43,530 nt of DNA from a virus. Lineage: Duplodnaviria; Heunggongvirae; Uroviricota; Caudoviricetes. Numbering within the stretch: position 1 is the stretch's first letter; every line of letters begins with the position of its first letter. The position numbers were made by a program, and so were the translations under genes. The notes under the pieces are model-generated. The model had not been told where the DNA came from. It did no database searches and saw only the letters and a list, made by a program, of their open reading frames with translations. The DNA lies in the IMG/VR virus record IMGVR_UViG_2734482773_000003, positions 1 through 43,530 of that record; one strand, written 5' to 3'. This document shows, one piece after another, positions 1 to 43,530 of this stretch.

Positions 1-216
1 TTATTGGGTATCCCCTTTAGCAAAGTTGACCTTGTCTTCCCATGACTTGATTTCTGACTCACGCCAGCGCTTCGGATTTCCGGGGATGGTTGGTTTCGGG
101 AATGGGCATGAAAAGCTGGATGGCATACGTGCGGGAGTGCTCCAGAAATAGAGCGTGCTGCGCGATATTTTGTAGCGCGCAAGGATTTCGCTTGTAACCA
201 GGATGCTGTCATTCAT
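1..216 (-). CDS. AlpA-like phage HTH regulator / excisionase-like protein (71 aa)
   Basis: ORF 1..306(-); internal ATG at 216 with GGAG about 7 nt upstream; MNDSILVTSEILARYKISRSTLYFW...KRWRESEIKSWEDK shows the HTH followed by RWxESEI pattern of AlpA/Xis-type regulators; the upstream extension to 306 runs into the IS end hairpin and is unlikely to be coding. Confidence 0.5.
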   Translation of the reverse strand: MNDSILVTSEILARYKISRSTLYFWSTPARMPSSFSCPFPKPTIPGNPKRWRESEIKSWEDKVNFAKGDTQ

Positions 217-219
217 CTG

Positions 220-1520
220 TGATCTCCAGAAAAAGAGCGCCCGGCGCGGGGCCGGGCAAAATGGGGGATAACTGAGCAGTGCTTTCGCACCCAATAGCCA
301 GCTCATAACTGGCTATCAGTTGCTTGACATCCTCCCCGTCCTAAAGGAAGGGGATTCCTACAGCTAGACGGCGATGCCCCGCCGCGAGAATGTTCTTTGC
401 GGCGTTCACGTCGCGGTCATGAGTGGTTCCGCACTCACAACAAGTCCATTCTCTTATTCGCAGGCCTGCTCTACCTTTCGGACTGTTGGCGGAGATAGCC
501 CCGCAACACGAACAAGCTTGGGTGGAATAACTTTCGTTGACCACTTCAAACACCACTGACCGCGCAATCGCTTTATATTCCAGTTGTGTTTTGAGCATGA
601 ACCAGCCAGCGTCCAAAATGCTTTTTGCCATTTTGGTTTTAACCAGTTTCTTACTGCTCGCGTCGCCTACGAATATTGCCGCATGGCTGTTAACCAGCGC
701 CGTGCTGTACTTGTGCAGGGCATCTTTGCGGCGGTTCTTAATTTTGGCGTGTATGGCGCGTACACGGGCTTTTTTGTTTGCACGCTGTGCCTTTCCTAAT
801 GCAGGCTCCAGATCTCGATAGAATCTACCGGCAATCAGCGGATCACCTTCTGACGGGGTGGCGTAGTCTTTCAGCCCTAAATCGATACCCACGGCGGAAG
901 TGGCCGTTGATGGGACAGTTTCGACCTCTACGCAAACATTGAAGTACCAGCGTCCACGGCTGTCTTCTGAAAAGCTTCCAGCACGGAATTTAAATCCTCC
1001 CAAGCCGTAGCTATCCCAGACATTAAAAATCCTGCCAGCGAACCGCACCGCGCCATTTTTCCAGACAGCGCTGCCTATTTTAAACGGCACCCAACCCAAC
1101 GAACGGCGAGATCCCCCACTGACTCGCCAGCGTAAGCGAGAGCGTTTAAATTGCTTCCGTGCCTTGCCGTGAATTGCTGCGATTTCCTGTACGGTATGGC
1201 TGGGGATGGTATACCCGCGCTCTTTTCGCTCTTTAAGGAGCGGTTTCTGAACATCAAACGCCGATAGCCATTGCGGTTTTTGCGCGCCAAAAAAGCCAGC
1301 GTTGCCGTATGCTGCGCTGGTTATCTCGTTTGCCAGATTAAAGATCTGATTGACCTCAAAGGCCATCTGCCGCAAAACGGCTGCGTGCTTGTCTTTAATT
1401 CGGACAGATAGTGTTTTGATCTGAATGTTCATGGTCGTATGTACATATAATGTGTTGATGTTCAGTTGATCGTCGTTATTTGGCGGGATGTCACCCGCCA
1501 CACGGCGATGCGCTGATGCT
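220..1520 (-). mobile_element. TnpB-only IS200/IS605-like insertion sequence (ends approximate)
   Basis: tnpB with no tnpA; subterminal hairpins on both sides of the gene: ggcgggatgtcacccgcc at 1482..1499 (left-end side) and cccggc-gcggg-gccggg at 240..256 (right-end side); exact termini not determined. Confidence 0.45.
341..1432 (-). CDS. tnpB: IS200/IS605-family TnpB (RuvC-like RNA-guided endonuclease), 363 aa
   Basis: ORF 341..1501(-); ATG at 1432 (MNIQIKTLSVRIKDKHA... typical TnpB N-terminus); C-terminal zinc finger CSCCG...CCECG and RuvC-III-like DRDVNAAKNI motif. Confidence 0.8.
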   Translation of the reverse strand: MNIQIKTLSVRIKDKHAAVLRQMAFEVNQIFNLANEITSAAYGNAGFFGAQKPQWLSAFDVQKPLLKERKERGYTIPSHTVQEIAAIHGKARKQFKRSRLRWRVSGGSRRSLGWVPFKIGSAVWKNGAVRFAGRIFNVWDSYGLGGFKFRAGSFSEDSRGRWYFNVCVEVETVPSTATSAVGIDLGLKDYATPSEGDPLIAGRFYRDLEPALGKAQRANKKARVRAIHAKIKNRRKDALHKYSTALVNSHAAIFVGDASSKKLVKTKMAKSILDAGWFMLKTQLEYKAIARSVVFEVVNESYSTQACSCCGAISANSPKGRAGLRIREWTCCECGTTHDRDVNAAKNILAAGHRRLAVGIPFL

Positions 1521-1522
1521 GT

Positions 1523-1864
1523 TTACTTCCGCCAGGCGAAGCTAATTGGCTCCGGCGTAATCCACAGGTGGCGCATGTTCGCCACGTTCACCACATCATA
1601 ATCCCGCGGGTAAATCTCCACGGCATCCCGATCCCCATAGCCAACGGCTGACTTTATCTCCTGCAATGCATCCCAACTGATGCCATCCTTCCACCGGCCA
1701 GAGCTGCCAATGCTGGTGGTGTTCACCGTCAGGCGAATAACACCGTTCTCTTCCTGAAACTCCTGAACAAGAAAGTAAGAGTTAGCCCACACGTTGCTCC
1801 GCTTGGGGCCGTGGCATCGTACCGGCCATTGCGATTCCGGTACCGGCTTGAGTATTCCGATCAC
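1523..1864 (-). CDS. hypothetical phage early protein
   Basis: ORF 1523..1864(-); start is GTG at 1864 with AAGGAG 8 nt upstream; overlaps the upstream gene by 83 nt in another frame, so the start is uncertain (alternative GTG at 1792). Confidence 0.45.
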   Translation of the reverse strand: MIGILKPVPESQWPVRCHGPKRSNVWANSYFLVQEFQEENGVIRLTVNTTSIGSSGRWKDGISWDALQEIKSAVGYGDRDAVEIYPRDYDVVNVANMRHLWITPEPISFAWRK

Positions 1865-2096
1865 GTCTCATGCTCCTTAATTTTTCGATGTGCTTTGCTG
1901 TTTCGATTTCTTCGGCGATCCGCTCAGCCTGTGCTTTGGTCAGCGGCTCGAATTCATGTTGAAAGCGGCCAATGCTGGCGATGCAGGTGCGACCGTTGCG
2001 GATGTAGTGGATTACTTCGTGGGTAGCGCGGAGGATTTTGCAGGACGCGCCGTGGGGATCGGCGTACCAGGTATTAGGCTGGATTATCCTGAACAT
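1782..2096 (-). CDS. hypothetical phage early protein (104 aa)
   Basis: ORF with ATG at 2096 preceded by AAGGTGG 6 nt upstream; co-oriented in the leftward operon. Confidence 0.5.
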   Translation of the reverse strand: MFRIIQPNTWYADPHGASCKILRATHEVIHYIRNGRTCIASIGRFQHEFEPLTKAQAERIAEEIETAKHIEKLRSMRRDRNTQAGTGIAMAGTMPRPQAEQRVG

Positions 2097-2742
2097 TGGG
2101 CACCACCTTAAATTCGATTACCCAGACCCAGGGGTTGGCCTGCCAGTTTTCTTCGCCGTAGATGGACTTCCACAGTTCTTCCCACACCTGAAAGCCATAA
2201 GTAGCAGGGCGGAAGTCGTAAAGACCGCAGCCGATTTCCTTACAGATATCCCCAAGGGTAATGGCCTGCAATCGCTCAACTCGCACTCCGGTAATCTCCA
2301 GAGTTAGACGACTAGCCCAGCGCGGCATGTGAATCGAAGGCGTCCAGCGTATTTCATCAGCCAGCGGCACATTCTCGTAATGAGTTGGAACATGCTCAGG
2401 GTAATCCGCGCGATAAAGTTTCAGGTCCGGCGCGCCAGCACCAGCTTCAGCCCACGTTTCGCGCACCCAGATGCGATCGCCGACGGCACCGAACGGGCAG
2501 GTATAGCCTTCATTCTCATCAGCAACGCCAAATGCATCTTTCTTTGCAGGTTGCAGGTATCCGTTTTTATCGATCACGCCAGGTGTGTACCAGTGTGCGT
2601 TTAAATCCAGATCGTAACCGTTATGCGTTGGGTGGAAACCATCAGACGGCTGAACCTTCATGATGCGCCGCGTCTGCGTCTTTTTGCCGTCGAGGATGGC
2701 GCGCACCATCTCGCCGTTGAAAATCATTCCGCGCTCTTTCAC
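2074..2742 (-). CDS. conserved prophage protein, possible ASCH/PUA-like N-terminal domain
   Basis: ORF 2074..2742(-), GTG start with AGGGGG 5 nt upstream; N-terminal MIFNGEMVRAILDGKKTQTRR resembles the ASCH GxKxxExR-type motif (from memory, weak). Confidence 0.55.
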   Translation of the reverse strand: MKERGMIFNGEMVRAILDGKKTQTRRIMKVQPSDGFHPTHNGYDLDLNAHWYTPGVIDKNGYLQPAKKDAFGVADENEGYTCPFGAVGDRIWVRETWAEAGAGAPDLKLYRADYPEHVPTHYENVPLADEIRWTPSIHMPRWASRLTLEITGVRVERLQAITLGDICKEIGCGLYDFRPATYGFQVWEELWKSIYGEENWQANPWVWVIEFKVVPNVQDNPA

Positions 2743-2957
2743 TGCAACCCCCTTTGCTTATTCTTCAGCTCGATGACGGATTGGCACTCTGCACACGTCT
2801 GGCAGCCGGGAACGGCAGCGCGCCGCGGTTCGGGAATTGGTTCGTCGCATTCTTCGCAATGCTCCGCTGAAACGGCATTACGGTCGATGCGGTGAGCGGA
2901 AAGGGCAGCGTTACGCTGAAGCTCTTCAATCTCTGCTGCGGTATCGATGATGTCCAT
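2739..2957 (-). CDS. TraR/DksA-family C4 zinc-finger protein
   Basis: ORF 2739..2963(-); ATG at 2957 with GGGAG upstream; CEECDEPIPEPRRAAVPGCQTCAECQ is the C4 zinc finger of phage TraR/DksA-like proteins. Confidence 0.65.
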   Translation of the reverse strand: MDIIDTAAEIEELQRNAALSAHRIDRNAVSAEHCEECDEPIPEPRRAAVPGCQTCAECQSVIELKNKQRGLQ

Positions 2958-3010
2958 GGTCAATGCTCCCGGAACTGTCGGTTAATTCGGTTGAAGGTGA
3001 ACGCCAGCAA

Positions 3011-3036
3011 TAAAAAAGGAGCTTTAAGCTCCCGGG
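3011..3036 (-). terminator. intrinsic terminator inside the leftward operon
   Basis: hairpin ggagc-tttaa-gctcc (3018..3032) followed on the minus strand by a U6 run (A-run 3012..3017 on plus); lies just downstream of the exonuclease gene. Confidence 0.5.
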
Positions 3037-3048
3037 TGATGAGTGCCT

Positions 3049-3666
3049 TCATGCTGCACGCTCTGTGATTTTCTGAATTTCAGATTCCAGATCTGCAAGG
3101 AAGGTCTTAACCTCAGACTCGATTTCGCGCGCCAGCTCTTCATCGAAATGAATACGCTTCTTGAAATAGGCGAGGTCAGGCGGCAGGCGATCATCGAAAC
3201 TAACGAAATCACACCATTTCCGCCCGGTGCACATCATCTGTGCATGCATTTGCAGCATGTACTGGCGCTTTGGTTCACCGGTTTTCAGCGTTTCGATATG
3301 GGTCCAGGTATTGGGGCATTTGATTTCGATAAGCCCGTCGTCGTTTACAAGTCCGTCCGGGCTGGCTGCGAATCCGGGTATGGTTGGGTGATCGATGAGT
3401 CCAACTTCAGTGATTTCCGCATTGAACTCATTCAGCGCGTACATTTCGCGTGCCACTGGCTCAAGTTCAGTGCCGCGCATCATCGCGGCATTCGAAAACC
3501 CTTCCTCCAGCTTCCCGGTCAGCCGTTGGCAAATCAGCTCGGCCATGTAGTTCTGGCGGCTGGTGGAGTAGCCCGACTTAGTCCGGGCCATGACATCAGC
3601 CAGGCGACTGGCTGTGACCTTGCCGCAGCGCGCAGCAAACCATTCAGGGGTGCGTTGCTCTATCAT
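3049..3666 (-). CDS. YqaJ-like phage exonuclease (lambda Exo-type recombination nuclease)
   Basis: 205-aa ORF, ATG at 3666 with GGAGG upstream; MIEQRTPEWFAARCGKVTASR...IEIKCP matches YqaJ/viral recombinase-exonuclease motifs; adjacent to recT. Confidence 0.8.
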   Translation of the reverse strand: MIEQRTPEWFAARCGKVTASRLADVMARTKSGYSTSRQNYMAELICQRLTGKLEEGFSNAAMMRGTELEPVAREMYALNEFNAEITEVGLIDHPTIPGFAASPDGLVNDDGLIEIKCPNTWTHIETLKTGEPKRQYMLQMHAQMMCTGRKWCDFVSFDDRLPPDLAYFKKRIHFDEELAREIESEVKTFLADLESEIQKITERAA

Positions 3667-4409
3667 TCAGCCTCCGTCTCTGCGACATTGACAGGTTCGG
3701 CGTTGTCGACAGCAAGACTCATGTCATACATGCGTCGTTTCTCAACTGCGCCGATCACCTGCTTCTCTTCGGCGCTCAGCGCCACCCAGAACTCCTGATA
3801 CTTAACGGTTCCAAGGCGCGCGGCGGACTCACCTTTTGCGATCAGTTCCGGGCGGCGGCTATCTGATTCATGGCCCGCATGAACCTCTGCCGTTGTTCCT
3901 TCAATTACTCGCTCTGCCTCGTCCTGGTCGAAGATGCCAGCGAAACCAAAGGCCAGACGCGCGCACTGGATCAGCGTCTTGTGGCGAAGCATGCGGGTAG
4001 GGTGGGACTGCCATGGCTGAGTGTTGCGTTTGCACTCTCCCATGTACTCGGTGACGATGGTCGGGTGCTTACGGTCTTTGCGGTAAATCTTGCAGGTACA
4101 CGCGCCTTCCTCCTTGTCGTAAGAGAACTCCATGCCGTCAAACTGAGGATGCTCGTTGATAATGCGAGCCCATCCATCAACGCCGACGACCGGGACAATC
4201 CCGCCTTTATCTGGGAATGCGTAAATCTCTTTGGTCCATGGGTTCAGGCCGTACTGGTTGGCGACGATCAACAGGGCTGTAAACTGCTCGTCCGTGACGT
4301 TGCCACCTTTGAACGCTGTATTCTTCAGCGTATTCATCAGGTCTGTACCGGCATCCATGCCGAGGCGTGCGGCCAGTTTCCCGGCCATGGTGGAAAGTGC
4401 AGTACTCAT
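3663..4409 (-). CDS. recT: RecT-family single-strand annealing recombinase
   Basis: ORF 3663..4424(-); ATG at 4409 with GAGGGA 7 nt upstream (ORF-table start is TTG); sequence such as TALLIVANQYGLNPWTKEIYAF is RecT-like; paired with the YqaJ exonuclease. Confidence 0.8.
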   Translation of the reverse strand: MSTALSTMAGKLAARLGMDAGTDLMNTLKNTAFKGGNVTDEQFTALLIVANQYGLNPWTKEIYAFPDKGGIVPVVGVDGWARIINEHPQFDGMEFSYDKEEGACTCKIYRKDRKHPTIVTEYMGECKRNTQPWQSHPTRMLRHKTLIQCARLAFGFAGIFDQDEAERVIEGTTAEVHAGHESDSRRPELIAKGESAARLGTVKYQEFWVALSAEEKQVIGAVEKRRMYDMSLAVDNAEPVNVAETEAE

Positions 4410-4427
4410 TGTTAAATCCCTCAAAAA

Positions 4428-4712
4428 TTAAAACGGGCAGCCGGTACGGTGTTCCCAGTCGTATTCCGCCTGGGCGTAAGCAACTACCGAAATGAAATCG
4501 TTGTAGGCCTCGCCAGCTTTATCGCTGCGAAGCCCTTCGTATGGGCTGGAGTCTATCGGGATCGTGAAGTGGAAGAGGCCGGACGGCTCTTTAGGCATCA
4601 TGTCGATGATTTTCTGCGCCCGGTCGTCGATCCACTTCTCTTTCTCGTCGGTGATCTGCTGCTCAGCCCAGCGCCGATCTTCGATGCGGTCGTAAGTGAG
4701 GTATGCGTTCAT
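4428..4712 (-). CDS. hypothetical phage protein (94 aa)
   Basis: ORF with ATG at 4712 and GAGG upstream; tightly packed in the leftward operon. Confidence 0.5.
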   Translation of the reverse strand: MNAYLTYDRIEDRRWAEQQITDEKEKWIDDRAQKIIDMMPKEPSGLFHFTIPIDSSPYEGLRSDKAGEAYNDFISVVAYAQAEYDWEHRTGCPF

Positions 4713-4719
4713 GGTTGCC

Positions 4720-5691
4720 TCAGTAATGAATTTTCGCGCAGGGGATCAGGTCATCTTTCAGAGCGGTAAGCACTTCGATAGCCTGCTCGCGGGTTAAGCT
4801 GGTTTGGCTGGTGAGCGCGTTAACGATGTTGGTGCCGACCGTCTTGCGGTGCTTAACGTCAGCTTCACGCTTTGCCTGCTCATCGGCGAGGCGCTTCTCT
4901 TCGGCCAGGCGGGCATCTTCGGCCTGTTTGGCCTTCAGGCGCTCGGCTTCAACCGCCGCGGCTTTTTCGCGTTCCGCCCGGGCTTCCGCTTCCTGCTTCT
5001 CGCGAGCTGCACGCTGTTCCGCTTCGACGCGCTGGCGCTCCGCCAGTTCAGCGCGGGCTTTCTCTTCGGCTTCACGGCGCGCTGCGGCTTCAATCTCCGC
5101 TTTGTGCTTCGCTTCGGCATCGCGGCGGGCTTGTTCTGCCGCTTCCTGTTTCAGCCGCTCATCACGTTCACGCTGAGCCTGTTCCGCCAGACGGCGCTGC
5201 TCTTCGCGGTCACGGTCAAAATCCTTGTTCATCAGTAGAGCCATTTCGTGGTCCGCTTCGAACTTGGCAGCCAGTTCCTGATCGAACCTGATGTTCATCT
5301 CCAGCGCTTCGGCGTGCATCGCGTTCATGGCTTCTTCAGCCTTAATGCGTTCCTGCTCGGCTTCCCATTCGGTGAGTGGGCGGCGGGTCGCATCGCGCAG
5401 CTCGTCGCAGGCATCAACGAATCGCTTAATTTCGGCCTCAGCCGGACGCACAGCCTCTTTCAGGCGCTTCAGGTACTCACGGCCCGGCTTTTCGATTGCC
5501 GTCTTGCTGCGGGACACCTGCGCTGCCAGAGAGGCAACACGGTCACGGCCTTTCTTCGTGGACAGGTCCGGCACTTCGTTTACAGCCTGGCGGATTTGCT
5601 CAAGGTACGCGTCAAGGCCGCCCGCTACGTAAAGCACTGGGGCCTGTTCCGGCTTGATTTCGATGACAGTTAAGTCCGTTACTTCGCTCAT
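4720..5691 (-). CDS. phage protein with long charged E/R/K/A-rich coiled-coil segment
   Basis: ORF 4720..5805(-); ATG at 5691 with GGAG upstream; central roughly 150 aa is highly repetitive (EAEARAEREKAAAVEAERLKAKQAE...). Confidence 0.55.
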   Translation of the reverse strand: MSEVTDLTVIEIKPEQAPVLYVAGGLDAYLEQIRQAVNEVPDLSTKKGRDRVASLAAQVSRSKTAIEKPGREYLKRLKEAVRPAEAEIKRFVDACDELRDATRRPLTEWEAEQERIKAEEAMNAMHAEALEMNIRFDQELAAKFEADHEMALLMNKDFDRDREEQRRLAEQAQRERDERLKQEAAEQARRDAEAKHKAEIEAAARREAEEKARAELAERQRVEAEQRAAREKQEAEARAEREKAAAVEAERLKAKQAEDARLAEEKRLADEQAKREADVKHRKTVGTNIVNALTSQTSLTREQAIEVLTALKDDLIPCAKIHY

Positions 5692-5761
5692 GGTTTCTCC
5701 TGAAATTTGGATGTGCAGATCCCGCCCGCGTAATGCCAGGCCGAACGGTTGAATAGGGTGG

Positions 5762-5971
5762 TTAGTGCTGGATAGGGTTGCCGTGACCGTCAAGAAGGAC
5801 GTCAATCACGCAGTCACTGAGTCGGATTATTTCTGCGTCAGTGTGCAGGTATACCCATTTGCGCTCCTGAATGACTGCTGAGACGCGATATGTGCGGCCT
5901 TCATGCAATGCCATCATGCCGGGCGTGACGCACTGGCGAATGAGCGGGGTGGTGTCGTAGTGGTTGATCAT
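5762..5971 (-). CDS. hypothetical small phage protein (69 aa)
   Basis: ATG at 5971 with GAGGTGAAGG upstream; ATGA overlap with the stop of the upstream gene. Confidence 0.45.
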   Translation of the reverse strand: MINHYDTTPLIRQCVTPGMMALHEGRTYRVSAVIQERKWVYLHTDAEIIRLSDCVIDVLLDGHGNPIQH

Positions 5972-6126
5972 GCCTTCACCTCAACCTGTTCCAGGAGGCC
6001 AGCCAGCTTCATATGCCAGCGGTTCATCGTCAGCTTTTCACGCGGGTTAGATACCGACGTCAGCTGCCACTCGTTATCGTTGAGCTTTTTGGCGGTGTAC
6101 TGCTTGCCGTTGTGGGTGACTGTCAT
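5968..6126 (-). CDS. hypothetical small phage protein (52 aa)
   Basis: ORF 5968..6168(-); internal ATG at 6126 with AAGGTGG 6 nt upstream; start adjacent to the stop of the upstream gene. Confidence 0.4.
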   Translation of the reverse strand: MTVTHNGKQYTAKKLNDNEWQLTSVSNPREKLTMNRWHMKLAGLLEQVEVKA

Positions 6127-6127
6127 C

Positions 6128-6337
6128 TCACACCACCTTGAATAAGAACCAGCCCATACCGCACACAATCAGGCCCACAATGGTTATTGCGGAAGACATG
6201 CGTACATGGTCAATGGCTAGTTTTGAAAGTGGCTGGCGATGTTCTTTTTTCGTCAGCGAGTTGATTGCTATGCCGAGCAGAAACGTCCCGACAAACCATA
6301 ATGCGTATATCTTTAAGCCCAACTCCAAATCACTCAT
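6128..6337 (-). CDS. small hydrophobic membrane protein (69 aa)
   Basis: ATG at 6337 with AGAGGA upstream; two predicted transmembrane stretches (LKIYALWFVGTFLLGIAI ... AITIVGLIVCGMGWFLF). Confidence 0.45.
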   Translation of the reverse strand: MSDLELGLKIYALWFVGTFLLGIAINSLTKKEHRQPLSKLAIDHVRMSSAITIVGLIVCGMGWFLFKVV

Positions 6338-6470
6338 AAATCCTCTTGGCCTTATCGCGGCGAACGGAACGGTTAATACAAGACTTCAACGCATTTATTC
6401 AGTGTTTCAATGGGCGGTGGATGGCCGCCGGTTGTCATAACTTGAGCCACTCGTAAATGACTCCAGGTAT

Positions 6471-6494
6471 GAAAAAGCCGCTGGTTAGGCGGCT
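6471..6494 (-). terminator. intrinsic terminator (minus strand)
   Basis: hairpin agccgc-tggttag-gcggct 6476..6494 followed on the minus strand by a U-run (A-run 6472..6476 on plus); overlaps the stop of the upstream gene. Confidence 0.45.
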
Positions 6495-6789
6495 ATTGAG
6501 GTTCGCGCGGCTTGTGGTCGAATCGGTGCCACCCGTCAGTTAATTCAAATGGAGCATAACTTTCCCGGCGCTCAGCGAACCCAAGCTCAACAGACAGAGC
6601 GTGCAGCTCATGCCGACGCTTAATCTGTTCCATCGCAATCCAGTCAGCATCGGCATTGCGCTTTTGAGCTTGCTTCGGCGACAGGTCTAAACTGTTTATT
6701 TCACTTAGTTTCTGCTGACGCTTGATGTCCTGTTTCATATTGCGAAGCGCATTTATCATTGAGTCGATGCGCTTGATGTCGTCGATCAT
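6493..6789 (-). CDS. hypothetical phage protein (98 aa)
   Basis: ORF 6493..6885(-); ATG at 6789 (MIDDIKRIDSMINALRNMKQ...); position corresponds to the kil/cIII region of lambdoid phages, but no sequence-based assignment. Confidence 0.45.
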   Translation of the reverse strand: MIDDIKRIDSMINALRNMKQDIKRQQKLSEINSLDLSPKQAQKRNADADWIAMEQIKRRHELHALSVELGFAERRESYAPFELTDGWHRFDHKPREPQ

Positions 6790-6978
6790 CCCCTTACCCT
6801 CTGTCGTTACCCGCTGATGCGGGAGAAATGCTTTGTGGTGCAGCGCCGGGTGCTTATCTTCCGGTTGCCGTCGATGCAGCTGCAATTCACTGCACTACAA
6901 AACATTCCAGTTATTGCCGGGGTATTTATCCGCGCCCGGCGCGCGCTTTCCCGCTATTCCCCAACAGCAAGAAATCGC

Positions 6979-7320
6979 TTACTCTTTAAGCTCCCCAACA
7001 GTAGAAAGGATATGTTCATGCAAACCATGCGGACCGTGTGCCCTGACTGCGGAAGTGAGATGTTCAACCAGCCCGATGATTTTGACTTTGAGACAAATTT
7101 CACCGGCGTCAGTTGTGCTGACTGTGGTCGCGAAATCACTAAGGACGATGTTGTCAATCAGGCCACGGACACGGTCAAAAAACAGATCGACGACATGCTC
7201 AGGAATTCCCTGAAAGGAGCTGGCTGGAAGTTCAAGTAACTTTAAAAGCTCCCCGGTCTGGGTAAGCACTTCGCTGGCGTCTACATTGAGCAGTAGTGGC
7301 GCCATTTTTTTATCTGACAT
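6979..7320 (-). CDS. hypothetical protein, first gene downstream of the pL-type region (113 aa)
   Basis: ATG at 7320 with GAGGGG 5 nt upstream; acidic protein, not arginine-rich like lambda N; overlaps antisense with the zinc-ribbon ORF 7018..7239(+). Confidence 0.35.
   Translation of the reverse strand: MSDKKMAPLLLNVDASEVLTQTGELLKLLELPASSFQGIPEHVVDLFFDRVRGLIDNIVLSDFATTVSTTDAGEICLKVKIIGLVEHLTSAVRAHGPHGLHEHILSTVGELKE
7018..7239 (+). CDS. small zinc-ribbon protein (74 aa), oppositely oriented in the leftward operon
   Basis: ATG at 7018 with AAGGA 7 nt upstream; CPDCG...(22 aa)...CADCG double CxxC motif; overlaps antisense with 6979..7320(-), so the two calls compete. Confidence 0.4.
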   Translation: MQTMRTVCPDCGSEMFNQPDDFDFETNFTGVSCADCGREITKDDVVNQATDTVKKQIDDMLRNSLKGAGWKFK

Positions 7321-7515
7321 ATACACCCCTCTGATTGTTTACCGTCAGCCCCTCGCAAAGAGCTGCTGGTAAATCGTTTAGCCATAATTGCCGCTCTTCC
7401 TGAGCCCGCCTATGGTCCGACGCATGGTTTACTGTCGCGCCGTTCGACTGACCGAATCTCCACTTCGCCGCTGGCTAACTTCGCTCAGCTGTCGATGTTT
7501 CGTTTCGATGGGGTG

Positions 7516-7560
7516 AATTTAGCGTGATGCTAAATTATGCGCAATAGCAAAATGCTAAAT
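7516..7560. promoter_or_regulatory. OL-type repressor operators (pL region)
   Basis: perfect palindrome aatttagc-gtgat-gctaaatt at 7516..7536 and tagca-aaa-tgcta at 7545..7557 (within 7544..7560); same TTTAGC/GCTAAA half-site as in the cI-cro intergenic region. Confidence 0.55.
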
Positions 7561-7630
7561 TGTTGAATGGTTTTATTTAGCGTATTGATTAATAAGCGAT
7601 TAAAAATTTACAGCGAAGGAATTCGGGACG

Positions 7631-7656
7631 TAAAAAAGCCCGCGCGATGGCGGGCT
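7631..7656 (-). terminator. intrinsic terminator downstream of the repressor gene
   Basis: hairpin agcccgc-gcgatg-gcgggct 7637..7656 followed on the minus strand by U6 (A-run 7632..7637 on plus). Confidence 0.55.
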
Positions 7657-7675
7657 TGAGGGGTTTTGCGTGAGG

Positions 7676-8353
7676 TTATGGGATGTTTAGTATTTTGGCA
7701 TCAACCACAACGCCGATGATTTTGCAGTTTCCATTAATTTCTAGCATTGGATATGCGGGGTTAAGGGGCTTTAGGAAGCGTCTGCCGGCATCGATTACAA
7801 GCTTCTTAAAGGTCGCTTCGTTATCGCCTTCTAGCTTCGCGACAACCAGCTTTCCGTTGCGCGGCTCGACTTCAGGATCAACAAGTATCGCTGCTCCCTC
7901 AGGTATGCTCAGTCCAGCCGGGGAGGTCATAGAATCCCCTTTAACGTCCAGCCAGAATGAATCTTCTGAGCAGTCAACAGTCGTGTCATACCAGCGATCT
8001 ATCGCTCTTCGGTGATAAGGTTCTACAGCTTCCATCCATTGCCCCGCGCTTACCCAGCTGATTACAGGATAACTTCCTTTTGTCTCGTTCAGTCCTCGAA
8101 ATGCAACGTTCGAAGGTTCTTCACTGGCGTGTAAAACATCCATCCAGCCAAAAGGCAGATCAAGCGCAGTTTCAATTTTGCGAGCCATCTTATCGCCGAT
8201 ATTGCGATGAGGGTTTGGTCCCAGTAGCTGGCTAAGCGCAGCCGGACTTGTCTCGATGAGCTCGGCAAACTGCGCTTTGGTCATTCCAGACTCGTGCTGA
8301 CGCTTCTCGTACAGCGCTTCCAGGTTGGCTTTTCTGATTTCTTTATTTTCCAT
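7676..8353 (-). CDS. cI: CI-like prophage repressor (HTH N-terminus plus S24 LexA-like autopeptidase C-terminus)
   Basis: ORF 7676..8470(-); ATG at 8353; N-terminal HTH (MTKAQFAELIETSPAALSQLL); C-terminal S24 motifs GDSM (Ser) and KLVV...K (Lys); divergent from the cro-like gene. Confidence 0.85.
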   Translation of the reverse strand: MENKEIRKANLEALYEKRQHESGMTKAQFAELIETSPAALSQLLGPNPHRNIGDKMARKIETALDLPFGWMDVLHASEEPSNVAFRGLNETKGSYPVISWVSAGQWMEAVEPYHRRAIDRWYDTTVDCSEDSFWLDVKGDSMTSPAGLSIPEGAAILVDPEVEPRNGKLVVAKLEGDNEATFKKLVIDAGRRFLKPLNPAYPMLEINGNCKIIGVVVDAKILNIP

Positions 8354-8371
8354 ACCTGCATTGTTACTGCT

Positions 8372-8439
8372 TTTAGCAAAATGATAAATGTGCAAATTGC
8401 TAAATGATGCTTGCGTAGTATTTAGCATAACGCTAAACT
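8372..8439. promoter_or_regulatory. OR-type operators with candidate pR promoter
   Basis: tttagc-aaaat-gataaa 8372..8388 and tttagc-ataac-gctaaa 8421..8437, plus a weaker site near 8388..8404; candidate rightward promoter TTGCGT (8411..8416) - 17 nt - TAAACT (8434..8439) overlapping the last operator. Confidence 0.55.
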
Positions 8440-8469
8440 CCAAATCAAACGACTCACCCGGAGACACCA

Positions 8470-8703
8470 ATGAGCACTGAACTACACCGCTGGCGCAAGG
8501 CCGCCACTACCGACGAATGGGCGCAGCTCGCAAAGTTGGCTAACACGACGCCAGGTTACCTGGACCAGATCGCCTACGGAAATCGCCGGGCATCTCCAGA
8601 AATGGCATCTGCTATCGAGAAAGGCACGAAGAATTTTCACCGCCAGGCTCCGGTCCTAAAAGAAAGCCTGGTATTCGCATCGCCGCGTGATACTGCGGCC
8701 TAA
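8470..8703 (+). CDS. cro: Cro-like HTH regulator (YdaS/Cro type)
   Basis: ATG 8470 with GGAG upstream; HTH-like segment EWAQLAKLANTTPGYLDQIAYGNRRASPEMASAIEKGT; first rightward gene divergent from cI. Confidence 0.7.
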   Translation: MSTELHRWRKAATTDEWAQLAKLANTTPGYLDQIAYGNRRASPEMASAIEKGTKNFHRQAPVLKESLVFASPRDTAA

Positions 8704-8720
8704 CCACGAAAGGGAAAGCA

Positions 8721-9263
8721 ATGCATTCACTTGCGTATCAACACAATACCGGAATACACCCGGGAGCGATGATAAACCGCGCTCAACCTAAGGCGGCGCC
8801 TGACCACGAAAAGATCCGCGATGCGGTCCGGGCATGGTCTTCGGCGCTGGACAATCAGGACGTCGTTTCGGCACTGATCATCAACGAATACCGGGAGCAG
8901 GGCGGGACCGCCATCAGCTTTCCTGACGACATCAGCCGTGCGCGCCAGAAGCTGTTCCGCTTCCTGGATAACCGTTTCGACTCCGAACAGTACCGCGAGA
9001 ACGTGCGCCAGCTGACACCCGCAATCATGTCCGTATTGCCGCTGGAGTACCGCAACCGCCTGGCGCCGCAGAACGACACGATGTCGCTGATCGCTTCTGC
9101 GATGAAAGAGTGTGCTGAAGCTAAACAGGCCGTGCTTTTGGACGCCCCAGAGCATCAGAAGCTGAAAGAGGTAAGCGAGGGTATAGCTTCGCTGTTCCGC
9201 CTCATGCCGGAGCAGGTAGGCCCACTGATGACGATGGTCACGTCGATGCTGGGGGTTATGTGA
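8721..9263 (+). CDS. YdaT-like regulatory protein (CII-position analogue)
   Basis: ATG 8721 with AAGGGA upstream; LTPAIMSVLPLEYRNRL region resembles Rac-prophage YdaT (from memory); sits immediately after cro. Confidence 0.55.
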   Translation: MHSLAYQHNTGIHPGAMINRAQPKAAPDHEKIRDAVRAWSSALDNQDVVSALIINEYREQGGTAISFPDDISRARQKLFRFLDNRFDSEQYRENVRQLTPAIMSVLPLEYRNRLAPQNDTMSLIASAMKECAEAKQAVLLDAPEHQKLKEVSEGIASLFRLMPEQVGPLMTMVTSMLGVM

Positions 9264-9352
9264 TGGGAAGTATCAAAAATGGCGAAAGCCAGTCTGCGCG
9301 AACAGAACTGGCCTTCAGATGCAAATCGTGTGCACTCATTGCAGGAGGAATA

Positions 9353-9499
9353 ATGGCAAAAAATCCACGCTATTACCATACCGCTGTACATAAAAACATA
9401 GCCCGCGACCGCTTCATCCGCTCGGTTAACCCGATTGTGGCAGAGAAGATGCGCGCCATCCTGGAAGAATTGAAACGTAAGGAGAGTGGCCGTGGGTAA
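9353..9499 (+). CDS. small basic protein (48 aa)
   Basis: ORF 9260..9499; internal ATG at 9353 preceded by AGGAGG 6 nt upstream; the earlier in-frame starts lack a Shine-Dalgarno match. Confidence 0.4.
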   Translation: MAKNPRYYHTAVHKNIARDRFIRSVNPIVAEKMRAILEELKRKESGRG

Positions 9500-10391
9500 C
9501 GTATCCAATTTAGCCGAAGCCAGAGAGGCCAGAAGGCTCCAGAAACCGCGCACGAATGACGGTAAGGGGTTTGCCTTGCTGCACCGTAAAATTATGGATG
9601 TGCCGTTCTACAAGGACGCTGAGGCGGCTCATTTATGGGTTCACCTGCTCCTGCGCGCTAATCACGAACAGACACTGGTATCGACTGATGTTGGCGATGT
9701 GATCTGCGAGCGCGGCGAGTTCATCACCGGGCGTAACACGCTGGCAATGGAAACGGGTTTGACCGCTGATCGCGTTAAATCACTGCTCCGTAAATTCCAG
9801 AATCTGGGCATGATCACCACCAAATCGAACAACCGTTTTACTGTTCTAAAAGTGGTCAAATATGACGAATATCAGTCAAATTTTTGTCCAGCCGATGTCC
9901 AGCCAGTGTCCAGCGCAAACGCAGTAATAACAATGCCTGTGGAGGATGTGTGTCCAGCCGATGTCCAGCCGGTGTCCACAGATAACAATATATTAAATAA
10001 CTTACTACCTAAAGGTAGTAAGTATGTCGCAAATGACCAGAACCCCGCTGAAGAGAAAAAGTCCCGTTTGTCATGCGATGAAGTATGGCAATGCCTGAAA
10101 GACGAACTGCCTGAAGCCCGGGGATGGAGATGCCTCACTGATGAGCGACGCAATCTGATCCGCACCTTCTGGGGTAAGGCTAACAAGATTGCCCGCAACC
10201 TGGACGGCAAGCCGATGGATATGGACGGTTTCAGAAGCTATCTGCGATATATCGCTCAAAACTGCCGCTGGATGCTTGAAGACCGACCAGACCAGAAATC
10301 CGGGAAAACCTGGCGCCGCATGAAATTCGATAAGTTCCTGACCGAAAAGCTCTACATCGAAGTGCGCGAGGGGGATCGTGATGACCGCTGA
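9486..10391 (+). CDS. phage replication initiator (O-like)
   Basis: N-terminal GFALLHRKIMDVPFYKDAEAAHLWVHLL matches the phage replication-protein-O N-terminal pattern; iteron array lies inside the gene; stop overlaps the helicase start; start may be GTG 9486 or GTG 9492. Confidence 0.7.
   Translation: MAVGNVSNLAEAREARRLQKPRTNDGKGFALLHRKIMDVPFYKDAEAAHLWVHLLLRANHEQTLVSTDVGDVICERGEFITGRNTLAMETGLTADRVKSLLRKFQNLGMITTKSNNRFTVLKVVKYDEYQSNFCPADVQPVSSANAVITMPVEDVCPADVQPVSTDNNILNNLLPKGSKYVANDQNPAEEKKSRLSCDEVWQCLKDELPEARGWRCLTDERRNLIRTFWGKANKIARNLDGKPMDMDGFRSYLRYIAQNCRWMLEDRPDQKSGKTWRRMKFDKFLTEKLYIEVREGDRDDR
9885..10025. repeat. replication origin: six 9-bp iterons (TGTCCAGCC, 11-bp period) plus AT-rich segment
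   Basis: TGTCCAGCC-like repeats at 9885, 9896, 9907 and 9951, 9962, 9973, followed by AT-rich ataacaatatattaaataacttactacctaaaggtagtaagtat with an inverted repeat; encoded as the duplicated CPADVQPVS peptide. Confidence 0.6.
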
Positions 10392-11814
10392 ATTCATGGC
10401 TGTGCCACAAAACCTCGAAGCGGAGCAGAGCGTTATCGGTGGCCTGCTGCTGGATGATGACAACAGCGAGCGAGTCCAGAAGGTTCTGGCGATGCTCAAG
10501 CCTGAGTCGTTCTACAGCCGACCTCACCAGCTGATCTTTGCCGAGATGCGCCAGATGTTCCGCGACAACAAGCCAGTCGATGGTCTGACATTGTTCGACG
10601 CGCTTGAAGGAAAAGGGCTCGCGGAGCAGGTAGGTGGCTTTGCTTACCTGGCGGAGATAGCCAAGAACACTCCAAGCGCAGCAAACATCGTGGCATACGC
10701 AGAATCAGTCCGGGAAGCCGCAATGGAGCGCTACGGTATCAACCGTCTGACCAAAGCTACTGAGCTGCTGTATTCCCGCAACGGTATGAGCGCTACGCAG
10801 AAGTATGAGGCCATTCAGGGTATCTTCACCCAGCTCGCAGATCATTCAAAAACCGGAAATCGTCGTGGGTTGCGGTCGTTCGGCGAGGTTATGGATGACT
10901 GGGTAGCAGATCTGGAAAAACGATTTGACCCCTCAGGCGAACAGCGCGGCATGAGTACCGGTATCCCGTCACTCGACCGGCTGCTGGCGCCGAAAGGTCT
11001 GGTTAAAGGCTCTCTGTTCGTAATTGGCGCAAGGCCAAAAATGGGCAAAACAACCCTGTACGGGCAGATGGCGATCAACTGCGCGGTTCGTGAGAAAAAG
11101 CCGGCGCTGATGTTCAGCCTGGAAATGCCAGGCGACCAGATCCTCGAAAAACTGGTTGGTCAGAAGTCGGGCATTAACCCGAGCATTTTTTACATGCCCG
11201 CCACGGATGATGCCGATGACCAGTATCAGGGCGACTACGACGGCGACTTTAAGAAGGCGATCGCAACAGCCGGGCGGCTGAGTGAAATCGACATGCTGTA
11301 CATCGACGACACTCCTGGCCTGTCACTGGCGCATATCGTTACCGAATGCCGTCGAATTAAGCGCGAGAAAGGCTGCGTAGGCATGATTCTGGTTGACTAC
11401 CTGACGCTGATGACCGCCGAAAAAGCAGACCGTAATGACCTGGCCTACGGGATGATCACCAAAGGGTTGAAGAACCTGGCCAAAGAGCTTGGCTGCGTCG
11501 TCGTGCTGCTGACTCAGCTCAACCGCGAACTGGAGAAGCGAGTGAATAAACGCCCGTTGCCGAGTGATTCCCGCGACACAGGACAGATTGAGCAGGACTG
11601 CGACTACTGGGTTGGTATCCACCGGGAAGGTGCTTTCGATGACAGCGTGCCGCCGGGCGAAACCGAGTTAATCCTGCGACTCAACCGCCACGGCAGTACC
11701 GGAACGGTTTATTGCAATCAGATTAACGGGGCAATTTACGACACAGACCAGCATGCCGCCGCCGCAGAACGTCGCGGGCGCGAGCAGCAGCCGAAAAAGA
11801 AAGGGGGCTTCTGA
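10381..11814 (+). CDS. replicative DNA helicase (DnaB-like)
   Basis: ORF 10378..11814 (GTG then ATG at 10381, GAGGGGG upstream); N-terminal DnaB domain (LEAEQSVIGGLL), Walker A GARPKMGKTT, helicase C-terminal motifs. Confidence 0.9.
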   Translation: MTAEFMAVPQNLEAEQSVIGGLLLDDDNSERVQKVLAMLKPESFYSRPHQLIFAEMRQMFRDNKPVDGLTLFDALEGKGLAEQVGGFAYLAEIAKNTPSAANIVAYAESVREAAMERYGINRLTKATELLYSRNGMSATQKYEAIQGIFTQLADHSKTGNRRGLRSFGEVMDDWVADLEKRFDPSGEQRGMSTGIPSLDRLLAPKGLVKGSLFVIGARPKMGKTTLYGQMAINCAVREKKPALMFSLEMPGDQILEKLVGQKSGINPSIFYMPATDDADDQYQGDYDGDFKKAIATAGRLSEIDMLYIDDTPGLSLAHIVTECRRIKREKGCVGMILVDYLTLMTAEKADRNDLAYGMITKGLKNLAKELGCVVVLLTQLNRELEKRVNKRPLPSDSRDTGQIEQDCDYWVGIHREGAFDDSVPPGETELILRLNRHGSTGTVYCNQINGAIYDTDQHAAAAERRGREQQPKKKGGF

Positions 11815-12113
11815 TGAAAGGCAAACAGGCAATTCTGCGTTATCTCGAAACGCACCGGACCTTCACTGCGAAGGATGTGGCCACAGAGTGCGTCATGACC
11901 ATCAACTGCATCACCAAGAACGCTATCGATCTGGAGCGGGCCAGGAAGATTGTGCGCGTGAGCAAGGTCTGGCGAACGGTGACTTACCGCCTGGCGACGC
12001 CGGAAGAGCAAGATGGTACCGCGCGCAGCTGCACCAACGGAATATTTCAGGAGTGCCGCAACAGCGCGGCGATGAAGCGAGTATTGATGGTTTGGGGGAG
12101 GGTAGGGGTATGA
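11814..12113 (+). CDS. hypothetical phage protein (99 aa)
   Basis: ATG 11814 overlapping the helicase stop (TGATG), AGGGGG upstream. Confidence 0.5.
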   Translation: MKGKQAILRYLETHRTFTAKDVATECVMTINCITKNAIDLERARKIVRVSKVWRTVTYRLATPEEQDGTARSCTNGIFQECRNSAAMKRVLMVWGRVGV

Positions 12114-12544
12114 GCAACAAATACGAAGATCTGATTAAAAACGCCAGGGTGAATGCAGAATGTGGTGAGCACATGTCACCGGCAGAAGTTACGACTCTGC
12201 TTAACGTGTTTGAAACCACATTCGCTGCGCTGGCTGCGGAGAATGCGGGGCTGAAGCAGTTCCCTGACCAAATCGTTAGCTTCATCGGAAAGTTGGGCTC
12301 AAGCGAAATCGGCAGAGACACGAAAGAAAAAATTGAGTTCGCTGCGAATAAGGTCAAAACCCCAGCCACCGACGCTTTCCTGGCTGAAGTGCGGGCGCAG
12401 GGTGTGGAGATGTTTGCCGCACATAAGCGAGAACGACAGCAGGCTCTGCGTAGCCGAAGCATGAGGATGTCTGAAGAGGCTGCTGGCATGGCCGCAGATG
12501 CTGAGAACTTCGCCGACGAGCTTCGCAAAGGAGTGCAGTCATGA
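12110..12544 (+). CDS. hypothetical phage protein (144 aa)
   Basis: ATG 12110 overlapping the previous stop (ATGA) with G-rich Shine-Dalgarno; the longer ORF 11753..12544 is an out-of-frame read through the helicase 3' end. Confidence 0.5.
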   Translation: MSNKYEDLIKNARVNAECGEHMSPAEVTTLLNVFETTFAALAAENAGLKQFPDQIVSFIGKLGSSEIGRDTKEKIEFAANKVKTPATDAFLAEVRAQGVEMFAAHKRERQQALRSRSMRMSEEAAGMAADAENFADELRKGVQS

Positions 12545-13188
12545 GCGATAGATTTTACATGCTTTGTACTCGCGAAACGGTTGGCAGTAACGCGTCATTC
12601 CACTGCCACAACGGCAACGGATATAGCTCCAATATAGACCGCGCCCACGTGTACACCCGTGAAGAAGCTCAAAGAAGCTGGGAATTGGGTAGAGAGATTG
12701 ATCAGCCGGTTTGCGCTGACAGTGTTGATTCCATGGCTGTCTGGCATGTCGATTGTCAGTACATACCTACCGAAAGTGTTATTGAGCCTGGCTGTGAGTC
12801 CTATGTGGCCTACAAAAAAGGCAGTTGGAACGGTAACGATGTGTACTGGTTGCAACATGGAGGCCTTCCAACTGACGACTTCAGTAAGGCATTCGTTTTT
12901 GTATCCGCCAACACGGCAGAGCCTGGCATTGTCTGGATTCCTTTTGCTTTAGCTGACAAGGCTAAGCGCCGCACGTTCAGCATCAATGAGTTTAACCGAC
13001 GCACCATGGTTCAGGCGGCAGGGCTTGTCATGCCTGAGTGGCTGAAAAAGCACAACCGAAAAAAATCACGCAGCGGTAAGGTTCGCTGGAATTGCCCTTG
13101 CTGCGGAAAGATTAGCTGGCAGCTAAATCCATACGATTTCGATGGCTGCAGTGACATTGAATGTGAAGGTTGGAGGACCGCCCAATGA
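12541..13188 (+). CDS. hypothetical phage protein with C-terminal Cys cluster (215 aa)
   Basis: ATG 12541 overlapping the upstream stop; C-terminal WNCPCCGK...CSDIECEGW suggests a metal-binding module. Confidence 0.5.
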   Translation: MSDRFYMLCTRETVGSNASFHCHNGNGYSSNIDRAHVYTREEAQRSWELGREIDQPVCADSVDSMAVWHVDCQYIPTESVIEPGCESYVAYKKGSWNGNDVYWLQHGGLPTDDFSKAFVFVSANTAEPGIVWIPFALADKAKRRTFSINEFNRRTMVQAAGLVMPEWLKKHNRKKSRSGKVRWNCPCCGKISWQLNPYDFDGCSDIECEGWRTAQ

Positions 13189-13889
13189 GCAACATCGACA
13201 AACGCGATATTCACAATCAGCAATTGAAGGCGTTTATTACTGGCTTCCTTACCGACCCAGCGCATGACAATCAGTCGCCTCGCAGCATGACTGCAGAGGT
13301 GTTTCGTATCGCGCTGGCATCTCTCGAAGCGGATCCTGTGGCGTGGCGATCGCTTTATTACGAGAATCACGGCCTTCTGACAGATTCAAAAAATGTCCTG
13401 GCATCCTGGCAAAAGCAAGGCTGGGAATGTGAGCCGCTTTACACCGCCCCGCCAGCACCGATATCTGATTCGCTCCTGTCAGATCTCTTGACGATTGCGA
13501 AAACTGCCGCCAATGCGGCAGACGAGTGCGCACATGCTGAGTTTGGCGACGACTCGATGGAACATTCAGCCGCAATAGCTGACTGGGAGCGCCGCGCCGC
13601 CATGCTTCAGGGTGCCGATGGCAACTCTCCTGTGATTGCGAAAGCATACGACATTGAAGCGTTCGGCGTATTCAGTGCAACTGAAGGCAAAAATGGTCTG
13701 CTGCTGCAGATCGAGCAATTTTGGTTCGGTACCGAAAACTGCCCGCAGATAGGTAAGGAAAATATGGTTCCGAAGTTTGCTCTTCAGGCAATCATCAATA
13801 GGCTTCAGGCTCATTGCAATAGCATGGGAGAAGATACGCTGATTGATATTTTTGCATCTTCAGCAGCACCTCAGCAGGAGGATAAATGA
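13185..13889 (+). CDS. hypothetical phage protein (234 aa)
   Basis: ORF 13170..13889; ATG at 13185 overlaps the previous stop (ATGA). Confidence 0.5.
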   Translation: MSNIDKRDIHNQQLKAFITGFLTDPAHDNQSPRSMTAEVFRIALASLEADPVAWRSLYYENHGLLTDSKNVLASWQKQGWECEPLYTAPPAPISDSLLSDLLTIAKTAANAADECAHAEFGDDSMEHSAAIADWERRAAMLQGADGNSPVIAKAYDIEAFGVFSATEGKNGLLLQIEQFWFGTENCPQIGKENMVPKFALQAIINRLQAHCNSMGEDTLIDIFASSAAPQQEDK

Positions 13890-14185
13890 CTCCACTACTC
13901 TGCCCATTTTGCGAATCGACAGCGCTTGGTATTGGCTACTCATTCAGTATTATGGGAAAGAAGCGCTACGTCCACTGCAAATGTGGTGCTCATGGGCCAT
14001 TAAAGCGCAATAAGGCTGAAGCAATTTCTGCATGGAATAGCCGAATGAAGGTGTGGTTTTACGACCCAGAAACGCTGGCATGTGCTGGCGAGCGCAGGAG
14101 AACTGCGGCTTACATTGATAGTCTTAAGCAAGACGGCTTCACGCTAGAACTAATTGCAGCACCGCAGCAGGAGGTACAGCCGTGA
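13886..14185 (+). CDS. lar: Lar-family restriction-alleviation protein
   Basis: N-terminus MTPLLCPFCESTALGIG...HCKCGAHGP...AISAWNSR fits the Lar/RalR pattern CPFCG...C.C...GP...A.AWN.R (from memory). Confidence 0.6.
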   Translation: MTPLLCPFCESTALGIGYSFSIMGKKRYVHCKCGAHGPLKRNKAEAISAWNSRMKVWFYDPETLACAGERRRTAAYIDSLKQDGFTLELIAAPQQEVQP

Positions 14186-14397
14186 GTAATCACATCATCA
14201 AATATGACTATCGTGACGGCGTAAAACTTGCGAAGCATGAAACAGAAACATGGTGCGGACATAAGCCTCAATTTTCTGACTGGTTGTTTCAGGACGCTCA
14301 GCATGCACTGTTGAGCATTGAGCAGGGTTCATTGCAGGTTCCATGCAAGAAGTGCCTCGCTGCAATCGTCAAAACGGCTAAGGAGGTGAAGCCGTGA
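14182..14397 (+). CDS. hypothetical phage protein (71 aa)
   Basis: ATG 14182 overlapping the lar stop; co-oriented. Confidence 0.45.
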   Translation: MSNHIIKYDYRDGVKLAKHETETWCGHKPQFSDWLFQDAQHALLSIEQGSLQVPCKKCLAAIVKTAKEVKP

Positions 14398-14519
14398 TTA
14401 CAGCGCTGGCGTGGCATTTCAATGACAGCATTTATGGTTGGATGCTGGCAATAACAGCAATTCAGGATTTGGCTGTAGCGGCTTATATTTTCAGCTCGTG
14501 TAGAGGTCGCCATGCCTAA
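14394..14519 (+). CDS. small hydrophobic peptide (41 aa), GTG start
   Basis: not in the ORF table (under 60 aa); GTG at 14394 overlapping the upstream stop, preceded by AAGGAGGT 7 nt upstream; translated VITALAWHFNDSIYGWMLAITAIQDLAVAAYIFSSCRGRHA. Confidence 0.35.
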   Translation: MITALAWHFNDSIYGWMLAITAIQDLAVAAYIFSSCRGRHA

Positions 14520-14663
14520 CCCATTCGACGCAGCAAGGCTGTAAGAAAAATAGCAAACTATTTTAACTCATTGATATATACACATGTTTTACAATTTAAC
14601 TGCTTCATTTCCTCTTGCATGGTGGTACATTCATTTGGCGATGTAAAACCAACAGGAGGCGTT

Positions 14664-14945
14664 ATGAGTATCGATCAACTTTGCATGAAACAAGAGTGTT
14701 GGGCATTGGAGATGCTTGGTAGGGTTGGCGCTTTAACGCAGTGCCCTCATCATGAGGGCACTTATGTTGATGAGGGCATAGAAGAGTCCGACATCTACAA
14801 ATACGCAGCCGGAGCTTATAAAAAAAGCAACGGTAGTCATCTATTCGAAAGCTTTAAAGAGATGACTGATGCTGTTAAAAGCGCATACGAAGAACACGGT
14901 GGAAATGATGTTTGCCCGCAGTGCTTTAAACGCGTGGACGACTAA
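14664..14945 (+). CDS. hypothetical phage protein (93 aa) with Cys/His pairs
   Basis: ORF 14571..14945; internal ATG at 14664 preceded by AGGAGG 6 nt upstream; contains CPHH and CPQC motifs. Confidence 0.5.
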   Translation: MSIDQLCMKQECWALEMLGRVGALTQCPHHEGTYVDEGIEESDIYKYAAGAYKKSNGSHLFESFKEMTDAVKSAYEEHGGNDVCPQCFKRVDD

Positions 14946-14951
14946 CTCATT

Positions 14952-14975
14952 GGCCTCTCCGGAGGCCTTTCTCTT
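14952..14975 (+). terminator. intrinsic terminator
   Basis: hairpin ggcctc-tccg-gaggcc 14952..14967 followed by tttctctt. Confidence 0.5.
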
Positions 14976-14977
14976 CA

Positions 14978-15131
14978 GTTGATTTTGTTGAATCAACCGT
15001 CCATACTTTCTTTGCTGATGGTCTGAACACCCATTGGTGACTTCTGCGCATTTAAGGGGACTTAAATGCGACCACAATCTGAACTCCTCACATTGTCACA
15101 GATGCAGAAATGCACCTGCGATTTTCTGCAT
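14978..15131. promoter_or_regulatory. cluster of three inverted repeats upstream of ninB
   Basis: gttgatt-ttgttg-aatcaac 14978..14997; gcatttaag-ggga-cttaaatgc 15048..15069; atgcagaaa-(12 nt)-tttctgcat 15102..15131; function unknown. Confidence 0.4.
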
Positions 15132-15157
15132 TCTGCGGTTTCCGTTAAGGAGGCCGT

Positions 15158-15613
15158 ATGACTCTGCCAGTAGACGGTATCAAACTCCATCGTGGCAACT
15201 TCGCGGCCATCGGCCAGCAGATTCAGCCATTGCTGGATGCCGGGCAGTGCTTCCGCCTGCAGGTTAAGCCGTGGCGAGAGAAGCGCAGCCTGTCACAGAA
15301 CGCGCTCAGCCACATGTGGTACACGGAAATCAGCGAGTACCTCATCGCCCGCGGCAAGACCTTCGCTACGCCTGAGTGGGTCAAAGACGCGATGAAGCAC
15401 ACCTATCTCGGCTACGAAAGCAAAGACCGTGTAGACGTCGTGTCCGGCGAGGTCACCACCGTCCAATCCCTCCGCCATACGTCTGATCTGGAAACTGGCG
15501 AAATGTACATCTTCCTGTGCAAGGTCGAAGCCTGGGCGATGAATATCGGCTGCCACCTGACCATTCCGCAGAGCTGTGAATACCAGCAGCTGCGCGATAA
15601 GCAGGAGGCCTGA
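15158..15613 (+). CDS. ninB: NinB-like recombination protein
   Basis: AAGGAGG upstream of ATG 15158; REKRSLSQNALSHMW resembles the lambda NinB RNRSLDQNRKLWA segment (from memory). Confidence 0.6.
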   Translation: MTLPVDGIKLHRGNFAAIGQQIQPLLDAGQCFRLQVKPWREKRSLSQNALSHMWYTEISEYLIARGKTFATPEWVKDAMKHTYLGYESKDRVDVVSGEVTTVQSLRHTSDLETGEMYIFLCKVEAWAMNIGCHLTIPQSCEYQQLRDKQEA

Positions 15614-15783
15614 TGTCTACTCCACTTTCCCGCATCATCACAAACGAAATATTCCGCGTTCCTGCGCGCCGCCAGCGTAAGCCTGCGGTTAAGCCGTCCG
15701 ACATCCCGACACTGAAGGGCTACACCGCCCGTCTGGTGGATCAGAAATGGCTGCGTCTCGCGGCGAGGAGAAAATCTGCATGA
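15613..15783 (+). CDS. ninE: NinE-like small basic protein (56 aa)
   Basis: not in the ORF table; ATG 15613 overlaps the ninB stop and its stop overlaps the phosphatase start; tail [19 protein letters not shown] parallels lambda NinE ...YTAHLWDIRWLRRRARK (from memory). Confidence 0.5.
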
Positions 15784-16448
15784 GCATGTATCAACGCATT
15801 AATGGCGCTGAATGGCGCAATATTTTCGTCGTCGGCGATCTGCATGGGTGCTACACGCTGCTGATGAATGAGCTCGAAAAAGTTTCGTTCGACCCTGCGT
15901 GTGATTTGCTGATTTCGGTTGGAGACCTTGTTGACCGCGGCGCGGAAAACGTCGAGTGCCTGGAGTTGATTACTATGCCTTGGCTCCGGGCTGTGCGAGG
16001 AAACCATGAGCAGATGATGATTGATGGGCTGTCGGAGTATGGAAACGTCAATCACTGGCTGGTAAATGGTGGCGGTTGGTTCTTCAATCTCGACTATGAC
16101 AAAGAAGTGCTGGCTAAGGCTCTGGTTCACAAAGCGGCTGAGTTACCACTCATCATCGAGTTGGTTACCTCCGATCGAAAAATAGTCATCTGTCACGCTG
16201 ACTACCCGCACAACGAATATGAATTTGATAAGCCAGTGCCGAAAGAAATGGTCATCTGGAATCGTGAGCGGGTTAGCGACGCTCAGGACGGCATTGTCTC
16301 GCCGATATCCGGTGCTGATCTGTTTATCTTCGGACACACCCCAGCGCGCCAGCCCCTGAAGTATGCCAACCAGATGTACATCGATACCGGTGCCGTGTTC
16401 TGCGGAAACCTCACGCTGGTACAGGTTCAAGGTGGTGCCCATGCGTAA
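15780..16448 (+). CDS. ninI: lambda-type Ser/Thr protein phosphatase (metallophosphoesterase)
   Basis: ORF 15747..16448; ATG 15780 with GAGGAG upstream; GDLHG, GDLVDRG, GNHE motifs; near-collinear with the lambda phosphatase. Confidence 0.85.
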
Positions 16449-17073
16449 ACCATCCCGCCGTAAGTGCAAAGTATGCGGTGAATACTTCGTGCCGAAATTC
16501 CACGACATCCGGATCCGCTGGTGCTGTCCGGAGCACGGCGCAATCCTCGCGATGGAGGAGCGCGAAAAGGAGAAGGTTAAAGCCGCGGCTAAGCGCATCA
16601 AGGAGCGCAAAGAGAAAGAGCGCGCGGAACGCCGGGATCTGAAAGCGAGAAAGGTGGCGCTAAAAACGAAACCGCAGTGGAGATCGGAAGCGCAGGCGGC
16701 ATTCAACCGGTACGTCCGTCTGAGGGATGCAGGTAAGCCGTGCATCAGCTGCGGCAGGCTGCCAGAGCAGAAGTTTGGCGGAACCATGGACTGCGGACAC
16801 TATCGCACCCGTGGCGCTGCCGCGCATCTGGCTTTCAACCTTCACAATACCGCTGCCCAGTGTGTCTATTGCAACCGGGATCGGGACGGCGCGCAAAAGG
16901 CATTTGAACAGGGCCTTATCGAGCGCATCGGTGCCGAAAAAGTTGAGGCGATAAACAACGATAACTCCGTCCGCCGGTTCGACATCCAATACCTGCAACG
17001 CATCAAATCCATTTTCACCCGTAAAGCCCGCGCGCTGGAGAAGCGCCGCGCCCGTCAACAGGAGGCAGCATGA
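16441..17073 (+). CDS. ninG: NinG-like protein
   Basis: ORF 16363..17073; ATG 16441 with AGGTGG upstream; conserved [28 protein letters not shown] motifs matching lambda NinG. Confidence 0.75.
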
Positions 17074-17282
17074 TAAAGCCAGTTTTCGGCATAGGTGGCC
17101 CGCTGACGGACGCCGATTTTAACGCTATCAGGATGAGCAAGAGGCAGGCACAACACGCGGCTGACAGGCTAGCAAGGAAGACGGTATCTGATGGGCTATC
17201 CACTTACGCAAAAGGATTCGTATTTGATGCAGGTGAGCATTACCGAATTTCTGTGTGCGTAACTAGGCCGAGGGCGATTTGA
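17070..17282 (+). CDS. hypothetical nin-region protein (70 aa)
   Basis: ATG 17070 overlapping the ninG stop. Confidence 0.45.
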   Translation: MIKPVFGIGGPLTDADFNAIRMSKRQAQHAADRLARKTVSDGLSTYAKGFVFDAGEHYRISVCVTRPRAI

Positions 17283-17394
17283 TGACCAGTGACCAGATAG
17301 CCAGATACCAGGCCGAAAGCGTTAAGCGCGCCAGTCTGCCGCCAATAGCAAAGCACAGCCAGACCAAAACCAACCAGCCAAAGAAGGAGGCCGC

Positions 17395-17895
17395 ATGAAA
17401 CTGGAATTAACCAACGAGCAGCATCAGTGGATTGATCAGTGGCTCCAGTTGTGGGGTGCATGGTCGCAGACCGGGAAGATAGACAAGGCGATGATCAACA
17501 TGATTGCCAAGTTTATGGCGACCGTCGAACCGCAGCAGGCATCTCGCCCGGTATGTAGCGACGACGACGGTATGCTGATTGACGCAGTGCTGCGCCATTA
17601 CCTGAAAAATATCGACGAGAACGCCTGGCGTGTTGTCTTCGCCTATTACGTCTGCAACTCCAGTGAGATCCGCATCGCCAGCTGGCAGCACGCTGTGAGC
17701 AAACCTCGAGTGATGAAGACGCGTGGCGGGAATCAGTATAAGCACCCGAGCATATCCACCATACGCCGGGAGGTGAAGGAAACACTTAACGCGGCACTGT
17801 TCTGCCTGTATCAACCGCTGCAAAATGCCTTTATCAGCCGCGATAATGTGAACAAAGTTGCAAAAAATGTTCACAACGTGCTTGCTTTTCAATGA
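17395..17895 (+). CDS. putative late-gene antiterminator (Q position)
   Basis: AAGGAGG upstream of ATG 17395; last early gene before the terminator/tRNA/lysis region; assignment is by position, no motif-level match claimed. Confidence 0.45.
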   Translation: MKLELTNEQHQWIDQWLQLWGAWSQTGKIDKAMINMIAKFMATVEPQQASRPVCSDDDGMLIDAVLRHYLKNIDENAWRVVFAYYVCNSSEIRIASWQHAVSKPRVMKTRGGNQYKHPSISTIRREVKETLNAALFCLYQPLQNAFISRDNVNKVAKNVHNVLAFQ

Positions 17896-17957
17896 ACAAA
17901 TGAGCAGAATAATTCGTATATGTTGCCATTGTTGTGTGTGACATGAATGAATAACCA

Positions 17958-17984
17958 GCCTCGCCATCGTGCGGGGCTTTTTTA
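17958..17984 (+). terminator. intrinsic terminator (tR'-like) immediately downstream of the Q-position gene
   Basis: hairpin gcctcgc-catcgt-gcggggc (one G-U) 17958..17977 followed by tttttt. Confidence 0.5.
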
Positions 17985-17987
17985 TTG

Positions 17988-18063
17988 GCTGATTTAGCTC
18001 AGTAGGTAGAGCGCCTGCCTTGTAAGCAGGATGTCGGCGGTTCAACTCCGTCAATCAGCACCA
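17988..18063 (+). tRNA. tRNA-Thr (anticodon UGU)
   Basis: 76-nt cloverleaf folded by hand: 7-bp acceptor stem GCTGATT/AATCAGC, D-arm GCTC/GAGC, anticodon stem CCTGC/GCAGG with loop CTTGTAA (U33, anticodon TGT, A37), T-arm GGCGG/CCGTC with TTCAACT loop, encoded CCA. Confidence 0.8.
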
Positions 18064-18117
18064 GAATCCCGCCAGCTGGGATAGGCCGTAGAGCCGACAT
18101 TGCCTTACCCTCATCTT

Positions 18118-18142
18118 CCCGGCCTGTCGCCGGGTTTTTTAT
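18118..18142 (+). terminator. intrinsic terminator downstream of the tRNA
   Basis: hairpin cccggc-ctgtc-gccggg 18118..18134 followed by ttttttatt. Confidence 0.55.
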
Positions 18143-18242
18143 TCAGGCCGCAGACAATCACTTTCAGATGCCCCGTAGCTATCGTGTTTGACGGCCTTTC
18201 CCACTACACGAACAGCACCCGCTAACTACGCGAGGTGAGAGC

Positions 18243-18467
18243 ATGTATCGCATGGAAAAAATAACCACTGGTGCTGCCTATGGCGCTTCAGCCGGGAGCA
18301 TCCTAAACGGCATGCTTAATGCCTACAGCCCCGAGCAGTGGAACGCTATCGGCGTGCTGGTGGGTATCATCATTGCCGTACTGACGTATCTGACGAATCT
18401 CTATTTCAAGATCCGCGAAGACAACCGCCGCAGCAGGAGCCGAGATGAACCCAACGTTGAGGAATAA
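18243..18467 (+). CDS. class II holin (phage 21 S-type pinholin) with dual-start motif
   Basis: [19 protein letters not shown]...[16 protein letters not shown] closely parallels the S21 pinholin (from memory); two in-frame starts M1 (18243) and M4 (18252) separated by Arg. Confidence 0.8.
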
Positions 18468-18939
18468 GCTGGTGGGTGCCATTGTTGGCGGATCCGGAGC
18501 CATCACCATTGCTGCAGTAATGCTGGGCAATGCCGATGGGCTGGAAGGACGGCGCTATTACGCCTATCAGGATGTGGTCGGCGTCTGGACTGTTTGCGAT
18601 GGGCACACCGGAGCGGACATTCGCCGCGGTCACCGATACACCGACAAAGAGTGCGACAACATGCTGAAGGCCGATCTGCGAAAGGTGGCAAATGCTATCG
18701 ACCCGCTGATCAAGGTTCGCATTCCTGAGCCAACCCGCGCCGCGCTTTACTCCTTCACCTATAACGTTGGCTCTGGTGCTTTTGCCAGCTCGACGCTGCT
18801 GAAGAAGCTGAACGCCGGAGACGTGCCGGGGGCATGCAAAGAACTGCAACGCTGGACGTATGCCGGTGGCAAGCAGTGGAAGGGACTGATAACCCGGCGC
18901 GAGATTGAGCGCGAAGTTTGCGAGTGGGGCCAGAAATGA
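18445..18939 (+). CDS. SAR endolysin (T4-lysozyme-type muramidase with N-terminal signal-anchor-release domain)
   Basis: N-terminal weakly hydrophobic Gly/Ala-rich [20 protein letters not shown]; catalytic E...D...T arrangement ([23 protein letters not shown]); start overlaps the holin 3' end. Confidence 0.85.
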
Positions 18940-19397
18940 GCCGATTAACAGCAATCATCTGTGCTGTCGTTATCTGCCTGCTCGTTTCCATGGCCTGGGC
19001 GATTAACCACTACCGCGACAACGCCATCGCTTATAAAGACCAGCGCGATAAAGCCACTGAGAAACTCAGCCTGGCTAACACCACCATAAAAGACATGCAG
19101 GCCCGCCAGCGTGATGTCGCTGCACTGGATGCCAAATACACCGGAGAACTAGCTGATGCGAAAGAAACCATTGAGCGTCTGCATAGCGATGTCATTGCTG
19201 GCCGTAAGCGGCTGCAGCTCAACGCAAACTGTCCCGCGAACGGAACGACCGGCTCCAGCGGCATGGGCGATGCTTCCGGCCCCCGACTTACTGACTCCGC
19301 TGAACGGGATTATTTCACCCTCAGAGAAAGAATCGCCACAGTGATGAAGCAGGTTGGCTATCTTCAGGAATATCTAAGCACTCAGTGCTTGAAGTAA
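18936..19397 (+). CDS. Rz: Rz-like inner-membrane spanin
   Basis: ORF 18918..19397; ATG 18936 overlapping the endolysin stop (ATGA); N-terminal TM helix [20 protein letters not shown] then coiled coil. Confidence 0.75.
19156..19344 (+). CDS. Rz1: Rz1-like outer-membrane lipoprotein spanin, embedded in Rz in the +1 frame
   Basis: signal peptide with lipobox LAVSGC, Pro-rich mature region, C-terminal [10 protein letters not shown] resembling lambda Rz1; fully nested inside Rz. Confidence 0.7.
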
Positions 19398-19465
19398 AGG
19401 TTTTCTTAATAGTTGCATCTGGTTGTATTGTAGGCTCTGTCTACAACAAAATAAGGTGCTCATAT

Positions 19466-20047
19466 ATGCAACAGTTGCTGAGTGGAATAGATGATTGCTT
19501 GTCTAAAAAGAATTGGTTTGGTGCTTTATTCATAGCAATATCACTTCCTGACATCTGTGGCGCGACAGAGGATAAAATCAAAGGAAATGGCGCGAGGTAC
19601 AAGGACTGGTTTAATCGCTATCTTAAGCCAAGATATAACGCTGATAACATGTATGACTATTTAAGTCTCACCAGCCCTGCAATGGTTCAGAGCATGCCTG
19701 AAGGAATAAAGCAAAGCTTAAGGGCGCAAAAACCCGTAGTCTCATTCACTGCAGAAGACTGTTGGAGTTTAAGGAATGCATGTTTGCATGAAGGCGTTGA
19801 TGAAACGAAGCTAAGGAAGTTTAAGATAACGACCCCTGCGCGAGAAAACCTTCATGCACATATGAATGCTTTTAATGGTGTTCTGCAATTAGATGTTATT
19901 GAGTTATGTAATGATATAGCTAATGGCGTGAGGAGATGGCTTGTTGATATGCAAGAAAATCCTGAGGTTATGGAAAAACTTACGAAAATGATGACCATCG
20001 ATAGTCTGATTTTTGACGGGTTTATTGAATACAAAACTGCAAAATAA
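19466..20047 (+). CDS. AT-rich inserted gene: HEPN-motif protein (candidate RNase / abortive-infection-type toxin)
   Basis: ORF 19385..20047; ATG 19466 with AAGGTG 7 nt upstream; visibly AT-rich against GC-rich flanks; contains RNACLH (Rx4H, HEPN-type); own terminator downstream; sits between Rz and the terminase genes. Confidence 0.5.
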   Translation: MQQLLSGIDDCLSKKNWFGALFIAISLPDICGATEDKIKGNGARYKDWFNRYLKPRYNADNMYDYLSLTSPAMVQSMPEGIKQSLRAQKPVVSFTAEDCWSLRNACLHEGVDETKLRKFKITTPARENLHAHMNAFNGVLQLDVIELCNDIANGVRRWLVDMQENPEVMEKLTKMMTIDSLIFDGFIEYKTAK

Positions 20048-20070
20048 TACAGCCATATTATTGAATTGTA

Positions 20071-20100
20071 ATGCCATCACCATGCTGATGGCATTTTCTT
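20071..20100 (+). terminator. intrinsic terminator after the inserted HEPN-motif gene
   Basis: hairpin atgccatca-ccatgc-tgatggcat 20071..20094 followed by tttctt. Confidence 0.55.
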
Positions 20101-20124
20101 CAACAGTGGCTTGTGAGGGTCTTC

Positions 20125-20343
20125 ATGTCCGACATCTACCAAATCACGCTAACCACTCAAACAGGCGAAACCTTCACGGGCAAGATGTCACGACGTCAGC
20201 CTGAGTTGGTTAATGGCTTTGTGCCGCTGGCGACAGAGACGGGCGAGTGGCTTTATTTCGCTCCGGCCGATGTGAAGCGCGTGCAGTTTACGCCAGTACC
20301 GGCAGAGCAGACCGAACAGCCAGCAGGACAAACAACGGAGTAA
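20125..20343 (+). CDS. hypothetical small protein (72 aa)
   Basis: ORF 20113..20343; ATG 20125 with GAGGGT upstream; immediately precedes the terminase small subunit. Confidence 0.45.
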   Translation: MSDIYQITLTTQTGETFTGKMSRRQPELVNGFVPLATETGEWLYFAPADVKRVQFTPVPAEQTEQPAGQTTE

Positions 20344-20346
20344 CGA

Positions 20347-20997
20347 ATGAGCAAACCGGACTGGGAGGCCATCGAGACGGCGTACCGGGCCGGAGTGATG
20401 TCCCTCCGAGAAATTGCTTCACAGCACGGTATTAGCGAAGGCGCTATCCGTAAGCGTGCCAAGCGTGACGACTGGTCGCGTGACCTCAATGCGAAGATTC
20501 AGCAAAAGGCTGATGATCTGGTACGCAAACAGGAGGTACGCAAACAGGTACGCAACGAAAGCACTTTGACCGAGCGCGTACTGATAGAGGCGACTGCCGA
20601 GGTAATTGCCACGGTACGCATGGAGCACCGGGGAGACATCCGCCGGGCTCGTGAACTGACCAACACGCTATTCGATGAACTTGGTGCGCAGTGCGCAGAT
20701 GTAAGCGCGCTCGAGCAGTTGGGCGACATCATGTTTGACCCCGACGATAAAGGGCGGGACCGGCTCAATGAAATTTATCAGAAAGTGATCAGCCTGCCTT
20801 CCCGCGTTAAATCCATGAAAGACCTGAGCGACAGCCTAAAGACGCTGATCGGCCTCGAGCGTGAGGCATACAGCATCGAGAATAAGGCTGAAACGAAAGA
20901 GGTCACCCATAACGTCATGCTGGTGCCAACCAGTGACAACGTGGATGACTGGGAGGCGGCAGCGCAGAAACATCAGGACGGGGTGCTCGGTGGATGA
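20347..20997 (+). CDS. terminase small subunit (HTH-containing)
   Basis: GGAG upstream; N-terminal HTH (MSLREIASQHGISEGAIRKRAKRDDW); directly precedes and overlaps the large terminase. Confidence 0.7.
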   Translation: MSKPDWEAIETAYRAGVMSLREIASQHGISEGAIRKRAKRDDWSRDLNAKIQQKADDLVRKQEVRKQVRNESTLTERVLIEATAEVIATVRMEHRGDIRRARELTNTLFDELGAQCADVSALEQLGDIMFDPDDKGRDRLNEIYQKVISLPSRVKSMKDLSDSLKTLIGLEREAYSIENKAETKEVTHNVMLVPTSDNVDDWEAAAQKHQDGVLGG

Positions 20998-22556
20998 ATT
21001 ACAAAGCTGTATGGAAGCCACTGCCTGGATCTCAGTCCCTGGCGCTGAGCTGCCCGTGTAACGAAATCCTGTTCGAGGGCACTCGCGGACCGGGCAAGAC
21101 AGCTGCGCAGTTAGCCAGGTTCAGGCGTAATGTCGGCGTGGGTTATGGCTCGTTCTGGCGCGGCGTCATTTTCGACACCGAATATAAGAACCTTGCCGAC
21201 ATCATCACTCAGTCGAAGCGTATGTTTCGCCTATTCAACGACGGTGCGCGCTATCTGTCATCTGCGAGCGAATTGCGATGGGTATGGCCCACAGGCGAGG
21301 AACTTCTCTTCCGCTTCGGCAAAGAGGCAGACGACTACTGGGATTTCCACGGGCAGGAATTCCCGTTTATCGGCTTTAACGAGCTGACTAAACAGCAGTC
21401 CCCGGAATTCTACGAAATGATGTTCTCGTGCCGACGTTCATCGTTCAGGCCGGAAAACTACCCGCTGGAGAATGGCAAGTTACTGAGGCCAATCCCGCTA
21501 GAGACATTCAGCACGACCAACCCGTTTGGCATCGGGCATACCTGGGTGAAGAAGCGCTTCATTGAGCCAGCGCCGCGCGGAACCGTACAGCGCGACCGGC
21601 AAATGGTATTCAACCCTCAGACTGAGCGAGAAGAGGAAATCACGCTGACCCGCGTGGCAATCCACGGCTCGTTTAAAGAAAACCCGTACCTCGACCCGCA
21701 GTACATCGCGACCCTGATGGCCATCAAAGACCCTAACCGACGCAAGGCCTGGGTAGAGGGCTCCTGGGATGTGACCAGTGGCGGACGATTTGACCACCTG
21801 TGGAATGAAGCGCTGCACGTCATTAAGCCGTTCCGCATACCGGATAGTTGGACCGTCGACCGCTCCCATGACTGGGGTGAGTCGAAGCCGTTCTCTAACC
21901 TCTGGTGGGCCCAAGCTGACGGCACTGCCGCCGAGCTGCCAGATGGTCGACAGTTCTGCCCGCCGGCTGGTTCGATAATCCTGATCGGAGAATGGTACGG
22001 CTGCCCGCCTGACGAGCTGAACAAAGGCCTGAACATGTCATCCACCAACGTCGCGAAAGGCGTGGCGTGGATTGACAAGCGGCTTGTGGGCGAAGACGTC
22101 GACGAGCCGGAAGAGATTCAAATCGACGGGGTCACGCAGGGCCAACTCAACATTGTGCCGGGAATTTGCTCGGAGGTTATTCCTGGCCCAGCTGATAGCG
22201 CCATTTTCAACACTGGCGACGATGAGTTATCGATCGGTCAGAAAATGGAAAATCAGGGTGTTGAATGGCTTGAGGCCAATAAGAAGCCAGGCTCTCGAGT
22301 CAACGGGGCTTCGGTATTCGCCGACATGCTTGAGGCGGTGGTTGAGGGTAAGAAGCTGGAATCTGGAATTCCTGAGAAGCCTGCTTTTTACGTGTTGGAG
22401 CATTGCCGTGGCTGGATTAGCCGCATACCCGTGCTGGTTCGCGACAGCAAAAACCCGGATGACGTAGATACCCAGCAGGAAGACCACGACTGGGATGCTA
22501 CCCGTTACCGCGTGCTGCACTCACCTCGCCGTTCAGGGGCGATATTCTTCACATAA
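20994..22556 (+). CDS. terminase large subunit
   Basis: 520 aa; Walker A-like GTRGPGKT; nuclease-domain acidic residues in the C-terminal half; canonical position. Confidence 0.9.
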   Translation: MNYKAVWKPLPGSQSLALSCPCNEILFEGTRGPGKTAAQLARFRRNVGVGYGSFWRGVIFDTEYKNLADIITQSKRMFRLFNDGARYLSSASELRWVWPTGEELLFRFGKEADDYWDFHGQEFPFIGFNELTKQQSPEFYEMMFSCRRSSFRPENYPLENGKLLRPIPLETFSTTNPFGIGHTWVKKRFIEPAPRGTVQRDRQMVFNPQTEREEEITLTRVAIHGSFKENPYLDPQYIATLMAIKDPNRRKAWVEGSWDVTSGGRFDHLWNEALHVIKPFRIPDSWTVDRSHDWGESKPFSNLWWAQADGTAAELPDGRQFCPPAGSIILIGEWYGCPPDELNKGLNMSSTNVAKGVAWIDKRLVGEDVDEPEEIQIDGVTQGQLNIVPGICSEVIPGPADSAIFNTGDDELSIGQKMENQGVEWLEANKKPGSRVNGASVFADMLEAVVEGKKLESGIPEKPAFYVLEHCRGWISRIPVLVRDSKNPDDVDTQQEDHDWDATRYRVLHSPRRSGAIFFT

Positions 22557-22566
22557 GGACAACTCA

Positions 22567-24042
22567 GTGAGTAACGATACAGAAATGCAAGTCCTCGCTG
22601 GGCTGATTGTGAATAGCCTCAACGAGGTATCGCGATCTCGACAGCTTTATGCGGCTGGCTTCAATAAATCAGGCAACACCAAGCGACATCATCTGTGGTG
22701 TGAATTTGGCTATCCTGAGCGCCTCGACTTTGACCACTTCTACAACATGTATGAGCGCAACGGTGCCGCGTTCGGTGCTGTTCATAAGTTGCTCGATGCA
22801 TGCTGGACTGATACCCCGGTGATCGTCGACGGCGATGAGACGAAGAAGTCTAAAAAGTCGACGCCATGGGAAAAGAAAGTCACCAAGCTCATGAAGAAAT
22901 ACTGGGCCAAGGTGAAGGACGCTGATAGACGTAACCTTGTCGGTCACTACTCAGCCCTAATTCTTCAGTTTGCCGATAGTCGTGAATGGTCTGAGCCAGT
23001 TAATCGTGACGTAATGCGTAATTCGCGCGAGCGTGGCCTGGTGAAGATGATTCCTGCATGGGAATCGCAGGTAAAGCCTGGCGAATTAGAGCAGGATCAG
23101 AAGTCCCCTGATTACGCCATGCCGAAGTTTTATTATTTTCAGGAGCAACCTGTAGGGGACAACGGCAGTATTGTTGGTCCTATGCGCTCAATCAAAATTC
23201 ATCCTGAGCGCATCATTATTTTTTGCGAGGGTTCAGAAGATGAATCCTCACAGGCTGGCATCCCGTTCTTGCGTGCAGGCTATAACGACCTGCTGGATAT
23301 GGCTAAAACCTCCGGCGGCAGCGCTGAGGGGTTCCTGAAAAACGCCAGCAGGCAGCTCGGCATTAACATGTCGAAAGACACCAAGATTGACAAAATCATG
23401 GAGGATGCCAAGAAGGCTGGTTACTCGGGGCTGGCTGAGGCGCTTAACGCTGCTATCCAGAAGCTTAACTCTGGTACAGATTCGGCCCTGGTGACGCAGG
23501 ACGGAGAGGCTAAAGTGCTTTCCGTTGCCGCTGCCGATCCGAGTCCAACGTGGACAGTGTCAGCTAACCAGTTTTCATCTTCAGTCCAGATGCCATTCAC
23601 CATCTTGTTTGGTCAGCAGACAGGAAGGCTTGCTTCAGATCAGGACAAAAACGACTTTGCCAAGCGCTGTAATGGTCGCCGCAACGGGTTCCAGACTGAC
23701 CGGGCAAGTGCAGTTATAGAACGGCTTTGGACTGTGGAGGTTATCGAACCACCTAAATCTGGCGAAATCACGTTAACCTGGTCTGATCTACTCGCTCCAA
23801 GCGAGAAAGAGAAGATTGCCAACATGAAGGAAATGGCTGCGGTGGCGAAGGATACCCAGCAAGCCTACGGCACACCTGCTGTTGATGAGAACGAGGTCAG
23901 GGAAGCGGGAGAACTTGAGCCGCGTGAAGATGTTAAGCCGCCTGATCCAAATAAAAAGGTAACGACCGATGATCCTCTTTCCGATGACGCCGGAGCAAAA
24001 GACGAAAGTCGGGACACCGGTAGTTCCGCGCAGCAAGGTTGA
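22567..24042 (+). CDS. portal protein
   Basis: ORF 22495..24042; GTG 22567 with AAGGA 7 nt upstream, just after the terminase stop (alternative ATG 22585); about 490 aa with acidic C-terminus, directly downstream of the terminase. Confidence 0.7.
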   Translation: MSNDTEMQVLAGLIVNSLNEVSRSRQLYAAGFNKSGNTKRHHLWCEFGYPERLDFDHFYNMYERNGAAFGAVHKLLDACWTDTPVIVDGDETKKSKKSTPWEKKVTKLMKKYWAKVKDADRRNLVGHYSALILQFADSREWSEPVNRDVMRNSRERGLVKMIPAWESQVKPGELEQDQKSPDYAMPKFYYFQEQPVGDNGSIVGPMRSIKIHPERIIIFCEGSEDESSQAGIPFLRAGYNDLLDMAKTSGGSAEGFLKNASRQLGINMSKDTKIDKIMEDAKKAGYSGLAEALNAAIQKLNSGTDSALVTQDGEAKVLSVAAADPSPTWTVSANQFSSSVQMPFTILFGQQTGRLASDQDKNDFAKRCNGRRNGFQTDRASAVIERLWTVEVIEPPKSGEITLTWSDLLAPSEKEKIANMKEMAAVAKDTQQAYGTPAVDENEVREAGELEPREDVKPPDPNKKVTTDDPLSDDAGAKDESRDTGSSAQQG

Positions 24043-24973
24043 CCCAACCCTATCGGCAAAGCAGGTAACCGCGATGTTCCGGGATATCGAGAAGCGATAT
24101 ATCGGCATCAAGCGAGCGCTGAAATCTCTGTTCGACCAGCGCCTTACCGGGCGTGAGCGCGAGGTTAACAGCCATAACTGGCACTTCCTTTGTCATGACC
24201 ACGGCGCGGATATGCGCCTCTACCAGGTAAACGCCGGCAAGTTCATCTACGACATGTCGGCGCAGGAACTGGCGGACCTGCTGGAAGCGGTGCAGGCCAT
24301 TCTCGACGATTACCTGCTGGATGGTGGCGAGCAAAATCTCTGGGCGAAGGATTACGTCGTCGCAGAAGCGCAGCGCGGCACGCTTGAGGCATTCAATAAC
24401 CTCTCGCAACAGTCGCAGGTGTATGCCAGTCAGACGACGCTGCAGCAGCTTTTAAGCAGTCCCGGTCATCTTAATCAGGTGGCAGCGGCAAGGCTGACAA
24501 CGTTCAGTGACTGGAAGGTCATCAGCGATACAGCCCGCGGCGACCTGACCAACATCATCACCGATGCGGTCGCGCGCGGGGTGAACCCTCGCGAGACGGC
24601 CAGCGTAATCAGCAAGCGCCTCGATGTGTCGATGTCGAAGGCAAAGACCATCGCTCAGACTGAGCAGGTCGGCGCACTGCGGCAGGCACAATGGAACGAA
24701 ACCGACTGGGCTGCTGACCGGCTGGGGCTGAATACCGGCCTACTGTGGTTGTCAGCGCTAAAACCAACGACGCGAACCTGGCATGCCAGCCGCCACGGCA
24801 AGGTCTACACCACCGAAGAGATTCGGGACTTCTACGCCGAGAACGGCAACCGGTACAACTGCTACTGCAGCCAGATCCCAGTGCTGCTCAACGACGACGG
24901 CAGCATCTTCAATGAGGGGCTGGCTGAGAAACTGGCGAAAGAGAGGAAAGCTTGGAAATCCGAGTCGGAGTGA
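23969..24973 (+). CDS. head morphogenesis protein (Mu F / SPP1 gp7-like minor head protein)
   Basis: 334 aa; conserved C-terminal region (WHASRHGKVYTTEEIRDF...NCYCSQIP) typical of minor head proteins; start uncertain (23969 overlaps the portal by 74 nt; alternative 24074). Confidence 0.65.
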   Translation: MILFPMTPEQKTKVGTPVVPRSKVDPTLSAKQVTAMFRDIEKRYIGIKRALKSLFDQRLTGREREVNSHNWHFLCHDHGADMRLYQVNAGKFIYDMSAQELADLLEAVQAILDDYLLDGGEQNLWAKDYVVAEAQRGTLEAFNNLSQQSQVYASQTTLQQLLSSPGHLNQVAAARLTTFSDWKVISDTARGDLTNIITDAVARGVNPRETASVISKRLDVSMSKAKTIAQTEQVGALRQAQWNETDWAADRLGLNTGLLWLSALKPTTRTWHASRHGKVYTTEEIRDFYAENGNRYNCYCSQIPVLLNDDGSIFNEGLAEKLAKERKAWKSESE

Positions 24974-25012
24974 TATCATCATGTAAATGATAAAGTTGCT
25001 TAAGGGTGAGCA

Positions 25013-25528
25013 ATGAGCAGTGTAACTCCGGCAGAAGTCGGTTCATTCTTTTTATCTCTAGTTGTTCCAATCACCACTGGGGTTGTGGCAGCAGGATTTA
25101 CTGCATTTTTCGCTCTGAATCGATTTTACAAAGAAAAATGGTGGGAGAAGAAACATGCTGCGTACAATCAATTAATTGATAAATTATTTGAAATCAAAGC
25201 AATTTATTCCCACGCCTCAGATTTTTACGAGGCTGAATACAATGCTGGTATGTATGATAGGCCGCCGCCGAAAGGGTCTGTTGATTGGAATACATTCCAT
25301 CAAATAAAAGCGCAACTCCATCGGTTTTATGTGCTCGCACCAATCTCTCTAAGCAATAATACAAGGGATTTGCTCAATAATTTCTTCAAGCAGGACGCTG
25401 ATTCCGATCATAGTGTTTACGAAGAGGGTTACCCAGATTTTGTGGCATACAATGATATGACGATTGCGACCCAGCAACTTATTGATGCCATTGTCTTGGA
25501 CGCTGAAAAAGAACTTAAATTTAAATAA
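25013..25528 (+). CDS. AT-rich inserted gene: membrane-anchored protein of unknown function (candidate exclusion/defence protein)
   Basis: 171 aa; AAGGGTGAG upstream; single N-terminal TM helix FFLSLVVPITTGVVAAGFTAFFAL then soluble domain; visibly AT-rich versus flanking head genes; own terminator downstream. Confidence 0.5.
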   Translation: MSSVTPAEVGSFFLSLVVPITTGVVAAGFTAFFALNRFYKEKWWEKKHAAYNQLIDKLFEIKAIYSHASDFYEAEYNAGMYDRPPPKGSVDWNTFHQIKAQLHRFYVLAPISLSNNTRDLLNNFFKQDADSDHSVYEEGYPDFVAYNDMTIATQQLIDAIVLDAEKELKFK

Positions 25529-25544
25529 CCTCAGAGCTCCTGAA

Positions 25545-25567
25545 GGTCGCTACGGCGGCCTTTTTTA
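25545..25567 (+). terminator. intrinsic terminator after the inserted membrane-protein gene
   Basis: hairpin ggtcgc-tacg-gcggcc (one G-U) 25545..25560 followed by ttttttatt. Confidence 0.5.
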
Positions 25568-25597
25568 TTGCCAGATATCCAATAACGAGGACCCAGC

Positions 25598-26986
25598 ATG
25601 AAACGCAACCGCGTTAACGTGCTGACCGTCGTCAACTCCGCTTCAAACATCACCACTGAAACCATCGACGGCAAGCCACATATCGTGGTTCGCGGCATCA
25701 CGCCTGTCGTGGACGATATTGTGATGAACCGGAAGTTGTACCCGGCAGCCGAAATCGAAAAGGCCTACAACACACTCGAGCGCAACCCGATGCCGCTGGG
25801 CCATCCGAAAGTGGACGGCAAGCATGTTTCGGCGCGCGATGTCCGGGCGGTGAATGAGTATCACGTCGGGGCATGGCTGCAGAACGTCAGCCACAAAGAC
25901 GGGAAAGTGACGGGCGATATGTACGTTAACCGCCAGTACGCCGAATCCAGCGACAAGGGCAAGCGCCTGATTAACCGTCTGGATGAGATGTTGGCTGGTA
26001 CCAACTCCGACCCGATCCACATCTCAACCGGTCTGCTGTATTCCGGCATCGCCGCCAATGGTGAGTCGAAGGGCAAGAAGTACAACGAGATCGCCACCAA
26101 CATGATGTTTGACCATGTGGCGGTGCTGCTCGATGAGCCTGGCGCGGGTACGCCGGAGGATGGCGTGGGCATCTTCGTTAACTCTGAAGGTGATGAGCAG
26201 CAGATTGAAGTTGCCCGTCTGGCTGATGGCATCGACTGTACCCGAGACGGCCTGCTCAACAAGACCAAATTCTTCTTCACCAATGCCTCTAATTTCTCTT
26301 TCGACGATATCTCCCGCGCTATCAGCGACAAGCTGCGCGAGGGTGACACCGAAGATAAGTGGCTTTGGCCTGAAACGGTGTGGCCGGACAGCTTCATCTA
26401 CCGCAATGACACCAAATACCTGAAACAGAAGTACCTCATCGATGATGACGGCAAGGCCGTGTTCGTCGGCGAACCTGTAGAAGTCGTGCGCAAACCCACT
26501 GAGTACGAGATTAAAACCAACGGAGAGAACGATCCGATGAAAGAACTGATTATCAATGCGCTGCAAGCCGCTGGTAAGCCGACTGAAGGCAAGTCCGACG
26601 CCGAGCTGATGGACGCATACAACCAGATGAAGGCCGAAGAAGCCACCGCCAAGAAAAAAGGCGATGAAGAAATCGACCCGGAAACCGGCAAGCCCAAGAA
26701 AAAAGAGCAGGCCGCCAATAACGAAGAGATGCCAGCGTGGGCGCAGAAACTCGCCGATCGCGTGGACGTCGTTTTCAACAGCCTGAGCGCTAACGCCGAT
26801 AAAGAGAAAGGCGAAAAGCGCGCGGCTGTGAAGCTGGCGATGAACATGAGCGACGACGAAGTCGCGGATCTGGACGGTAAGGCGCTCGACGCCATGTACG
26901 CCAAGTGCCAGACATCTTTCGGCCTGAACGGTGCATTCCGCCATCAGGCAACCAACACCCAATCAGTCAGCGAAATGCCGGAGTAA
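25598..26986 (+). CDS. head scaffolding / prohead-protease-like protein
   Basis: 462 aa, acidic and Lys/Glu-rich C-terminal half typical of scaffolds; located between the morphogenesis gene and the capsid genes; assignment by position and composition. Confidence 0.5.
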   Translation: MKRNRVNVLTVVNSASNITTETIDGKPHIVVRGITPVVDDIVMNRKLYPAAEIEKAYNTLERNPMPLGHPKVDGKHVSARDVRAVNEYHVGAWLQNVSHKDGKVTGDMYVNRQYAESSDKGKRLINRLDEMLAGTNSDPIHISTGLLYSGIAANGESKGKKYNEIATNMMFDHVAVLLDEPGAGTPEDGVGIFVNSEGDEQQIEVARLADGIDCTRDGLLNKTKFFFTNASNFSFDDISRAISDKLREGDTEDKWLWPETVWPDSFIYRNDTKYLKQKYLIDDDGKAVFVGEPVEVVRKPTEYEIKTNGENDPMKELIINALQAAGKPTEGKSDAELMDAYNQMKAEEATAKKKGDEEIDPETGKPKKKEQAANNEEMPAWAQKLADRVDVVFNSLSANADKEKGEKRAAVKLAMNMSDDEVADLDGKALDAMYAKCQTSFGLNGAFRHQATNTQSVSEMPE

Positions 26987-26989
26987 AAA

Positions 26990-27424
26990 ATGGCTAAAGA
27001 CGGAAAGCATATTATCCACGCCGGCGGCGTGTTCCCTAATCCGCTGCTTAACCGCGAAGGCGGGGCGGCTGCATCGACTCTGCCTGGTACTGTTGGCTTC
27101 TTCAGTACTGCTGACAAGTTCACGGCCTCTGTGGTCGGGGCAGAATCCGCCATCAAGTATGTGGCAAACAAAGACTACCTGCGCTGCCTGAGTGTTGATG
27201 ACGCAATCCCAGCCAATGAATTGGTTGTTGGTATTCATCCGCTGCCTGGCATGTTCCTAAATGTGCGAGCAGCAGCGGGCACTTACACCAAAGGCCAGCC
27301 GGTTGCAGTAGCCAACGGTCAGATCACTGCGGTTGTAGATGATGTCGCCGTATTCGCTTATGTCGAAGAAGATAAAGCAGTCACTGCGGTGGCGGGCGAT
27401 CTGATTCGCGTTGTGTTCAAATAA
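26990..27424 (+). CDS. head decoration / capsid accessory protein
   Basis: 144 aa, Gly/Ala/Val-rich beta-type sequence directly upstream of the major capsid gene. Confidence 0.5.
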   Translation: MAKDGKHIIHAGGVFPNPLLNREGGAAASTLPGTVGFFSTADKFTASVVGAESAIKYVANKDYLRCLSVDDAIPANELVVGIHPLPGMFLNVRAAAGTYTKGQPVAVANGQITAVVDDVAVFAYVEEDKAVTAVAGDLIRVVFK

Positions 27425-27434
27425 GGAGCACTGA

Positions 27435-28532
27435 ATGTTTGTATTCTCCAAGTCTATCGGCGAGAAGACCGGTAACCTCGCGGTAAACCAGGCGCAATGG
27501 CGCGCTCTCGAACTTGAGCGAAACGCCAGTGCTCAGGCAGCAGCTGATTTTCTGGCGCGCACTCAGTTCCGTGGTGATGCAGAAAACGCCCCTTATCTCG
27601 ACGCGGTGAACGCAGTTGACGATATCCGCCGCCTGTATCGCGCTTTCGACACAACTGTGCTTCAGCAGTTCGAGCCAAATACCGAATTCACCCTGCTGAA
27701 CGATCTGATGCCGCTCTCTCGCTCCGTGCGAATTGAGCAGTCTCGTTACGATTACGCTCGTACCGGCGGCCGCGGCTGGGCTCATACTTCCATGTCCGGT
27801 CAGGTTGGTGCGGCGCTGGATGCTCGCAGCTATTCCTTCGATGGCACCATGGTACCTATTCACGACTCGGGCTTTAAGTTCGAATGGCGTGATCCAATCT
27901 TCAACAGCCCACAGGCATTGCAGTCGCAGGCTGATGCGCAGCGTGGTTCGGTTGAAGACGTTCAGCGTCGTTACGTTGACTACATCTTCAACGGCTTCCG
28001 CGACAAAGCTGGCAACTTCGCAGTGTTTGACGGTCTGACCTGGAAAGGGTTGCGTGACGATGAGCGCGTAGCGCAGATCGACCTTGGCGCTTCAGGCCTG
28101 AACATCGATTTTACCTCTGGCACAGCAACGTCTCAGGACATCCGCGCCGGGGCAATCGTGCTTCGTGATCAGATGCGTCGCGTAAACAACCAGTATGCAG
28201 AGCAGACCTGGTATGTATCCGGCGAAATCATCTCCAACCTGGAACGCTACTTCTCCGACAACTTCCAGTCCGGAACGATCATGGATGAAATCCTGAAGCT
28301 GACCGGTGTAGCGGCGATTAAAGAAGACAGCCAACTGTCAGGTAACGAAATCGTCATCGTTCCACTGAGTGCAGGTGTCATTGCTCCAATCGTCGGCCAG
28401 GCTATCGGTACCGTTGCATCTCCGCGTCCTGAGTACAACAGCGACTACATCTGGCGCACCTGGGGTGCAATGGGGTTGATGGTCAAGCAGGACATCAACA
28501 ACAAATACTCCGTAATTCACGCATCAAGCTAA
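27435..28532 (+). CDS. major capsid protein
   Basis: 365 aa, position after scaffold/decoration genes; GGAG upstream; assignment by size and position. Confidence 0.65.
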   Translation: MFVFSKSIGEKTGNLAVNQAQWRALELERNASAQAAADFLARTQFRGDAENAPYLDAVNAVDDIRRLYRAFDTTVLQQFEPNTEFTLLNDLMPLSRSVRIEQSRYDYARTGGRGWAHTSMSGQVGAALDARSYSFDGTMVPIHDSGFKFEWRDPIFNSPQALQSQADAQRGSVEDVQRRYVDYIFNGFRDKAGNFAVFDGLTWKGLRDDERVAQIDLGASGLNIDFTSGTATSQDIRAGAIVLRDQMRRVNNQYAEQTWYVSGEIISNLERYFSDNFQSGTIMDEILKLTGVAAIKEDSQLSGNEIVIVPLSAGVIAPIVGQAIGTVASPRPEYNSDYIWRTWGAMGLMVKQDINNKYSVIHASS

Positions 28533-28541
28533 GGATAAATC

Positions 28542-28907
28542 ATGGCACTGGTAGAAATCGTGGCAAGTAACCTGCACGCCGGTGCCAATCTCCGCAAACT
28601 GGAGGTTGGTTCGGTGGTGGATGTTGACGACGCAACGGCTGAGCGCTGGATCAGCGCTGGCAAGGCGAAGCAAACCGACAAGAAGAAAGGCGAGAAGCTT
28701 ACCTTCGAAGTGGCAACTCCGTCCGCGCAGGCGGCAGACCTTTCTGGCCTGCAAAAGCAACTCGCCGACGCGCTGGAGCAGAACCAAAAGCTAATCGCCG
28801 ATGGTGAAGCAAAAGACAAGGCTCACGCCGACGCACTGGCAGCAGAAACAAAACGCGCTGACGAAGCCGAAGCGGCATTGGCGGAAGCAACCAAGAAGGC
28901 GAAATAA
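28542..28907 (+). CDS. hypothetical head-associated protein (coiled-coil C-terminus)
   Basis: ATG 28542 with AAGGA upstream; Ala/Lys/Glu-rich C-terminus. Confidence 0.45.
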   Translation: MALVEIVASNLHAGANLRKLEVGSVVDVDDATAERWISAGKAKQTDKKKGEKLTFEVATPSAQAADLSGLQKQLADALEQNQKLIADGEAKDKAHADALAAETKRADEAEAALAEATKKAK

Positions 28908-28909
28908 CC

Positions 28910-29290
28910 ATGGCTGACCCAATCACAGCGGCAGACGTGCAGGCGTACCTCGGTGAATTGGGTTACACCATTCCCATGGCGTTGCTGGATCCAATTCTCT
29001 GCGCGGTCAACAAAATTATCCCGTGCCTCGATGGTGCGGGGTATGACGAGTGCACTGCAAAGCTGATTCTGATGTACGCCGCCGCGCTTATGGCTACGTC
29101 GTCTGGTGCGCGCCGCATCAAATCACAGGGTGCGCCGTCTGGCGCGTCCCGCTCGTTTGAATATGGTGACGACAGCATTACCTGGCTGCGCGACTCGTTG
29201 GCTCGTCTCGATACCAGCGGATGCACCGGTGAGTTACCGATCAGCGCTGGTAATAGTGTCGGCCTGTTCATGGTGGTCGGGGGCTGCTGA
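28910..29290 (+). CDS. putative head-tail connector protein
   Basis: position between capsid and tail genes; begins 3 nt after the previous stop. Confidence 0.45.
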   Translation: MADPITAADVQAYLGELGYTIPMALLDPILCAVNKIIPCLDGAGYDECTAKLILMYAAALMATSSGARRIKSQGAPSGASRSFEYGDDSITWLRDSLARLDTSGCTGELPISAGNSVGLFMVVGGC

Positions 29291-29463
29291 TGACGTACAA
29301 ATCAGTTAAGCACGGCCTGCCGCGCTCATTCACCCGCGTCTGGGTGATGACCGACACAGGGCGGGAGACAACCGGTTACGTTAAGTCGGACGGCGAGTGG
29401 TTCATCAACTGCCCGCGCATCCGGGCGACTGGCGCCGCTGTGCTGCGATGGAGGGATGACTGA
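29290..29463 (+). CDS. small translationally coupled protein (57 aa)
   Basis: not in the ORF table; ATG 29290 overlaps the upstream stop (TGATG) and its stop overlaps the next ATG at 29463; MTYKSVKHGLPRSFTRVWVMTDTGRETTGYVKSDGEWFINCPRIRATGAAVLRWRDD. Confidence 0.4.
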   Translation: MTYKSVKHGLPRSFTRVWVMTDTGRETTGYVKSDGEWFINCPRIRATGAAVLRWRDD

Positions 29464-29810
29464 TGTCGTCAACCGCTAATTGGTCATACACCGCGACGGC
29501 GACAATCTGGCGCAATCTCGGTAACGATGAATACGGTGACTCGCTCGGCTTCTCTGCCCCTGAGTCGATTCTCTGTGATTACGAAGGTGGCCTGTCAAAG
29601 CGCATCGGCAATATCGGATCTGAAATCGTCGTGAAGAATACCGTTTGGACTGAGTATGCACTGGCAGCGGCGGGTGATTACCTGCTGATTGGCCAGTCAA
29701 CCGAATCCGATCCGGTTGTCGCCGGAGCAGACGAGGTGCGGCAGGTTATCCGCTACGCCGACACGTTCGAGCGCCTAGTGGATGATTACGCCATCCTGAC
29801 GGGGGTGTAG
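29463..29810 (+). CDS. putative head-tail adaptor / head closure protein
   Basis: 115 aa, translationally coupled within the head-tail joining gene block. Confidence 0.45.
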   Translation: MSSTANWSYTATATIWRNLGNDEYGDSLGFSAPESILCDYEGGLSKRIGNIGSEIVVKNTVWTEYALAAAGDYLLIGQSTESDPVVAGADEVRQVIRYADTFERLVDDYAILTGV

Positions 29811-29812
29811 CC

Positions 29813-30277
29813 ATGGGCATCAAAGTGAAGGGCGTTAGCCAGGCGAAAAAGCACCTGAACGATGTCATCAACGACGTGAAGTGGCGCAAGGTGATTCGCG
29901 CGCTGCAGTCGGCGATGATTCTCATCGGGGCACGGGCAGCCTATTACACCCCGATCGACACCTCTACGCTGATTAACAGCCAGTTTCGCGAAATTGACGC
30001 TGGCGGCGTGTTCATCACCGGGCGCATCGGTTACTCAGCAAACTATGCCGCGTACGTTCATGAGGCGTCAGGCAAGCTGAAAGGTCAGCCGCGCGCGCAC
30101 TTTGGTATAACCAGCAACCGATCTGAGTTCGGTCCGCAGAAACCGAAAGAGTTCGGCGGCGGCACCGGAAAGGGCAACTACTGGGATCCGCACGGTGAAC
30201 CGCAATTCCTGACCAAAGGCGCGAATGATGAGCGCGATAACGTTGATGCGGTGATGCGCAAGGAGCTTTCGCTATGA
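29813..30277 (+). CDS. HK97 gp10-like tail-component protein
   Basis: 154 aa; MGIKVKGVSQAKKHLNDV... resembles the HK97 gp10 family (from memory); position in head-tail joining block. Confidence 0.55.
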   Translation: MGIKVKGVSQAKKHLNDVINDVKWRKVIRALQSAMILIGARAAYYTPIDTSTLINSQFREIDAGGVFITGRIGYSANYAAYVHEASGKLKGQPRAHFGITSNRSEFGPQKPKEFGGGTGKGNYWDPHGEPQFLTKGANDERDNVDAVMRKELSL

Positions 30278-30657
30278 CACCCATGATGCACGAGCGGGTG
30301 CGCAACATGTTCGGCGACGCCGGGCTAACTACCGGTTTCACGGTGCAGCAGCTGATGTACGACGACCCGGGAGACCTGTCGAAGGCGATCATGGTGTTCA
30401 GGCCTAACGGCGGGTCGTATATTCGGACTGACCTCGGCTCTGAGTATCACGTCCTGGTCGACGTCGTAGGCGCAAAAGATAAGCGCAAAGACGCACTCAA
30501 TGCCGTACAGCGCATCGTCGATTACGTCCAGGCCAACCCCATGGCTGACGAGTGCGTCGGCTACATCCAGAACATGGGCGCAATTCCCGCGCCGGTGCTC
30601 ACAGAAGAAGGGCGAATAGTCTTCAGACTCCAGTTCGCCTGCACTTACGGCGAATAG
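30274..30657 (+). CDS. putative tail completion / tail terminator protein
   Basis: 127 aa, start overlaps the previous stop; last gene before the terminator and major tail gene. Confidence 0.45.
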   Translation: MTPMMHERVRNMFGDAGLTTGFTVQQLMYDDPGDLSKAIMVFRPNGGSYIRTDLGSEYHVLVDVVGAKDKRKDALNAVQRIVDYVQANPMADECVGYIQNMGAIPAPVLTEEGRIVFRLQFACTYGE

Positions 30658-30674
30658 CCATCCCAACCAAATAA

Positions 30675-30699
30675 CCCGCTTCGGCGGGTTTTCTTTTTA
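30675..30699 (+). terminator. intrinsic terminator/attenuator before the major tail gene
   Basis: hairpin acccgc-ttcg-gcgggt 30675..30690 followed by tttctttttat. Confidence 0.55.
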
Positions 30700-30720
30700 T
30701 ACGTCAAAGAGGAGTTTCAA

Positions 30721-31464
30721 ATGGCTAATTGCCAGAACTCGAACGAACGCCTGTTCGGCGGTGCGGTCGTGCTGGAAGTCGCCGATGGCTGCCCGGATGT
30801 CAAACCACTCGAATCTGAGTGGAAGGCGCTGGCTGCTGGTACGTCGAAAGGCTTCGACTTCAACCCTAACTCGGTTACCTCTGATGCGGATGACGGCGGC
30901 GGCTATGTCGAGACCATCATCACCAACAGTGACTTCACCCTGAGCTTTGAAGGTGAAGTGCGCAAGAAGGACAAACTGGACCAGTACGGTGTCGGCAAGT
31001 TCATCAAGTATTTCGCTGATGAGCTGAAGGCTAAGCGCCAGCCAGGTATCTGGGTGCGCATGGACTACGGTCCGATTGAATTCATCGGCTACATGAACAT
31101 TAACGCGTTGAGTTCTGACGGTGGCACTAACGATATCGTCACGTTCTCTACTGAGTTCAAGGTCGGTGACGCGAGCACTATCGAAGTGAACGAAATCACT
31201 GCGGTAGCAGTGACTGGTGTGACGGTAACCCCGACTACCAGCACTGGCGCGGCTGGCGGTACCAGCACCTTCACGGTGAATATCGCACCAACCGGCGCAA
31301 CAAATACTGGCTTCACCGTCGCTTCAACCGATCCCACCAAAGCCACTGCCACGGCATCAGGTACTACCGTCACGGTTAACCGTGTGGCGACCGGCAGCGC
31401 GCAGATCATCATCAACACCGAAGACGGCAACTTTGTGGCCGTGCATACGGTAACAGTTACTTAA
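30721..31464 (+). CDS. major tail tube protein with C-terminal Ig-like domain
   Basis: AAGAGGAG upstream; C-terminal Thr/Val-rich beta segment (VTGVTVTPTTSTGAAGGTSTFTVNIAPTGATNTGFTV...) typical of Ig-like domains on lambda V-type tail tubes. Confidence 0.65.
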   Translation: MANCQNSNERLFGGAVVLEVADGCPDVKPLESEWKALAAGTSKGFDFNPNSVTSDADDGGGYVETIITNSDFTLSFEGEVRKKDKLDQYGVGKFIKYFADELKAKRQPGIWVRMDYGPIEFIGYMNINALSSDGGTNDIVTFSTEFKVGDASTIEVNEITAVAVTGVTVTPTTSTGAAGGTSTFTVNIAPTGATNTGFTVASTDPTKATATASGTTVTVNRVATGSAQIIINTEDGNFVAVHTVTVT

Positions 31465-31521
31465 CGGACATTCCAAAGGGTGGCGTGCCGCCCTTGATAA
31501 TGACCGTTTACTGGAAGGCCT

Positions 31522-32193
31522 ATGACCGCTTTAACAGATATTGGCGAACTCTCTATCAGCGACAGCCGCGAAGGCGGGAAAGATTACCTGTTACGGCCGT
31601 CATTCGAGGCTATGGCGAGAATCGGCACTCCGGAAGAGATTGTGCAGGCGTATGCCACCATCCACGGGAATGATGTCGCTCAACTCATTGAGGTGTGCAC
31701 CGGCGGGCTGGGCCGCTTTCCTGAATGGCTATCACCTTCATTCAACCGCGCCGCTGAGAAGCTGTTATCAACGTGCATGCTTGTGCTGCAGGCGTGTTGT
31801 GATGATGACCTGACGCCAATGATTGGCGAATGGAAAGGGTGGCGACATTGTGTCGTCTACCGCCCGGGCCAGATGCCGAAGAACGACATCATCGTACTGG
31901 CGCAGCACCTCATGCAGCACGGGGTCGTAGGTAAAGCCAAAGTTCGACAGTTGCAGCGTCACGAGACTGACGAGCGCACTACCGAGTTTAAAGCCTTCGA
32001 CTACATCAGCGCGGCACGAAGTCACTTCGGCATGAATCGCGCCGAAGCTTCGCAGCTAACGATGACCGAATTTCAGATGCTGCTGGCCACGAAATACCCG
32101 GACCAGAAAGGTTTCACTCGCGAAGAGTACGACAGCATCGCCGACGAATACCTGGCTAAACAGGCCGCGCGCAGGGCACAAGTTAGTAGTTAA
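31522..32193 (+). CDS. putative tail assembly chaperone
   Basis: position between major tail and tape-measure genes; 223 aa; no obvious frameshift partner identified. Confidence 0.5.
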   Translation: MTALTDIGELSISDSREGGKDYLLRPSFEAMARIGTPEEIVQAYATIHGNDVAQLIEVCTGGLGRFPEWLSPSFNRAAEKLLSTCMLVLQACCDDDLTPMIGEWKGWRHCVVYRPGQMPKNDIIVLAQHLMQHGVVGKAKVRQLQRHETDERTTEFKAFDYISAARSHFGMNRAEASQLTMTEFQMLLATKYPDQKGFTREEYDSIADEYLAKQAARRAQVSS

Positions 32194-32239
32194 TAAAATG
32201 AAATTTACAAAATTACCTTTTATTTTGCACTAGCCATAC

Positions 32240-32268
32240 TTGCAGGGTTATTGAGTAGGAGTTATAGT
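32240..32268 (+). promoter_or_regulatory. candidate sigma70 promoter for the inserted NYN-domain gene
   Basis: TTGCAG (32240..32245) - 17 nt - TATAGT (32263..32268), in an AT-rich tract directly after the chaperone stop. Confidence 0.45.
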
Positions 32269-32281
32269 TCGCAACAATGAT

Positions 32282-32335
32282 GTGGGCGGCTCGCACCCCA
32301 TACAAGTGAGGTTTACCTCCGCGAGCCTAACCCAC
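32282..32335 (+). other. structured 5' leader element upstream of the NYN-domain gene
   Basis: nested complementarity gtggg/cccac (32282..32286 with 32331..32335) and ggctcgc/gcgagcc (32288..32294 with 32321..32327) enclosing an inner gaggt/acctc hairpin; followed by a C/U-rich tract; the ATG at 32373 lacks a clear Shine-Dalgarno. Confidence 0.35.
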
Positions 32336-32372
32336 CACTCTCCCTCTAATTCCCCGAATTCGGTTAATAAAA

Positions 32373-33005
32373 ATGGAAAGACAGTACGCAGTACTTCTTG
32401 ACGCAGGGTTCTTGCGCCGAAAATTAGGTACTCAGGCAGCACCAATGACAGCTCAAAATGTCGAAGATTTAGTTAATAAAATTAAAGCACGAGCTGAGTT
32501 ATTAGGGATGCGGTTGTATCGTGTGTTTTATTACGACGCTGAGCCTTTCACGGGTACTAAGACACATCCTATATCCAACGCTGTTATTAACTTTGGCGCT
32601 ACACAAATGGCCATTGATTGTAATACATTGTTAGATGAGCTTAAGGTCAAGCCTTTTTTTGCTGTGCGCCTAGGGGAACTCAATTTTAGAGGGTGGAAGG
32701 TTTCTGATGCTGCTCTTCAGTCAGGTGCAGGAGGGACGGCAACAATTAATGCTCATAATGTTTCTCCCAATCTTCAGCAGAAAGGTGTGGATATGAGGAT
32801 CGCATTAGATATCTCATCTATGACTTTAAAAAACCAAGCAGACGTTTTTTGCTTGGTAACAGGTGACTCAGATTTTGCACCCATCATCAAATTTGCGAGA
32901 TCTGAAGGAAAGCAAGTATTCACTTATACTCTCGGTCATAGAGTCAAACCATCTTTGCCTATTCATTCTGACCTCCATATCCCTGAAACGTACGCTAATT
33001 TGTAA
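32373..33005 (+). CDS. AT-rich inserted gene: NYN/LabA-like (PIN-fold) nuclease-domain protein
   Basis: 210 aa; motifs AVLLDAGFL, KGVDMRIALD and LVTGDSDFAPIIKFARSEGKQV match the NYN/LabA acidic-residue signature (from memory); visibly AT-rich; flanked by its own promoter and terminator inside the tail module. Confidence 0.6.
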   Translation: MERQYAVLLDAGFLRRKLGTQAAPMTAQNVEDLVNKIKARAELLGMRLYRVFYYDAEPFTGTKTHPISNAVINFGATQMAIDCNTLLDELKVKPFFAVRLGELNFRGWKVSDAALQSGAGGTATINAHNVSPNLQQKGVDMRIALDISSMTLKNQADVFCLVTGDSDFAPIIKFARSEGKQVFTYTLGHRVKPSLPIHSDLHIPETYANL

Positions 33006-33023
33006 ACTTTAATCATTTCTTAA

Positions 33024-33047
33024 AACCCGCTTCGGCGGGTTTTTTTA
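33024..33047 (+). terminator. intrinsic terminator after the NYN-domain gene
   Basis: hairpin aacccgc-ttcg-gcgggtt 33024..33041 followed by tttttt; same hairpin core as at 30675. Confidence 0.55.
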
Positions 33048-33062
33048 TGTCCGGAGAACGAC

Positions 33063-35993
33063 ATGGCAGGTGAGAAAAACGCCGGTAGCATCGTTTATGA
33101 AGTCAGCGCCAATATTGAGCCGCTGCTGCAGGGCGGTAAACAGGCCATTGATGCTCTGGATAAACTGGATGCTGCAGCCCAGCAGTCCGGGAAGGGAATG
33201 GATAACCTCGACCAGAGCACGTCTCAAACCGGATCCGCTTTTACTGAACTGGCTGGTTATGCCAATTCCATGGATAACCAGCTGCGCAAGCTGAACACCA
33301 ACGTGAGCGGAATTGCCCGCGCTATGGAAGAGGCCCGCAGCGGTACCGGCGGCGCGAGCAGTGAATTCAGTCGCGCAGAATCAATCATCGAGGCGCTGGG
33401 TAACCAGCTGGCTGTGCTGGACGAAGCGCAGGAGAATGGCGCGCGTAGTGCCGCGGTTCTGGCAGCCCAGCTCCGAGCCGGGTCAAAAGCTACAGACGAA
33501 GAGAAGCAGAAGATCGGCGAATTGACTGGGCGGCTCTTCGACATGAAAGGCGCTGCTGATACCTCGATGGGCAGTAATAAAGGCTGGAAGGCCAGCATGC
33601 AGCAGGCTGGTTATCAGGTTCAGGATTTCATAGTACAGGTGCAGGGCGGCCAGTCTGCGCTGGTGGCGTTCGCTCAGCAGGGGTCTCAACTCGCTGGTGC
33701 ATTCGGTCCCGGCGGCGCAGTCGTTGGTGCCATAATCGCGCTTGGTTCGGTGCTGGCTGGCGTGCTGATTACTTCGCTGAATGGCGGCAAGAATGCCATG
33801 GATGCGCTGAAAGACGCAGCTGAAGCGATGGATAAGGTTATCACCATTTCATCGCAAGGCGTGGCCGCGCTTTCCGACAAGTATGCTGCCCTGGCGCGCG
33901 TAAATGCCGACGTGGCTACTTTGCTGAGAAATCAGGCACTGCTCGAGTATAACCAGGCGATCTCAAAGATTCCTAAAGCCATTAGTGACGCGTCTGATGC
34001 TTTCATTACGTTAGGCGATCGCGCACTGGCGGCTGTTGGCGGTGCGTCTCCAAGCATCAAAAAGTTCAACGATGAGCTTTCTGCGCTTGGCGTTACCACA
34101 AATGACTGGAGCCAGGCCATTCAACAGGCCAACAGTCAGGGGCAATATGCCTCTGGCATTGTGAACTCTTTATCTTCAACGGTCAGCACGCTTTCTTCAC
34201 GCCTCGGCATCAGCAAGCAATCAGCGTTTGATCTTGCAAGAGAGTTATCAGACCTGAGCAACAACCCGTCGCCTGAAGCACTTCAGGAACTGGCGAAAAA
34301 GCTCCAGGAAATGAAGTCCTCCTCCAAAGATGGGCAGTCAGCCATTGCTGAGCTGGCTGGTAAACTTGTCGATCTGGCAAGAGAGGCAGCCAATGCGAAG
34401 ATCAATGTAGACAGCCTGAATAAGTCCACGGATAACCTTACCGCCGGACAGAAGAACCTGATCAAACAGTCCGAGCGCAACCTGGCACTCTCGAAGTTGC
34501 AGGGCGAGGCTCGCGCACGGTTGCAGGCGCAATACGCTGCCGAAGATGCTGGATTTGCGAAGGATGATCCGCATGCCAAGCAGATGGAAGATGATGCTGC
34601 CGCTACGTACAAAAATACGGAAGAGCAAAAGAAGCTTAAATCGGAGCAGAAAAAAGGAGCATCTCAGGCAGAAACCATTGCTCAGAAGCTGGCGAACCTG
34701 AAACAGCAGTCAGAACTCGCTGCCTATTCAACGAATAAGCTGAGCCGAGAGCAGGCTATTCTGAATGCGCAGCAGTCGCTCGGGAAAGGTGCCACCAAAG
34801 AGCAGATAGCACTTGCCGGTCAGTATGCGGCCAAAAAATGGGACACCGCCAACGCCATTAAGGCTCAGGCTGCAGCGGAGAAACTTCTTCCTGAGGCCCG
34901 CGAGAACGCCAGCTACAGGCAGGATGTTGAGGACCTGAATACCGCTCTGGCTGCGAAGAAAATCAGTCAGGAGCAGTTCAATCAGACATCCGAGCGACTG
35001 GAAGCAACTCACCAGGCCAACCTTGCGAAAATCCGTGCCGATCAGGCTGTCAGCCCACTGCAGGAAGCTGCTGGCGGTGTGGATCCGGTGCAGCAACTGG
35101 CGAATGAAAATGCCCGAAAACTCGCGCTTATTCAGGCTTACGAGCAGCAGGGGATTATTACTCACCAGAACGCGCTTATGCTGCGCGCATCAGCTGACAG
35201 GGAGTACGAGCAGGCTCGCATCGCGGCGCAATGGGAGATTTTCCGTAACCAGAGCGCAGGCAATGAAGCGCTGGCGGCGTCCTTTGATGCACTGGCCGGT
35301 AATGCGTCCAATGCCTTAACCGGCATCATCACCGGGAGCATGTCAGCTTCCGATGCTCTGCGCTCGATCGGGAATACCGTACTGAACAGCCTCATCAACA
35401 CCTTCGTCCAGATGGGCGTTGAGTGGGTTAAATCGGCAATCATGGGGCAGACGGCCACCACTGCAGCGGTTGCAGCATCTACCACGGCGCAGGCAGCAGG
35501 CATTGCCACTACCACGGCGACGTCTACCGCGGCGGCGGCGGCCACAACTGCAGCATGGACGCCAGCGGCCATCATGTCCTCCATTGCGTCATTCGGTGGA
35601 GCGGTGGCGATCGGCATCGGAGCTATGGCTGGCATCCTGGCACTGTCAGGAAAGCGTAAGAACGGCGGGCCGGTTAGTGCAAGCGGAATGTATCAGGTCG
35701 GCGAAGGTGGAATGCCGGAGATTTACCAGGCCAGCACCGGTAAGCAGTACATGATACCGGGCGACAACGGCAAGGTGATCAGCAACAAGGAAATGACTGC
35801 CGGAGGCGGTGGCGGGGTAATTTTGAATATCAACAATTACTCTTCAGCGTCGGTCGATGCACAGGCTACGCAGGGCAGTGACGGCACCTGGACTATCGAT
35901 ACATTCATCGCTGACATGAATAATGGTGGACCAGCAAGCCAGGCTATTACCAGCAATTTGAACGTTAAGCGCACGCCAAGGGGGCAGGGCTGA
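33063..35993 (+). CDS. tail tape measure protein
   Basis: 976 aa, largely alpha-helical Ala/Gln/Leu-rich with hydrophobic Gly/Ala segments; canonical position after the chaperone. Confidence 0.85.
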   Translation: MAGEKNAGSIVYEVSANIEPLLQGGKQAIDALDKLDAAAQQSGKGMDNLDQSTSQTGSAFTELAGYANSMDNQLRKLNTNVSGIARAMEEARSGTGGASSEFSRAESIIEALGNQLAVLDEAQENGARSAAVLAAQLRAGSKATDEEKQKIGELTGRLFDMKGAADTSMGSNKGWKASMQQAGYQVQDFIVQVQGGQSALVAFAQQGSQLAGAFGPGGAVVGAIIALGSVLAGVLITSLNGGKNAMDALKDAAEAMDKVITISSQGVAALSDKYAALARVNADVATLLRNQALLEYNQAISKIPKAISDASDAFITLGDRALAAVGGASPSIKKFNDELSALGVTTNDWSQAIQQANSQGQYASGIVNSLSSTVSTLSSRLGISKQSAFDLARELSDLSNNPSPEALQELAKKLQEMKSSSKDGQSAIAELAGKLVDLAREAANAKINVDSLNKSTDNLTAGQKNLIKQSERNLALSKLQGEARARLQAQYAAEDAGFAKDDPHAKQMEDDAAATYKNTEEQKKLKSEQKKGASQAETIAQKLANLKQQSELAAYSTNKLSREQAILNAQQSLGKGATKEQIALAGQYAAKKWDTANAIKAQAAAEKLLPEARENASYRQDVEDLNTALAAKKISQEQFNQTSERLEATHQANLAKIRADQAVSPLQEAAGGVDPVQQLANENARKLALIQAYEQQGIITHQNALMLRASADREYEQARIAAQWEIFRNQSAGNEALAASFDALAGNASNALTGIITGSMSASDALRSIGNTVLNSLINTFVQMGVEWVKSAIMGQTATTAAVAASTTAQAAGIATTTATSTAAAAATTAAWTPAAIMSSIASFGGAVAIGIGAMAGILALSGKRKNGGPVSASGMYQVGEGGMPEIYQASTGKQYMIPGDNGKVISNKEMTAGGGGGVILNINNYSSASVDAQATQGSDGTWTIDTFIADMNNGGPASQAITSNLNVKRTPRGQG

Positions 35994-36490
35994 TGCCAAT
36001 TATCGACTATCCCGACTGGCTTCCGCTGGCGCAGAAGGCCAGCAAAAATATGACGCTCGATACCGGGTTCCAGACCGACCAGCCAGCGGTCGGCCCGGCT
36101 ATCTTCCAGAACCTTACTCACGACCTGAAAGTGACATGGTCCCTGACATGGATCTTCACTCTGGACCAGGAGCGCGCTTTCCAGCAGTGGCTGCGCAGCC
36201 CGAACTATCTCAACCGGGGCCTGAACTGGTTCCGGATGAATATCAACCTTGGCGGTAGCGGTCTGCAGCTGCAGGAGCTTCACTTCACGCAGATGCCGGT
36301 GCAAACCAGTATTGACGGCGGTGTGGTGACCTGGACAGGGACAGTTATTGCGAACCACCTCTACAACGCCGACGACGAGTTCGACGACATCATTGTAGAG
36401 CTGCCGCCACCGTGGGATTCGTGGCTGGATATCGTGGTTACGGGTTATCCGGACAATAGAGACCCAGAATCACTTCCGAGGGTGCCGTAA
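35993..36490 (+). CDS. minor tail protein
   Basis: 165 aa, ATG overlapping the tape-measure stop; position of lambda M-type distal tail genes. Confidence 0.5.
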   Translation: MPIIDYPDWLPLAQKASKNMTLDTGFQTDQPAVGPAIFQNLTHDLKVTWSLTWIFTLDQERAFQQWLRSPNYLNRGLNWFRMNINLGGSGLQLQELHFTQMPVQTSIDGGVVTWTGTVIANHLYNADDEFDDIIVELPPPWDSWLDIVVTGYPDNRDPESLPRVP

Positions 36491-36960
36491 TGCAGAGCTT
36501 CAGGGAGTACAAGCAGCAACGGCCGACGCGTGGGCTGTACGATACCATTACTTTCTACCATCCATCCTTTGGCTACATCCACCTGGTCGATAAGCAGTTC
36601 TTTCCGAAGACGCTCGGCGGCCAGACGTACACGCCCGCGCGCTTTGAAATCGAGGAGAGTCAGCAGAGCGGCACGCCGGTAATCGACGCGACGGTGAAGT
36701 TAGGGCGGCTTTCGTCGGACATCAAAGCGCTGATGAAGCAGTGGAAGGGCGCGGCCCGGCTGACGGCCATCACGGCCACAAGGCAGATCTTCGACAGCGG
36801 GGACGTGTCTGTGCCGATTAAGTCCTGGCAGTTATACGTCAAGACAGTGGACATCGATGCTGACTCCGCGTCAGTAACCCTGTCCGTCACCAACCCGCTG
36901 AACAACAACATCGGAAGGCTCTATGACCCAACGGAATATACCGGCCTGCAGTACCTCTGA
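36490..36960 (+). CDS. minor tail protein
   Basis: 156 aa, start overlapping the upstream stop. Confidence 0.5.
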   Translation: MQSFREYKQQRPTRGLYDTITFYHPSFGYIHLVDKQFFPKTLGGQTYTPARFEIEESQQSGTPVIDATVKLGRLSSDIKALMKQWKGAARLTAITATRQIFDSGDVSVPIKSWQLYVKTVDIDADSASVTLSVTNPLNNNIGRLYDPTEYTGLQYL

Positions 36961-37339
36961 TTTTGTTCGGAAGGTGATCGGCGTGCCATGGGCTAACCGG
37001 GCCTGTTCGTTCGAGAAGTTGGATTGCTGGGGGCTGGTGGTGCTGTATTACCGGCACGTTCTCGGCATTGAACTGCACCAGACGCCGGACTACGAAGCCG
37101 GTGAGGATTTCTTCACCTGCTATCAGGGAGACGTCGTTTTCTGGCGCAAGCTCGATAAACCGGTCGATGGCGGGATATTCGTCGGGTACCGCGGCGCGCA
37201 ACCTGCGCATGTTGGCCTGGTACTGAACCGGCAGGCGCTGCACTCGCGCGGCGAGAACGGAAGCGTGCGCATGGACTCGTTGCTGGTCATTCAGCGGGCA
37301 TTCACCAAAGTGGAGTTTTTCGAATATGGCGTTGATTGA
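36923..37339 (+). CDS. NlpC/P60-family tail protein (lambda K-like cysteine peptidase domain)
   Basis: catalytic-type Cys in LDCWGLVVLYY and His in AHVGLVL; position after the minor tail genes. Confidence 0.6.
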   Translation: MTQRNIPACSTSDFVRKVIGVPWANRACSFEKLDCWGLVVLYYRHVLGIELHQTPDYEAGEDFFTCYQGDVVFWRKLDKPVDGGIFVGYRGAQPAHVGLVLNRQALHSRGENGSVRMDSLLVIQRAFTKVEFFEYGVD

Positions 37340-39803
37340 GCTTCAGCGTTTCCCGGGGACGCCAAAAGAACGCTACAGGGTGCCAAACGGCACCCTTTTT
37401 TATGACTGGCTGGTGGCAAATGACGCTACCTTTCACCGCGATCTGCTGATTGTCCGGAACGGCGTAAAGCTTTGTGATGATGACGAGCTGGCGTTTGAGC
37501 TGAGCGAACTGGACAACATCCAGATTTTCGACCAGCCAAAGGGCATTGTCAGTGACATCCTGAGCCCGATTTTCAAAGTTGTCGGGTCTGTATTTTCTTT
37601 TCTGGCGCCTAAGCCGGCAATCGCAAATACCGGTGGTAACACTGTCGACTCGCCAAACAATAGCCTGACCGGTCAGACAAACACCGCGCGCGTCTATAAA
37701 GCCAAACCGGACATATACGGGCAGGTGCGTTCTTTCCCAGACCTGATTCAGGAATCACTGTTTGAGTACATCAGCACTGGCGTGCGAGACGGTGGCAAGA
37801 AGTACGTGACGGAATGGATGTGTATCGGGATTGGCAAGTACAATTATGAGTCTGTGCGCTACTCAGAATCGAGCCTTGGAAGCATGGCCGGAGCCGAATA
37901 CCAGTTCATTCAGCCTGGCGAGGTAATCCCGTCGATTAACGAAGGCTACAGCTTCGATGACGTCGATGGGCAGGAAGTCCCGGGTGCGAACCAGGGCGAA
38001 TCGTTCCCTGTTGAAACCGCTACAGCCAACACAGTGGTCAGCGGCACGTATGCCGGCGGTCAGATAGCGGTGAAAATCGTTAAACAGGCGGAATTTGACT
38101 ATTTCATGGGCCTGGTATTGCCGCATGCCGTCTCGTTCGACATAAACGTCACTTACGCGACTGCCTCTGGTTCGGTAACTACTGACGCCACGTTCTCCGG
38201 CACGCTTGTTTCAGCTGTAGAGACAAACGACGGCGCGGTGATAAACCCAGTCCGCTGGTACACCTTCACCATGGGCGACCTGGATGGCCCGCCAGATATC
38301 CCCGCTACCGCAACGATCAACACGACGAAGTTCGTGCTGAACGACAACGAAGCGCTGGTCGTAGGTCCGTTCTTTTCTCCGGTTGAATCAACGCAGTTGT
38401 GGATCCATACCCAAAGTAGCCTCGGTCCGAAGAAGCAGACCAACTGGAAGGTGGTGCTTTGGAAAATTGATGACGACTACAACATGATCCCTGGCACTCA
38501 GCAGACGCTGGTGTTCAAGCAGACAACCTGGCACAAGCAGGATAGCGAGACATTCTATCGGACCGACAAGATAGTGCCGACTGGCGGCTTCGGGAAGTAC
38601 GCCATTAACCTGCAGCGCACCGATAACTCTGGTGATGCGTCGATACTCAAACTTGAGGAAATCCACGCCGTAAACGTGCGAACAAACGTTGTCCATCCAA
38701 CCGATACGCTGGTGCGCGTGAAGGTTAGGGCTACAGAGAACGCGCTGGGCAGCCGCGACCGCAAATACAACGCCCTGGTAACGCGGCACACCATCACGTA
38801 CGATCTGGACACGCAGACGGTAGATTACACGCTGCGTCCGTCGCGTTCATTCGCTGATGCAGTGGCTCACACATGGCTGATTATGGGTGAGCAGCCCGTA
38901 AGCAGCATTGACCTGTATGGGTTGTATTCGATCGCCGAAAGCCTGCCTGATGAGCGCCTTGGTTACTTCGACTATACCTTTGATGATGAGAACGACTCTC
39001 TGGGAGACCGCGTGCAGGCGATCTGCAATGCGGCATCTGTGGTGGCGTACTGGGACGACGGTGTGCTCACGTTTACCCGCGATCAGAAAGTTGACTACCC
39101 GGCGGCGGTATTCAACCGGGCCAACATGAAGACTGACGAGTACAAAATGACGTACGAAGCTACTCTTCCGGGCGGTTATGACGGCGTTCAGGTGTCATAC
39201 GTCCACCCCACAACGAACAACAAGACGTACATCAACTACCGGGTTCTGAACGGCGCCATCGTTGAGCAGGAAGCGGAAAACCCGAACAAGCTGGAGATAG
39301 TCGGCTTCCGTAACGAGTACCAGGCCCCAGAACGAGCTCTGCGAGAAACCAAGCGCCTGATTTACTCTCGGGTGAAGATGAACGCCAAAGTGTTTGAGGA
39401 CGGCATTATCCAGGTCGGTAGCGTCATTCAGATGCCCGACATCTACGACAGCAACCAGCAACAGGGTTACATCACCGGGCGCGCCGGTAATAACTTTGAT
39501 ACCAGCGAGCCGATCACGTTTACCGGTTCGATGTATGTGCTGGTGACAGACAGCCTGGGTAACCCGACACTGCGCTATCCAGCGGCTGCGCGTGGCGACA
39601 CGAAGTACGGATTCACTGCGGCTATCCCCAACATTCAGCTCAATATCTGGAACGGAGACACTGTGCAGCTCCCGTCCCGCTACCTCATCGCGACCGTTGA
39701 GGAACTGGACAGTCAGCTATGGACGGTCAACAGCATCAAACCTAACACAGATAACACCGTATCTCTGACAGTCGCTGAATACAGCGACGCCATCTACCAA
39801 TAA
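37326..39803 (+). CDS. tail tip / host-specificity protein (I/J-position)
   Basis: 825 aa, overlapping start with the upstream gene; position of the central tail fibre/tip assembly genes. Confidence 0.6.
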   Translation: MALIELQRFPGTPKERYRVPNGTLFYDWLVANDATFHRDLLIVRNGVKLCDDDELAFELSELDNIQIFDQPKGIVSDILSPIFKVVGSVFSFLAPKPAIANTGGNTVDSPNNSLTGQTNTARVYKAKPDIYGQVRSFPDLIQESLFEYISTGVRDGGKKYVTEWMCIGIGKYNYESVRYSESSLGSMAGAEYQFIQPGEVIPSINEGYSFDDVDGQEVPGANQGESFPVETATANTVVSGTYAGGQIAVKIVKQAEFDYFMGLVLPHAVSFDINVTYATASGSVTTDATFSGTLVSAVETNDGAVINPVRWYTFTMGDLDGPPDIPATATINTTKFVLNDNEALVVGPFFSPVESTQLWIHTQSSLGPKKQTNWKVVLWKIDDDYNMIPGTQQTLVFKQTTWHKQDSETFYRTDKIVPTGGFGKYAINLQRTDNSGDASILKLEEIHAVNVRTNVVHPTDTLVRVKVRATENALGSRDRKYNALVTRHTITYDLDTQTVDYTLRPSRSFADAVAHTWLIMGEQPVSSIDLYGLYSIAESLPDERLGYFDYTFDDENDSLGDRVQAICNAASVVAYWDDGVLTFTRDQKVDYPAAVFNRANMKTDEYKMTYEATLPGGYDGVQVSYVHPTTNNKTYINYRVLNGAIVEQEAENPNKLEIVGFRNEYQAPERALRETKRLIYSRVKMNAKVFEDGIIQVGSVIQMPDIYDSNQQQGYITGRAGNNFDTSEPITFTGSMYVLVTDSLGNPTLRYPAAARGDTKYGFTAAIPNIQLNIWNGDTVQLPSRYLIATVEELDSQLWTVNSIKPNTDNTVSLTVAEYSDAIYQ

Positions 39804-39825
39804 GAACCGCCCCCGACCAACCAGA

Positions 39826-39850
39826 CCCGGCCGCCGCGCCGGGTTTTTTT
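39826..39850 (+). terminator. intrinsic terminator between tail-tip and tail-fibre genes
   Basis: hairpin cccggc-cgccgc-gccggg 39826..39843 followed by ttttttt. Confidence 0.55.
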
Positions 39851-39861
39851 ATGGAATCAAT

Positions 39862-41730
39862 ATGGCTACGACACCTACCAATCTTCCTGTTCCAAGTGAA
39901 TCACCGCGCGATCTGAAATTTAACGCCGGAAAAATAGACGAGTTTGTAACCTCAGGAAATCATGTTTATGTTGACAGGTTCGGCGATGAACATCGTACAA
40001 TTGCTGGCATAAATTACGATGCAAATCAGGCAATGCTGAATTATGGCTACATCACGAAGAAGTCTTTTGAAATTGGCGCTACCCTCGACACTCCTAACAC
40101 TGTTCTTCAGTGGGAGAGCAATGGCGAATACTACCGCTGGGATGGGGACTGGTCACAGCCCAAAGTAGTTCCCGCTGGTTCTACGCCTGATAGTACCGGT
40201 GGAATTGGGGAAGGGAAATGGGTTGGAGTAGGAGATGCTTCATTAAGGTCTGATTTGGCTGGTGCCGGTGGTTCAGATATGATCGGGACACCTAATGGAA
40301 CTGTGGAAGAAAGGCTTAATCAACTAAAGGATAAGGATGAAGATTTAGGGAAAAAGATAGTAACAACTATCATTCCATGTCCTACACCAACAATCGATAA
40401 TGGTGTAAAGGCTGTTGTGAAATCATCATCTGATGATGATTTTTATATTATCTCTAAAAGAGCCAATGGTAAGTCTGGCTTTATCGCTTTGCGCGTAACC
40501 AATGACGTATCAGTTTCTGATGCGAGCAACTACGGTGGTGCATCACCATTCCGTCCTGGATCTGTTGAGCGAGTGAGAGATGCGATTTATGCGAAGTTAG
40601 CTCCATCCACTAAATCATCTGGTGTTACTTTATCAACCCTAACTGCATCACAAATCGCAACACTTTATGGATTTACAGCAACCGGAAGTTCTATCAACGC
40701 AGTGACTGCAAGTGGCGATTTTTCGCTTATAAGCCCACAGGTATATAACGTTCCTAATGGCGAATCTGTTGTTTATAAGCTTGAAATGTCGAATAAAGCT
40801 ACAATTCGGCTTGGATGCTCTAATGGTGCTTCTACAACTGTAAATATAAGCATCAGTCGAGATGGAACTAACTGGCTTCTTCAGAAAACAGTTAACACAC
40901 AACTTCCTCCATCAGGTCTTGGTCCGCTACCTCTTGATATTGAAGTGAATGGTCTAAGTGGTGTTTGGTATGTTCGTGTATCAAATGGGCACGCCAACCC
41001 TCTGTATCTTGTCGGTCTGAATATTGGCTATATTGGTTCTGATAAAATATATGACTATGATGCATTCATTGCAACGATAGAGCCTGATTTGAGTACTGGA
41101 CCTTCATATTATTTCGGAGGTAATGGAGCTACAGAATTTGCAGCGAAAGAATTATCTACTGGTAAATTCTTCGGAACATTCCATGGTGGTCATAGTAATT
41201 TTCTTCAAAGATTAAGAACCGAATCAGCTTCTTATAACCTGGATAGCTCCACTGCACCAACTCTCTTGCTTACGAAGAATGCCACTTTACACAGCGCTTC
41301 TCTTATCACGGTGCAGTCATCAACATATAACTATGTGGCGTCAACACAGTTTGGTGATGGTGTGACTATCACTAATTTCGCACTTCAGAAGCAATCCGGA
41401 GAGGCAATTTTATGTGAGCGAATTTATACGCACATGGCAACATCTGCGCGAAACTTCGACTGGATACACCTTCCTGTTCTTCTGAATAAGACGGATGATG
41501 GGTATGTTCAGGTTGGTCAGTGCGGATTTATACAGCAATTCAGATCAGACGATGCGGCTTACGTTAACTGCTACTTTTCGCAAGTCAACGTCTCTGAAAA
41601 CGGCTATGGAGGGGCTTATGTTTCCTTCCAAAATAACTATAACAAGCAGTATTATGGGTCAGTATTTTCTTCTTCAGTAGGGGTTCCTCTTTCTGACGGC
41701 TCCTACACAACATGTAAAGAGTTTTTCTGA
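39862..41730 (+). CDS. tail fibre / tailspike protein with conserved N-terminal anchor and divergent AT-rich C-terminal receptor-binding region
   Basis: 622 aa; composition drops to AT-rich after roughly the first 150 codons; Ser/Thr/Asn/Gly/Tyr-rich C-terminus typical of beta-structured receptor-binding/depolymerase domains. Confidence 0.65.
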   Translation: MATTPTNLPVPSESPRDLKFNAGKIDEFVTSGNHVYVDRFGDEHRTIAGINYDANQAMLNYGYITKKSFEIGATLDTPNTVLQWESNGEYYRWDGDWSQPKVVPAGSTPDSTGGIGEGKWVGVGDASLRSDLAGAGGSDMIGTPNGTVEERLNQLKDKDEDLGKKIVTTIIPCPTPTIDNGVKAVVKSSSDDDFYIISKRANGKSGFIALRVTNDVSVSDASNYGGASPFRPGSVERVRDAIYAKLAPSTKSSGVTLSTLTASQIATLYGFTATGSSINAVTASGDFSLISPQVYNVPNGESVVYKLEMSNKATIRLGCSNGASTTVNISISRDGTNWLLQKTVNTQLPPSGLGPLPLDIEVNGLSGVWYVRVSNGHANPLYLVGLNIGYIGSDKIYDYDAFIATIEPDLSTGPSYYFGGNGATEFAAKELSTGKFFGTFHGGHSNFLQRLRTESASYNLDSSTAPTLLLTKNATLHSASLITVQSSTYNYVASTQFGDGVTITNFALQKQSGEAILCERIYTHMATSARNFDWIHLPVLLNKTDDGYVQVGQCGFIQQFRSDDAAYVNCYFSQVNVSENGYGGAYVSFQNNYNKQYYGSVFSSSVGVPLSDGSYTTCKEFF

Positions 41731-41749
41731 TACCCAAGGCTTGGAGAAT

Positions 41750-41773
41750 GGGCAAGGCCGCAATGCCTTGCCC
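41750..41773. terminator. hairpin between convergent tail-fibre and acyltransferase genes (possible bidirectional terminator)
   Basis: gggcaaggc-cgcaat-gccttgccc 41750..41773; no strong U-tract on either strand. Confidence 0.35.
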
Positions 41774-41798
41774 ATATCCTGTTATGAATCAGCAGAGG

Positions 41799-42908
41799 CT
41801 AAATTGCTGGTTTTCTTGTCTTGATTAAATTACCTGCCATATCAACCAAATATTTTCTTAATGCCAAGATAGCAAGGTTTATAATAATAGGGATAACAAT
41901 GCCTGCAACGATATAAACAGGCCAGTACAAAGGATCTGAAAAGTGCGACAAAGCCTTAGCTTTCCCTATTTCATACATTCCCATCCAGCCGAAAATAATA
42001 TCCAACAAAATGAATGCAAGTAAGTGGAAAGACATAATGCATTTGCTTTCCCTCCCTATGTAGAGAATGGTTTTCGACTTTATTGCTTTAGATAGCATGC
42101 AGGATAAGGAAAATACTATATATGAGCAAAGTAATATTTGAACATAAGTCAGCAAAAATCCATGCTTGTAGTTACTCCATGAAACCCCTATATCTCCGCT
42201 TAGCCCCAGTCGGCGCATAGTAATAACCAATAAAAACGCCAAGCACATCCAAAGCAAAGAAGGTGATTTAAATATCAAATCCTTAAATGTTTTTCCTATC
42301 AACATAAAGGCAAGCGCAAAGAGGATTTGAGAACCATAGTTATTTAATATATTCCATTCAGATTTGTATGCCACAGCAAGATAATCGATGGAAACCCAAC
42401 CACATGCTATGATAGTCAGAACGGATAAAATACTTTTCGCGGTTCTATTTAAATGTTTTGTTATGCGCAGATAGCAATATAGAAGGATGGATGCCATTGC
42501 ATATGCGAAAAGAAACCATGATACTAAAAATAAAAAACTAATATGCATATTAGTATTCAAAAAGTAAATGGCATAATCATAGATAGAGCTCTGAGCTTTA
42601 TATAGCCCTGAAATTCCAGTGCTCTCTTGTATAAGATATGAAACTAGCAATAAAAACATATCCACAATTACTATATAAAAAAAGAACTTTCTGATTATTA
42701 TACTAAGGAATTGTAGAGGGTTTTTATTCTCGTTAAATACAATTCCTCCAATCATGAAAAATAGAGGCATATGATACATATACGGCGTCATAACATTAAA
42801 TATGTTATTTGAGTAGTGCCCTATAACGACAACAATAATTCCAAGAGCCTTTGCATAATCAATAGCAGCTCTCCTGTATTGCTGATCATCATTGCTAATC
42901 GTATTCAT
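41799..42908 (-). CDS. acyltransferase-3 family integral membrane protein (putative O-antigen/polysaccharide O-acetyltransferase; lysogenic-conversion candidate)
   Basis: 369 aa with about 10 predicted TM helices; N-terminal RAAIDYAKALGIIVVVIGHY matches the acyltransferase-3 start motif; strongly AT-rich; AGGGTG upstream of ATG 42908; convergent with the tail fibre. Confidence 0.7.
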   Translation of the reverse strand: MNTISNDDQQYRRAAIDYAKALGIIVVVIGHYSNNIFNVMTPYMYHMPLFFMIGGIVFNENKNPLQFLSIIIRKFFFYIVIVDMFLLLVSYLIQESTGISGLYKAQSSIYDYAIYFLNTNMHISFLFLVSWFLFAYAMASILLYCYLRITKHLNRTAKSILSVLTIIACGWVSIDYLAVAYKSEWNILNNYGSQILFALAFMLIGKTFKDLIFKSPSLLWMCLAFLLVITMRRLGLSGDIGVSWSNYKHGFLLTYVQILLCSYIVFSLSCMLSKAIKSKTILYIGRESKCIMSFHLLAFILLDIIFGWMGMYEIGKAKALSHFSDPLYWPVYIVAGIVIPIIINLAILALRKYLVDMAGNLIKTRKPAI

Positions 42909-43183
42909 TCTTCACCCTGCGTAGTTCATTTCACGAATCATTCTGTAGGGATACACGTCGCATCACTACTGACGGCACCGTCACATGAAGCATGATAACT
43001 GCGTAATCAGATCGTGATTAACGCGTTATTGTCAAAAGGATGCGACAGCATACCCGAAGGTAGTTTTTCGATCGAGTAAATCGTTAGTAAGAACAGACGT
43101 CCATAGCAAAAATAAACGCTAAAACATCAACAGCCTATAAATTTCAATCCCTCTAAAACTTGATCAAAGTTAGCTCTTGTGTG

Positions 43184-43203
43184 TACTGTATATATATACA
43201 GTT
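43184..43203 (+). promoter_or_regulatory. LexA (SOS) box overlapping a candidate promoter
   Basis: tactgtatatatatacagtt contains CTGT-(AT)4-ACAG, the LexA-box consensus; candidate -35 TTGATC at 43161..43166 with -10 inside the box. Confidence 0.6.
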
Positions 43204-43224
43204 TTTGTTGTCCTGAGGATGATT

Positions 43225-43530
43225 ATGCAGACAGGGGATAAACGATACAAGCTCGAGCATTTATGTGGGGTTAGCCACTCTTCCTGTCTGGTTGAAACTT
43301 CAGGTGGATACGCGCTTTTTCAGCCTGAACTTGTGCCCACCAACGGAACACGCGTGCTGGTGCATGCGTTCGGACAACTACAGTTCGCGGTCGTTATGGG
43401 CGGTGCGCTCATCACCGAAGACGGTGAAAGCATAGAGGGAGATGCTTTAGATGAAGTCGATGTCATGGGAGTTGTGACCTTTTTTATCAGTGGCGCTGCG
43501 GCGTTCACAGACGACAATCCGGTGATGTGA
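43225..43530 (+). CDS. SOS-regulated small protein of unknown function (101 aa)
   Basis: ORF 43177..43530; ATG 43225 with GAGGA 5 nt upstream, about 22 nt downstream of the LexA box; stop at 43528..43530. Confidence 0.45.
   Translation: MQTGDKRYKLEHLCGVSHSSCLVETSGGYALFQPELVPTNGTRVLVHAFGQLQFAVVMGGALITEDGESIEGDALDEVDVMGVVTFFISGAAAFTDDNPVM

Follow-up and report, generated by a model that had tools for sequence, protein, structure and literature searches.

A tnpB gene with an omega-RNA-like scaffold in a lambda-like Escherichia coli prophage: a probable immobilised remnant of an IS200/IS605-family element

Introduction

IS605 and IS608 of Helicobacter pylori have left and right ends with similar subterminal hairpins and a right end that stops in TCAA; IS608 inserts 3' of TTAC, and the tnpA and tnpB genes of IS605 are divergent. 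The TAM of ISDra2, from Deinococcus radiodurans, is TTGAT. In the ISDra2 TnpB/omega-RNA (reRNA) system (PDB 8h1j, 8exa and 8bf8) the RNA scaffold reaches from within the 3' end of tnpB to the right-end boundary, the guide is flanking DNA, and the canonical RuvC-II glutamate is E278.

A rearranged class of TnpB proteins has been documented, in which glycine occupies the canonical RuvC-II Glu position and a compensating Glu lies six residues before the first CxxC. These proteins, termed 'RIIr' (Altae-Tran et al., 2023, PMC10691335) or 'Ealt' (Yoon et al., 2023, PMC10711439), are predicted to be active, and a shift of the RuvC-II Glu from beta-4 to beta-5 was described by the authors of both reports. 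Other work has described TnpB both as a gene drive and as a nuclease for homing or retention (Meers et al., PMC10055086; Mears et al., PMC11870625). TldRs are nuclease-dead, TnpB-like prophage repressors, and phage-encoded TldRs occur in prophages of the Enterobacteriaceae (PMC10705468; PMC13418256).

The locus described here is carried by a lambda-like E. coli prophage, and the whole stretch of DNA analysed, 43 530 nucleotides, is referred to as the window. A first-pass annotation had recorded a tnpB-only IS200/IS605-type element between an AlpA-like gene and the prophage early-left genes. That location, next to what is better called a xis-like gene, was confirmed, as was the presence of a tnpA-less, IS200/IS605-derived tnpB; the element is not complete, however, as its outer left end has been deleted.

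Results

The tnpB gene and its product

Analysis of open reading frames in the window identified a full-length tnpB on the minus strand, which extends over 341-1501 if a GTG start is used. The most likely start is an ATG that gives a gene at 341-1432 (minus strand) and a protein of 363 aa (MNIQIKTL...), a length equal to that of its relatives. The protein scored 229.8 bits against a cut-off of 100 with the NCBIfam model guided_TnpB, matched Pfam OrfB_IS605 (PF01385) and Cas12f1-like_TNB (PF07282), both above their cut-offs, and had a domain architecture (WED/REC, RuvC and zinc ribbon) that passed curated thresholds. The best structural match of an AlphaFold model (pLDDT 81) was the ISDra2 TnpB ternary complex 8h1j (TM 0.72), with the same fold over the full length at a sequence identity of only ~21-23%.

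The first-pass annotation had described both the RuvC motifs and the zinc finger as intact. The zinc finger is (C307, C310, C331 and C334), as are the RuvC-I and RuvC-III aspartates, D184 and D341, which align to D191 and D361 of ISDra2 as the zinc finger aligns to its counterpart. The canonical RuvC-II Glu is not: where ISDra2 has E278, the window protein has Gly256, as do all 82 of the 82 relatives examined. Glu300 is invariant in the same 82 and is spaced E300-x6-C307xxC310. The strand 252-256 of the structural model ends at G256 and the strand 294-298 precedes E300, a secondary-structure topology that agrees with the published beta-4 to beta-5 shift.

With the Glu to Gly change and the E-x6-CxxC arrangement before the zinc finger reported for RIIr and Ealt proteins, the window TnpB fits the rearranged-RuvC class, and Glu300 would act as the alternative RuvC-II Glu; this assignment draws on open reading frame, profile, residue and structure comparisons. 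The likeness to RIIr is one of residue pattern and strand topology, and the RuvC-I motif is DLG here versus DPG in pro-Fanzors; the element is also Y1/IS200-605-linked, not IS607-linked. Activity of Gly/Ealt TnpBs of the IS200/605 type is predicted from modelling and by analogy with Fanzor. The Glu to Gly change is a documented, clade-wide rearrangement, and so is probably not an inactivating RuvC change, the kind of lesion that the first-pass annotation had named as counting against its reading.

Loss of the canonical RuvC-II Glu, considered beside the phage-encoded TldRs of Enterobacteriaceae prophages, might suggest that the gene has been domesticated as a TldR-like RNA-guided regulator, which binds rather than cuts a host or phage promoter. 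The resemblance extends to setting, a TnpB relative in an enterobacterial prophage with no transposase. Unlike TldR, however, the window protein retains its catalytic residues and full C-terminus. None of D184, E300, D341 or the zinc finger varies across the clade, among whose members are elements that are multi-copy, linked to tnpA and evidently transposing. As with the omega-RNAs of transposons, the guide is simply the local DNA next to the right end, and it has no other match in the window at up to two mismatches. A regulatory role of this kind is therefore considered extremely improbable.

The right end and the adjacent phage sequences

About 75 relatives with a readable 3' end all terminate in ...G(G/A)TGTCAA and diverge beyond it, the terminus GGATGTCAA being common to about 75 family copies. 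Homology to insertion-free phages and prophages ends at 321-323 in three independent relatives. These two independent lines place the right end at 324, the last base of the element (...GGAGGATGTCAA). In the right end proper, which occupies 324-354 on the minus strand, a subterminal hairpin (333-354) whose loop contains TAG, the stop codon of tnpB, precedes the terminal GGAGGATGTCAA. The span of 220-1520 first given to the element is accordingly reduced to 324 to ~1499.

Two hairpins, at 240-256 and 1482-1499, had been proposed as subterminal element ends. Both exist in the sequence and neither is an end. The former is part of a phage intrinsic-terminator-like hairpin with a T-run, located upstream of xis at 228-258 on the minus strand (hairpin 258 to 238); it lies at least 66 nt outside the element and is kept in phages without the insertion. 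The primary tnpB/omega-RNA transcript is likely to finish at this terminator.

The flanking gene at 1-216 (minus strand) is excisionase-like, and the AlpA-like identity given to it was not upheld: it scored 8.4e-30 as an excisionase with phrog_1553 versus E = 0.69 with Pfam AlpA. The RefSeq name of this gene is HTH/AlpA-family regulator. The guide RNA does not abut the gene as had been thought, since 107 nt of phage DNA, including the terminator, separate the right end from xis at 216. Positions 217-323 are identical to insertion-free relatives and the additional 1.18 kb was inserted further upstream; the xis-like regulator is therefore still joined to its immediate upstream region, contrary to the suggestion that it had been separated from its original context.

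The omega-RNA-like scaffold

Covariation delimited an omega-RNA-like scaffold at 324-530 on the minus strand (5' limit approximate), which takes in the right end and the final ~200 nt of tnpB. In an alignment of 44 relatives 38 pairs formed the consensus, and compensatory changes were seen at 15 of these; conserved right-end RNA structure, whose absence the earlier annotation had named as counting against it, is thus present. Scaffold cells were paired in 97.4%, versus 45-56% with slid partners, and the observed values were reached in 0 of 500 shuffles. The consensus helices, read from the alignment, fall in the window at 516-511/470-465, 506-501/481-475, 453-447/392-386, 385-379/374-368, 367-365/360-358 and 354-346/341-333 (minus strand). 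The window copy keeps 37 of the 38 pairs, the exception being one T-C mismatch in the right-end hairpin. Synonymous-codon entropy was lower in the last 73 tnpB codons (0.97 versus 1.39 bits, p = 1e-6).

These data show a conserved, covarying omega-RNA-like structure that overlaps the 3' end of tnpB and stops at the right end, the arrangement seen in ISDra2. A guide RNA had been predicted at roughly 220-480 on the minus strand; that it overlaps the right end and the 3' part of tnpB holds, but the scaffold is placed at ~530-324 and the guide at ~323-304. The scaffold produced no Rfam match at the gathering threshold, with HgcC (RF00062) at 19.0 against 50 bits and sot0042 (RF02656) at 14.8 against 88. 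Both sub-threshold matches share the position of the scaffold, at the 3' end of tnpB and on the same strand.

Guide, TAM and target

The predicted guide segment, GCAACTGATAGCCAGTTATG, runs from 323 to ~304 on the minus strand; it is assigned by position relative to the right end and is the phage DNA immediately 3' of it. Insertion-free relatives read TGAC followed directly by GCAACTGATAGCC; in HK639, one of them, the bases before it are CTGAC. Among 30 left-end flanks of the family, the four bases at the TAM position were TTAC in 14, TCAC in nine, TGAC in four and other sequences in three, from which we infer a family TAM of TNAC; the TGAC of the window site would be a minority TAM (4/30) and is also that used by the closest relative (89% aa identity). 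This predicted TAM is unlike that of ISDra2. The family resembles IS608 and IS605 in its TNAC-type 4-nt target, TCAA terminus, similar end hairpins and divergent tnpA and tnpB, whereas the window copy differs from them in having neither tnpA nor the TnpA-binding left end.

The insertion target is a conserved phage non-coding module outside the element, defined at 275-323 (minus strand) by comparison with insertion-free phages. It holds an 11-bp hairpin at 290-315, and a search of Rfam with the module returned nothing. The 20-mer made up of TGAC and the first 16 nt of the guide was found in at least 120 IMG/VR contigs, and a TGAC-preceded site was found in ~20 of the ~30 E. coli genomes that hold the module without the insertion. 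Within the window the sole match to the guide, at up to two mismatches, is its own flank, which is preceded by TCAA instead of a TAM, and the element's own copy should therefore escape cutting. A second, uninterrupted target was present in none of the 10 tnpB-carrying E. coli genomes, but with only ~0.05 expected this absence carries no weight.

The left end is truncated

The left end of the family consists of TNAC, ~17 nt, a hairpin resembling that of the right end, a second hairpin and then tnpA, which relatives carry divergent from tnpB. The corresponding segment of the window, delimited at 1433 to ~1499 (minus strand) by alignment to the left end of the relative L205, a Salmonella copy, comprises the tnpB 5' UTR and the hairpin 1482-1499. 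Local alignment to the L205 left end scored 39 (shuffles, 18 +/- 3.6), and homology to the left end of the closest relative begins only at the second, inner hairpin. The hairpin 1482-1499 is therefore IS-derived, but is the inner one of the left end; that recognised by TnpA is missing. Of the two element ends, only the right is recognisable.

No Y1 tnpA was detected in the window by tblastn with TnpA of the relative L206 (Pfam Y1_Tnp; best E-value 0.33), which agrees with the first-pass annotation, and in both this absence and its truncated left end the window copy differs from ISDra2. A complete, non-autonomous tnpB-only element with both ends, mobilisable by TnpA in trans, has precedents in the family, as L009, L015 and L205 are tnpB-only members with full left ends, and the intact right end and the hairpin upstream of tnpB would be consistent with it. 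However, an nhmmer left-end model built from 10 relatives found no left end anywhere in the window, matching only the right-end hairpin. The outer ~50 nt, which carry the right-end-like, TnpA-binding hairpin and the TNAC (TAM)-adjacent cleavage site, are absent, and just 23 nt separate the inner hairpin from the stop codon of a DUF7694 gene. A complete element is, on these grounds, very improbable.

With its left end broken, the element can no longer be transposed by TnpA, even if TnpA is supplied in trans. Without tnpA and without the TnpA-binding part of the left end the window copy is a remnant rather than an IS. Sequence comparisons thus favour, as the probable reading of the locus as a whole, with the role proposed below for TnpB and the omega-RNA included, an immobilised remnant of an IS200/IS605-family element of IS605-like layout at 324 to ~1499 (minus strand). 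Remnants such as this solo TnpB are of an ordinary, common kind.

A left end further upstream, at 1865-1890 where flank homology resumes, was considered and rejected, there being no left-end signal in the window; the gap at 1523-1890 is ordinary mosaicism. DUF7694 was likewise rejected as element cargo, as it never occurs in family copies elsewhere and is found in phages without tnpB. The exact empty site, with DUF7694 directly before the module and no tnpB, was absent from complete E. coli genomes, where DUF7694 was accompanied by tnpB in 9/9, and the phage collection gave no match. In IMG/VR, phages that carry DUF7694 (up to 98% aa identity) without exception show an extra small ORF ahead of TGAC and the GCAACTG that follows it. 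Alignment to uninterrupted prophages, which the first-pass annotation had proposed for defining the ends and target site, thus gave the right end and the TGAC side of the target, the left junction having been deleted.

Genomic context and distribution

tnpB shares its strand with gam, bet and exo and lies downstream of them. A simple scan of 1-7700, crude enough to miss pL as well, detected no sigma-70-like promoter, and a terminator-like hairpin is found at 3017-3033 (minus strand) between exo and tnpB, which makes expression of tnpB uncertain.

The module is rare, and was found in 10 of 5426 E. coli genomes and in four IMG/VR contigs. One lysogen is E. coli strain 53 (NZ_CP048359). The tnpB ORF is intact in nine of the 10 E. 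coli carriers and 5'-truncated in the remaining genome, A14. Intact copies are spread over two different prophage integration modules, and all copies at this site have one common junction. This single shared junction gives no sign of repeated homing into other backgrounds beyond ordinary mosaic exchange. Only seven substitutions, two synonymous and five non-synonymous, have accumulated in the immobilised lineage, and with these few within-lineage changes no evidence of purifying selection since immobilisation was obtained.

These observations bear on whether the gene is an inert relic, a recently stranded passenger borne by the prophage without activity or benefit and heading for decay. Loss of the left end and tnpA, the truncated copy in A14, the substitution pattern with no signal of constraint, the failure of the scan to detect a promoter and the rarity of the module are all compatible with such a relic. 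Against it, the ORF, the catalytic and zinc-finger residues and 37/38 consensus RNA pairs are all intact, the ORF persists in 9/10 genomes over two integration modules, and the combination of intact TnpB, omega-RNA and abundant target would need transcription alone to act. We regard an inert relic as possible, though doubtful.

Discussion

The preferred reading, of an immobilised remnant with a TnpB/omega-RNA module, suggests the following history. A complete or tnpA-less element would have inserted through ordinary TnpA activity on the 3' side of a TGAC motif; this motif overlaps an early-left stop codon and stands at the start of the conserved phage non-coding module. A later deletion appears to have taken out the outer part of the left end together with the TGAC, the phage gene upstream and any tnpA then present. 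The inner left end would thereby have come to abut the DNA that lies 23 nt downstream of DUF7694.

tnpB lies last in the leftward early operon, and its transcription would probably come from antiterminated read-through during induction or infection. The transcript would cross the right end into phage DNA, halt at the phage terminator at 258-228 and be trimmed to the scaffold with a guide of ~16-20 nt (GCAACTGATAGCCAGT...). TnpB loaded with this RNA would cut a related phage or prophage at the uninterrupted site, TGAC followed by GCAACTGATAGCCAGT, while its own copy, with TCAA in place of a TAM before the match, would be spared. Since Red recombination is encoded nearby, such cuts may favour retention of the tnpB module or its copying into relatives, or may merely put the relatives at a disadvantage. 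The most likely function, judged from sequence, is that the module, if expressed, would cut tnpB-less relatives and thereby favour its own retention or homing.

The proposal shares several features with TnpB retention and gene drive and with phage homing endonucleases: the guide stays locked to the site of insertion, and uninterrupted sites bearing the TAM are abundant in related replicons. The recombination genes bet, exo and gam alongside are a further likeness. The arena would differ from the gene-drive precedents, as it would consist of co-infecting or co-resident phages, and only the homing/exclusion half of the TnpB cycle could operate, since no transposase partner is left. A stronger version, in which a stranded TnpB and its omega-RNA have turned into a phage weapon or gene drive, with a guide fixed on a non-coding module common to many lambdoid phages, co-transcribed with the Red genes in lytic growth and cutting insertion-free relatives, is rather unlikely. 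If true, co-infecting, superinfecting or co-resident relatives would be excluded or converted to tnpB carriers, and the module would amount to an RNA-guided version of a phage homing endonuclease, independent of any transposase.

The annotation of the locus is corrected as follows: the element ends lie at 324 and ~1499, the phage terminator and the excisionase are features in their own right, and the active site belongs to the Ealt type. What makes the locus worth attention is chiefly that many related phages share the site matched by its guide. It offers a natural test case of an IS200/605 TnpB of the Ealt/Gly type, with a full omega-RNA, a predicted TAM of TNAC and a natural 20-nt target. 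Because the broken left end rules out transposition, any selective effect must come from RNA-guided cutting alone, which makes this a clean system for asking whether, between phages, TnpB can serve homing or exclusion as a nuclease that needs no transposase.

Right end of the element and adjacent phage sequence

Eighty loci encoding TnpB relatives (56-85% amino acid identity), from Enterobacterales, Oceanimonas, Endozoicomonas, Thiothrix/Thiofilum, a Psychromonas MAG and other sources, were fetched for comparison of the right end. The sequence following the stop codon ended in ...GGAGGATGTCAA in ~75 of the 80, and the copies were unrelated directly beyond. Three insertion-free prophages or phages (E. 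coli 20A24, E. coli FDAARGOS_1277 and phage HK639) were homologous to the window up to 321-323, past which they continued as GTCA on the plus strand and the window as TTGACATCC...; on the tnpB strand, ...GGATGTCAA abuts GCAACTGATAGCCAGTTATGAGC... in the window, and ...TGAC abuts GCAACTGATAGCCAGTTATGAGC... at uninterrupted sites. These two independent comparisons place the right end at base 324 and not near 220, as the first-pass annotation had it; alignment to uninterrupted relatives also gave the TGAC site, the left junction having been deleted. The terminal right-end hairpin was ~13 nt longer in the Psychromonas copies, with base pairing kept. Genes annotated as 'ykiE: protein YkiE' on F-like E. 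coli plasmids of ~66-83 kb (database matches H19-H25) shared 77% identity with tnpB over its 3' third; this match (window 324-684) begins exactly at the right-end boundary, so they look like tnpB 3'/omega-RNA remnants that have been annotated as a small protein.

A hairpin at 240-256 had been assigned to the element. On the minus strand, positions 258 to 238 pair into a GC-rich stem of 8 bp, after which comes CTCTTTTTCT, the pattern of an intrinsic terminator. As this lies at least 66 nt beyond the element and occupies the same place in insertion-free phages, it belongs to the phage. The excisionase-like gene (xis, 1-216), which, it had been suggested, the insertion may have separated from its original upstream context, starts 107 nt from the right end, a stretch that is the same in uninterrupted relatives, so its immediate upstream context is undisturbed.

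Left end and immobility

Complete members of the family carry tnpA divergent from tnpB, and their left end consists of TNAC, ~17 nt, a hairpin (CCCCnnCC-TTTTAGG-nnGGGG) that visibly resembles the right-end hairpin, a second GC hairpin and the tnpA stop codon. Copies lacking tnpA and retaining the whole left end were found in Lelliottia (L009), Oceanimonas (L015) and Salmonella (L205), the last being the closest relative (89% amino acid identity). A left-end profile built from 10 relatives found no left end in the window, the right-end hairpin being its sole match, and when the L205 left end was aligned locally, the similarity was significant only for the second hairpin and the part inside it (window 1498 to 1433; score 39 versus 18 +/- 3.6 for shuffles). 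By this alignment the hairpin at 1482-1499, 23 nt from the DUF7694 stop codon, is IS-derived, as first proposed, but is the inner left-end hairpin rather than an element end. Because left-end homology starts at the second hairpin and the outer left end is absent, the remnant spans 324-~1499, short of the 1520 originally suggested. Lost with the outer left end are the hairpin bound by TnpA, the cleavage site and the TGAC that must have preceded them; the integrity of the element had been overstated, and a Y1 transposase cannot excise it. In IMG/VR phages with the same DUF7694 gene and without tnpB, one extra small ORF always lay between DUF7694 and the junction of TGAC with GCAACTG, which suggests that the deletion clipping the left end also took such an ORF.

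Another family copy in E. coli (L004; ET210 plasmid unnamed4, NZ_CP100991, 1502-2610; 84% nucleotide identity) had the same right-end terminus as the window and a different upstream region; it was also without a left end, and carried a hairpin 9 nt ahead of the ATG. Judging by the neighbouring ddrA, icd-like and ash genes, the 91-kb plasmid looks like a P1-type phage-plasmid. A 72%-identical tnpB segment was present in Salmonella phage LPSTLL (H31/H32, 27051-27755), a virulent or isolated phage, and was annotated as 'putative head morphogenesis protein' in one record and 'transposase' in the other.

The TnpB protein

The tnpB gene (341-1432, minus strand) encodes 363 amino acids from an ATG, a length shared by essentially all relatives. 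Its product scored 230 bits on the NCBIfam model 'RNA-guided endonuclease TnpB' (cut-off 100) and passed both Pfam TnpB domains, and a search of the whole window revealed no encoded Y1 transposase, in keeping with the initial identification of a TnpB-only IS200/IS605 derivative. The AlphaFold prediction, made from 42 homologues (pLDDT 81), had as its best structural match the ISDra2 TnpB ternary complex 8h1j, over the full length (TM 0.72).

When aligned to ISDra2 TnpB, D184 and D341 matched D191 and D361, with no part of the CxxC...CxxC zinc finger missing. The canonical RuvC-II glutamate (E278) aligned to Gly256; the description of RuvC motifs and zinc finger as intact was therefore correct for the two aspartates and the zinc finger, and overstated for RuvC-II. 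Gly256 was invariant among 82 relatives, the following residue being Asn or Asp, and so was Glu300, six residues ahead of the first CxxC. This is exactly the documented rearrangement, in which large TnpB branches, predicted active, have Glu replaced by Gly with an alternative Glu compensating (Altae-Tran et al., PMC10691335); by the definition of 'Ealt', this Glu precedes the zinc finger by six residues (Yoon et al., PMC10711439). As the clade has multi-copy, tnpA-linked elements, with at least 24 loci in one Psychromonas MAG (L061-L084) and at least 10 in Thiofilum flexile (L019-L040), and a between-lineage dN/dS of 0.13-0.17, the change to Gly256 would not be an inactivation. The protein appears intact and of a class predicted to be active.

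The guide RNA scaffold

The 230 nt that lead up to the right end were aligned in 44 non-identical copies. The consensus contained 38 base pairs, 15 of them with compensatory double changes, and most of the signal came from the helices 385-379/374-368 and 367-365/360-358 and the terminal hairpin 354-346/341-333, which has the tnpB stop codon in its loop. Paired cells amounted to 97.4%, versus 45-56% with the 3' partners slid by 1-3 columns, and the observed pairing values were attained in none of 500 shuffles. Several consensus helices fall within the tnpB coding sequence, in agreement with the lower synonymous-codon diversity of the last 73 codons (0.97 versus 1.39 bits; Mann-Whitney p = 1e-6). 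The only Rfam matches at the tnpB 3' end, both sub-threshold, were HgcC and sot0042, the two archaeal families later recognised as TnpB-overlapping RNAs. The conserved fold supports the guide RNA predicted at this end by the first-pass annotation: the tnpB 3' region bears the signature of an omega-RNA (reRNA) scaffold, ~200 nt long, whose 3' limit is the right end, with the adjoining 16-20 nt (window 323 to ~304) as the predicted guide. The scaffold of the window copy is intact, and its conservation is strong.

Target site and prophage setting

Among 30 independent left-end flanks, the family target (TAM) was TTAC in 14, TCAC in nine, TGAC in four and another sequence in three, giving TNAC; that of the closest relative, L205, was TGAC. 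The 20-mer comprising TGAC and GCAACTGATAGCCAGT was present in at least 120 IMG/VR contigs. The insertion adjoins a non-coding module of ~45-49 nt (GCAACTGATAGCCAGTTATGAGCTGGCTATTGGGTGCGAAAGCAC; window 275-323, minus strand; also loci L085-L204 and L216 onward), which has no match in Rfam, contains an 11-bp hairpin (290-315), lies upstream of the terminator and xis, and is present in at least 120 IMG/VR contigs. The 49-nt module was found in 40 of 5426 complete E. coli genomes, 10 of which had tnpB at the module; it was uninterrupted in the other ~30, and the match extended through TGAC in ~20. The module always starts directly past the stop codon of the preceding gene, for which many different early-left genes are found, so the TAM overlaps the TGA stop; phages with TAA or TAG before the module have TAAC or TAGC in place of TGAC. 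The guide thus matches a TAM-flanked site that is common among related phages. Self-protection of the carrier is predicted, because TCAA rather than TNAC precedes its guide match.

The window covers the greater part of a lambda-like E. coli prophage inserted beside yciA, with the integrase just beyond its edge; strain 53 (NZ_CP048359), whose RefSeq annotation was read across the entire region, is 100% identical. The leftward early operon (minus strand) runs DUF7446, kil-like, gamL, bet, exo, traR-like, ASCH-like 'phage-like protein', DUF4222, DUF7694 and tnpB, and is followed by xis. The start of DUF7694 is uncertain, because the ORF (1523-1864, minus strand; 113 amino acids from GTG) differs from the RefSeq form (89 amino acids, 270 nt) and both overlap the upstream DUF4222 (1782-2096), by ~80 and ~10 nt respectively. 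A terminator-like hairpin with a T-run (3017-3033, minus strand) lies between exo and the traR-like gene; the genes from traR to tnpB are downstream of it and therefore probably need antitermination.

The right-end/flank junction occurred in four IMG/VR contigs only, all >99% identical to the window around it. Two E. coli prophage backgrounds, at yciA and next to dsdC, share the junction and the truncated left end, the latter background having another xis through an exchange near window 226. These few near-identical junctions and the shared truncation point to a single insertion and a single truncation, followed by ordinary mosaic spread. In E. coli L73 (L215, NZ_CP033378) the DUF7694-tnpB-module block lies in the prophage beside dsdC with another xis-like gene, and homology to the window breaks at ~226, within the terminator region, a mosaic exchange of the integration module. 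In E. coli A14 (L214; NZ_CP028760, 2841-3728), at the same yciA prophage position, tnpB is 5'-truncated at window 1214 and adjoins a partial anti-CBASS Acb1 gene and head genes, indicating a large internal prophage deletion.

Potential activity

As the last gene of the early-left operon, on the same strand, tnpB would be transcribed by read-through. The primary tnpB/omega-RNA transcript would terminate at the phage terminator and be trimmed to a 16-20-nt guide, with which TnpB might cleave insertion-free relatives, leading to retention, homing (bet, exo and gam being adjacent) or exclusion. Such a role would accord with what has been established elsewhere, where TnpB promotes the retention of transposons and acts in a plasmid gene drive (PMC10055086, PMC11870625). 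Several observations count against activity: a simple sigma-70 scan of window 1-7700, which also misses pL, detected no promoter; the hairpin at 3017-3033 lies upstream of tnpB; the seven substitutions since immobilisation (two synonymous versus five non-synonymous) give no sign of purifying selection; and one tnpB copy (L214) has decayed.

The anatomy of the remnant as described is considered highly probable. Whether the window copy is an active nuclease in vivo is close to evenly balanced, leaning slightly against, and it seems unlikely that the copy truly contributes to homing or to competition between phages. The locus is best regarded as a known kind of remnant, a prophage-borne solo TnpB/omega-RNA of Ealt type that has been immobilised. 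Because it can no longer transpose, it would allow a clean test, in a natural setting, of whether RNA-guided homing or exclusion between phages can proceed without a transposase.

Follow-up and report, generated by a model that had tools for sequence, protein, structure and literature searches.

Two antisense open reading frames sharing the same DNA in the early-left region of a lambdoid prophage are probably both genes

The existence of long antisense open reading frames (ORFs) as real protein genes in bacteria and phages is disputed, and annotation pipelines routinely delete one member of such a pair. The question arises at a locus in the window examined here, namely the whole 43,530-nucleotide stretch of the IMG/VR record IMGVR_UViG_2734482773_000003 (Caudoviricetes). 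The first-pass annotation of this window described two mutually antisense ORFs at 6979–7326, each with its own Shine-Dalgarno (SD) sequence, and asked whether only one of them is real or whether they form a genuine overlapping pair. Inspection of the sequence confirmed the presence of both, with the minus-strand ATG at 7320 preceded by GAGGGG and the plus-strand ATG at 7018 preceded by AAGGA. Public databases already disagree on the locus. PGAP calls the plus ORF alone in most E. coli genomes, phage annotators list the minus ORF and not the plus ORF in the records of HK639 and the Klebsiella phage ST974, and the gene calls of a few genomes include both.

The window derives from an E. coli lambdoid prophage; positions 6960–7340 are 100% identical to several E. 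coli chromosomes, and positions 6794–7511, which span putL and the minus ORF, are approximately 93% identical to phage HK639. In the HK639 record, a putative pL precedes a putL-like antiterminator RNA, which in turn precedes HK639_45, the counterpart of the minus ORF. Transfer of the HK639 annotation (L001 3036–3161) placed the putL-like RNA at 7317–7442 on the minus strand, with its 3′ end overlapping the SD sequence and start of the minus ORF. Window positions 7326–7510 were nearly identical to the HK639 putL-like region and aligned with it without gaps, as expected of the sequence of an HK022-type put element; the antitermination activity itself is inferred. Judged from these similarities, the window has a leftward operon of the HK639/HK022 put-RNA type in which the minus ORF is the first to follow the putL-like RNA, as in HK639, in agreement with its initial placement at the head of the leftward operon. 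An Rfam scan of positions 6000–9500 returned no put family and nothing relevant; the only match, a sub-threshold Trp leader at the repressor terminator, is almost certainly spurious.

To the right of the putL-like region lies a LexA/CI-type repressor gene (7676–8470, minus strand), which is followed by a terminator-like hairpin with a T-run (7657–7636, minus strand). The expected pL site (7510–7610) is unlike its HK639 counterpart; ATGCTAAATT occurs there twice and may represent operators belonging to another immunity type. On the other side of the locus, approximately 130 nt to the left of the minus stop, a strong intrinsic terminator on the minus strand (GGCTGCC...GGCGGCC, then T6) is present in many lineages (L076, L161, L008, L100, L218, L219, L106 and L224) and absent from the window. 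It lies immediately past the module and fits a terminator that a put- or N-modified polymerase must read through.

The plus ORF (7018–7239, plus strand) runs from ATG 7018, with its SD sequence AAGGA at 7006–7010, to the TAA at 7237–7239. Its translation, MQTMRTVCPDCGSEMFNQPDDFDFETNFTGVSCADCGREITKDDVVNQATDTVKKQIDDMLRNSLKGAGWKFK, is 73 residues long (not 74, as originally reported), has a pI of 4.5 and contains CPDCG at residues 8–12 and CADCG at residues 33–37 (C8/C11 and C33/C36), followed by a C-terminal helix. The protein is a member of NCBIfam NF047912 (ECs_2282_CxxC), which it matched over residues 7–63 with 83.3 bits (E 7.9e-24) against a curated cut-off of 37 bits; in E. coli genomes, PGAP names it “ECs_2282 family putative zinc-binding protein”. 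The cysteine columns with the two-CxxC spacing of a zinc ribbon were invariant or nearly invariant among 84 unique sequences and in remote relatives, and both ORFs recurred in approximately 230 fetched loci that form 23 protein clusters. The family score and this recurrence bore out the initial impression that the CxxC spacing is unlikely by chance. On the evidence of these comparisons, the plus gene was shown to encode a strongly conserved small zinc-ribbon protein, the expression and function of which are untested.

The minus ORF (6979–7320, minus strand) encodes a 113-residue homologue of HK639 gp45 (HK639_45) and extends from ATG 7320 (the complement of CAT at 7318–7320), 5 nt downstream of GAGGGG, to the stop at 6981–6979. 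The ORF list placed the start two codons earlier, at GTG 7326 (115 residues); the start conserved among relatives is ATG 7320. The first-pass annotation had described the product as an acidic 113-residue protein. The length was correct, and the acidity proved to be only mild (pI 5.2, with 16 acidic and 9 basic residues). The protein is hydrophobic, as expected of the complement of a hydrophilic protein. In every diverged lineage, including those with unrelated upstream DNA, GAGG or GGAG was present 5–9 nt upstream of the minus ATG. In N-type phages the minus ORF begins 3–4 nt past the preceding gene, which in L235 is N. Minus codons 2–27 (7240–7317, minus strand) do not overlap the plus ORF and encode the motif AP[LI]x[LI]x[VI]DA[ST]E[VA]xxQxxE[LI]L, of which the portion AP[LI]x[LI]x[VI]DA[ST]E[VA]xxQ is kept in Yersinia, Kluyvera, Klebsiella and more remote members. 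The C-terminal end and stop position differ among lineages. In some lineages (L006 and L218 of Yersinia; P0044) the ORF is approximately 158 residues long and carries, ahead of the usual start, a fused additional N-terminal domain of some 45 residues.

The plus gene is flanked by elements that are predicted to act in plus-strand RNA. An intrinsic-terminator-like hairpin (GGCGTCTAC / GTAGTGGCGCC; 7276–7303) followed by seven T's, together spanning 7276–7311 on the plus strand, lies 37 nt past the plus stop, within minus codons 4–15. The hairpin is conserved across lineages, with an RNAalifold consensus energy of −10.2 kcal/mol on the plus strand versus −3.5 kcal/mol on the minus strand, and a U-G wobble occurs in 12 of 17 lineages where the minus strand would have an A-C mismatch. 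A consensus terminator scan flagged the 7276–7311 site in L218 and L224. The arms of this hairpin encode the conserved A-P and D-A of the minus protein and the T-run encodes K-K; we infer that the wobble lets the stem coexist with the Asp and Pro codons. At the other end of the gene, hairpin H1 (GCCGGG-N13-CCCGGC; 6916–6940, plus strand) lies approximately 78 nt 5′ of the plus ATG. Compensatory changes were seen in 4 of its 6 pairs, its covariation score exceeded that of 499 of 500 shuffles, and it was predicted on the plus strand only (9 wobble cells, versus 1 possible on the minus strand). H1 probably belongs to the 5′ leader of the mRNA for the zinc-ribbon protein. A second candidate hairpin upstream of the plus gene, H2, was not supported by shuffle controls. 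Two copies of TTCCCCAACAG(C/T)A.GAAA (6957–6974 and 6991–7009, plus strand) precede the gene, the second running into the plus SD sequence, and both change together to TTCCACAG..A.GGAA in Yersinia-type lineages; this joint change suggests a protein-binding site or an SD-sequestering structure, either of which remains a prediction. Scans for consensus sigma-70 promoters found none for the plus gene. As its flanking leader and terminator hairpins are predicted to work in plus-strand RNA alone, the plus gene has the appearance of a transcription unit of its own, set backwards in the operon, for which transcript data are lacking.

Annotated starts and ends of the plus ORF vary among records. A second in-frame ATG, at 7012, is not conserved among relatives. 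In L007 (E. coli L73), PGAP placed the start of the CDS (3101–3280, equivalent to window 7060–7239) at an internal Met, giving 59 residues and losing the first CxxC; other records lengthen the CDS upstream to 109–120 residues. The conserved start is ATG 7018. No stop interrupts the plus frame of the window for 140 codons from ATG 6817 (6817–7239, plus strand), across H1 and the repeats. Since this extension is not conserved outside the HK639-like group, it looks accidental and not like part of a longer protein. A run of six A's in GTCAAAAAACAG (7175–7186) is the point at which frameshifted C-termini begin in the database proteins P0014 and P0016–P0018, which may be sequencing errors or pseudogenes; an indel at this homopolymer would break both ORFs at once.

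The plus ORF lies wholly within the minus ORF and shares its codon boundaries, with plus positions 1, 2 and 3 opposite minus positions 3, 2 and 1, respectively. Long accidental “shadow” ORFs arise most readily in the codon-aligned antisense frame. This frame closes only where the plus frame has TTA, CTA or TCA, which makes a shadow ORF a serious alternative to a real minus gene. To examine selection on the two frames, we gathered loci by means of the plus protein, reduced them to 84 unique sequences, and counted changes on a codon alignment with a neighbour-joining tree and parsimony ancestral states, neither of which takes account of recombination (phage mosaicism). Within the overlap (minus codons 29–100), the changes at minus positions 1/2/3 numbered 337/79/141, which are 141/79/337 at plus positions 1/2/3; the excess at plus position 3 (minus position 1) is the signature of a plus-strand gene. 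In the 26 N-terminal minus codons beyond the plus stop, the corresponding numbers were 116/90/180, with an excess at minus position 3, the signature of a minus-strand gene. The plus-frame omega in the overlap was 0.22–0.24 (95% interval 0.15–0.31). In the N-terminal part, the omega of the minus frame was 0.66 (95% CI 0.50–0.85) and that of the antisense control frame was 1.23 (95% interval 0.97–1.61).

The N-terminal signal persisted when the codons of the hairpin arms were removed (omega 0.72, 0.54–0.93) and when only codons 17–27 were considered (0.58, 0.39–0.83), which excluded conservation at the RNA level as the sole cause of N-terminal conservation in the minus protein. Part of the conservation of AP and DA may nevertheless be at the RNA level, since these residues, the most strongly conserved of the N-terminus, coincide with the arms of the plus terminator. 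For the minus frame within the overlap, the ratio of changes that alter both proteins to those that alter the plus protein only (NN/NS) was 0.68 (0.47–1.01), and the ratio of changes that alter the minus protein only to those that alter neither (SN/SS) was 0.71 (0.51–1.08), with bootstrap intervals that touch 1. Stop-creating changes in the minus frame were expected about 9 times in the overlap and about 10 times in the N-terminal part, and at most one was inferred in each. Purifying selection was thus detected in each frame, with that on the minus frame within the overlap being significant only against the simulated null described below. As far as these alignments can tell, the two frames are unequally constrained, the plus frame dominating the overlap and the amino-acid constraint on the minus frame there being weak (approximately 0.7).

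The null for this comparison was plus-only evolution on the same tree under a site-specific mutation-selection model that was purpose-built for this analysis and tuned to the observed plus synonymous and non-synonymous counts. Two runs were carried out, with 250 replicates without codon bias and 200 with the codon bias of the flanking genes. All 84 sequences in the data were open in the minus frame; every sequence was open in none of the replicates of either run (0/250 and 0/200, or 0/450), and on average only 33–38% of the simulated sequences kept the frame open. The null median of NN/NS was 0.95 versus the observed 0.68 (p about 0.004 or less), and the observed SN/SS of 0.71 gave p values of 0.03–0.08 against the same null. 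Together, TTA and CTA account for 25% of the Leu codons of the flanking genes, and TCA for 22% of their Ser codons. All three are absent from the plus ORF; they reappear in L224, where the minus ORF has been lost. Codon bias was accordingly rejected as the reason for the missing codons, as they are common in the flanking genes and return in L224. For the minus gene, the comparative data show that the ribosome-binding site and start codon are conserved, that the N-terminal peptide is under selection, and that selection holds the frame open over the full length of the antisense gene, insofar as such properties can be read from sequence alignments.

The two ORFs were then compared in their distribution. 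Homology searches with either translation gave matches, as homologous DNA must. The minus ORF was kept in every member of 15 of the 17 clusters ascertained by the plus protein, and the plus ORF was kept in all six ascertained by the minus protein. The latter came from a minus-protein profile search, which returned 35 clusters at 50% identity, and DNA was fetched for six of the most remote. All six loci contained a 67–77-residue double-CxxC ORF in the same antisense register that aligned nearly without gaps to the zinc ribbon of the window, with identities to the window of 26–42% for the plus proteins and 24–36% for the minus proteins. Columns with Cys, Gly, Pro, Phe and Asp of the plus protein were invariant while the opposing minus residues alternated, for example T/A opposite Cys. 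The retention of the four Cys codons cannot be attributed to minus-only selection, which would need one particular third base in Ala/Thr codons; the retention of the ORF, start and peptide motif outside the plus gene cannot be attributed to plus-only selection. As neither suffices, selection on both frames is indicated. According to the first-pass annotation, a pair would be refuted if homologues existed for a single frame and relatives had the other frame disrupted. This outcome was not obtained, since the search with each protein recovered the other ORF. The initial question of one real gene or a genuine pair is accordingly answered in favor of the pair, both frames being open in nearly every relative and each having its own evidence of selection.

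Three loci are exceptions to the joint preservation of intact ORFs across diverged relatives. In L224 the plus ORF is intact and the put-like RNA and a strong plus terminator are kept, and the minus ORF has lost its start and SD sequence and contains several stops. In L233 the plus ORF is intact and the minus ORF is broken. In L235 (Duffyella) the minus ORF is intact and the plus ORF is truncated past the zinc ribbon. These loci show some independence of the two ORFs. The pair also occurs in varied settings: it sits between kilR and racR in Rac-type prophages, and it is found after N and next to an IS1595 transposase. In one phage contig (L229, 2501–2785) it lies between a KilA-N/ORF11CD3 gene and a tape-measure gene, outside the early-left region, in a moron-like position. 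From these varied settings, the pair appears to behave as a mobile module that is not tied to put, as it is also present in N-type and Rac-type phages.

Could a single gene account for these observations? If only the plus gene were functional, the minus ORF would be a shadow, open because the plus gene lacks TTA, CTA and TCA. An overlap that evolves essentially as a plus-strand gene with weak minus amino-acid constraint would be in keeping with this, as would the PGAP annotation of the plus ORF alone in most E. coli genomes and the absence of an intact minus ORF from L224 and L233. We nevertheless consider it very unlikely, because 27 minus codons beyond the plus gene have their own coding periodicity, an omega below 1 and no stops, the minus SD sequence and ATG are kept in unrelated upstream contexts, none of the 450 simulations left every sequence open, and the minus ORF is packed into operons 3–4 nt after N and kept at 24–36% identity. 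The converse, in which the minus ORF (HK639 gp45) is the sole gene and the plus ORF with its CxxC motifs mirrors conserved minus codons, can hardly be maintained at all. It predicts the opposite of the observed concentration of substitutions on minus first positions, and it does not explain why Cys codons that need specific third bases of minus Ala/Thr codons are invariant down to 26% identity, why the plus ORF persists without an intact minus ORF in L224 and L233 and matches a curated family, or why terminator and leader hairpins exist on the plus strand. Its support is limited to the place of the minus ORF in operon order behind putL and to the HK639 authors and a Klebsiella phage record having annotated only that ORF.

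A different alternative accepts that the minus ORF is translated and proposes that only its N-terminal peptide or the act of translation matters, the C-terminal 85 residues forming no functional domain; translation might protect or couple the pL transcript or prevent pairing with the plus mRNA. An omega of approximately 0.7 in the overlap with intervals reaching 1, the variable stop position and the lack of a recognisable fold are all compatible with this alternative, which also predicts an open frame. We judge it unlikely, though less so than the plus-only explanation, since the NN/NS value departs from the plus-only null (p about 0.004 or less) and the ORF always spans essentially the whole plus gene, without varied end points inside it; the AlphaFold pairing of the N-terminus with strands encoded in the overlap adds weak evidence in the same direction. 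Taken together, we think it probable that each ORF is a real gene, that the two occupy common DNA in exact antisense register and that they move as a single module in the early-left region of temperate phages, a reading drawn from comparative data in the absence of expression data. The signs that both strands are transcribed and translated are only indirect, namely an SD sequence and ATG on each and the plus-strand hairpins.

Structure prediction and family searches did not assign functions to the products. AlphaFold modeled the plus protein with low confidence (pLDDT 63) as a zinc-ribbon-like N-terminal part and a long C-terminal helix. For the minus protein, one of five models (pLDDT 76) showed a beta-alpha-alpha-beta-beta-alpha arrangement, in which the N-terminal strand pairs with strands encoded in the overlap; this is the weak evidence mentioned above. 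No relatives of the minus-protein model were found in PDB or BFVD. PDB sequence searches returned nothing for the minus protein and only generic zinc ribbons for the plus protein. The minus protein had no match in Pfam or PADLOC and only phrog_29546 (E 7e-4) in PHROGs. The plus protein matched PDC-M14A of PADLOC weakly (E 7e-6, 24 bits), which is a lead only, and scored below the cut-offs of the Lar and MqsA(YgiT) families (TIGR03655, 17 bits against 39.6; TIGR03830, 16.9 against 61.8; TIGR03831, 16.7 against 20.2). Homology thus gives no function for either protein, the candidate matches of the plus protein (generic zinc ribbon, Lar, MqsA and PADLOC) being sub-threshold.

The orientation of the plus gene against the operon had been likened to that of sieB-type genes, and the likeness proved to hold for position and orientation and not for sequence. 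In lambda, sieB (34482–35036, plus strand) comes directly after N (35037–35438, minus strand) in the leftward direction, and SieB is an exclusion protein expressed from the prophage. The plus gene resembles the sieB-type genes of lambda, Rac and P22 in being an opposite-strand gene within the early-left operon, directly after the antitermination element; this placement just downstream of the early-left antiterminator satisfies the positional definition of a sieB-type gene. In contrast to the plus protein, SieB is larger, lacks a zinc ribbon and has no sequence similarity to it, and no SieB family was present among the Pfam, PHROG and NCBIfam matches of either protein. Furthermore, no conserved ORF is annotated opposite lambda sieB, whereas the strand opposite the zinc-ribbon gene carries one.

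Compared with the HK639/HK022 put module, the window shares the HK639_45 homologue and the putL-like region. In the HK639 record, the minus ORF is entered alone, as a hypothetical gene, with no reference to a zinc-ribbon gene opposite it; NF047912 includes the plus protein, but its name assigns no function and its description gives no hint of a location opposite another ORF. No description of ECs_2282, HK639 gp45 or the present pair was found in the literature. Antisense-embedded protein-coding ORFs have been argued to be functional in E. coli O157:H7 and Pseudomonas aeruginosa (PMC9927249; PMC8850804), those of P. aeruginosa being described as evolutionarily novel (PMC8850804). Those cases rest mainly on RNA-seq and Ribo-seq, whereas the present pair rests on comparative evidence without expression data and, unlike them, is co-conserved down to approximately 25–40% identity, moves between phages as a unit and is reciprocally recoverable. 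Antisense overlapping genes are a known and contested kind, from which this pair differs by its deep co-conservation, its mobility and the reciprocal comparative evidence behind it.

If both ORFs are genes, their positions suggest how they would be used. The minus gene comes first behind pL and the put antiterminator RNA or, in N-type phages, directly behind N. By inference, pL is repressed in the lysogen and, after induction, becomes strongly active with a termination-resistant polymerase. Because pL would be off in the lysogen and on after induction, and because the plus unit appears complete and opposed to pL, the two strands would probably take turns in being expressed. The resident prophage would supply the zinc-ribbon protein, in the manner of lambda sieB, which has the equivalent location, and the minus protein would belong to the early lytic phase, in which leftward transcription would shut off the plus gene through collisions and antisense pairing. 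A further step, for which we hold out little expectation, is that the two products work together, the zinc-ribbon protein and the protein from the complementary strand binding or counteracting each other as an ancient module of two proteins from one duplex. They could then be, for example, a prophage-state factor and its lytic-state antagonist, with mutual antisense transcription as the switch. If true, such a partnership would be a natural, deeply conserved instance of functional sense-antisense protein partners.

The pair as such is old and mobile, and is present in the culturable phage HK639 and in common prophages of E. coli, Klebsiella and Enterobacter. If confirmed, it would provide a clean model for two proteins, a terminator and a ribosome-binding site sharing the same bases, and for how overprinted genes persist and how functions of the lysogenic and lytic states might be placed on opposite strands of a prophage.

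What the first reader, a model, noticed from the sequence alone, without database searches (positions are those of the whole stretch)
7516..8439. Immunity-region operators share a TTTAGC-N5-GCTAAA palindrome on both sides of cI
A perfect 21-bp palindrome (7516..7536) and a second site (7544..7560) lie left of cI, and at least two sites of the same architecture (8372..8388, 8421..8437) lie in the cI-cro intergenic region overlapping a TTGCGT-N17-TAAACT promoter. This is the lambda OL/OR layout and defines the immunity specificity of this prophage. The half-site differs from the lambda, 434 and P22 operators as I recall them.
Basis: seen in the sequence. Interest (0 to 1): 0.45.

Follow-up and report, generated by a model that had tools for sequence, protein, structure and literature searches.

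The report
Prophage repressor operators, H-19B type
These are the repressor-binding sites (three on each side of the cI gene) that keep an E. coli lambda-like prophage silent; they are real and strongly conserved, but they are an ordinary relative of the operators already studied in Shiga-toxin phage H-19B.

Summary
The window carries 17-bp dyads of the form TTTAGC-N5-GCTAAA clustered on both sides of a cI-type repressor gene. There are six, not four. OL1 is 7518-7534, OL2 7543-7559 and OL3 7576-7592. OR3 is 8372-8388, OR2 8388-8404 and OR1 8421-8437. Five of the six window hits at two or fewer mismatches fall in 312 bp of 43.5 kb (P about 1e-10).

Across 42 distinct related sequences, 38 of 50 operator columns are invariant, against 8 of 66 outside the sites.

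The repressor's DNA-binding domain is 51% identical to that of phage H-19B cI, and Cro is 61% identical to H-19B Cro. H-19B has the same site geometry with TTTATC or TTTACC half-sites. Pantoea and Pseudomonas relatives keep the geometry but change the half-site together with the cI recognition helix.

The two perfect sites sit inside the PR and PL spacers and -10 hexamers. OR2 lies about -43 from a putative leaderless PRM. OR3 covers its -35.

- The "21-bp perfect palindrome" is an 8-N5-8 inverted repeat.
- One coordinate is off by 1.
- Spacing differs from lambda.

Verdict: a new immunity specificity within a known kind of switch. Interest is low to moderate.

The parts
7518..7534 (.). OL1. 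Perfect dyad TTTAGC-GTGAT-GCTAAA; the arms extend to 7516-7536. It lies in the spacer and -10 of PL.
   Evidence: A perfect TTTAGC-N5-GCTAAA at this place in relatives' OL regions, which were located by searching for that pattern.
7543..7559 (.). OL2. AATAGC-AAAAT-GCTAAA (2 mismatches). The deviant half overlaps the PL -35 by 2 nt.
   Evidence: The deviation (GCTATT on the cI strand) is conserved in relatives.
7576..7592 (.). OL3. TTTAGC-GTATT-GATTAA (2 mismatches). Its centre is 33 bp from OL2.
7516..7544 (-). Putative PL. -35 TTGCGC (7544-7539), 17-nt spacer, -10 TAAATT (7521-7516).
   Evidence: TTG and TAAATT are conserved in relatives. It is below the threshold of the generic scan.
7636..7657 (-). 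Intrinsic terminator after cI (AAGCCCGC-loop-GCGGGCTT followed by TTTTTT). It separates the PRM transcript from OL and PL.
7676..8353 (-). cI repressor, 225 aa. The N-terminal HTH domain (residues 1-80) is H-19B-like. The C-terminal S24 domain (81-225) is 83% identical to P22 c2. Ala103-Gly104, Ser141 and Lys183/184 are present.
8360..8388 (-). Putative PRM. -35 TTTATC (8388-8383, inside OR3), 17-nt spacer, -10 AACAAT (8365-8360). The -10 ends 6 nt before the cI ATG, which implies a leaderless cI mRNA.
   Evidence: A at -11 and T at -7 are invariant in 45 of 45 distinct sequences. This is inference; nothing has been mapped.
8372..8388 (.). OR3. TTTAGC-AAAAT-GATAAA (1 mismatch). The TTTATC half is conserved in all relatives.
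8388..8404 (.). OR2. ATGTGC-AAATT-GCTAAA, with one good half and one weak half. It shares 1 bp with OR3. Its centre is about -43 from the cI ATG.
   Evidence: (direct repeat D1).
8411..8439 (+). Putative PR. -35 TTGCGT, 17-nt spacer, -10 TAAACT.
   Evidence: TTGC and TAAAnT are conserved. It is below the threshold of the generic scan.
8421..8437 (.). OR1. Perfect dyad TTTAGC-ATAAC-GCTAAA in the spacer and -10 of PR.
   Evidence: It is conserved across Escherichia, Klebsiella, Enterobacter, Citrobacter, Atlantibacter, Phytobacter, Biostraticola and Pantoea.
8470..8703 (+). cro, 77 aa, 61% identical to H-19B Cro.
8721..9263 (+). cII-like activator with a YdaT domain.
   Evidence: YdaT acts as a CII analogue in CP-933P (PMC8630535).

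Best explanation
The six dyads are the OL and OR operators of a lambdoid prophage whose immunity module is a relative of the one in phage H-19B.

**Shown by sequence**
- Dimers of the 225-aa cI would read ATTTAGCA half-sites set 11 bp apart.
- The two perfect sites, OR1 and OL1, lie between the -35 and -10 of PR and PL.

**Inferred mechanism**
- cI bound at OR1 and OL1 blocks RNA polymerase and silences the early lytic operons.
- OR2 has one good and one weak half, so it is probably filled cooperatively. Its centre is about -43 from the start of a leaderless cI transcript, the position from which lambda cI activates PRM.
- OR3 covers the PRM -35 and always keeps one weakened half (TTTATC). It would shut off cI synthesis at high repressor levels and be the entry point for Cro.
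- The P22-c2-like S24 domain has an Ala-Gly site and a Ser/Lys dyad. It would make the switch SOS-inducible through RecA-stimulated self-cleavage.
- The half-site sequence sets the immunity specificity. This phage is predicted to be homoimmune with Klebsiella phages KO-TP1 and Chronis, and heteroimmune with H-19B, P22, lambda and 434.
For: - **Clustering far above chance:**
- **Gene context:** an HTH plus S24 repressor, a divergent cro and a cII-like gene.
- **Homology to H-19B:** the cI N-terminal domain is 51% identical and Cro 61% identical. H-19B has the same site layout. Its operators were studied experimentally by Shi and Friedman 2001, as cited in PMC8065619.
- **Phylogenetic footprint:** 38 of 50 operator columns are invariant against 8 of 66 flanking columns in 42 distinct sequences. 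Fisher P is 2e-12, which overstates independence because the sequences are related.
- **Concerted change in Pantoea:** Pantoea latae and Pantoea alvi relatives carry TTTATC/GATAAA at all six sites. The spacing and the weak halves are the same, and the cI recognition helix is different.
- **Concerted change in Pseudomonas:** Pseudomonas phage relatives carry TGTACC-N5-GGTACA with the same OR geometry.
- **Promoter overlap and conserved PRM -10:**
- **True cI start at MENKE:** shown by in-frame stops upstream of it in relatives.
Against: - No binding, footprint or transcript-mapping data exist for this phage.
- PR, PL and PRM match the sigma-70 consensus only moderately (7 of 12) and are not called by the generic scan.
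- OR2 has 3 mismatches and is recognised mainly by its register and its conservation.
- OR2 does not overlap the PR -35, so repression of PR rests on OR1 alone.
- The 16-bp and 33-bp centre spacings are not those at which lambda-type pairwise cooperativity is known to work.
- Some operator conservation may come from the promoter hexamers that overlap the sites.
- The relatives are not independent samples.
Confidence: 0.9

Rival explanations
1. The dyads are bound mainly by a regulator other than cI and Cro, such as the YdaT/cII-like protein, another phage HTH protein or a host factor. On this reading cI's true operators are something else.
For: No direct binding data exist. The Cro recognition helix is nearly invariant across classes whose half-sites differ, so at least one of the two proteins does not track the half-site change.
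Against: - The half-site changes in step with the cI recognition helix in three lineages.
- The sites sit exactly at the two promoters that a prophage repressor must control.
- No other repeated dyad is present in the two regions.
- From established knowledge, lambda CII-type activators use direct repeats at PRE, not dyads.
Confidence: 0.04
2. The repeated TTTAGC/GCTAAA words are by-products of A+T-rich promoter sequence, meaning -10-like TAAAnT elements and UP elements. On this reading they are conserved as promoters and not as protein-binding dyads.
For: GCTAAA overlaps the -10 hexamers of PR and PL. Both regions are A+T-rich, with GC of 0.39 to 0.42.
Against: - Composition-matched shuffles essentially never give the observed counts.
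- OR2, OL3 and most of OL2 lie outside the promoter hexamers and are still conserved.
- Dyad symmetry with a fixed 5-bp spacer is not a promoter property.
- Both halves change together in the Pantoea and Pseudomonas relatives.
Confidence: 0.03
3. The inverted repeats act as RNA or DNA hairpins, for example terminators or processing sites, and not as duplex protein-binding sites.
For: They are inverted repeats with 5-nt loops.
Against: - The stems are 6-8 bp and A/T-rich, so they would be weak.
- No T-tract follows them. The only terminator-like hairpin found is the G+C-rich one at 7636-7657.
- Several sites have one degenerate arm, which is tolerated by dimeric proteins but not by hairpins.
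- Rfam finds nothing here.
Confidence: 0.01

Closest known systems
Phage H-19B (Stx1 phage) immunity region: cI, cro, OL and OR (Neely and Friedman 1998; Shi and Friedman 2001)
   Same: - The cI DNA-binding domain is homologous (51% identity) and Cro is homologous (61%).
- The sites have the same 6-N5-6 form.
- The OR layout is the same: OR1, a 16-bp gap, then OR2 and OR3 sharing 1 bp, with a weak outer half in OR2.
- The OL layout is the same, with OL2 overlapping the PL -35.
- The PR, PL and PRM placement is the same.
   Different: - The half-site is TTTAGC here and TTTATC or TTTACC in H-19B.
- The cI recognition helix is TSPAALSQLLG here and VSPSQLTQVSG in H-19B.
- H-19B has a fourth OR-side site between OR1 and cro (four sites according to PMC8065619). 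That site is absent here.
- The C-terminal domain here is P22-c2-like, not H-19B-like.
- H-19B has about 1.6 kb inserted between cI and OL.
Bacteriophage lambda OL/OR switch
   Same: - Three dyad operators lie on each side of cI.
- PRM and PR diverge.
- The strongest sites lie over PR and PL.
- The middle site sits about -42/-43 from PRM.
- The cI mRNA is leaderless (inferred here).
- The repressor is LexA-like and self-cleaving.
   Different: - The operator sequence is unrelated.
- Centre spacings are 16 and 33 bp at OR and 25 and 33 bp at OL. In lambda they are about 23-24 bp (from memory).
- OR2 does not overlap the PR -35.
- An intrinsic terminator lies directly after cI, and there are no rex genes.
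- No N-like gene was recognised downstream of PL.
- The cII analogue has a YdaT domain.
Phage P22 c2 repressor and immC
   Same: The C-terminal oligomerisation and cleavage domain is 83% identical. That part is about 77% identical at the DNA level.
   Different: The N-terminal DNA-binding domain is unrelated. The P22 c2-cro region has no TTTAGC-N5-GCTAAA site.
KorB operator OB of IncP plasmids (TTTAGC-N1-GCTAAA)
   Same: The 6-bp half-site is identical (from memory; the papers surfaced).
   Different: The spacer is 1 bp, not 5 bp. The binding protein is a ParB-family protein with no relative in this region. The resemblance is coincidental.

Membership tests
Lambdoid cI/Cro genetic switch | Repressor with an N-terminal HTH domain and a C-terminal LexA-like S24 self-cleavage domain (Ala-Gly site, Ser/Lys dyad) | tested here: met
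   Pfam gives HTH_3 and Peptidase_S24. The C-terminal domain is 83% identical to P22 c2. Ala103-Gly104, Ser141 in GDSM and Lys in FKKL are present.
Lambdoid cI/Cro genetic switch | Divergently transcribed cro followed by a cII-type gene | tested here: met
   cro is 8470-8703, 61% identical to H-19B Cro. The next gene matches YdaT and phrog_163, annotated as a CII-like activator.
Lambdoid cI/Cro genetic switch | Several dyad-symmetric operators in the cI-cro gap that overlap PR and PRM | tested here: met
Lambdoid cI/Cro genetic switch | A second operator cluster beyond cI that overlaps a leftward early promoter | tested here: met
Lambdoid cI/Cro genetic switch | Repressor and Cro bind these sites and control the promoters | not testable with these tools
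   This needs EMSA, footprinting and reporter assays.
Lambdoid cI/Cro genetic switch | N antiterminator gene and nut site downstream of PL | tested here: inconclusive
   The first ORFs left of PL have no N-like Pfam or PHROG match. Rfam finds nothing there. I did not pursue this further.
H-19B-type immunity module | cI DNA-binding domain and Cro homologous to those of H-19B | tested here: met
   51% identity over the N-terminal domain. 61% identity over the whole of Cro.
H-19B-type immunity module | Operator geometry: 6-N5-6 dyads, with OR1 separated by 16 bp from OR2 and OR3, which share 1 bp | tested here: met
   The same geometry is seen in Pseudomonas phage relatives.
H-19B-type immunity module | Same operator sequence and recognition helix as H-19B (homoimmunity) | tested here: not met
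   The half-site is TTTAGC here against TTTATC or TTTACC. The recognition helix is TSPAALSQLLG against VSPSQLTQVSG. Actual cross-immunity has not been tested.
H-19B-type immunity module | A fourth operator on the cro side of OR1 | tested here: not met
   H-19B has TTTATCACACAGAACAA at -101. The window has no site at 3 or fewer mismatches between 8438 and 8469.
P22 immC | c2-type DNA-binding domain and P22 operators | tested here: not met
   Only residues 81-225 align with c2. No motif is present in the P22 c2-cro region.

The most novel reading that the evidence does not exclude
Within this switch family, cI specificity and Cro specificity have come apart.

- The cI recognition helix and half-site position 5 (G or T) changed together between sister lineages: the TTTAGC class on one side, the Pantoea and H-19B TTTATC class on the other.
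- The Cro recognition helix (GYLDQIAYG) stayed essentially constant across those lineages.
- Every TTTAGC-class phage also keeps one TTTATC half in OR3.

Cro would then read only the shared bases and could act across phages that are heteroimmune for cI. The OR3 asymmetry would be the device that gives Cro and cI opposite site preferences.

A milder version is that one invariant operator set defines a single immunity group. That group would span at least eight enterobacterial genera, even though the repressor DNA-binding domain has diverged to 57% identity.
Probability: 0.25. Interest if true: 0.5.

Novelty: new member of a known kind. Interest (0 to 1): 0.3.

Why it matters
The finding defines the operator set, and so the predicted immunity group, of a prophage type. 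That type is present in about 0.5% of complete E. coli genomes (27 of 5,426) and in Klebsiella, Enterobacter, Citrobacter and Pantoea relatives.

It corrects the cI start codon in public annotations, which currently begin the gene inside OR1 or in cro.

It also gives a clean natural series for studying how repressor and operator co-evolve while the geometry of the switch stays fixed. The series is TTTAGC, then TTTATC, then TGTACC, with layout and weak halves unchanged.

It does not reveal a new kind of regulation.

Tried and rejected
- **Protein search with the N-terminal domain alone.** It returned only 11 fragments and was of no use. I replaced it with locus scans.
- **Primary H-19B and 933W operator papers.** PubMed 11532127, PubMed 9858702 and PMC524894 are not held. 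What I say about H-19B operators rests on the H-19B sequence itself and on a review's one-line summary.
- **Literature search for the exact operator sequences.** It found nothing. The search for TTTAGC with operator, repressor and phage gave no listed title about operators of this phage type; I did not open those papers.
- **Generic sigma-70 scan.** It found no promoter in 7300-8750. The PR, PL and PRM assignments therefore rest on position and conservation only.
- **Rfam scan of the whole window.** It found only a tRNA.
- **Fold of the roughly 185-nt PL leader.** The z-score is -1.97, which is marginal. I dropped the idea of a put-like antiterminator RNA as unsupported.
- **PDB sequence search with the N-terminal domain.** The best hit is a phage CI domain at E = 0.017, too weak to assign base contacts.
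- **Seventh motif hit at 13111-13127.** It lies inside an ORF and has a G+C-rich spacer. I judged it to be chance, since 1.5 hits are expected.
- **Fourth OR site as in H-19B.** I looked for it and found none.
- **Single-residue determinant of G versus T at half-site position 5.** I could not identify one. The Pantoea L011-L013 proteins have Gln at the same helix position as the TTTATC-class proteins, yet they keep TTTAGC operators.

Full report
**1. What is in the sequence**

- 7516-7536 is AATTTAGC GTGAT GCTAAATT. It has two perfect 8-nt inverted arms around a 5-nt spacer (I3). The spacer is not self-complementary, so this is not a perfect 21-bp palindrome.
- A scan with TTTAGC-N5-GCTAAA at up to two mismatches gives six hits in 43,530 bases: 7518-7534 (0 mismatches), 7543-7559 (2), 7576-7592 (2), 8372-8388 (1), 8421-8437 (0) and 13111-13127 (1). 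Shuffles give 1.5 on average, and none of 100 reaches six.
- At three mismatches a sixth clustered site appears at 8388-8404. It is in exact register with a 13-nt direct repeat found independently at 8376, 8392 and 8425.
- Five of the six hits at two or fewer mismatches lie in 312 intergenic bases (binomial P about 1e-10).
- Mononucleotide shuffles of each A+T-rich stretch almost never reproduce the counts.
- A 41-kb locus from E. coli L73 includes 12 kb of host DNA. In it only the same five sites match.
- The hit at 13111 lies inside an ORF, has a G+C-rich spacer and is within the chance expectation.

**2. Gene context**

- The ORF between the two clusters is a 225-aa protein on the minus strand, 7676-8353. 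It has HTH_3 and Peptidase_S24 domains.
- To its right, on the plus strand, are a 77-aa Cro-like HTH protein (8470-8703) and a 180-aa YdaT-domain protein (8721-9263). The latter matches the PHROG family annotated as CII-like activator. A YdaT homologue acts as a CII analogue in prophage CP-933P (PMC8630535).
- The region is 99-100% identical to prophages in 27 of 5,426 complete E. coli genomes. It is 91.5% identical to Klebsiella phage KO-TP1.
- The repressor is a chimera. Residues 81-225 are 83% identical to P22 c2. Residues 1-80 are unrelated to c2 and are 51% identical to the N-terminal domain of H-19B cI. Cro is 61% identical to H-19B Cro.

**3. True start of cI**

- RefSeq and the two Klebsiella phage records start the gene 25 or 39 codons further upstream, inside OR1 or in cro.
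- In H-19B and in four relatives from other genera, that upstream frame contains stop codons. Conservation at the protein level begins at MENK.
- The start is therefore the ATG at 8353.

**4. Comparison with relatives**

I collected relatives of the N-terminal domain from representative genomes (15 loci), from IMG/VR (80 loci) and from GenBank phages.
- The 123 nt upstream of cI align without gaps (one Pantoea pair has OR1 shifted by 1 nt). They fall into 45 distinct sequences, and 42 of these have TTTAGC at OR1.
- In those 42, 38 of 50 operator columns are invariant, against 8 of 66 other intergenic columns. The Fisher P of 2e-12 overstates independence, because the sequences are related.
- OR1 (TTTAGCGTTATGCTAAA on the cI strand) is conserved (only its first spacer base and one half-site base vary) in relatives from Escherichia, Klebsiella, Enterobacter, Citrobacter, Atlantibacter, Phytobacter, Biostraticola and Pantoea. 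The N-terminal domain identity in that set falls as low as 57%.
- The invariant columns outside the sites are the TTGC of the PR -35 and a RANAAT hexamer just before the cI ATG.
- OL is conserved in the same way. OL1 is perfect in the loci examined, which were located by searching for a perfect dyad. OL2 always deviates to GCTATT, whose TT begins the PL -35 (TTGnnn). OL3 lies 33 bp further on.

**5. Co-variation of operator and repressor**

- Pantoea latae and Pantoea alvi relatives have the helix LNPAQLSQVLG in place of TSPAALSQLLG. They carry TTTATC/GATAAA at all six sites, with the same spacing and the same weak halves. Even the weak half of OR2 changes from GCACAT to GAACAT.
- H-19B (helix VSPSQLTQVSG) has TTTACC-N5-GATAAA, TTTATC-N5-GCGTAT and TTTATC-N5-GCTAAA in the same layout. 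Its OL1 is TTTATCATTCCGATAAA.
- Pseudomonas phages vB_Pae_CF3a and LPPA33 are 44-49% identical in the N-terminal domain and have the helix EPTQVSRLIG. They carry TGTACC-N5-GGTACA sites arranged as site 1, an 18-bp gap, then site 2 with a weak outer half sharing 1 bp with site 3.
- So the geometry is a family trait, and the half-site follows the cI recognition helix. This is the best in-silico evidence that cI is the protein that reads these sites.
- The Cro helix (GYLDQIAYG) hardly changes between the TTTAGC and TTTATC classes.

**6. Anatomy and inferred mechanism**

- **PR.** TTGCGT (8411-8416), 17 nt, TAAACT (8434-8439).
- **PL (minus strand).** TTGCGC (7544-7539), 17 nt, TAAATT (7521-7516).
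- **Perfect sites.** OR1 and OL1 each fill the spacer and reach into the -10 hexamer, so bound repressor should exclude RNA polymerase.
- **PRM.** Its candidate -10 is AACAAT (8365-8360). A at -11 and T at -7 are invariant in 45 of 45 sequences, and the hexamer always ends 6 nt before the ATG. No Shine-Dalgarno sequence fits in that gap. This points to a leaderless cI mRNA, as in lambda.
- **OR3 and OR2 relative to PRM.** With +1 at the A of the ATG, OR3 spans -35 to -19, which covers the -35 hexamer and part of the spacer. OR2 spans -51 to -35, with its centre at -43. That is close to the position from which lambda cI at OR2 activates PRM (about -42, from memory).
- **Terminator.** A G+C-rich terminator at 7636-7657 follows cI on the minus strand.
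- **Induction.** The S24 domain has Ala103-Gly104, Ser141 and Lys183/184, as expected for RecA-stimulated self-cleavage.
- **Status of these statements.** The positions are shown. Binding order, cooperativity, activation and induction are inferred.

**7. Differences from lambda**

- Centre-to-centre distances are 16 bp (OR3-OR2), 33 bp (OR2-OR1), 25 bp (OL1-OL2) and 33 bp (OL2-OL3).
- OR2 does not overlap the PR -35.
- A spacing of 16 bp puts the OR2 and OR3 dimers on roughly opposite faces of the helix. A spacing of 33 bp is about three turns.
- H-19B is reported to have four OR sites (PMC8065619). A candidate fourth site is visible in its sequence but not in the window.
- I recognised no N-like gene left of PL.

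**8. What is known, and novelty**

- The primary H-19B operator papers are not in the library.
- No paper held contains these operator sequences.
- To my knowledge this immunity type has not been characterised. It is nonetheless a straightforward relative of a studied system, so I file it as a new member of a known kind.
- The half-site equals that of IncP KorB operators. The spacing and the binding protein differ, so the resemblance is coincidental.

**9. Verdict**

- Confidence that these are the cI/Cro operators is 0.9.
- Confidence in the detailed PRM model is about 0.6.
- Interest is 0.3.

Noticed in passing
window 7676-8470 (cI start region): Public annotations of this repressor start upstream of the real ATG at 8353. 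RefSeq gives 250 aa, KO-TP1 250 aa and Chronis 264 aa, so the starts fall inside OR1 or in cro. In-frame stops in H-19B and in four relatives show that the extension is spurious.
   Followed up: yes
L100 1395-1482 and L101 1395-1482 (Pseudomonas phages vB_Pae_CF3a and LPPA33): Distant relatives of the cI N-terminal domain have TGTACC-N5-GGTACA dyads with the same OR geometry. Site 1 stands alone, and sites 2 and 3 share 1 bp, with a weak outer half in site 2.
   Followed up: partly
window 8470-8703 and the cro genes of related loci: The Cro recognition helix (GYLDQIAYG) is almost invariant across lineages whose cI helix and operator half-site differ. This suggests that Cro reads only the shared bases and may cross-react between heteroimmune phages.
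   Followed up: partly
window 7327-7510, minus strand: A long leader of about 185 nt lies downstream of PL before the first ORF. Its start (CCATCGAAACGAAACATCG) is conserved in many relatives. The fold z-score is only -1.97 and there is no Rfam match. I recognised no N-like antiterminator gene.
   Followed up: partly
window 6979-7326 (-) and 7060-7239 (+): Two overlapping ORFs lie on opposite strands just left of PL. One is a 115-aa minus-strand ORF with only a weak PHROG hit. The other is a 59-aa plus-strand ORF at the position RefSeq annotates as an ECs_2282-family zinc-binding protein in strain L73. Only one of the two is likely to be real.
   Followed up: no
window 17988-18063 (+): A tRNA-Thr (anticodon TGT) gene is carried inside the prophage.
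   Followed up: no
window 13111-13127: An isolated 1-mismatch match, ATTAGCTGGCAGCTAAA, lies inside ORF 12541-13188. Its spacer is G+C-rich. It is probably chance.
   Followed up: partly
L077 and L051 (IMG/VR) and L003 (H-19B): In some relatives, 0.7-1.6 kb is inserted between the cI stop and OL. In most others OL starts about 85 bp after the stop. This looks like a moron insertion point.
   Followed up: no
window 7676-8353: The repressor is a domain chimera, with an H-19B-type N-terminal domain joined near residue 80 to a P22-c2-type C-terminal domain. The DNA-binding domain, the operators and cro travel together, while the cleavage and oligomerisation domain is exchangeable.
   Followed up: partly

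Follow-up and report, generated by a model that had tools for sequence, protein, structure and literature searches.

The segment at positions 9885–10023 of the window (the whole 43.5-kb stretch of phage DNA that we analyzed) is very likely the theta-replication origin of a lambdoid prophage, lying within the linker-coding part of that prophage's own initiator gene. The prophage itself is a lambda-like one of Enterobacter or Klebsiella. The layout of the origin is already known (HK620 and Sf6 have it annotated as a putative origin), and what is new here is very probably the predicted initiator-binding word that this origin has as its own. The origin reading put forward in a preliminary description of the sequence agrees with the rep_origin annotation of homologues, with constraint at the DNA level, and with co-variation between the iterons and the DNA-binding domain of the initiator. 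The anatomy of the segment, the conservation of its architecture, and compensatory change in its palindrome are also observed directly, while binding, unwinding, and helicase loading at the site are steps that we infer. The features are as follows.

9492–10391, + strand: O-like replication initiator gene (299 aa from GTG 9492; 301 aa from GTG 9486)
9732–9854, + strand: region coding for a predicted winged helix-turn-helix (AlphaFold2, pLDDT 70–84 in this part)
9885–9915, + strand: first iteron triplet, TGTCCAGCC at 9885, TGTCCAGCC at 9896, and TGTCCAGCG at 9907, starts 11 bp apart
9916–9950, + strand: inter-triplet spacer of 35 nt, which sets the triplets 66 bp apart (6 x 11 bp, or 22 codons)
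9951–9981, + strand: second iteron triplet, TGTCCAGCC at 9951, TGTCCAGCC at 9962, and TGTCCACAG at 9973 (core TGTCCAC)
9980–9999, no strand assigned: AT-rich stretch, candidate DNA-unwinding element (2 G/C in 20 nt, 10% G+C)
10000–10023, no strand assigned: perfect palindrome ACTTACTACCT-AA-AGGTAGTAAGT with 11-nt arms, potential hairpin or cruciform
10074–10367, + strand: region coding for a helical C-terminal domain (aa 197–294; AlphaFold2 pLDDT 75–88)
10378–11814, + strand: DnaB-like replicative helicase gene, overlapping the end of the initiator gene

Exact copies of TGTCCAGCC occur four times in the 43.5-kb window (at 9885, 9896, 9951, and 9962), all on the + strand and all confined to the origin segment. 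This compares with 0.36 copies expected, and four or more were seen in 0 of 100 shuffles. Two imperfect copies continue the register: TGTCCAGCG at 9907, with one mismatch, and the truncated TGTCCAC at 9973. Tandem Repeats Finder reports two period-11 arrays (9885–9914 and 9951–9978), and a repeat search of the window returns a 33-nt unit whose second copy lies 66 bp away at 91% identity. When up to one mismatch is allowed, the 9-mer is not enriched over the whole window (12 found versus 10.1 expected); the array signal is a local phased cluster of exact copies, not a window-wide abundance of the 9-mer. The cores all have the same orientation and are without internal inverted symmetry. The excess of exact copies, the period of 11, and the match of the gene to PHROG 345 ("replication initiation O-like," E 1.9e-68) bear out the earlier claim of six repeats forming two 11-bp-phased triplets inside an O-like gene, and the duplicated peptide CPADVQPVS reported with them is indeed present, at aa 134–142 and aa 156–164. 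Since three units of 11 bp make 33 bp, or 11 codons, the array fits the reading frame, and the gain or loss of a whole 66-bp unit causes no frameshift. The 11-bp unit itself is read in three frames, and the encoded peptide has no repeat corresponding to it. Inspection by eye gave nothing convincing as a DnaA box or IHF site.

Residues of the initiator are numbered throughout from GTG 9486 (301 aa; ORF 9486–10391, + strand). An AGGAG at 9480–9484 stands 7 nt ahead of GTG 9492, and homologues begin MGNVSNL or MSNVSNL. The gene is 97% identical at the DNA level to that of Enterobacter phage CobraSix and 92.5% identical to that of Klebsiella phage Chronis, and the protein is ~51% identical to the O proteins of HK620, HK022, and VT2-Sakai. 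An AlphaFold2 model of moderate quality (mean pLDDT 63.5, from a shallow alignment) predicts a winged helix-turn-helix made up of a helix at aa 83–90, a recognition helix at aa 94–106 that includes K98 and S99, and a beta wing at aa 110–123. Compared with the PDB by Foldseek, the N-domain model matches winged-helix DNA-binding domains only (CodY, SmtB/ArsR, MarR, and CRP, with E of at least 0.015); as these are generic winged-helix regulators matched at weak E-values, no specific structural relative can be named. A profile of the N-domain aligned the same stretch to winged helix-turn-helix regulators and to the DnaD N-domain among PDB sequences, all below threshold. The residues encoded by the origin (134–180) fall inside a predicted disordered linker (pLDDT ~30 over aa 131–193). 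A PHROG 24933 match spans aa 182–301, and the helical C-terminal domain is presumed to be the one that interacts with the helicase. The product of the helicase gene (Pfam DnaB_C, E 1e-58; DnaB N-terminal domain, E 8.6e-32; PHROG 19, E 1.3e-132) is of the kind annotated as P22 gene 12 or HK022 P. Upstream of the initiator are a cI-like S24 repressor gene, a cro-like gene, and a cII-like gene. A small orf48/hkaW-like ORF lies directly upstream, as in the HK620/HK022/VT2-Sakai/Sf6/ST64T group. An Rfam scan of the window found tRNA only, with no oop-like RNA.

We propose that the initiator uses its N-terminal winged-helix domain to bind the six 9-bp TGTCCAGCC cores. With the cores head to tail at 11 bp and the triplets 66 bp apart, the bound protomers would line up on roughly one face of the helix and could build a higher-order complex, which would strain and then open the adjoining 20-bp AT-rich stretch. 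The palindrome could become a hairpin or cruciform when the DNA is strained or single-stranded, and the C-terminal domain of the initiator would recruit the phage's own DnaB-like helicase, the product of the next gene. By analogy with ectopic ori-lambda and with the PER phenotype of lactococcal phages, the iterons may also act as an incompatibility determinant. The array might instead be mainly a regulatory binding site (for autoregulation, titration/handcuffing, or exclusion), with the true replication start elsewhere in the prophage. We consider this unlikely. Plasmid iteron arrays do serve in copy control as well, ectopic copies of ori-lambda prevent lambda from growing (PMC4488673, PMC3349717), and the origins of lactococcal phages, when supplied in trans, confer phage resistance, the PER phenotype (PMC8965321). 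However, an AT-rich stretch and a palindrome of conserved structure, as is usual for an unwinding site, invariably come after the array; the 43.5-kb window has no other cluster of the 9-mer; and both position and layout match origins mapped experimentally in lambda O (PMC5043065) and in lactococcal organizer genes (PMC8965321).

A comparison with the initiator genes of related prophages, which the preliminary description had suggested as a check, found that initiators 42%–55% identical (HK620, Sf6, ST64T, PA-1, and others) share this layout and its position in the gene. The shared layout consists of two sets of three units at 11 bp, offset by 66 bp, and then an AT-rich stretch and a palindrome, and the array begins right after a KYD(D/E)(Y/F)Q motif. 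By tblastn, over 91%–100% of its length, the initiator is 51.8% identical to the HK630 O gene (HK620-type) and 42.5% identical to that of Sf6. HK620, Sf6, ST64T, and PA-1 also have a DnaB-like helicase gene immediately downstream. The GenBank records of HK620 and Sf6 (AF335538, NC_005344) carry rep_origin features at the matching spot; these and the other database features of HK620, Sf6, and relatives are "putative" or similarity-based, and the literature search turned up no experiment on the function of such an origin for HK022, HK620, Sf6, or relatives.

The family divides by iteron word: TTACCAGCA in HK620, TGTCCAACG in Sf6, ST64T, and ENT47670, TTACCAACA in PA-1, and TGCCAACA in KPC2phi6.1 and Eho59. 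None of these is TGTCCAGCC, a difference that sets the window apart as a class of its own inside the family without speaking against its membership. On these sequence comparisons, the origin in the window appears to be of a known type and to form a new specificity class within it. The triplet-to-triplet distance of 66 bp is retained in nearly all members of every iteron class, and the final unit ends ..CCAC/T-A in every class. HK620 differs from the initiator in the window in its recognition helix (Q-Y versus K98-S99), and HK620, HK022, VT2-Sakai, Sf6, and ST64T have a palindrome sequence and a C-terminal domain subtype unlike those in the window. The closest sequenced phages that share the word are CobraSix and Chronis, in whose records the origin is not annotated. 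The 66-bp unit is found in nature as one, two, or three triplets. The natural variants with a single triplet (P0002, P0008 with 17 contigs, and L182) imply either that six sites are not strictly needed or that those prophages are defective.

G+C drops to 0.225 in the 40 nt from 9980 to 10019. A tract of ~45 bp, AT-rich and with an inverted repeat, had been described here; the inverted repeat is present, but the purely AT-rich part covers only ~20 bp, the remainder being the 24-bp palindrome (arms at 10000–10010 and 10013–10023, with a 2-nt loop). Folded as a single-strand DNA hairpin, the palindrome has an energy of -8 kcal/mol (z = -4.2). The AT-rich stretch is at the same place in all diverged homologues compared. 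At least 17 sequence variants of the palindrome occur in the family, every one with perfect 9–11-nt arms, and among the 18 diverse origins compared, 10 of 10 palindrome pairs have changed on both sides and 96.7% of palindrome cells are paired (versus 60.8% in shuffles). This pattern points to structural selection on the palindrome, with pairing maintained via compensatory changes. Such covariation would be equally in keeping with a stem in RNA and a hairpin in DNA, and the minus-strand hairpin is followed by TATTTAATAT and was flagged by a terminator-like scan. It is conceivable on these grounds, and in our judgment quite unlikely, that the palindrome and its T-rich tail are chiefly a leftward (antisense) intrinsic terminator or an initiator-mRNA hairpin rather than a DNA element of the origin. 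Terminator-like sites are no more frequent than chance (two found, 2.6 expected), the stem has only four G-C pairs, the T-run is interrupted, and there is no promoter-like site nearby; promoter and terminator scans around the origin gave nothing beyond chance. Moreover, an inverted repeat also stands directly behind the AT-rich stretch in the annotated origin of P22, a phage with an unrelated initiator N-domain.

The replication origin reading draws further support from the diversity among close relatives (70 haplotypes from 82 relatives). At third codon positions, diversity comes to 0.0066 for the iteron cores and 0.0053 for the AT-rich/palindrome segment, compared to 0.094 in the rest of the gene (~14-fold and ~18-fold lower, respectively), and there is nearly no variation over 9980–10025 (pi 0.0025). 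The 2-nt spacers between cores are free to vary (diversity 0.149), and the gene is at its most variable in the inter-triplet spacer (pi 0.11, equal across the three codon positions). At the third position of triplet 1, most relatives have TGTCCAGCC, not TGTCCAGCG. Selection on the origin segment thus targets the DNA rather than the peptide. That the repeats are a mere duplicated low-complexity linker peptide (CPADVQPVS twice), generated by slippage or unequal crossing-over and with no role as DNA, is a very remote prospect: the segment does encode a predicted disordered linker, and the copy number of the 66-bp unit does vary naturally from one to three triplets, but the basic period of 11 bp is no multiple of 3, so that the frame differs from unit to unit, the third-codon positions of the cores are depleted of diversity while the spacer varies at every codon position, and the linker peptides are wholly different between iteron classes with the 11/66-bp geometry unchanged.

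Each of 59 distinct N-domains goes with a single iteron class. All four classes that have T at core position 3 carry S at residue 99 of the recognition helix (A in one sequence), and the three that have A or G there carry Y; a scan of a genome collection with the anchor motif gave mostly chance matches (7 of 120 belong to the true family) and no new class bearing on this S/Y rule. Overall, the N-domain in the window is nearest to a Y class (62%), versus 43%–50% for the other S classes. The association between iterons and N-domains is explained in part by shared ancestry within classes and by physical linkage, since the iterons begin right after the N-domain coding region. The C-terminal domain and the palindrome have been exchanged between iteron classes (for instance, in L105 and L156), and the C-terminal domain has been exchanged independently of the N-domain and iterons in L105, L156, Eho59, and ZF40. 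Eho59 has the same kind of N-domain and origin, but a lambda-P-type partner. There may be a simple, readable recognition code in which one or two residues that open the recognition helix, K98-S99 here (Q-Y or K-Y elsewhere), set core bases 2–3 (GT, TA, or TG before CCA). The palindrome, for its part, may be a structure-selected single-strand DNA hairpin that is inherited with the helicase-interaction module, possibly as a helicase/primase entry or priming signal and not just a passive piece of the unwinding region. These two ideas are tentative and rather doubtful. If the recognition code is true, sequence could be used to predict the replication-specificity (incompatibility) groups of lambdoid prophages, and perhaps to reprogram them.

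This assignment would locate where replication starts, and what determines its specificity, in a common prophage lineage of Enterobacter, Klebsiella, and Salmonella that includes CobraSix and Chronis. At least 262 related loci are found in IMG/VR, and a protein search returns 1,674 related proteins. The comparison also offers a rule for annotation: a KYD(D/E)(Y/F)Q motif leads into 3 + 3 units (11-bp period, triplets separated by 66 bp), which give way to AT-rich DNA and then a palindrome. There are at least seven iteron classes, and it is probably the class that decides which prophages in the same host can cross-activate or titrate one another's initiators. The pairs of winged helix-turn-helix and iteron form a compact natural set on how DNA-binding specificity diversifies while locked in a reading frame.

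The resemblance to lambda stated in the preliminary description holds for the layout and fails for the N-domain family and for the kind of iteron. As in lambda and P22, the initiator gene itself contains the origin, which falls between the parts coding for the DNA-binding and the partner-binding domain, and iterons are followed by AT-rich DNA. The lambda origin also has an inverted repeat after its AT-rich stretch. P22 shares two more features with the window: an inverted repeat follows the AT-rich stretch of its annotated origin, and its gene 12 encodes a DnaB-like helicase. In ori-lambda, which sits within gene O, four 19-bp inverted-repeat iterons bound by O dimers are followed by a 40-bp AT-rich region (PMC5043065). 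The origin in the window instead has six direct-repeat cores of 9 bp with a period of 11 bp, its AT-rich DNA runs to only ~20 bp, half of lambda's, and the iteron is, as had been claimed, distinct from that of lambda. In lambda, P recruits the host DnaB, whereas this phage encodes its own helicase. The initiator has no match in Pfam or NCBIfam to the lambda/P22 N-domain family (TIGR01610 phage_O_Nterm/Pfam Phage_rep_O), which P22 gp18 matches (TIGR01610, E 2e-24). BLASTP of the initiator against gp18 aligns only 54 residues, at the C-terminal end. P22 gene 18 was considered and dropped as the nearest model, as gp18 is in the lambda O N-terminal family and the iterons are different.

In lactococcal phages, TP901-1 ORF13 and Tuc2009 Rep2009 bind direct repeats within their own genes, and these constitute the origin (PMC8965321). 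The replisome organizers of Gram-positive phages (TIGR01714/PF09681) likewise have an N-terminal DNA-binding domain followed by intragenic direct repeats. PHROGs annotated "DnaD-like helicase loader" match the N-domain in the window, its similarity to PF09681 is sub-threshold (E 0.039, 14.4 bits versus a cut-off of 23.3), and searches of the initiator found no match to TIGR01714 and, in Pfam, no DnaD/DnaB_2 C-terminal domain. In Streptococcus phage 20617, the last part of the PF09681 gene contains TGTCCAGCC/TGTCCAACC units with a period of 11 bp, and the iteron triplet matches this phage over 28 nt (96%). Shared recognition with this phage, across phyla, is unsupported, the hhalign comparison of the phage protein with the N-domain in the window being insignificant and the helix residues different, and the match is probably coincidence or convergence.

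The initiator has no match to a plasmid Rep family in Pfam, and near-identical DNA occurs in only two plasmid records. Unlike in iteron plasmids, where winged-helix Rep proteins bind the direct repeats, the origin lies inside the initiator reading frame and its units are much shorter than typical plasmid iterons, which are about twice as long. The likeness to iteron plasmid origins is one of construction, as these too are defined by helically phased direct repeats beside an AT-rich region (PMC5043065).

The candidate origin lies wholly inside the plus-strand initiator ORF (9486-10391), whose product carries the peptide CPADVQPVS twice. Its elements, and the gene that follows the initiator, are:

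From 9885, plus strand: iteron triplet 1, TGTCCAGCC-GA-TGTCCAGCC-AG-TGTCCAGCG
Between triplets 1 and 2, plus strand: inter-triplet spacer, 35 nt
After the 35-nt spacer, plus strand: iteron triplet 2, TGTCCAGCC-GA-TGTCCAGCC-GG-TGTCCAC
Between triplet 2 and the palindrome: AT-rich sequence AGATAACAATATATTAAATA (from reading the sequence)
10000-10010 / 10013-10023: palindrome ACTTACTACCT-AA-AGGTAGTAAGT, a perfect 11-nt inverted repeat (repeat search)
10378-11814: DnaB-like helicase gene, next after the initiator (Pfam DnaB_C E 1e-58, DnaB E 8.6e-32; PHROG 19)

Tandem Repeats Finder returned two period-11 arrays in the window (9885-9914 and 9951-9978), and a repeat search found the 33-nt unit recurring 66 bp downstream at 91% identity. 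Four exact copies of the TGTCCAGCC 9-mer are present in the 43.5-kb window against 0.36 expected (0/100 shuffles reach four), each on the plus strand and within the origin segment. Allowing one mismatch gives no window-wide enrichment (12 observed, 10.1 expected), and the signal is a phased local cluster. G+C is as low as 0.225 at 9980-10019. These results bear out the preliminary description, which had reported phased repeats within an O-like gene, a duplicated peptide and an AT-rich tract with an inverted repeat; they support its origin interpretation, the functional part of which we infer.

The initiator ORF hits PHROG 345 ('replication initiation O-like') at E 1.9e-68, and its N-terminal half additionally hits PHROGs labelled 'DnaD-like helicase loader'; nothing in Pfam or NCBIfam scores above threshold. 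Its true start is likely GTG at 9492, 7 nt past AGGAG, and homologues begin MGNVSNL or MSNVSNL; residue numbers here are counted from 9486. The upstream genes (cI-like S24 repressor on the minus strand, cro-like HTH gene, YdaT/CII-like gene, small ORF) give the early-right operon that is standard in lambdoid phages. The cII position is occupied by a gene (8721-9263, plus strand) with matches to PHROG 163 ('CII-like transcriptional activator') and Pfam YdaT_toxin (E 5e-28); at 180 aa it is far larger than cII/c1 of HK620, Sf6 and P22 (279 nt, about 92 codons). The small ORF between it and the initiator (9260-9499, plus strand) reaches an extended 79 aa, overlapping the start of the initiator gene; its C-terminal part matches PHROG 1913 ('tail protein'), a name copied in RefSeq to P22 orf48 (850-996 of the fetched locus L094) and HK620 hkaW. 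A tail function is implausible for a gene placed in the early-right operon, so the label looks like a mis-annotation that has been propagated. The sole Rfam match in the window is a tRNA-Thr (anticodon TGT) inside the prophage at 17988-18063 (plus strand); the scan detected no oop-like RNA family. By DNA identity, the Enterobacter phage CobraSix (97%) and the Klebsiella phage Chronis (92.5%) are the closest sequenced phages; no origin is annotated in either record.

Diversity was measured in 82 ungapped close relatives (94-100% protein identity; 70 distinct gene haplotypes) from IMG/VR, CobraSix and Chronis. Outside the origin segment, π shows the codon-position pattern usual for coding sequence (0.015, 0.004 and 0.094 at first, second and third positions). 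Within the segment the pattern is reversed: third-position π falls to 0.0066 in the iteron cores and 0.0053 in the AT-rich stretch and palindrome (9980-10025; 0.0025 over all positions), while the 2-nt spacers between cores reach 0.149 and the 35-nt spacer 0.09-0.13 by codon position. Here the peptide is free to change, and cores, AT-rich stretch and palindrome are held as DNA. Since 11 bp does not divide into whole codons, each unit of a triplet falls in a frame of its own (TGT CCA GCC GAT GTC CAG CCA GTG TCC AGC); the peptide is duplicated solely through the 66-bp offset, which amounts to 22 codons. In an AlphaFold2 model built from a shallow alignment (mean pLDDT 63.5), the origin-coding residues 134-180 fall within a predicted disordered linker (131-193, pLDDT about 30) that joins the winged-helix N-domain to the helical C-domain.

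The preliminary description had also suggested comparison with related initiator genes, and there the layout is kept at 42-55% identity while the repeat word differs. Full-length homologues in that range (tblastn) are found in HK620/HK630, HK022, VT2-Sakai and other Stx phages, ST64T, Sf6, Pantoea PA-1, Cronobacter ENT47670 and Klebsiella ST101-KPC2phi6.1, and all have, in the same position, two triplets of 11-bp-spaced units offset by 66 bp, followed by an AT-rich stretch and palindrome. The word is TGTCCAGCC in the window, (G/T)TACCAGCA in HK620, TTACCAACA in PA-1, TGTCCAACG in Sf6, ST64T, ENT47670 and SW-70, and (G/A)TGCCAACA in KPC2phi6.1 and Erwinia Eho59. GenBank records of HK620 and Sf6 annotate a rep_origin at exactly this spot, the latter noted as 'putative; repeat region reminiscent of the phage lambda origin; similar to phage HK620'. 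Scanning IMG/VR with the conserved anchor AAATAYGAYGAWTWTCAG, which codes KYD(D/E)(Y/F)Q, and pooling the hits with loci fetched earlier gave 192 usable genes with 116 distinct origin cores. The scan added two iteron classes (AATCCAAxG and TGTCCGxAG) and, in more distant genes, other 11-bp-period arrays (GCGGGACAGCA, ACAACAAACGR and CTAACCAACAA). Nearly all of these genes keep 66 bp from one triplet to the next, and whole 66-bp units are occasionally lost (locus L182; initiator proteins P0002 and P0008) or gained (locus L110) with the frame kept. One-triplet variants are 277-aa initiators (window-type proteins among P0002-P0008, with P0008 on 17 contigs; L182 is Sf6-like), and the single three-triplet variant, the HK620-like L110, encodes 321 aa. 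A 246-aa relative, P0028, lacks the AT-rich stretch, palindrome and start of the C-domain and probably comes from a defective prophage. Five distant relatives (L206, L118, L192, L217 and L263, from IMG/VR contigs and MAGs including Yoonia and Sneathiella) share KYD(D/E)YQ, with four to five GCGGGACAGCA or GCGACGCAGCA units at 11-bp period directly past it. Such arrays suggest that a design with the origin after the winged helix reaches well beyond enterobacterial phages.

Each N-domain sequence goes with one iteron class (59/59 distinct N-domains), an association confounded by tight physical linkage. The first ~30 residues are swapped between classes (ST64T versus Sf6) with the word unchanged. 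The model places a winged helix-turn-helix at helix 83-90, recognition helix 94-106 and wing 110-123; Foldseek matched winged-helix DNA-binding domains only, with weak E-values, and a profile search of PDB sequences aligned the same stretch, below significance, to wHTH regulators and the DnaD N-domain. One alignment column, residue 99 (sixth of the recognition helix), cleanly splits the classes: it is S (A in one sequence) in four classes with T at core position 3 (xGTCC, AATCC) and Y in three that carry A or G at this position (TTACC, xTGCC). Just before it stands Q in the TTACC class and K in TGCC, and K-Y recurs in 5/5 further TGCC-class genes from bacterial genomes. The split is not pure phylogeny, since the window N-domain is closer to the TTACCAGCA class (62%, the closest) and the TGCCAACA class (56%) than to other S classes (43%-50%). 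From seven classes only, we hypothesize that residue 99 may go with core position 3, as would be expected if the recognition helix read the bases directly.

The C-domain and palindrome travel together, shuffled relative to iteron class, which puts the mosaic joint in or near the AT-rich stretch. Recombinant arrangements among the fetched loci are:

L105, L120, L194: TGTCCAGCC iterons with ENT47670-type palindrome and C-domain
L156: TGTCCAACG iterons with window-type C-domain and near-window palindrome
Erwinia phage Eho59 (L091, 729-1679): TGCC-type N-domain and origin with a different C-domain, then a lambda-P-type partner (loader)
Pectobacterium phage ZF40 (L092, 459-1229): shares only the C-domain; unrelated HTH N-domain and a different repeat, PVPPKSTAPVP twice

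The palindrome exists in at least 17 variants, all with perfect 9-11-nt arms and a 2-4-nt loop, most beginning 48-52 nt past the start of the second triplet. In an alignment of 18 diverse origins, 10/10 stem pairs are changed on both sides, 96.7% of cells are paired (60.8% shuffled; 29-48% with the partner slid 1-3 columns) and the stem covariation score is 0.87 versus 0.21. As single-stranded DNA the hairpin folds at -8 kcal/mol (z = -4.2). Sequence drift with pairing kept points to selection as structure (hairpin, cruciform or RNA stem) rather than as a fixed protein-recognition sequence. A near-identical core, CTAATAC-TRAC-GTATTAG, is found with both DnaB-helicase-type and lambda-P-type partners, so the palindrome is not tied to a single helicase system. 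In lambda, too, an inverted repeat lies to the right of the AT-rich region. On the minus strand, 10000-10023 followed by TATTTAATAT was flagged as intrinsic-terminator-like, and a hairpin followed by the T-rich complement of the AT-rich stretch has the same geometry in HK620 and Sf6; the terminator-like scan as a whole gave no excess over chance.

All functional roles of the window origin are ones we infer. The iteron word may set which origin each initiator can act on, a reading that fits the strict N-domain/iteron pairing; by analogy, the incompatibility reading also fits work in which ectopic lambda origin copies, iterons specifically, block phages of the same replication type (PMC4488673, PMC3349717).

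We found no experimental studies of this origin type in the literature. The proposed resemblance to ori-lambda holds for layout, an origin inside the initiator gene with iterons and then an AT-rich region (PMC5043065), and fails for family membership and iteron type. TIGR01610 (phage_O_Nterm) is matched by P22 gp18 (E 2e-24) and not by the window protein, and BLASTP between the two proteins aligns only 54 C-terminal residues; the P22 origin repeats are also different and longer. The iteron sequence is indeed distinct from lambda's: lambda iterons are 19-bp inverted repeats binding O dimers, whereas the window units are short, direct and helically phased, a style that a review assigns to plasmid iterons (PMC5043065). 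Gram-positive replisome organizers are functional analogues: TP901-1 ORF13 and Tuc2009 Rep2009 bind direct repeats in their own genes that serve as origin and, in trans, confer a resistance phenotype (PMC8965321). Against PF09681 the window protein stays below threshold (E 0.039). Streptococcus phage 20617 (S. thermophilus; L003:1473-1530, HG424323.1 about 9188-9245) carries TGTCCAGCC-GA-TGTCCAACC-AG-TGTCCAAC at 11-bp period, 27/28 nt identical to window triplet 1. Two inverted TTGGACA copies precede the array, which lies at the junction of an ORF with a PF09681/TIGR01714 replisome-organizer N-domain (e8) and a DnaD-like 'rep' ORF. As no recognition-helix similarity is detectable between the phage 20617 and window proteins, this match is probably convergence or coincidence. 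The window origin is of modest interest, and is best filed as a new iteron-specificity class of an element kind already known, the HK022/HK620/Sf6-type putative origin.

Follow-up and report, generated by a model that had tools for sequence, protein, structure and literature searches.

A tRNA-Thr(UGU) gene between two intrinsic terminators downstream of a Q21-family antiterminator gene

Results

A single tRNA gene between Q and the lysis genes

The analysed sequence, here called the window, is the whole 43,530-nucleotide stretch of the IMG/VR virus record IMGVR_UViG_2734482773_000003 (Caudoviricetes). ARAGORN identified a single tRNA gene in the whole window, a tRNA-Thr with the anticodon TGT on the plus strand at positions 17988-18063, which is 76 nt long and encodes its CCA end. 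The gene matches the Rfam tRNA family with 75.1 bits (gathering score 29, E = 8e-15), and a clean cloverleaf is its minimum-energy fold. An earlier note on this DNA had called a tRNA-Thr(UGU) here, and both ARAGORN, which accepted the cloverleaf, and the Rfam score agree with it. No structured RNA besides this tRNA was detected in the window at the Rfam gathering threshold. The anticodon arm reads CCUGC/CUUGUAA/GCAGG, with the anticodon UGU at positions 34-36 followed by A37. In the acceptor stem, GCUGAUU pairs with AAUCAGC, including the pairs G1-C72 and C2-G71, and is followed by the discriminator base A73 and CCA. The identity elements of E. coli ThrRS are G1-C72, C2-G71, G35 and U36, all of which are present in the window tRNA. 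The same tRNA gene is annotated by RefSeq in the closest E. coli record.

The tRNA is 94.7% identical to its counterpart in Klebsiella phage 5 LV-2017, 89.5% to the tRNA-Thr of P1, 79.7% to that of phage 21 and 77.6% to host thrU, and it belongs to a phage lineage that is common to P1, T4-like phages and Klebsiella phages. A host-derived copy or an att-site remnant could be ruled out by the level of identity to thrU and by the position in the middle of the prophage. An identical 76-nt tRNA was found in six slot entries among the 124 related loci described below, a number that takes in the window itself and the locus of E. coli 23CRST004 twice. The window is identical to 23CRST004 over a 1.4-kb query and 99.7% identical over positions 15036-20307. 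It does not, however, represent the same prophage, since the two are mosaic outside the matching stretch.

The gene immediately upstream (17395-17895, plus strand), which the earlier note had assigned to the position of Q, encodes a 166-residue late antiterminator of the Q21 family (Pfam PF06530, 76 bits). A phmmer search matched it to the Q21 chains 6P18 and 6JNX in the PDB over residues 2-155 (154 residues, E = 3.3e-45), and it is 90% identical to the Q protein of HK639 and 48% identical to that of phage 21. The first late genes downstream of the tRNA encode a P21-type class II holin (18243-18467, PF04971), a lysozyme (18445-18939, PF00959) and an Rz-type spanin (18918-19397, PF03245), all on the plus strand. 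These Pfam assignments bear out the lysis cassette expected at 18243-19397, and they agree with the RefSeq annotation of a near-identical locus.

A predicted late promoter and Q-binding element at the end of Q

A putative late promoter, pR', could be placed at the end of the Q gene by alignment with phage 21. The -35 element TTGCTT (17882-17887, plus strand), predicted from homology only, aligns with an offset of 1 nt with the annotated phage 21 pR' -35 element TTGACA. A promoter scan instead pairs TTTTCA (17886-17891) with AATAAT, with a 16-nt spacer and 9 of 12 matches. The -10 element (17905-17913, plus strand) would be either CAGAAT at 17905-17910, which the alignment places 17 nt from TTGCTT, or AATAAT at 17908-17913, as in the consensus scan. 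Its position corresponds to that of the -10 element annotated in phage 21, which overlaps the end of the downstream Q-binding repeat. The hexamers, with their two alternative -10 assignments, are weak matches, and a scan of positions 16500-19500 returned one site, the one at pR', against 2.1 expected, which is not above chance.

The stop codon of Q is overlapped by a predicted Q-binding element (QBE; 17891-17906, plus strand), a direct repeat in which the 8-bp units AATGAACA (QBEu) and AATGAGCA (QBEd) stand in tandem. [quoted passage not shown] The element is the sole match in the window at two or fewer mismatches, where 0.06 would be expected by chance, and an exact copy of AATGARCAAATGAGCA is present in 25 of 134 loci.

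Transcription would start at A17918 and be followed by the sigma-dependent pause element (SDPE) TATGTTG (17919-17925, plus strand), which together align column for column with the annotated start and SDPE (TAAGCTG) of phage 21. The distance from QBEd to the SDPE is 12 nt in both. The start and pause block varies very little among five relatives, as does the whole block from 17880 to 17986, although the Q genes of these relatives are only about 83-91% identical in DNA. The -35 element, QBE, -10 element, start site and pause element are accordingly predicted from alignment to lie within 17882-17925, overlapping the end of Q. The tRNA had been described as lying inside the region where lambda has pR', qut and tR'. 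Aligned with phage 21, it is located not inside this region but directly downstream of it.

Two terminators on either side of the tRNA

The earlier note had also suggested that the tRNA is bracketed by two intrinsic terminators, and both were recovered as hairpins with stable folds that are conserved in relatives. The first, T1 (17957-17986, plus strand), has a hairpin at 17957-17978 with eight pairs, six of them G-C, and a 6-nt loop, which is followed by TTTTTTATT up to position 17986. Its fold has an energy of -13.7 kcal/mol (z = -3.2), which was equalled by none of 200 shuffled sequences. The distance from the T6 run to the start of the tRNA is 4 nt, the same value as reported before. There is one differing base in the stem and loop across five relatives, and in HK639 a C replaces the T of a U-G pair, a one-sided change from U-G to C-G. 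The homolog in HK639 carries the annotation "terminator", a terminator is annotated at the same position in phage 21, and the hairpin motif is present behind two different types of Q. On these sequence grounds, T1 is the equivalent of tR'.

The second terminator, T2 (18118-18143, plus strand), is located in the gap between the tRNA and the lysis genes. Its hairpin (18118-18134) has six G-C pairs and a 5-nt loop and is again followed by TTTTTTATT, with a fold of -11.8 kcal/mol (z = -3.4; 0 of 200 shuffles equal). Compensatory changes are seen in the stem across 37 sequence variants in the 124 loci. The paired strands covary as CCCGGC/GCCGGG, CCTGGC/GCCAGG or GCCAGC/GCTGGC, and a T-rich tract, T6ATT in most variants, follows every one of these three versions. 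A crude terminator scan was by itself not significant, with five sites against 3.4 ± 1.8 expected, and negatives from this simple scanner are weak since it misses the known, long-loop terminator of phage 21. The tRNA is separated from T2 by a conserved spacer (18064-18117, plus strand) that contains GAGCCGACATTGCCTTACCCTCA at 18091-18113 and is present in relatives both with and without tRNAs. The exact 23-mer GAGCCGACATTGCCTTACCCTCA occurs in at least 119 IMG/VR contigs.

The tRNA slot varies among related loci

The comparison covered 124 loci, namely those with the shared spacer and T2. Across these loci the slot between T1 and T2 contains from zero to four tRNAs in many combinations, downstream of at least four types of Q, and the tRNAs found there are of the Thr, Asn, Arg, CAU-type, Gly and Phe kinds. 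A terminator was predicted upstream of the tRNAs in 56 loci, and in 55 of these the T-run begins 7-13 nt before the first tRNA. One E. coli prophage relative (L006) has a tRNA-Arg in the slot, while two others (L005 and L008) have both T1 and T2 around an empty slot; T2 as a terminator specific to the tRNA was ruled out, because both terminators are kept where the slot is empty. The site right behind tR' is a recurrent and highly variable home for tRNAs across several Q families.

Expression of the tRNA

The locus is best explained as a Q-dependent late switch of the phage 21 type that carries a tRNA as cargo, and we consider this reading probable. Host sigma-70 RNA polymerase would initiate at pR', at about position 17918 just beyond the Q gene, and pause at the -10-like element TATGTTG. 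Without Q, termination at T1 would leave a leader RNA of about 65 nt. Once Q has accumulated, two Q protomers would occupy the tandem repeats AATGAACA and AATGAGCA, from where Q would be loaded onto the paused polymerase, rendering it resistant to terminators. The resistant polymerase would then pass T1, the tRNA and T2 and continue into the holin, endolysin, spanin and particle genes. RNase P and 3' processing would release the tRNA from the head of the late transcript, and the bulk of tRNA production would coincide with the translation of late proteins. In the same scheme, T2 would halt any polymerase that has leaked through T1 without Q, ahead of the lethal lysis genes.

Because the 4-nt gap leaves no room for a promoter, a transcript that reaches the tRNA must read through T1, in line with the dependence on read-through that was proposed earlier. 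Since the tRNA lies downstream of T1, we propose that it is made together with the late genes. The earlier suggestion that its expression could be tied to late antitermination is supported by the assignment of Q to the Q21 family and with the order of QBE, SDPE and terminator, which is that of phage 21. Some expression in the lysogen could nevertheless be independent of Q, through leakage of transcripts from a constitutive pR' past T1 that end at T2. In lambda-like phages, antiterminated early transcription through Q might cross T1 too.

A stronger form of the leakage idea is that expression is largely Q-independent, such that a constitutive pR' and a leaky T1 make T1, the tRNA and T2 a small constitutive operon in the lysogen to which Q merely adds. 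We regard this as unlikely. The covarying T2 right behind the slot does allow transcripts that pass T1 without Q to end at a set point ahead of the lysis genes, HK639 has four annotated terminators between Q and lysis, and a terminator is also found behind the three tRNAs of the Stx2c phage 2851. Furthermore, since tRNAs are stable, a few per cent of read-through could matter. However, the empty-slot relatives indicate that T2 is not there for the tRNA, and T1 looks like a strong terminator, with its G+C-rich 8-bp stem and U6 tract. Such a constitutive operon would alter the phenotype of the lysogen, for example its tolerance to tRNA-cleaving toxins. A promoter of the tRNA's own, independent of pR' and Q, is extremely unlikely and was rejected: although the Stx2c phage 2851 has a promoter-like site just 5' of its tRNAs, only 4 nt separate the T-run of T1 from the tRNA in the window, the scan of 16500-19500 gave no promoter-like site except pR', and transcripts that start upstream of T1 would still face T1.

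ACA codons in the late genes

The tRNA is proposed to supply decoding capacity for ACA codons. The late genes contain 10.9 ACA codons per 1000, compared to 6.5 in the early genes and 6.6-7.0 in a host sample. The codon-usage comparison indicated in the earlier note thus revealed an enrichment of the late genes relative to the host sample, which is modest (odds ratio 1.67, p = 0.003, about 1.6-fold), while the difference between early and late genes was not significant (p = 0.057). Two tail genes, with 17 and 30.5 ACA codons per 1000, account for 33 of the 77 late ACA codons, and the holin and endolysin genes show no enrichment. A modest benefit of codon supply for these ACA-rich tail genes would come second, after the anti-nuclease value discussed below.

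A proposed replacement for a tRNA cleaved by anticodon nucleases

The main selective value of the tRNA would most likely be the replacement of host tRNA-Thr(UGU) that has been destroyed by Toprim anticodon-stem nucleases of competing elements, such as AriB of PARIS and Old of P2. Cleavage of tRNA-Thr(UGU), among others, by P2 Old and PARIS was shown in 2024-2025, and the tRNAs of temperate phages at this position could therefore plausibly serve in counter-defence, at a time that matches late translation. P2 Old kills by cutting host tRNA-Thr(UGU), and phage tRNA-Thr(UGU), including that of phage 21, can rescue (PMC12445682). Examples of nuclease-resistant tRNAs are the tRNA-Thr21 of phage 21 and tRNA-Thr6 from a library, and resistance to Old requires an altered CNG together with a shortened anticodon stem in which the 27-43 pair is lost (PMC12445682). 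AriB cuts the tRNAs Lys(UUU), Thr(UGU) and Asn(GUU) beside a U36-A-A-U39 motif, at U36-A-A-U39-C40|A41, and variants of these three tRNAs encoded by T5 neutralise PARIS (PMC12409363). The sequence of the site alone does not decide sensitivity, and position 39 was tested as U39A in tRNA-Lys only, not as U39G (PMC12409363).

The window tRNA has U36-A-A-G39-C40-A41, so that the U36-A-A-U39 motif of the AriB site is lost through a substitution. It has a C31-G39 pair where host thrU has A31-U39, and G39 is common to the tRNAs of T5, P1 and phage 21. In its anticodon, its phage origin and its G39 it resembles the T5 tRNA-Thr(UGU) that acts against AriB. The signature of resistance to Old is, in contrast, absent: C28-U29-G30 and C40-A41-G42 are identical to those of host thrU, C27 pairs with G43 in a full 5-bp stem (CCUGC/GCAGG), and A37 is kept. 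In this respect the window tRNA is similar to Old-sensitive tRNAs, which have a CNG pseudo-palindrome and a full-length stem (PMC12445682). From its sequence, the window tRNA would be expected to withstand AriB but to be cut by Old. As it keeps the Old cleavage motif and has U39G in common with T5, it is a natural test case for the features that govern sensitivity to either nuclease.

The window also encodes a phi80-type GamL inhibitor of the host nuclease RecBCD in the early left operon (4428-4712, minus strand), which matches the NCBIfam equivalog model NF033500 with 150.9 bits (cut-off 40). A Gam of the lambda type was rejected, since there was no match in the Pfam or PDB searches and NCBIfam assigned the protein to the phi80 type. 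P2 Old is reported to be triggered when Gam inhibits RecBCD (PMC12445682), and we infer that GamL and the tRNA may be connected. In a search for defence genes close to the locus, PADLOC gave no hit for six accessory ORFs.

Codon supply might also be the whole explanation, in which case the tRNA would only raise ACA decoding and speed up the ACA-rich late genes, with no anti-nuclease role; this is possible, although we doubt it. In addition to the bias in the window, an ACA bias was reported and the same role proposed for SfI (PMC3636060), nearly all E. coli genomes have just one copy of thrU, and other tRNAs in the slot read the rare codons AGA, probably AUA, and GGA. The enrichment is, however, modest and concentrated in two genes, and the tRNAs in the slot also include Asn(GUU) and Phe(GAA), whose codons are not rare. 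No bias that accounts for tRNA-Asn was found in SfI (PMC3636060). Moreover, beside the AriB cleavage site the anticodon stem of every phage version departs from that of the host, which codon supply alone would not require.

The preferred role as a replacement tRNA can be extended, tentatively, to the slot as a whole. At the start of lambdoid late operons, T1, slot and T2 may act together as a portable cargo bay, in which sets of zero to four tRNAs are swapped by recombination via the conserved terminator flanks and the cargo consists mainly of nuclease-insensitive replacements. In the window, the P1-lineage tRNA would offset PARIS- or Old-type killing provoked by the phage's own GamL, and leakage through T1, ending at T2, would already give the lysogen partial protection. 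The host tRNAs replaced would be Thr UGU, Asn GUU, Arg UCU and others, and the attackers would be anticodon nucleases, of the Toprim and other types, that competing prophages and satellites carry.

It is very improbable that the tRNA is instead a non-functional relic, a recombination scar or target of mobile elements that travels with the terminator module rather than being selected for decoding. The content of the slot is highly variable (48 of the 124 loci are empty), tRNA-less relatives retain an 18-nt stretch that resembles a collapsed tRNA, and Klebsiella phage Kp4864-1 has an insert of about 690 bp precisely at the 5' edge of the tRNA. Against this stand the intact cloverleaf with its 75-bit Rfam score, G1-C72, C2-G71, A73 and CCA, the recurrence of the same tRNA sequence in related contigs, the close relatives kept by P1 and T4-like phages, and the function in vivo of the related tRNA of phage 21 (PMC12445682).

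Comparison with known systems

The layout of the window is a known design that is already present in phage 21 and its relatives. Escherichia phage HK639 has a nearly identical pR'/QBE/SDPE block, the same T1 hairpin and a Q protein that is 90% identical. A tRNA is located directly behind T1 in HK639 as well, but it is a tRNA-Asn, which is accompanied by a tRNA-like fragment, three further annotated terminators and another lysis cassette. The Stx2c phage 2851 similarly has a Q21-family Q followed by tRNAs upstream of the late genes and then by a terminator-like hairpin. It differs in that its three tRNAs (Ile, Arg, Arg) are located about 300 nt from Q with no abutting terminator, and in that a toxin operon is placed between the tRNAs and the lysis genes. 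In 933W, stx and the tRNAs behind Q are products of the late operon. The pR'-6S RNA-tR' arrangement of lambda differs in that lambda Q belongs to another Pfam family than Q21. The lambda leader is about 194 nt long, and lambda is not known to have a tRNA behind tR'. The phages SfI, Sf6, ST64T and PS3 are reported to have tRNA-Asn and/or tRNA-Thr(UGU) downstream of Q, at the same position and with the same anticodon as in the window, although the tRNA-Thr there is usually paired with tRNA-Asn (PMC3636060).

Phage 21 (OL657228) has a Q of the same family, and its annotated -35 element, two QBE repeats, -10 element, start site, pause element and terminator have the same order and spacing as the elements predicted in the window. 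Its tRNA-Asn and tRNA-Thr(UGU) abut tR' and are followed by the S21 pinholin and a SAR endolysin, similar to the P21-type class II holin and lysozyme of the window. However, the two Q proteins share only 48% identity, the leader in the window is about 20-30 nt longer, and the sequences of the terminator hairpins are unrelated. The window has one tRNA and lacks the tRNA-Asn, whereas phage 21 has two, and its tRNA-Thr is of another lineage (79.7% identical). The anticodon stem of the phage 21 tRNA-Thr is shortened and altered, while that of the window is a full 5-bp stem with the CNG. T2 is present in the window but is neither annotated nor detected in phage 21, where the scanner would miss terminators with long loops. 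Current understanding is not overturned by these results. Rather, the locus adds a second example of the late switch of phage 21, one that is clean and parsed in full, with a Q protein only 48% identical to Q21, and is useful for comparing the features of the QBE, pause element and spacing that are conserved.

The tRNA gene and its flanking terminators

A single tRNA gene was called by ARAGORN in the 43.5-kb window, a tRNA-Thr with the anticodon TGT at positions 17988-18063 on the plus strand. It scores 75.1 bits against the Rfam tRNA model (gathering score 29), its minimum-energy fold is the cloverleaf, and it contains G1-C72, C2-G71, A73, an encoded CCA and the anticodon arm CCUGC/CUUGUAA/GCAGG. 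The earlier note had claimed a tRNA-Thr(UGU) and proposed ARAGORN as a check, and the call, the score and the fold all agree with this. The gene shows 77.6% identity to the host thrU, 89.5% to the P1 gene and 94.7% to that of a Klebsiella lambdoid phage, and judged by its sequence it is a member of a phage lineage.

The tRNA occupies a slot between two predicted intrinsic terminators, T1 (hairpin at 17957-17978, +) and T2 (hairpin at 18118-18134, +), each followed by TTTTTTATT. The first T6 run ends 4 nt before the tRNA, as had been stated previously. The number of terminators found by the scan is not above chance (5 versus 3.4 ± 1.8 expected). The folding energies are -13.7 kcal/mol for T1 (z -3.2) and -11.8 kcal/mol for T2 (z -3.4), and 0 of 200 shuffles folded as well as either hairpin. 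The T1 hairpin varies at one base across five relatives, and its homolog in HK639 was annotated as a terminator by the authors of that genome. IMG/VR was scanned for a conserved 23-mer between the slot and T2 (at least 119 contigs), and 124 slots were scored, comprising the matches listed and other loci. Among the slots scored, T2 occurs in three stem versions linked by compensatory changes, and a T6-type tract follows the stem in nearly all of the 124 loci. The z-scores, conservation and compensatory changes bear out the bracketing of the tRNA by two terminators. The flanks are also as proposed, with a Q-family antiterminator gene upstream (17395-17895, +; Pfam PF06530, 76 bits) and a P21-type class II holin, lysozyme and Rz spanin downstream of the tRNA and T2.

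A predicted late switch

By sequence, the Q protein is a member of the Q21 family, matching the Q21 chains of PDB 6P18 and 6JNX with an E-value of 3.3e-45 over 154 residues (phmmer); its identity is 90% to the Q of HK639 and 48% to that of phage 21. Alignment to the complete phage 21 record (OL657228) places, all on the plus strand, a -35 element TTGCTT at 17882-17887, the Q-binding repeats QBEu AATGAACA at 17891-17898 and QBEd AATGAGCA at 17899-17906, the -10 candidates CAGAAT or AATAAT at 17905-17913, a start-site equivalent A at 17918 and a pause element TATGTTG at 17919-17925. The spacing from QBEd to the pause element is 12 nt, matching phage 21, and the 16-mer of the two repeats is the window's sole match at two or fewer mismatches (0.06 expected). 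The crystal structure of Q21 bound to its element shows the same kind of direct repeat with two 8-bp subsites (10.1101/651190). The promoter and its start site, like the pausing and the dependence on Q, are inferred by homology. As the window aligns with the phage 21 late region in element order, T1 is the putative equivalent of tR', and a leader RNA terminated there would be about 65 nt long.

The best-supported reading is Q-dependent read-through into the tRNA and late genes. A sigma-70 polymerase would initiate at pR' and pause at a -10-like element, and without Q it would halt at T1. Repeat-bound Q would load onto the paused complex and make it terminator-resistant; Q21 acts by narrowing the RNA exit channel and blocking hairpins from forming (10.1101/651190). 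The modified polymerase would then pass T1, the tRNA and T2 into the late genes, and host tRNA-processing enzymes would excise the tRNA from the late transcript. The 4-nt gap is too short for the tRNA to have a promoter of its own between T1 and the gene, and in a scan of 16500-19500 the pR' site was the only promoter-like site found. The proposed dependence of the tRNA on read-through of T1, and thereby on late antitermination, is supported by the predicted elements. The placement of the tRNA inside the pR'/qut/tR' region was not borne out, since the phage 21 alignment puts it directly behind that region. Polymerase leaking past T1 without Q would still make the tRNA and stop at T2. As T2 is present whether the slot is filled or empty, its most plausible role is that of a further barrier ahead of the lethal lysis genes.

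Variable cargo in the slot

Of the relatives that share Q and T1 with the window, L005 and L008 have an empty slot, L006 has a tRNA-Arg and HK639 a tRNA-Asn with a tRNA-like fragment; L007, with a different Q and the same T1 hairpin and holin, contains Asn-Thr-Arg. Among the slots scored, the slot is empty in 48 of the 124 loci and holds Arg(UCU) in 16, and Thr(UGU), a CAU-type tRNA and Asn-Thr in nine each; other combinations reach four tRNAs, and the genes upstream represent no fewer than four types of Q. Six slot entries from the 124 loci have exactly the tRNA sequence of the window; one of these is the window, and the 23CRST004 locus is counted twice. An upstream terminator is predicted in 56 of the 62 tRNA-bearing loci, with the T-run starting 7-13 nt upstream of the first tRNA in 55 of these 56, and in 47 of the 48 empty loci (among the slots scored). 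Given these contents, Q types and terminator counts, the terminator-flanked slot recurs as a module whose cargo varies.

Two tRNA-Thr(UGU) lineages occur in the slots of the IMG/VR matches listed, one of 75 nt with the arm GCAGC/GCUGC (25 loci) and the 76-nt, P1-like type of the window (seven loci). The slot tRNAs called Met(CAU) may be of the Ile2 type. The tRNA-less L005 (1670-1690) and L008 (2176-2196) retain GCGGTACGCCGCAC(T/A)CA between T1 and the spacer, which looks like both acceptor-stem halves of a tRNA with the interior deleted. At 3270-3345, HK639 has a second tRNA-like 3' half (TGCGGGTTCGATTCCCGCTGCCCGCTCCA) after its tRNA-Asn, for which ARAGORN makes no call, and its annotation places four terminators in the stretch from Q to the lysis genes. 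Klebsiella phage Kp4864-1 has an insert of about 690 bp (1806-2503) exactly at the 5' edge of its tRNA-Thr, with two small reverse-strand ORFs of 128 and 68 amino acids.

Possible roles of the tRNA

Two explanations have support. In the first, the tRNA stands in against nuclease loss of the host tRNA-Thr(UGU). P2 Old, triggered by Gam inhibition of RecBCD, is lethal because it cuts off the anticodon arm of this tRNA, and phage tRNA-Thr(UGU) genes, including that of phage 21, rescue from it (PMC12445682). The window encodes a phi80-type GamL nuclease inhibitor (4428-4712, -; NF033500, 151 bits), unrecognised in Pfam and PDB searches, and the phage would therefore be expected to trigger Old-type sensors. 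The Old-resistance signature of an altered CNG and shortened stem (PMC12445682) is absent from the window tRNA, which retains both CNG motifs, A37 and the full 5-bp anticodon stem. A37 is reported to be invariant among Old substrates (PMC12445682); the tRNA-Thr of Kp4864-1 (2505-2580) has U37 instead (loop CUUGUUA). PARIS AriB cuts Lys(UUU), Thr(UGU) and Asn(GUU) between positions 40 and 41, beside U36-A-A-U39, and is neutralised by the T5 versions of these tRNAs (PMC12409363). The window tRNA carries G39 in place of the host's U39, and G39 is common to the tRNA-Thr of T5, P1 and phage 21 and to both slot lineages.

In the second explanation, the tRNA raises ACA decoding for the late genes. 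The comparison of codon usage that the earlier note suggested gave ACA frequencies per 1000 codons of 10.9 for the late set (26 genes), 6.5 for the early set (14 genes) and 6.6-7.0 for the host set (35 genes; late versus host, OR 1.67, p 0.003), and the host has one thrU gene. Two tail genes account for 33 of the 77 ACA codons in late genes, and the codon count found none in the holin and endolysin. Counter-defence seems to us slightly likelier than codon supply alone, and PARIS-type nucleases likelier than Old to be what the tRNA escapes.

Other genes in the window

Close to the prophage's left end, a TnpB/IS605 OrfB-like ORF (341-1432, -; PF07282 and PF01385) has a homolog named RNA-guided endonuclease InsQ/TnpB in RefSeq. 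A recombination module of YqaJ-type exonuclease, RecT and GamL spans 3049-4712 (-). A 193-aa ORF at 19466-20047 (+), in a moron-like position between the spanin and the small terminase, had no match in Pfam, NCBIfam or PADLOC.

Comparison with known systems

Overall, the first interpretation is supported, with the refinements that the tRNA lies behind tR' and that the layout is known from phage 21. The architecture would not surprise a specialist; the site with its changing cargo and the way this tRNA mixes features of nuclease sensitivity merit a short experimental look. Among complete E. coli genomes the exact arrangement is rare, with a 1.4-kb query covered to at least 80% in two of 5,426. 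The closest E. coli prophage, in 23CRST004, is a mosaic relative by alignment and not identical to the window. Window positions 12064-15036 gave no BLAST alignment to it and are unrelated sequence. That prophage has an Abi-family gene in its nin region (31491-32387).

Asn and/or Thr(UGU) tRNAs lie downstream of Q in SfI, Sf6, ST64T, PS3 and phage 21 (PMC3636060). P1 has a tandem Asn(GUU) and Thr(UGU) pair (1418-1571) in the C1-controlled ban operon, and these are two of the three reported AriB targets. The Q21-type Stx2c phage 2851 has three tRNAs at the same place, followed directly by a terminator-like hairpin (3549-3566) before stx2A; a promoter-like site lies just 5' of them (3253-3281). 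The closest known system is the late region of phage 21, annotated in the order pR' -35, QBEu ATTGAGCA, QBEd AATGAGCA, -10, start site, sigma-dependent pause element and terminator, with tRNA-Asn and tRNA-Thr beginning immediately past the last base of the terminator feature and the S21 holin next. The window differs in its divergent Q (48% identity), longer leader and unrelated terminator hairpin; it has a single tRNA where phage 21 has two, its tRNA-Thr is of a different lineage, and T2 is additional.

Follow-up and report, generated by a model that had tools for sequence, protein, structure and literature searches.

The portal/minor head junction of this prophage raises the question of where the second gene begins, and whether it begins inside the first. 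The window, which is the whole stretch of DNA analyzed, is 43,530 nt long, and the features described here are on its plus strand unless stated otherwise. The portal gene (22585..24042) terminates with the TGA at 24040-24042, and the minor head, or head-morphogenesis, gene (23969..24973, 334 codons) is read in the +1 frame relative to the portal. With the ATG at 23969 as the start, the two genes overlap out of frame by 74 nt (23969..24042; 24042-23969+1), and the start is located in an acidic portal C-terminal tail that has a net charge of -5 over its last 25 residues. The initial annotation had placed both the overlap and the acidic tail correctly. It had also treated 23969 as the sole ATG for a full-length product, but the minor head frame is open from 23963 and contains in-frame ATGs at 23969 (M1), 23984 (M6), and 24074 (M36), the second of which is also in the portal tail. 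In a single sequence the overlap is within chance, as a random frame stays open for 35 codons in ~19% of cases ((61/64)^35). The overlap is significant because all 91 distinct relatives keep the open frame and the ATG at 23969, and because of the codon-position pattern of their substitutions. On this comparative evidence, the minor head protein is probably translated from the ATG at 23969 through Shine-Dalgarno-directed initiation, and the junction is a real and ordinary co-directional overlap.

Both open reading frames are real genes with homologues. The portal product matches the DUF1073 / Phage_portal_3 family (PF06381, E = 1e-23; phrog_146, E = 3.7e-112), and the 3' end of its gene holds the overlap. 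At the other end of the portal gene, the start codon is uncertain. It is possibly ATG 22585, which is the PGAP call in the near-identical E. coli prophages L135 and L136, or GTG 22567, while the ATG at 22495 in the mechanical list of open reading frames is an unlikely start given the sequence around the terminase stop. The minor head product has a PF04233 (Phage_Mu_F) domain at residues 194-302 (E = 1.3e-11; 45.6 bits against a Pfam gathering cut-off of 29.6), and its residues 1-332 align with positions 1-317 of the 326 in the phrog_758 "head morphogenesis" profile (E = 2.2e-141). The gene order is terminase (20994-22556), portal (to 24042), and the Mu F-like gene (23969-24973), so that the latter is directly downstream of the portal in the packaging module, the context expected of the MuF family. 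The score above the gathering cut-off likewise makes the product a member of the MuF / SPP1 gp7-like proteins. Two minus-strand open reading frames across the junction, 23788-24111 (107 aa) and 23865-24059 (64 aa), have been rejected as spurious, since they have no Pfam match and are interrupted by stops in 30/91 and 10/91 relatives, respectively. A PADLOC scan of a neighbouring AT-rich open reading frame gave no match.

MuF genes follow portal genes (PMC5576092), and the window shares both PF04233 and the position right after the portal gene with SPP1 gp7 and Mu gpF, members of the MuF superfamily (Jamet et al. 2017, PMC5576092). Only the C-terminal domain (194-302) of the window product fits PF04233, and a toxin domain is absent. 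In SPP1, each capsid contains one to two, or "a few", copies of gp7, which binds the portal (PMC5576092, PMC6316719). By analogy, the window product may be a portal-binding internal head protein of low copy number.

The start codon has been examined by comparison with relatives. A tblastn search of 50,697 phage records with the 334-aa product matched 341 records, and the alignments begin at query residues 1-19, upstream of residue 36, in 54 of the 60 rows listed. Stop-to-stop translations were made in each frame for 17 phage loci. One genome per species was also scanned, which provided 36 prophage loci, and IMG/VR supplied 80 more. Together, the phage, prophage, and IMG/VR loci gave 91 distinct segments, each an ungapped stretch of 360 nt at the junction. 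These segments are mutually related, so that the counts out of 91 given here are not counts of independent events.

The initial annotation had offered a second possibility, with the downstream ATG at 24074..24076 as the true start codon, and this possibility did not survive the comparison. In its strict form, translation would start at M36 only, and the open frame upstream would be a chance extension. Such an arrangement avoids the overlap, the ATG is conserved (90/91, with GTG in the remaining relative), an SD-like CAGGT is located 7-8 nt upstream, and seven GenBank phage records annotate this start. The sequence upstream of 24074, however, contains the conserved minor head N-terminal motif TPVVPRSKVDPT (residues 16-27; 24014..24049), which spans the portal stop. 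The family consensus of this motif, P-[IV]-[ILV]-P-x-[NS]-x-x-D-P-[TLVA], describes 17 phage and 36 prophage loci as well as the N-terminus of ES18 gp6. In all 17 phage loci fetched, the motif is upstream of the M36 equivalent, and the hosts of the loci with the motif belong to at least 10 genera (Klebsiella, Enterobacter, Erwinia, Cronobacter, Mannheimia, Salmonella, Vibrio, Pseudomonas, Pseudoalteromonas, and Streptomyces). Judged by these alignments, no N-terminal motif of the family is better conserved than the one in the 35 codons upstream of 24074. The phrog_758 profile alignment also covers the protein from residue 1.

The coding signal upstream of M36 is further supported by the distribution of variable sites. 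In 24043-24073, where only the minor head frame could code, all 11 third positions are variable, and their mean entropy is 0.82 compared to 0.14 and 0.20 at the other codon positions (p = 1.3e-4, Mann-Whitney). Over the longer interval 23987-24073, variation is biased to the minor head third positions (p = 6e-9, Mann-Whitney). By this substitution pattern, the region upstream of 24074 is read as coding in the minor head frame. Between M1 and M36, the frame is free of stops in all 91 distinct relatives. The residue equivalent to M36 is isoleucine in Streptomyces phage SF3 and leucine in a Mannheimia phage, which identifies this position as internal and hydrophobic. As a result, 24074 is described here as an internal methionine codon, and the reading in which it is the sole start is extremely unlikely.

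The database annotations of this start are divided. Fourteen annotated phage records have been examined. The internal methionine is the annotated start in seven of them (MK448231, PQ571297, KY271396, MH443100, NC_019927, JX403939, and MK714353) and the start is inside the portal gene in the other seven (MK448233, KP137433, NC_054641, JF314845, MG592398, JQ288021, and KC542353), all of the latter with overlaps of at most 56 nt. Homologues starting uniformly at the equivalent of 24074 would have favored the downstream start, but besides the latter seven records, the curated ES18 and four PGAP-annotated E. coli prophages also start upstream, inside the portal gene. With the internal methionine as the start, the annotated protein lacks 28-35 residues, among them the N-terminal motif that is most conserved in the family. 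Prodigal allows a same-strand overlap of 60 bp at most (PMC2848648), which would force a truncated call where the overlap is 74 nt. The remaining truncated calls are probably explained by the overlap penalties of gene callers.

Two candidate start codons are left within the portal tail, M1 (23969..23971) and M6 (23984..23986). The most likely start is M1, which is an ATG in 91/91 relatives. NCBI's PGAP independently chose it in three E. coli prophages, one of which is 99.4% identical to the window, and the annotated overlap there is 74 nt. M1 is preceded at a distance of 8-9 nt by an SD-like AAGGT (23956..23960), located inside the portal codons AAG GTA. The match is weak in the window (4-5 nt), and AAGGT is kept in 90/91 relatives, and 56 of the 91 have the better AAGGTGA. 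In L032 and L048, the M1 equivalent is the sole ATG, GTG, or TTG upstream of the motif. Upstream of the motif, L025 has a GTG (codon 14) besides M1, and in L027, M1 is accompanied by this GTG, a TTG (codon 4), and an ATG (codon 8).

The portal third positions, used as a neutral yardstick, provide an additional line of evidence for M1. Between 23937 and 23991, only two portal third-position sites are invariant, each in 91/91 relatives. These are G 23958 of the AAGGT, for which AAA would be synonymous, and T 23970, the T of the ATG, where GAT and GAC are synonymous. Of the other nine such sites in 23937-23967, eight have an entropy of 0.95-1.86, and 23967 has an entropy of 0.48. The sites 23973 and 23982, in minor head codons 2 and 5, are nearly invariant. 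The invariance or near-invariance at 23958, 23970, 23973, and 23982 is the pattern expected if selection acts on an SD, a start codon, and the initial codons of a second frame.

Other observations point to the second ATG, at codon 6, which would give a 59-nt overlap and leave the five codons from 23969 untranslated in this frame, unless both ATGs are used. Two sub-clades have radically different codons 2-5 (ILFP and IHWP), and the three nucleotide changes responsible are for the most part silent in the portal frame. This short stretch therefore looks more constrained by the portal than by the minor head frame. In Erwinia phage 49, the M6 equivalent is the sole possible start, with a stop two codons upstream, and the start cluster of the "MMMTAQ" prophage clade, which also has a stop immediately upstream, is at most two codons away from M6. 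T 23985 is nearly invariant at a portal third-position site. In addition, variation peaks at portal third positions upstream of 23969 and at minor head third positions from ~23987, and the best change point from the portal to the minor head frame is at 23977-23989, where M6 is located. On the other hand, no SD at a usable spacing has been found before 23984. The M6 codon is an ATG in 88/91 relatives, being replaced with CTG in two and ACG in one, and it is deleted in L048, while M1 is never lost. A start at M6 also leaves the invariance of 23958, 23970, and 23973 unexplained, and PGAP picks M1. Initiation at M6 is therefore considered unlikely, and the ATG at 23969 is kept as the probable start.

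The position of the portal stop (TGA, 24040..24042) varies among the relatives. The overlap is 74 nt in 70 of the 91 relatives, 68 nt in 10, 65 nt in eight, 38 nt in two, and 26 nt in one. In Klebsiella phage ST11-VIM1phi8.1 (L003), a single G->T change that is silent in the minor head frame (CCG->CCT) creates a portal TGA 48 nt earlier, so that the portal gene ends at 23994. The stop and the overlap length drift (26-74 nt) while the minor head start is fixed, because the portal tail is unconstrained and ends at a chance stop. This moving stop agrees with the model of Fonseca et al., which attributes most same-strand overlaps to 3' extension of the upstream gene (PMC3887535).

The lack of constraint on the portal tail is also evident from the substitution pattern. 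In 23984-24042, the ratio of amino acid to nucleotide divergence in the portal frame is 2.25, compared to an out-of-frame background of 2.17-2.34. The portal third positions in 23987-24039 are no more variable than the minor head first positions (p = 0.38). Purifying selection in both frames does not extend across the overlap, and double constraint is found only in ~23969-23986, where the sequence is ...DDPLSDD in the portal frame and MILFPM in the minor head frame. By these measures, only ~15-18 nt are doubly constrained, and the last ~19 portal codons are unconstrained. The overlap is thus best described, on the aligned sequences, as real in translation but mostly under a single constraint. 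Past ~23987, the substitutions follow minor head coding constraint only, and the last ~19 portal residues form an unconstrained, probably disordered acidic tail that extends until a chance stop is met.

A long overlap raises the question of whether translation of the two genes is coupled, as the initial annotation suggested. The long overlap is supported by the conserved start and SD, but the coupling is not, given that the minor head gene has its own SD, no masking structure was found, and the portal stop is far away. In the proposed mechanism, ribosomes would bind de novo at the weak but conserved SD-like AAGGT (23956-23960) and initiate at 23969. We infer that initiation is SD-directed and not termination-coupled. 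From the portal stop, ribosomes would have to move back 71 nt to re-initiate at the minor head start, which is unlikely. Coupling by the unmasking of a ribosome binding site hidden in RNA structure has been considered and rejected. A single-sequence fold of 23920-24060 shows no unusual folding energy (MFE z = +0.65), and the consensus fold of 18 relatives shows no conserved RNA structure (-4.3 kcal/mol, with 0 covarying or compensatory pairs). A start inside a translated open reading frame and behind a weak SD would hold the minor head output well below the portal output. By analogy, such a low output may fit an SPP1-type protein with few copies per capsid.

The geometry downstream of the portal stop has also been considered. 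A stop, 20 nt, AGGT, 7 nt, and an ATG suit termination-reinitiation, and two isoforms could be made this way, a full-length protein from 23969 and a shorter one from 24074, by termination at the portal stop and re-initiation 31 nt downstream behind the CAGGT. The G at 24064, the third position of the CAG, is nearly invariant (89/91). CAG is the preferred glutamine codon in enterobacteria, and the near-invariance of G 24064 is attributed to this preference, which counts against the two isoforms. Among the homologues examined, 16 to 79 nt separate the stop from the ATG, and the methionine is replaced with isoleucine or leucine in some of them. A second isoform is very unlikely.

The +1 offset of the minor head frame and the length of the overlap, which is sufficient for a shift site, could also accommodate a programmed +1 (or -2) frameshift that fuses the portal to the minor head protein. 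Direct reading of 23969-24042 reveals no slippery or prfB-like site. A minor head frame stop (TAA or TGA, 23960-23962) is present in 90/91 relatives, no conserved stimulatory structure has been found, and the portal stop position is not conserved. The conserved SD and ATG argue for independent initiation. A frameshift fusion is expected to have a conserved shift site and no independent downstream start; the junction has neither property, and the likelihood of such a fusion is close to negligible.

The same arrangement, a start inside the portal gene and out of frame with it, is found in Salmonella phage ES18 in the curated record NC_006949, where gene 5 is the portal and gene 6 is an SPP1 gp7-like head assembly gene. 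As in the window, ES18 has the order terminase, portal, Mu F-like gene, gp7/DUF2213, decoration protein, and coat protein. It also has an SD in the acidic portal tail and the same N-terminal motif, in the version MATKRTKPPILPRNYQDPTG. The ES18 protein is ~35% identical to that of the window, as judged from the near-identical homologue of ST13-OXA48phi12.5, and the gene 6 overlap is 41 nt instead of 74 nt. The PGAP-annotated E. coli prophages NZ_AP045762 (WP_487160669.1, "phage minor head protein"), NZ_AP027512, and NZ_CP063487, which are 99.4% to 87% identical to the window at the nucleotide level across the junction, are the same element or close relatives. In these RefSeq prophages, the minor head gene begins at the equivalent of 23969 and overlaps the DUF1073 portal gene by 74 nt, with no material difference from the window.

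Overlaps of other lengths are found elsewhere in the family. They range from 11 to 59 nt in distant phages. The "MMMTAQ" clade has overlaps of 47-53 nt behind a TAAGGA (11 nt spacing at the 53-nt overlap), and the "MAISQSLTHWPT" clade has an overlap of 83 nt behind a GAGGTG at 7 nt. Across the compared loci, the portal/minor head overlap is a family-wide arrangement. The overlap is already known, in that RefSeq has the correct start, and this is an ordinary junction for the phage family. The literature search for portal/MuF overlap or coupling returned general context only, and no paper on the junction was found.

In all 14 lineages examined, the portal tails have a net charge of -1 to -12 and the minor head N-termini a net charge of +1 to +5. 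A single purine-rich stretch encodes an acidic portal tail and, in the +1 frame, a basic minor head N-terminus. The overlap could be a family-wide device and not only the outcome of stop drift. In such a device, the tail and N-terminus may dock the minor head protein on the portal, and the start in a translated open reading frame may set the low copy number. This proposal is rather improbable. If it were true, the junction would be a conserved functional same-strand overlap of >60 nt, a class that is empty in the survey of cellular genomes.

In that survey of 338 cellular genomes, Palleja et al. (2008) reported no genuine co-directional overlap of >60 bp, only annotation errors (PMC2478687). 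The longest genuine co-directional overlap they found is the 56 bp of holD/rimI in enterobacteria (PMC2478687). Like the window junction, holD/rimI is a conserved same-strand overlap of tens of bases that has been validated with orthologues and has a lineage-specific length. The window (74 nt) and its sister clade (83 nt) are above the 60-bp mark of the survey, mostly without constraint on the upstream frame. The minor head start is backed by orthologue N-termini and conservation, not by open reading frame extension alone, and the 74-nt and 83-nt prophage overlaps are well-supported exceptions to the rule that co-directional overlaps of >60 bp are annotation errors. They also show the origin of such overlaps, in which the unconstrained tail of the upstream gene extends into the downstream gene until a stop. 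The biological weight of this result is small, and its practical value is in annotation.

The boundary of homology with other phages coincides with the start region. In megablast alignments to Klebsiella phages with a divergent portal, homology starts at 23938-23956, just upstream of the SD. The minor head gene therefore appears to travel with its own ribosome binding site and the last codons of the portal gene.

Opposite charges are encoded in the two reading frames at the junction of the portal and minor head genes. The junction of the window (23939-24042) was compared with the equivalent junctions of 13 relative phage or prophage loci (L001, L006-L013, L015, L017, L029, and L040), giving 14 lineages. 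In all 14, the final 25 residues of the portal protein carry a net negative charge of -1 to -12, and the first 25 residues of the minor head protein a net positive charge of +1 to +5. In several lineages read at the codon level, the acidic portal tail and the basic minor head N-terminus come from one purine-rich DNA stretch, in which the portal codons GAA, GAT, and GAC are read as AAG, ATG, and ACG in the +1 frame.

Nine successive third-codon positions of the minor head frame (24019-24043, plus strand) show low entropy among the 91 relatives (0.09-0.84), while the flanking sites have an entropy of 0.86 or higher. Both the portal stop and the conserved motif PVVPRSKVD fall in this patch. The T at 24040, the first base of the portal TGA, is retained in 90 of the 91 relatives. 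Three causes of the low variability are possible: selection may preserve the portal stop, the final portal residues SSAQQG may be mildly constrained, or codon preference may be at work.

Some Klebsiella phages have portal genes that have diverged too far to be aligned by megablast; nucleotide homology to these phages sets in at 23938-23956, which is 13-31 nt 5' of the minor head start. This onset suggests a mosaic recombination joint within the portal tail, so that the minor head gene would move along with its own ribosome-binding site.

At the 5' end of the portal gene, the mechanical ORF start, ATG 22495 (plus strand), would give a 62-nt overlap with the terminase gene, which stops at 22554-22556. 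Two other plus-strand starts are more plausible: GTG 22567, directly past the terminase stop and with TAAGGA 7 nt upstream, or ATG 22585, the choice of PGAP in near-identical E. coli prophages.

In one relative, the E. coli A14 locus L137 (NZ_CP028760, 1-1937), the portal gene is N-terminally truncated and adjoins an InsQ/TnpB gene, and this prophage is therefore probably defective. The DUF1073 fragment is labelled “anti-CBASS protein Acb1 family protein” by PGAP. Its intact homologues, by contrast, carry the name DUF1073 and hit portal profiles, and this conflict between names should be borne in mind.

Between the minor head and DUF2213 genes lies a 171-aa ORF (25013-25528, plus strand) with a hydrophobic N-terminal segment. 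It is AT-rich: its GC fraction is 0.397, whereas the window as a whole has 0.525 and the neighbouring genes have 0.55-0.58. Its sole profile match is phrog_17948, whose function label is unknown; a Pfam search and a PADLOC scan gave no match. The same slot holds differing cargo in relatives: small hypothetical genes or, in E. coli EF7-18-51, a Rap1a/Tai family immunity protein on the reverse strand. This site downstream of the minor head gene has the appearance of an accessory-gene (“moron”) hot spot.
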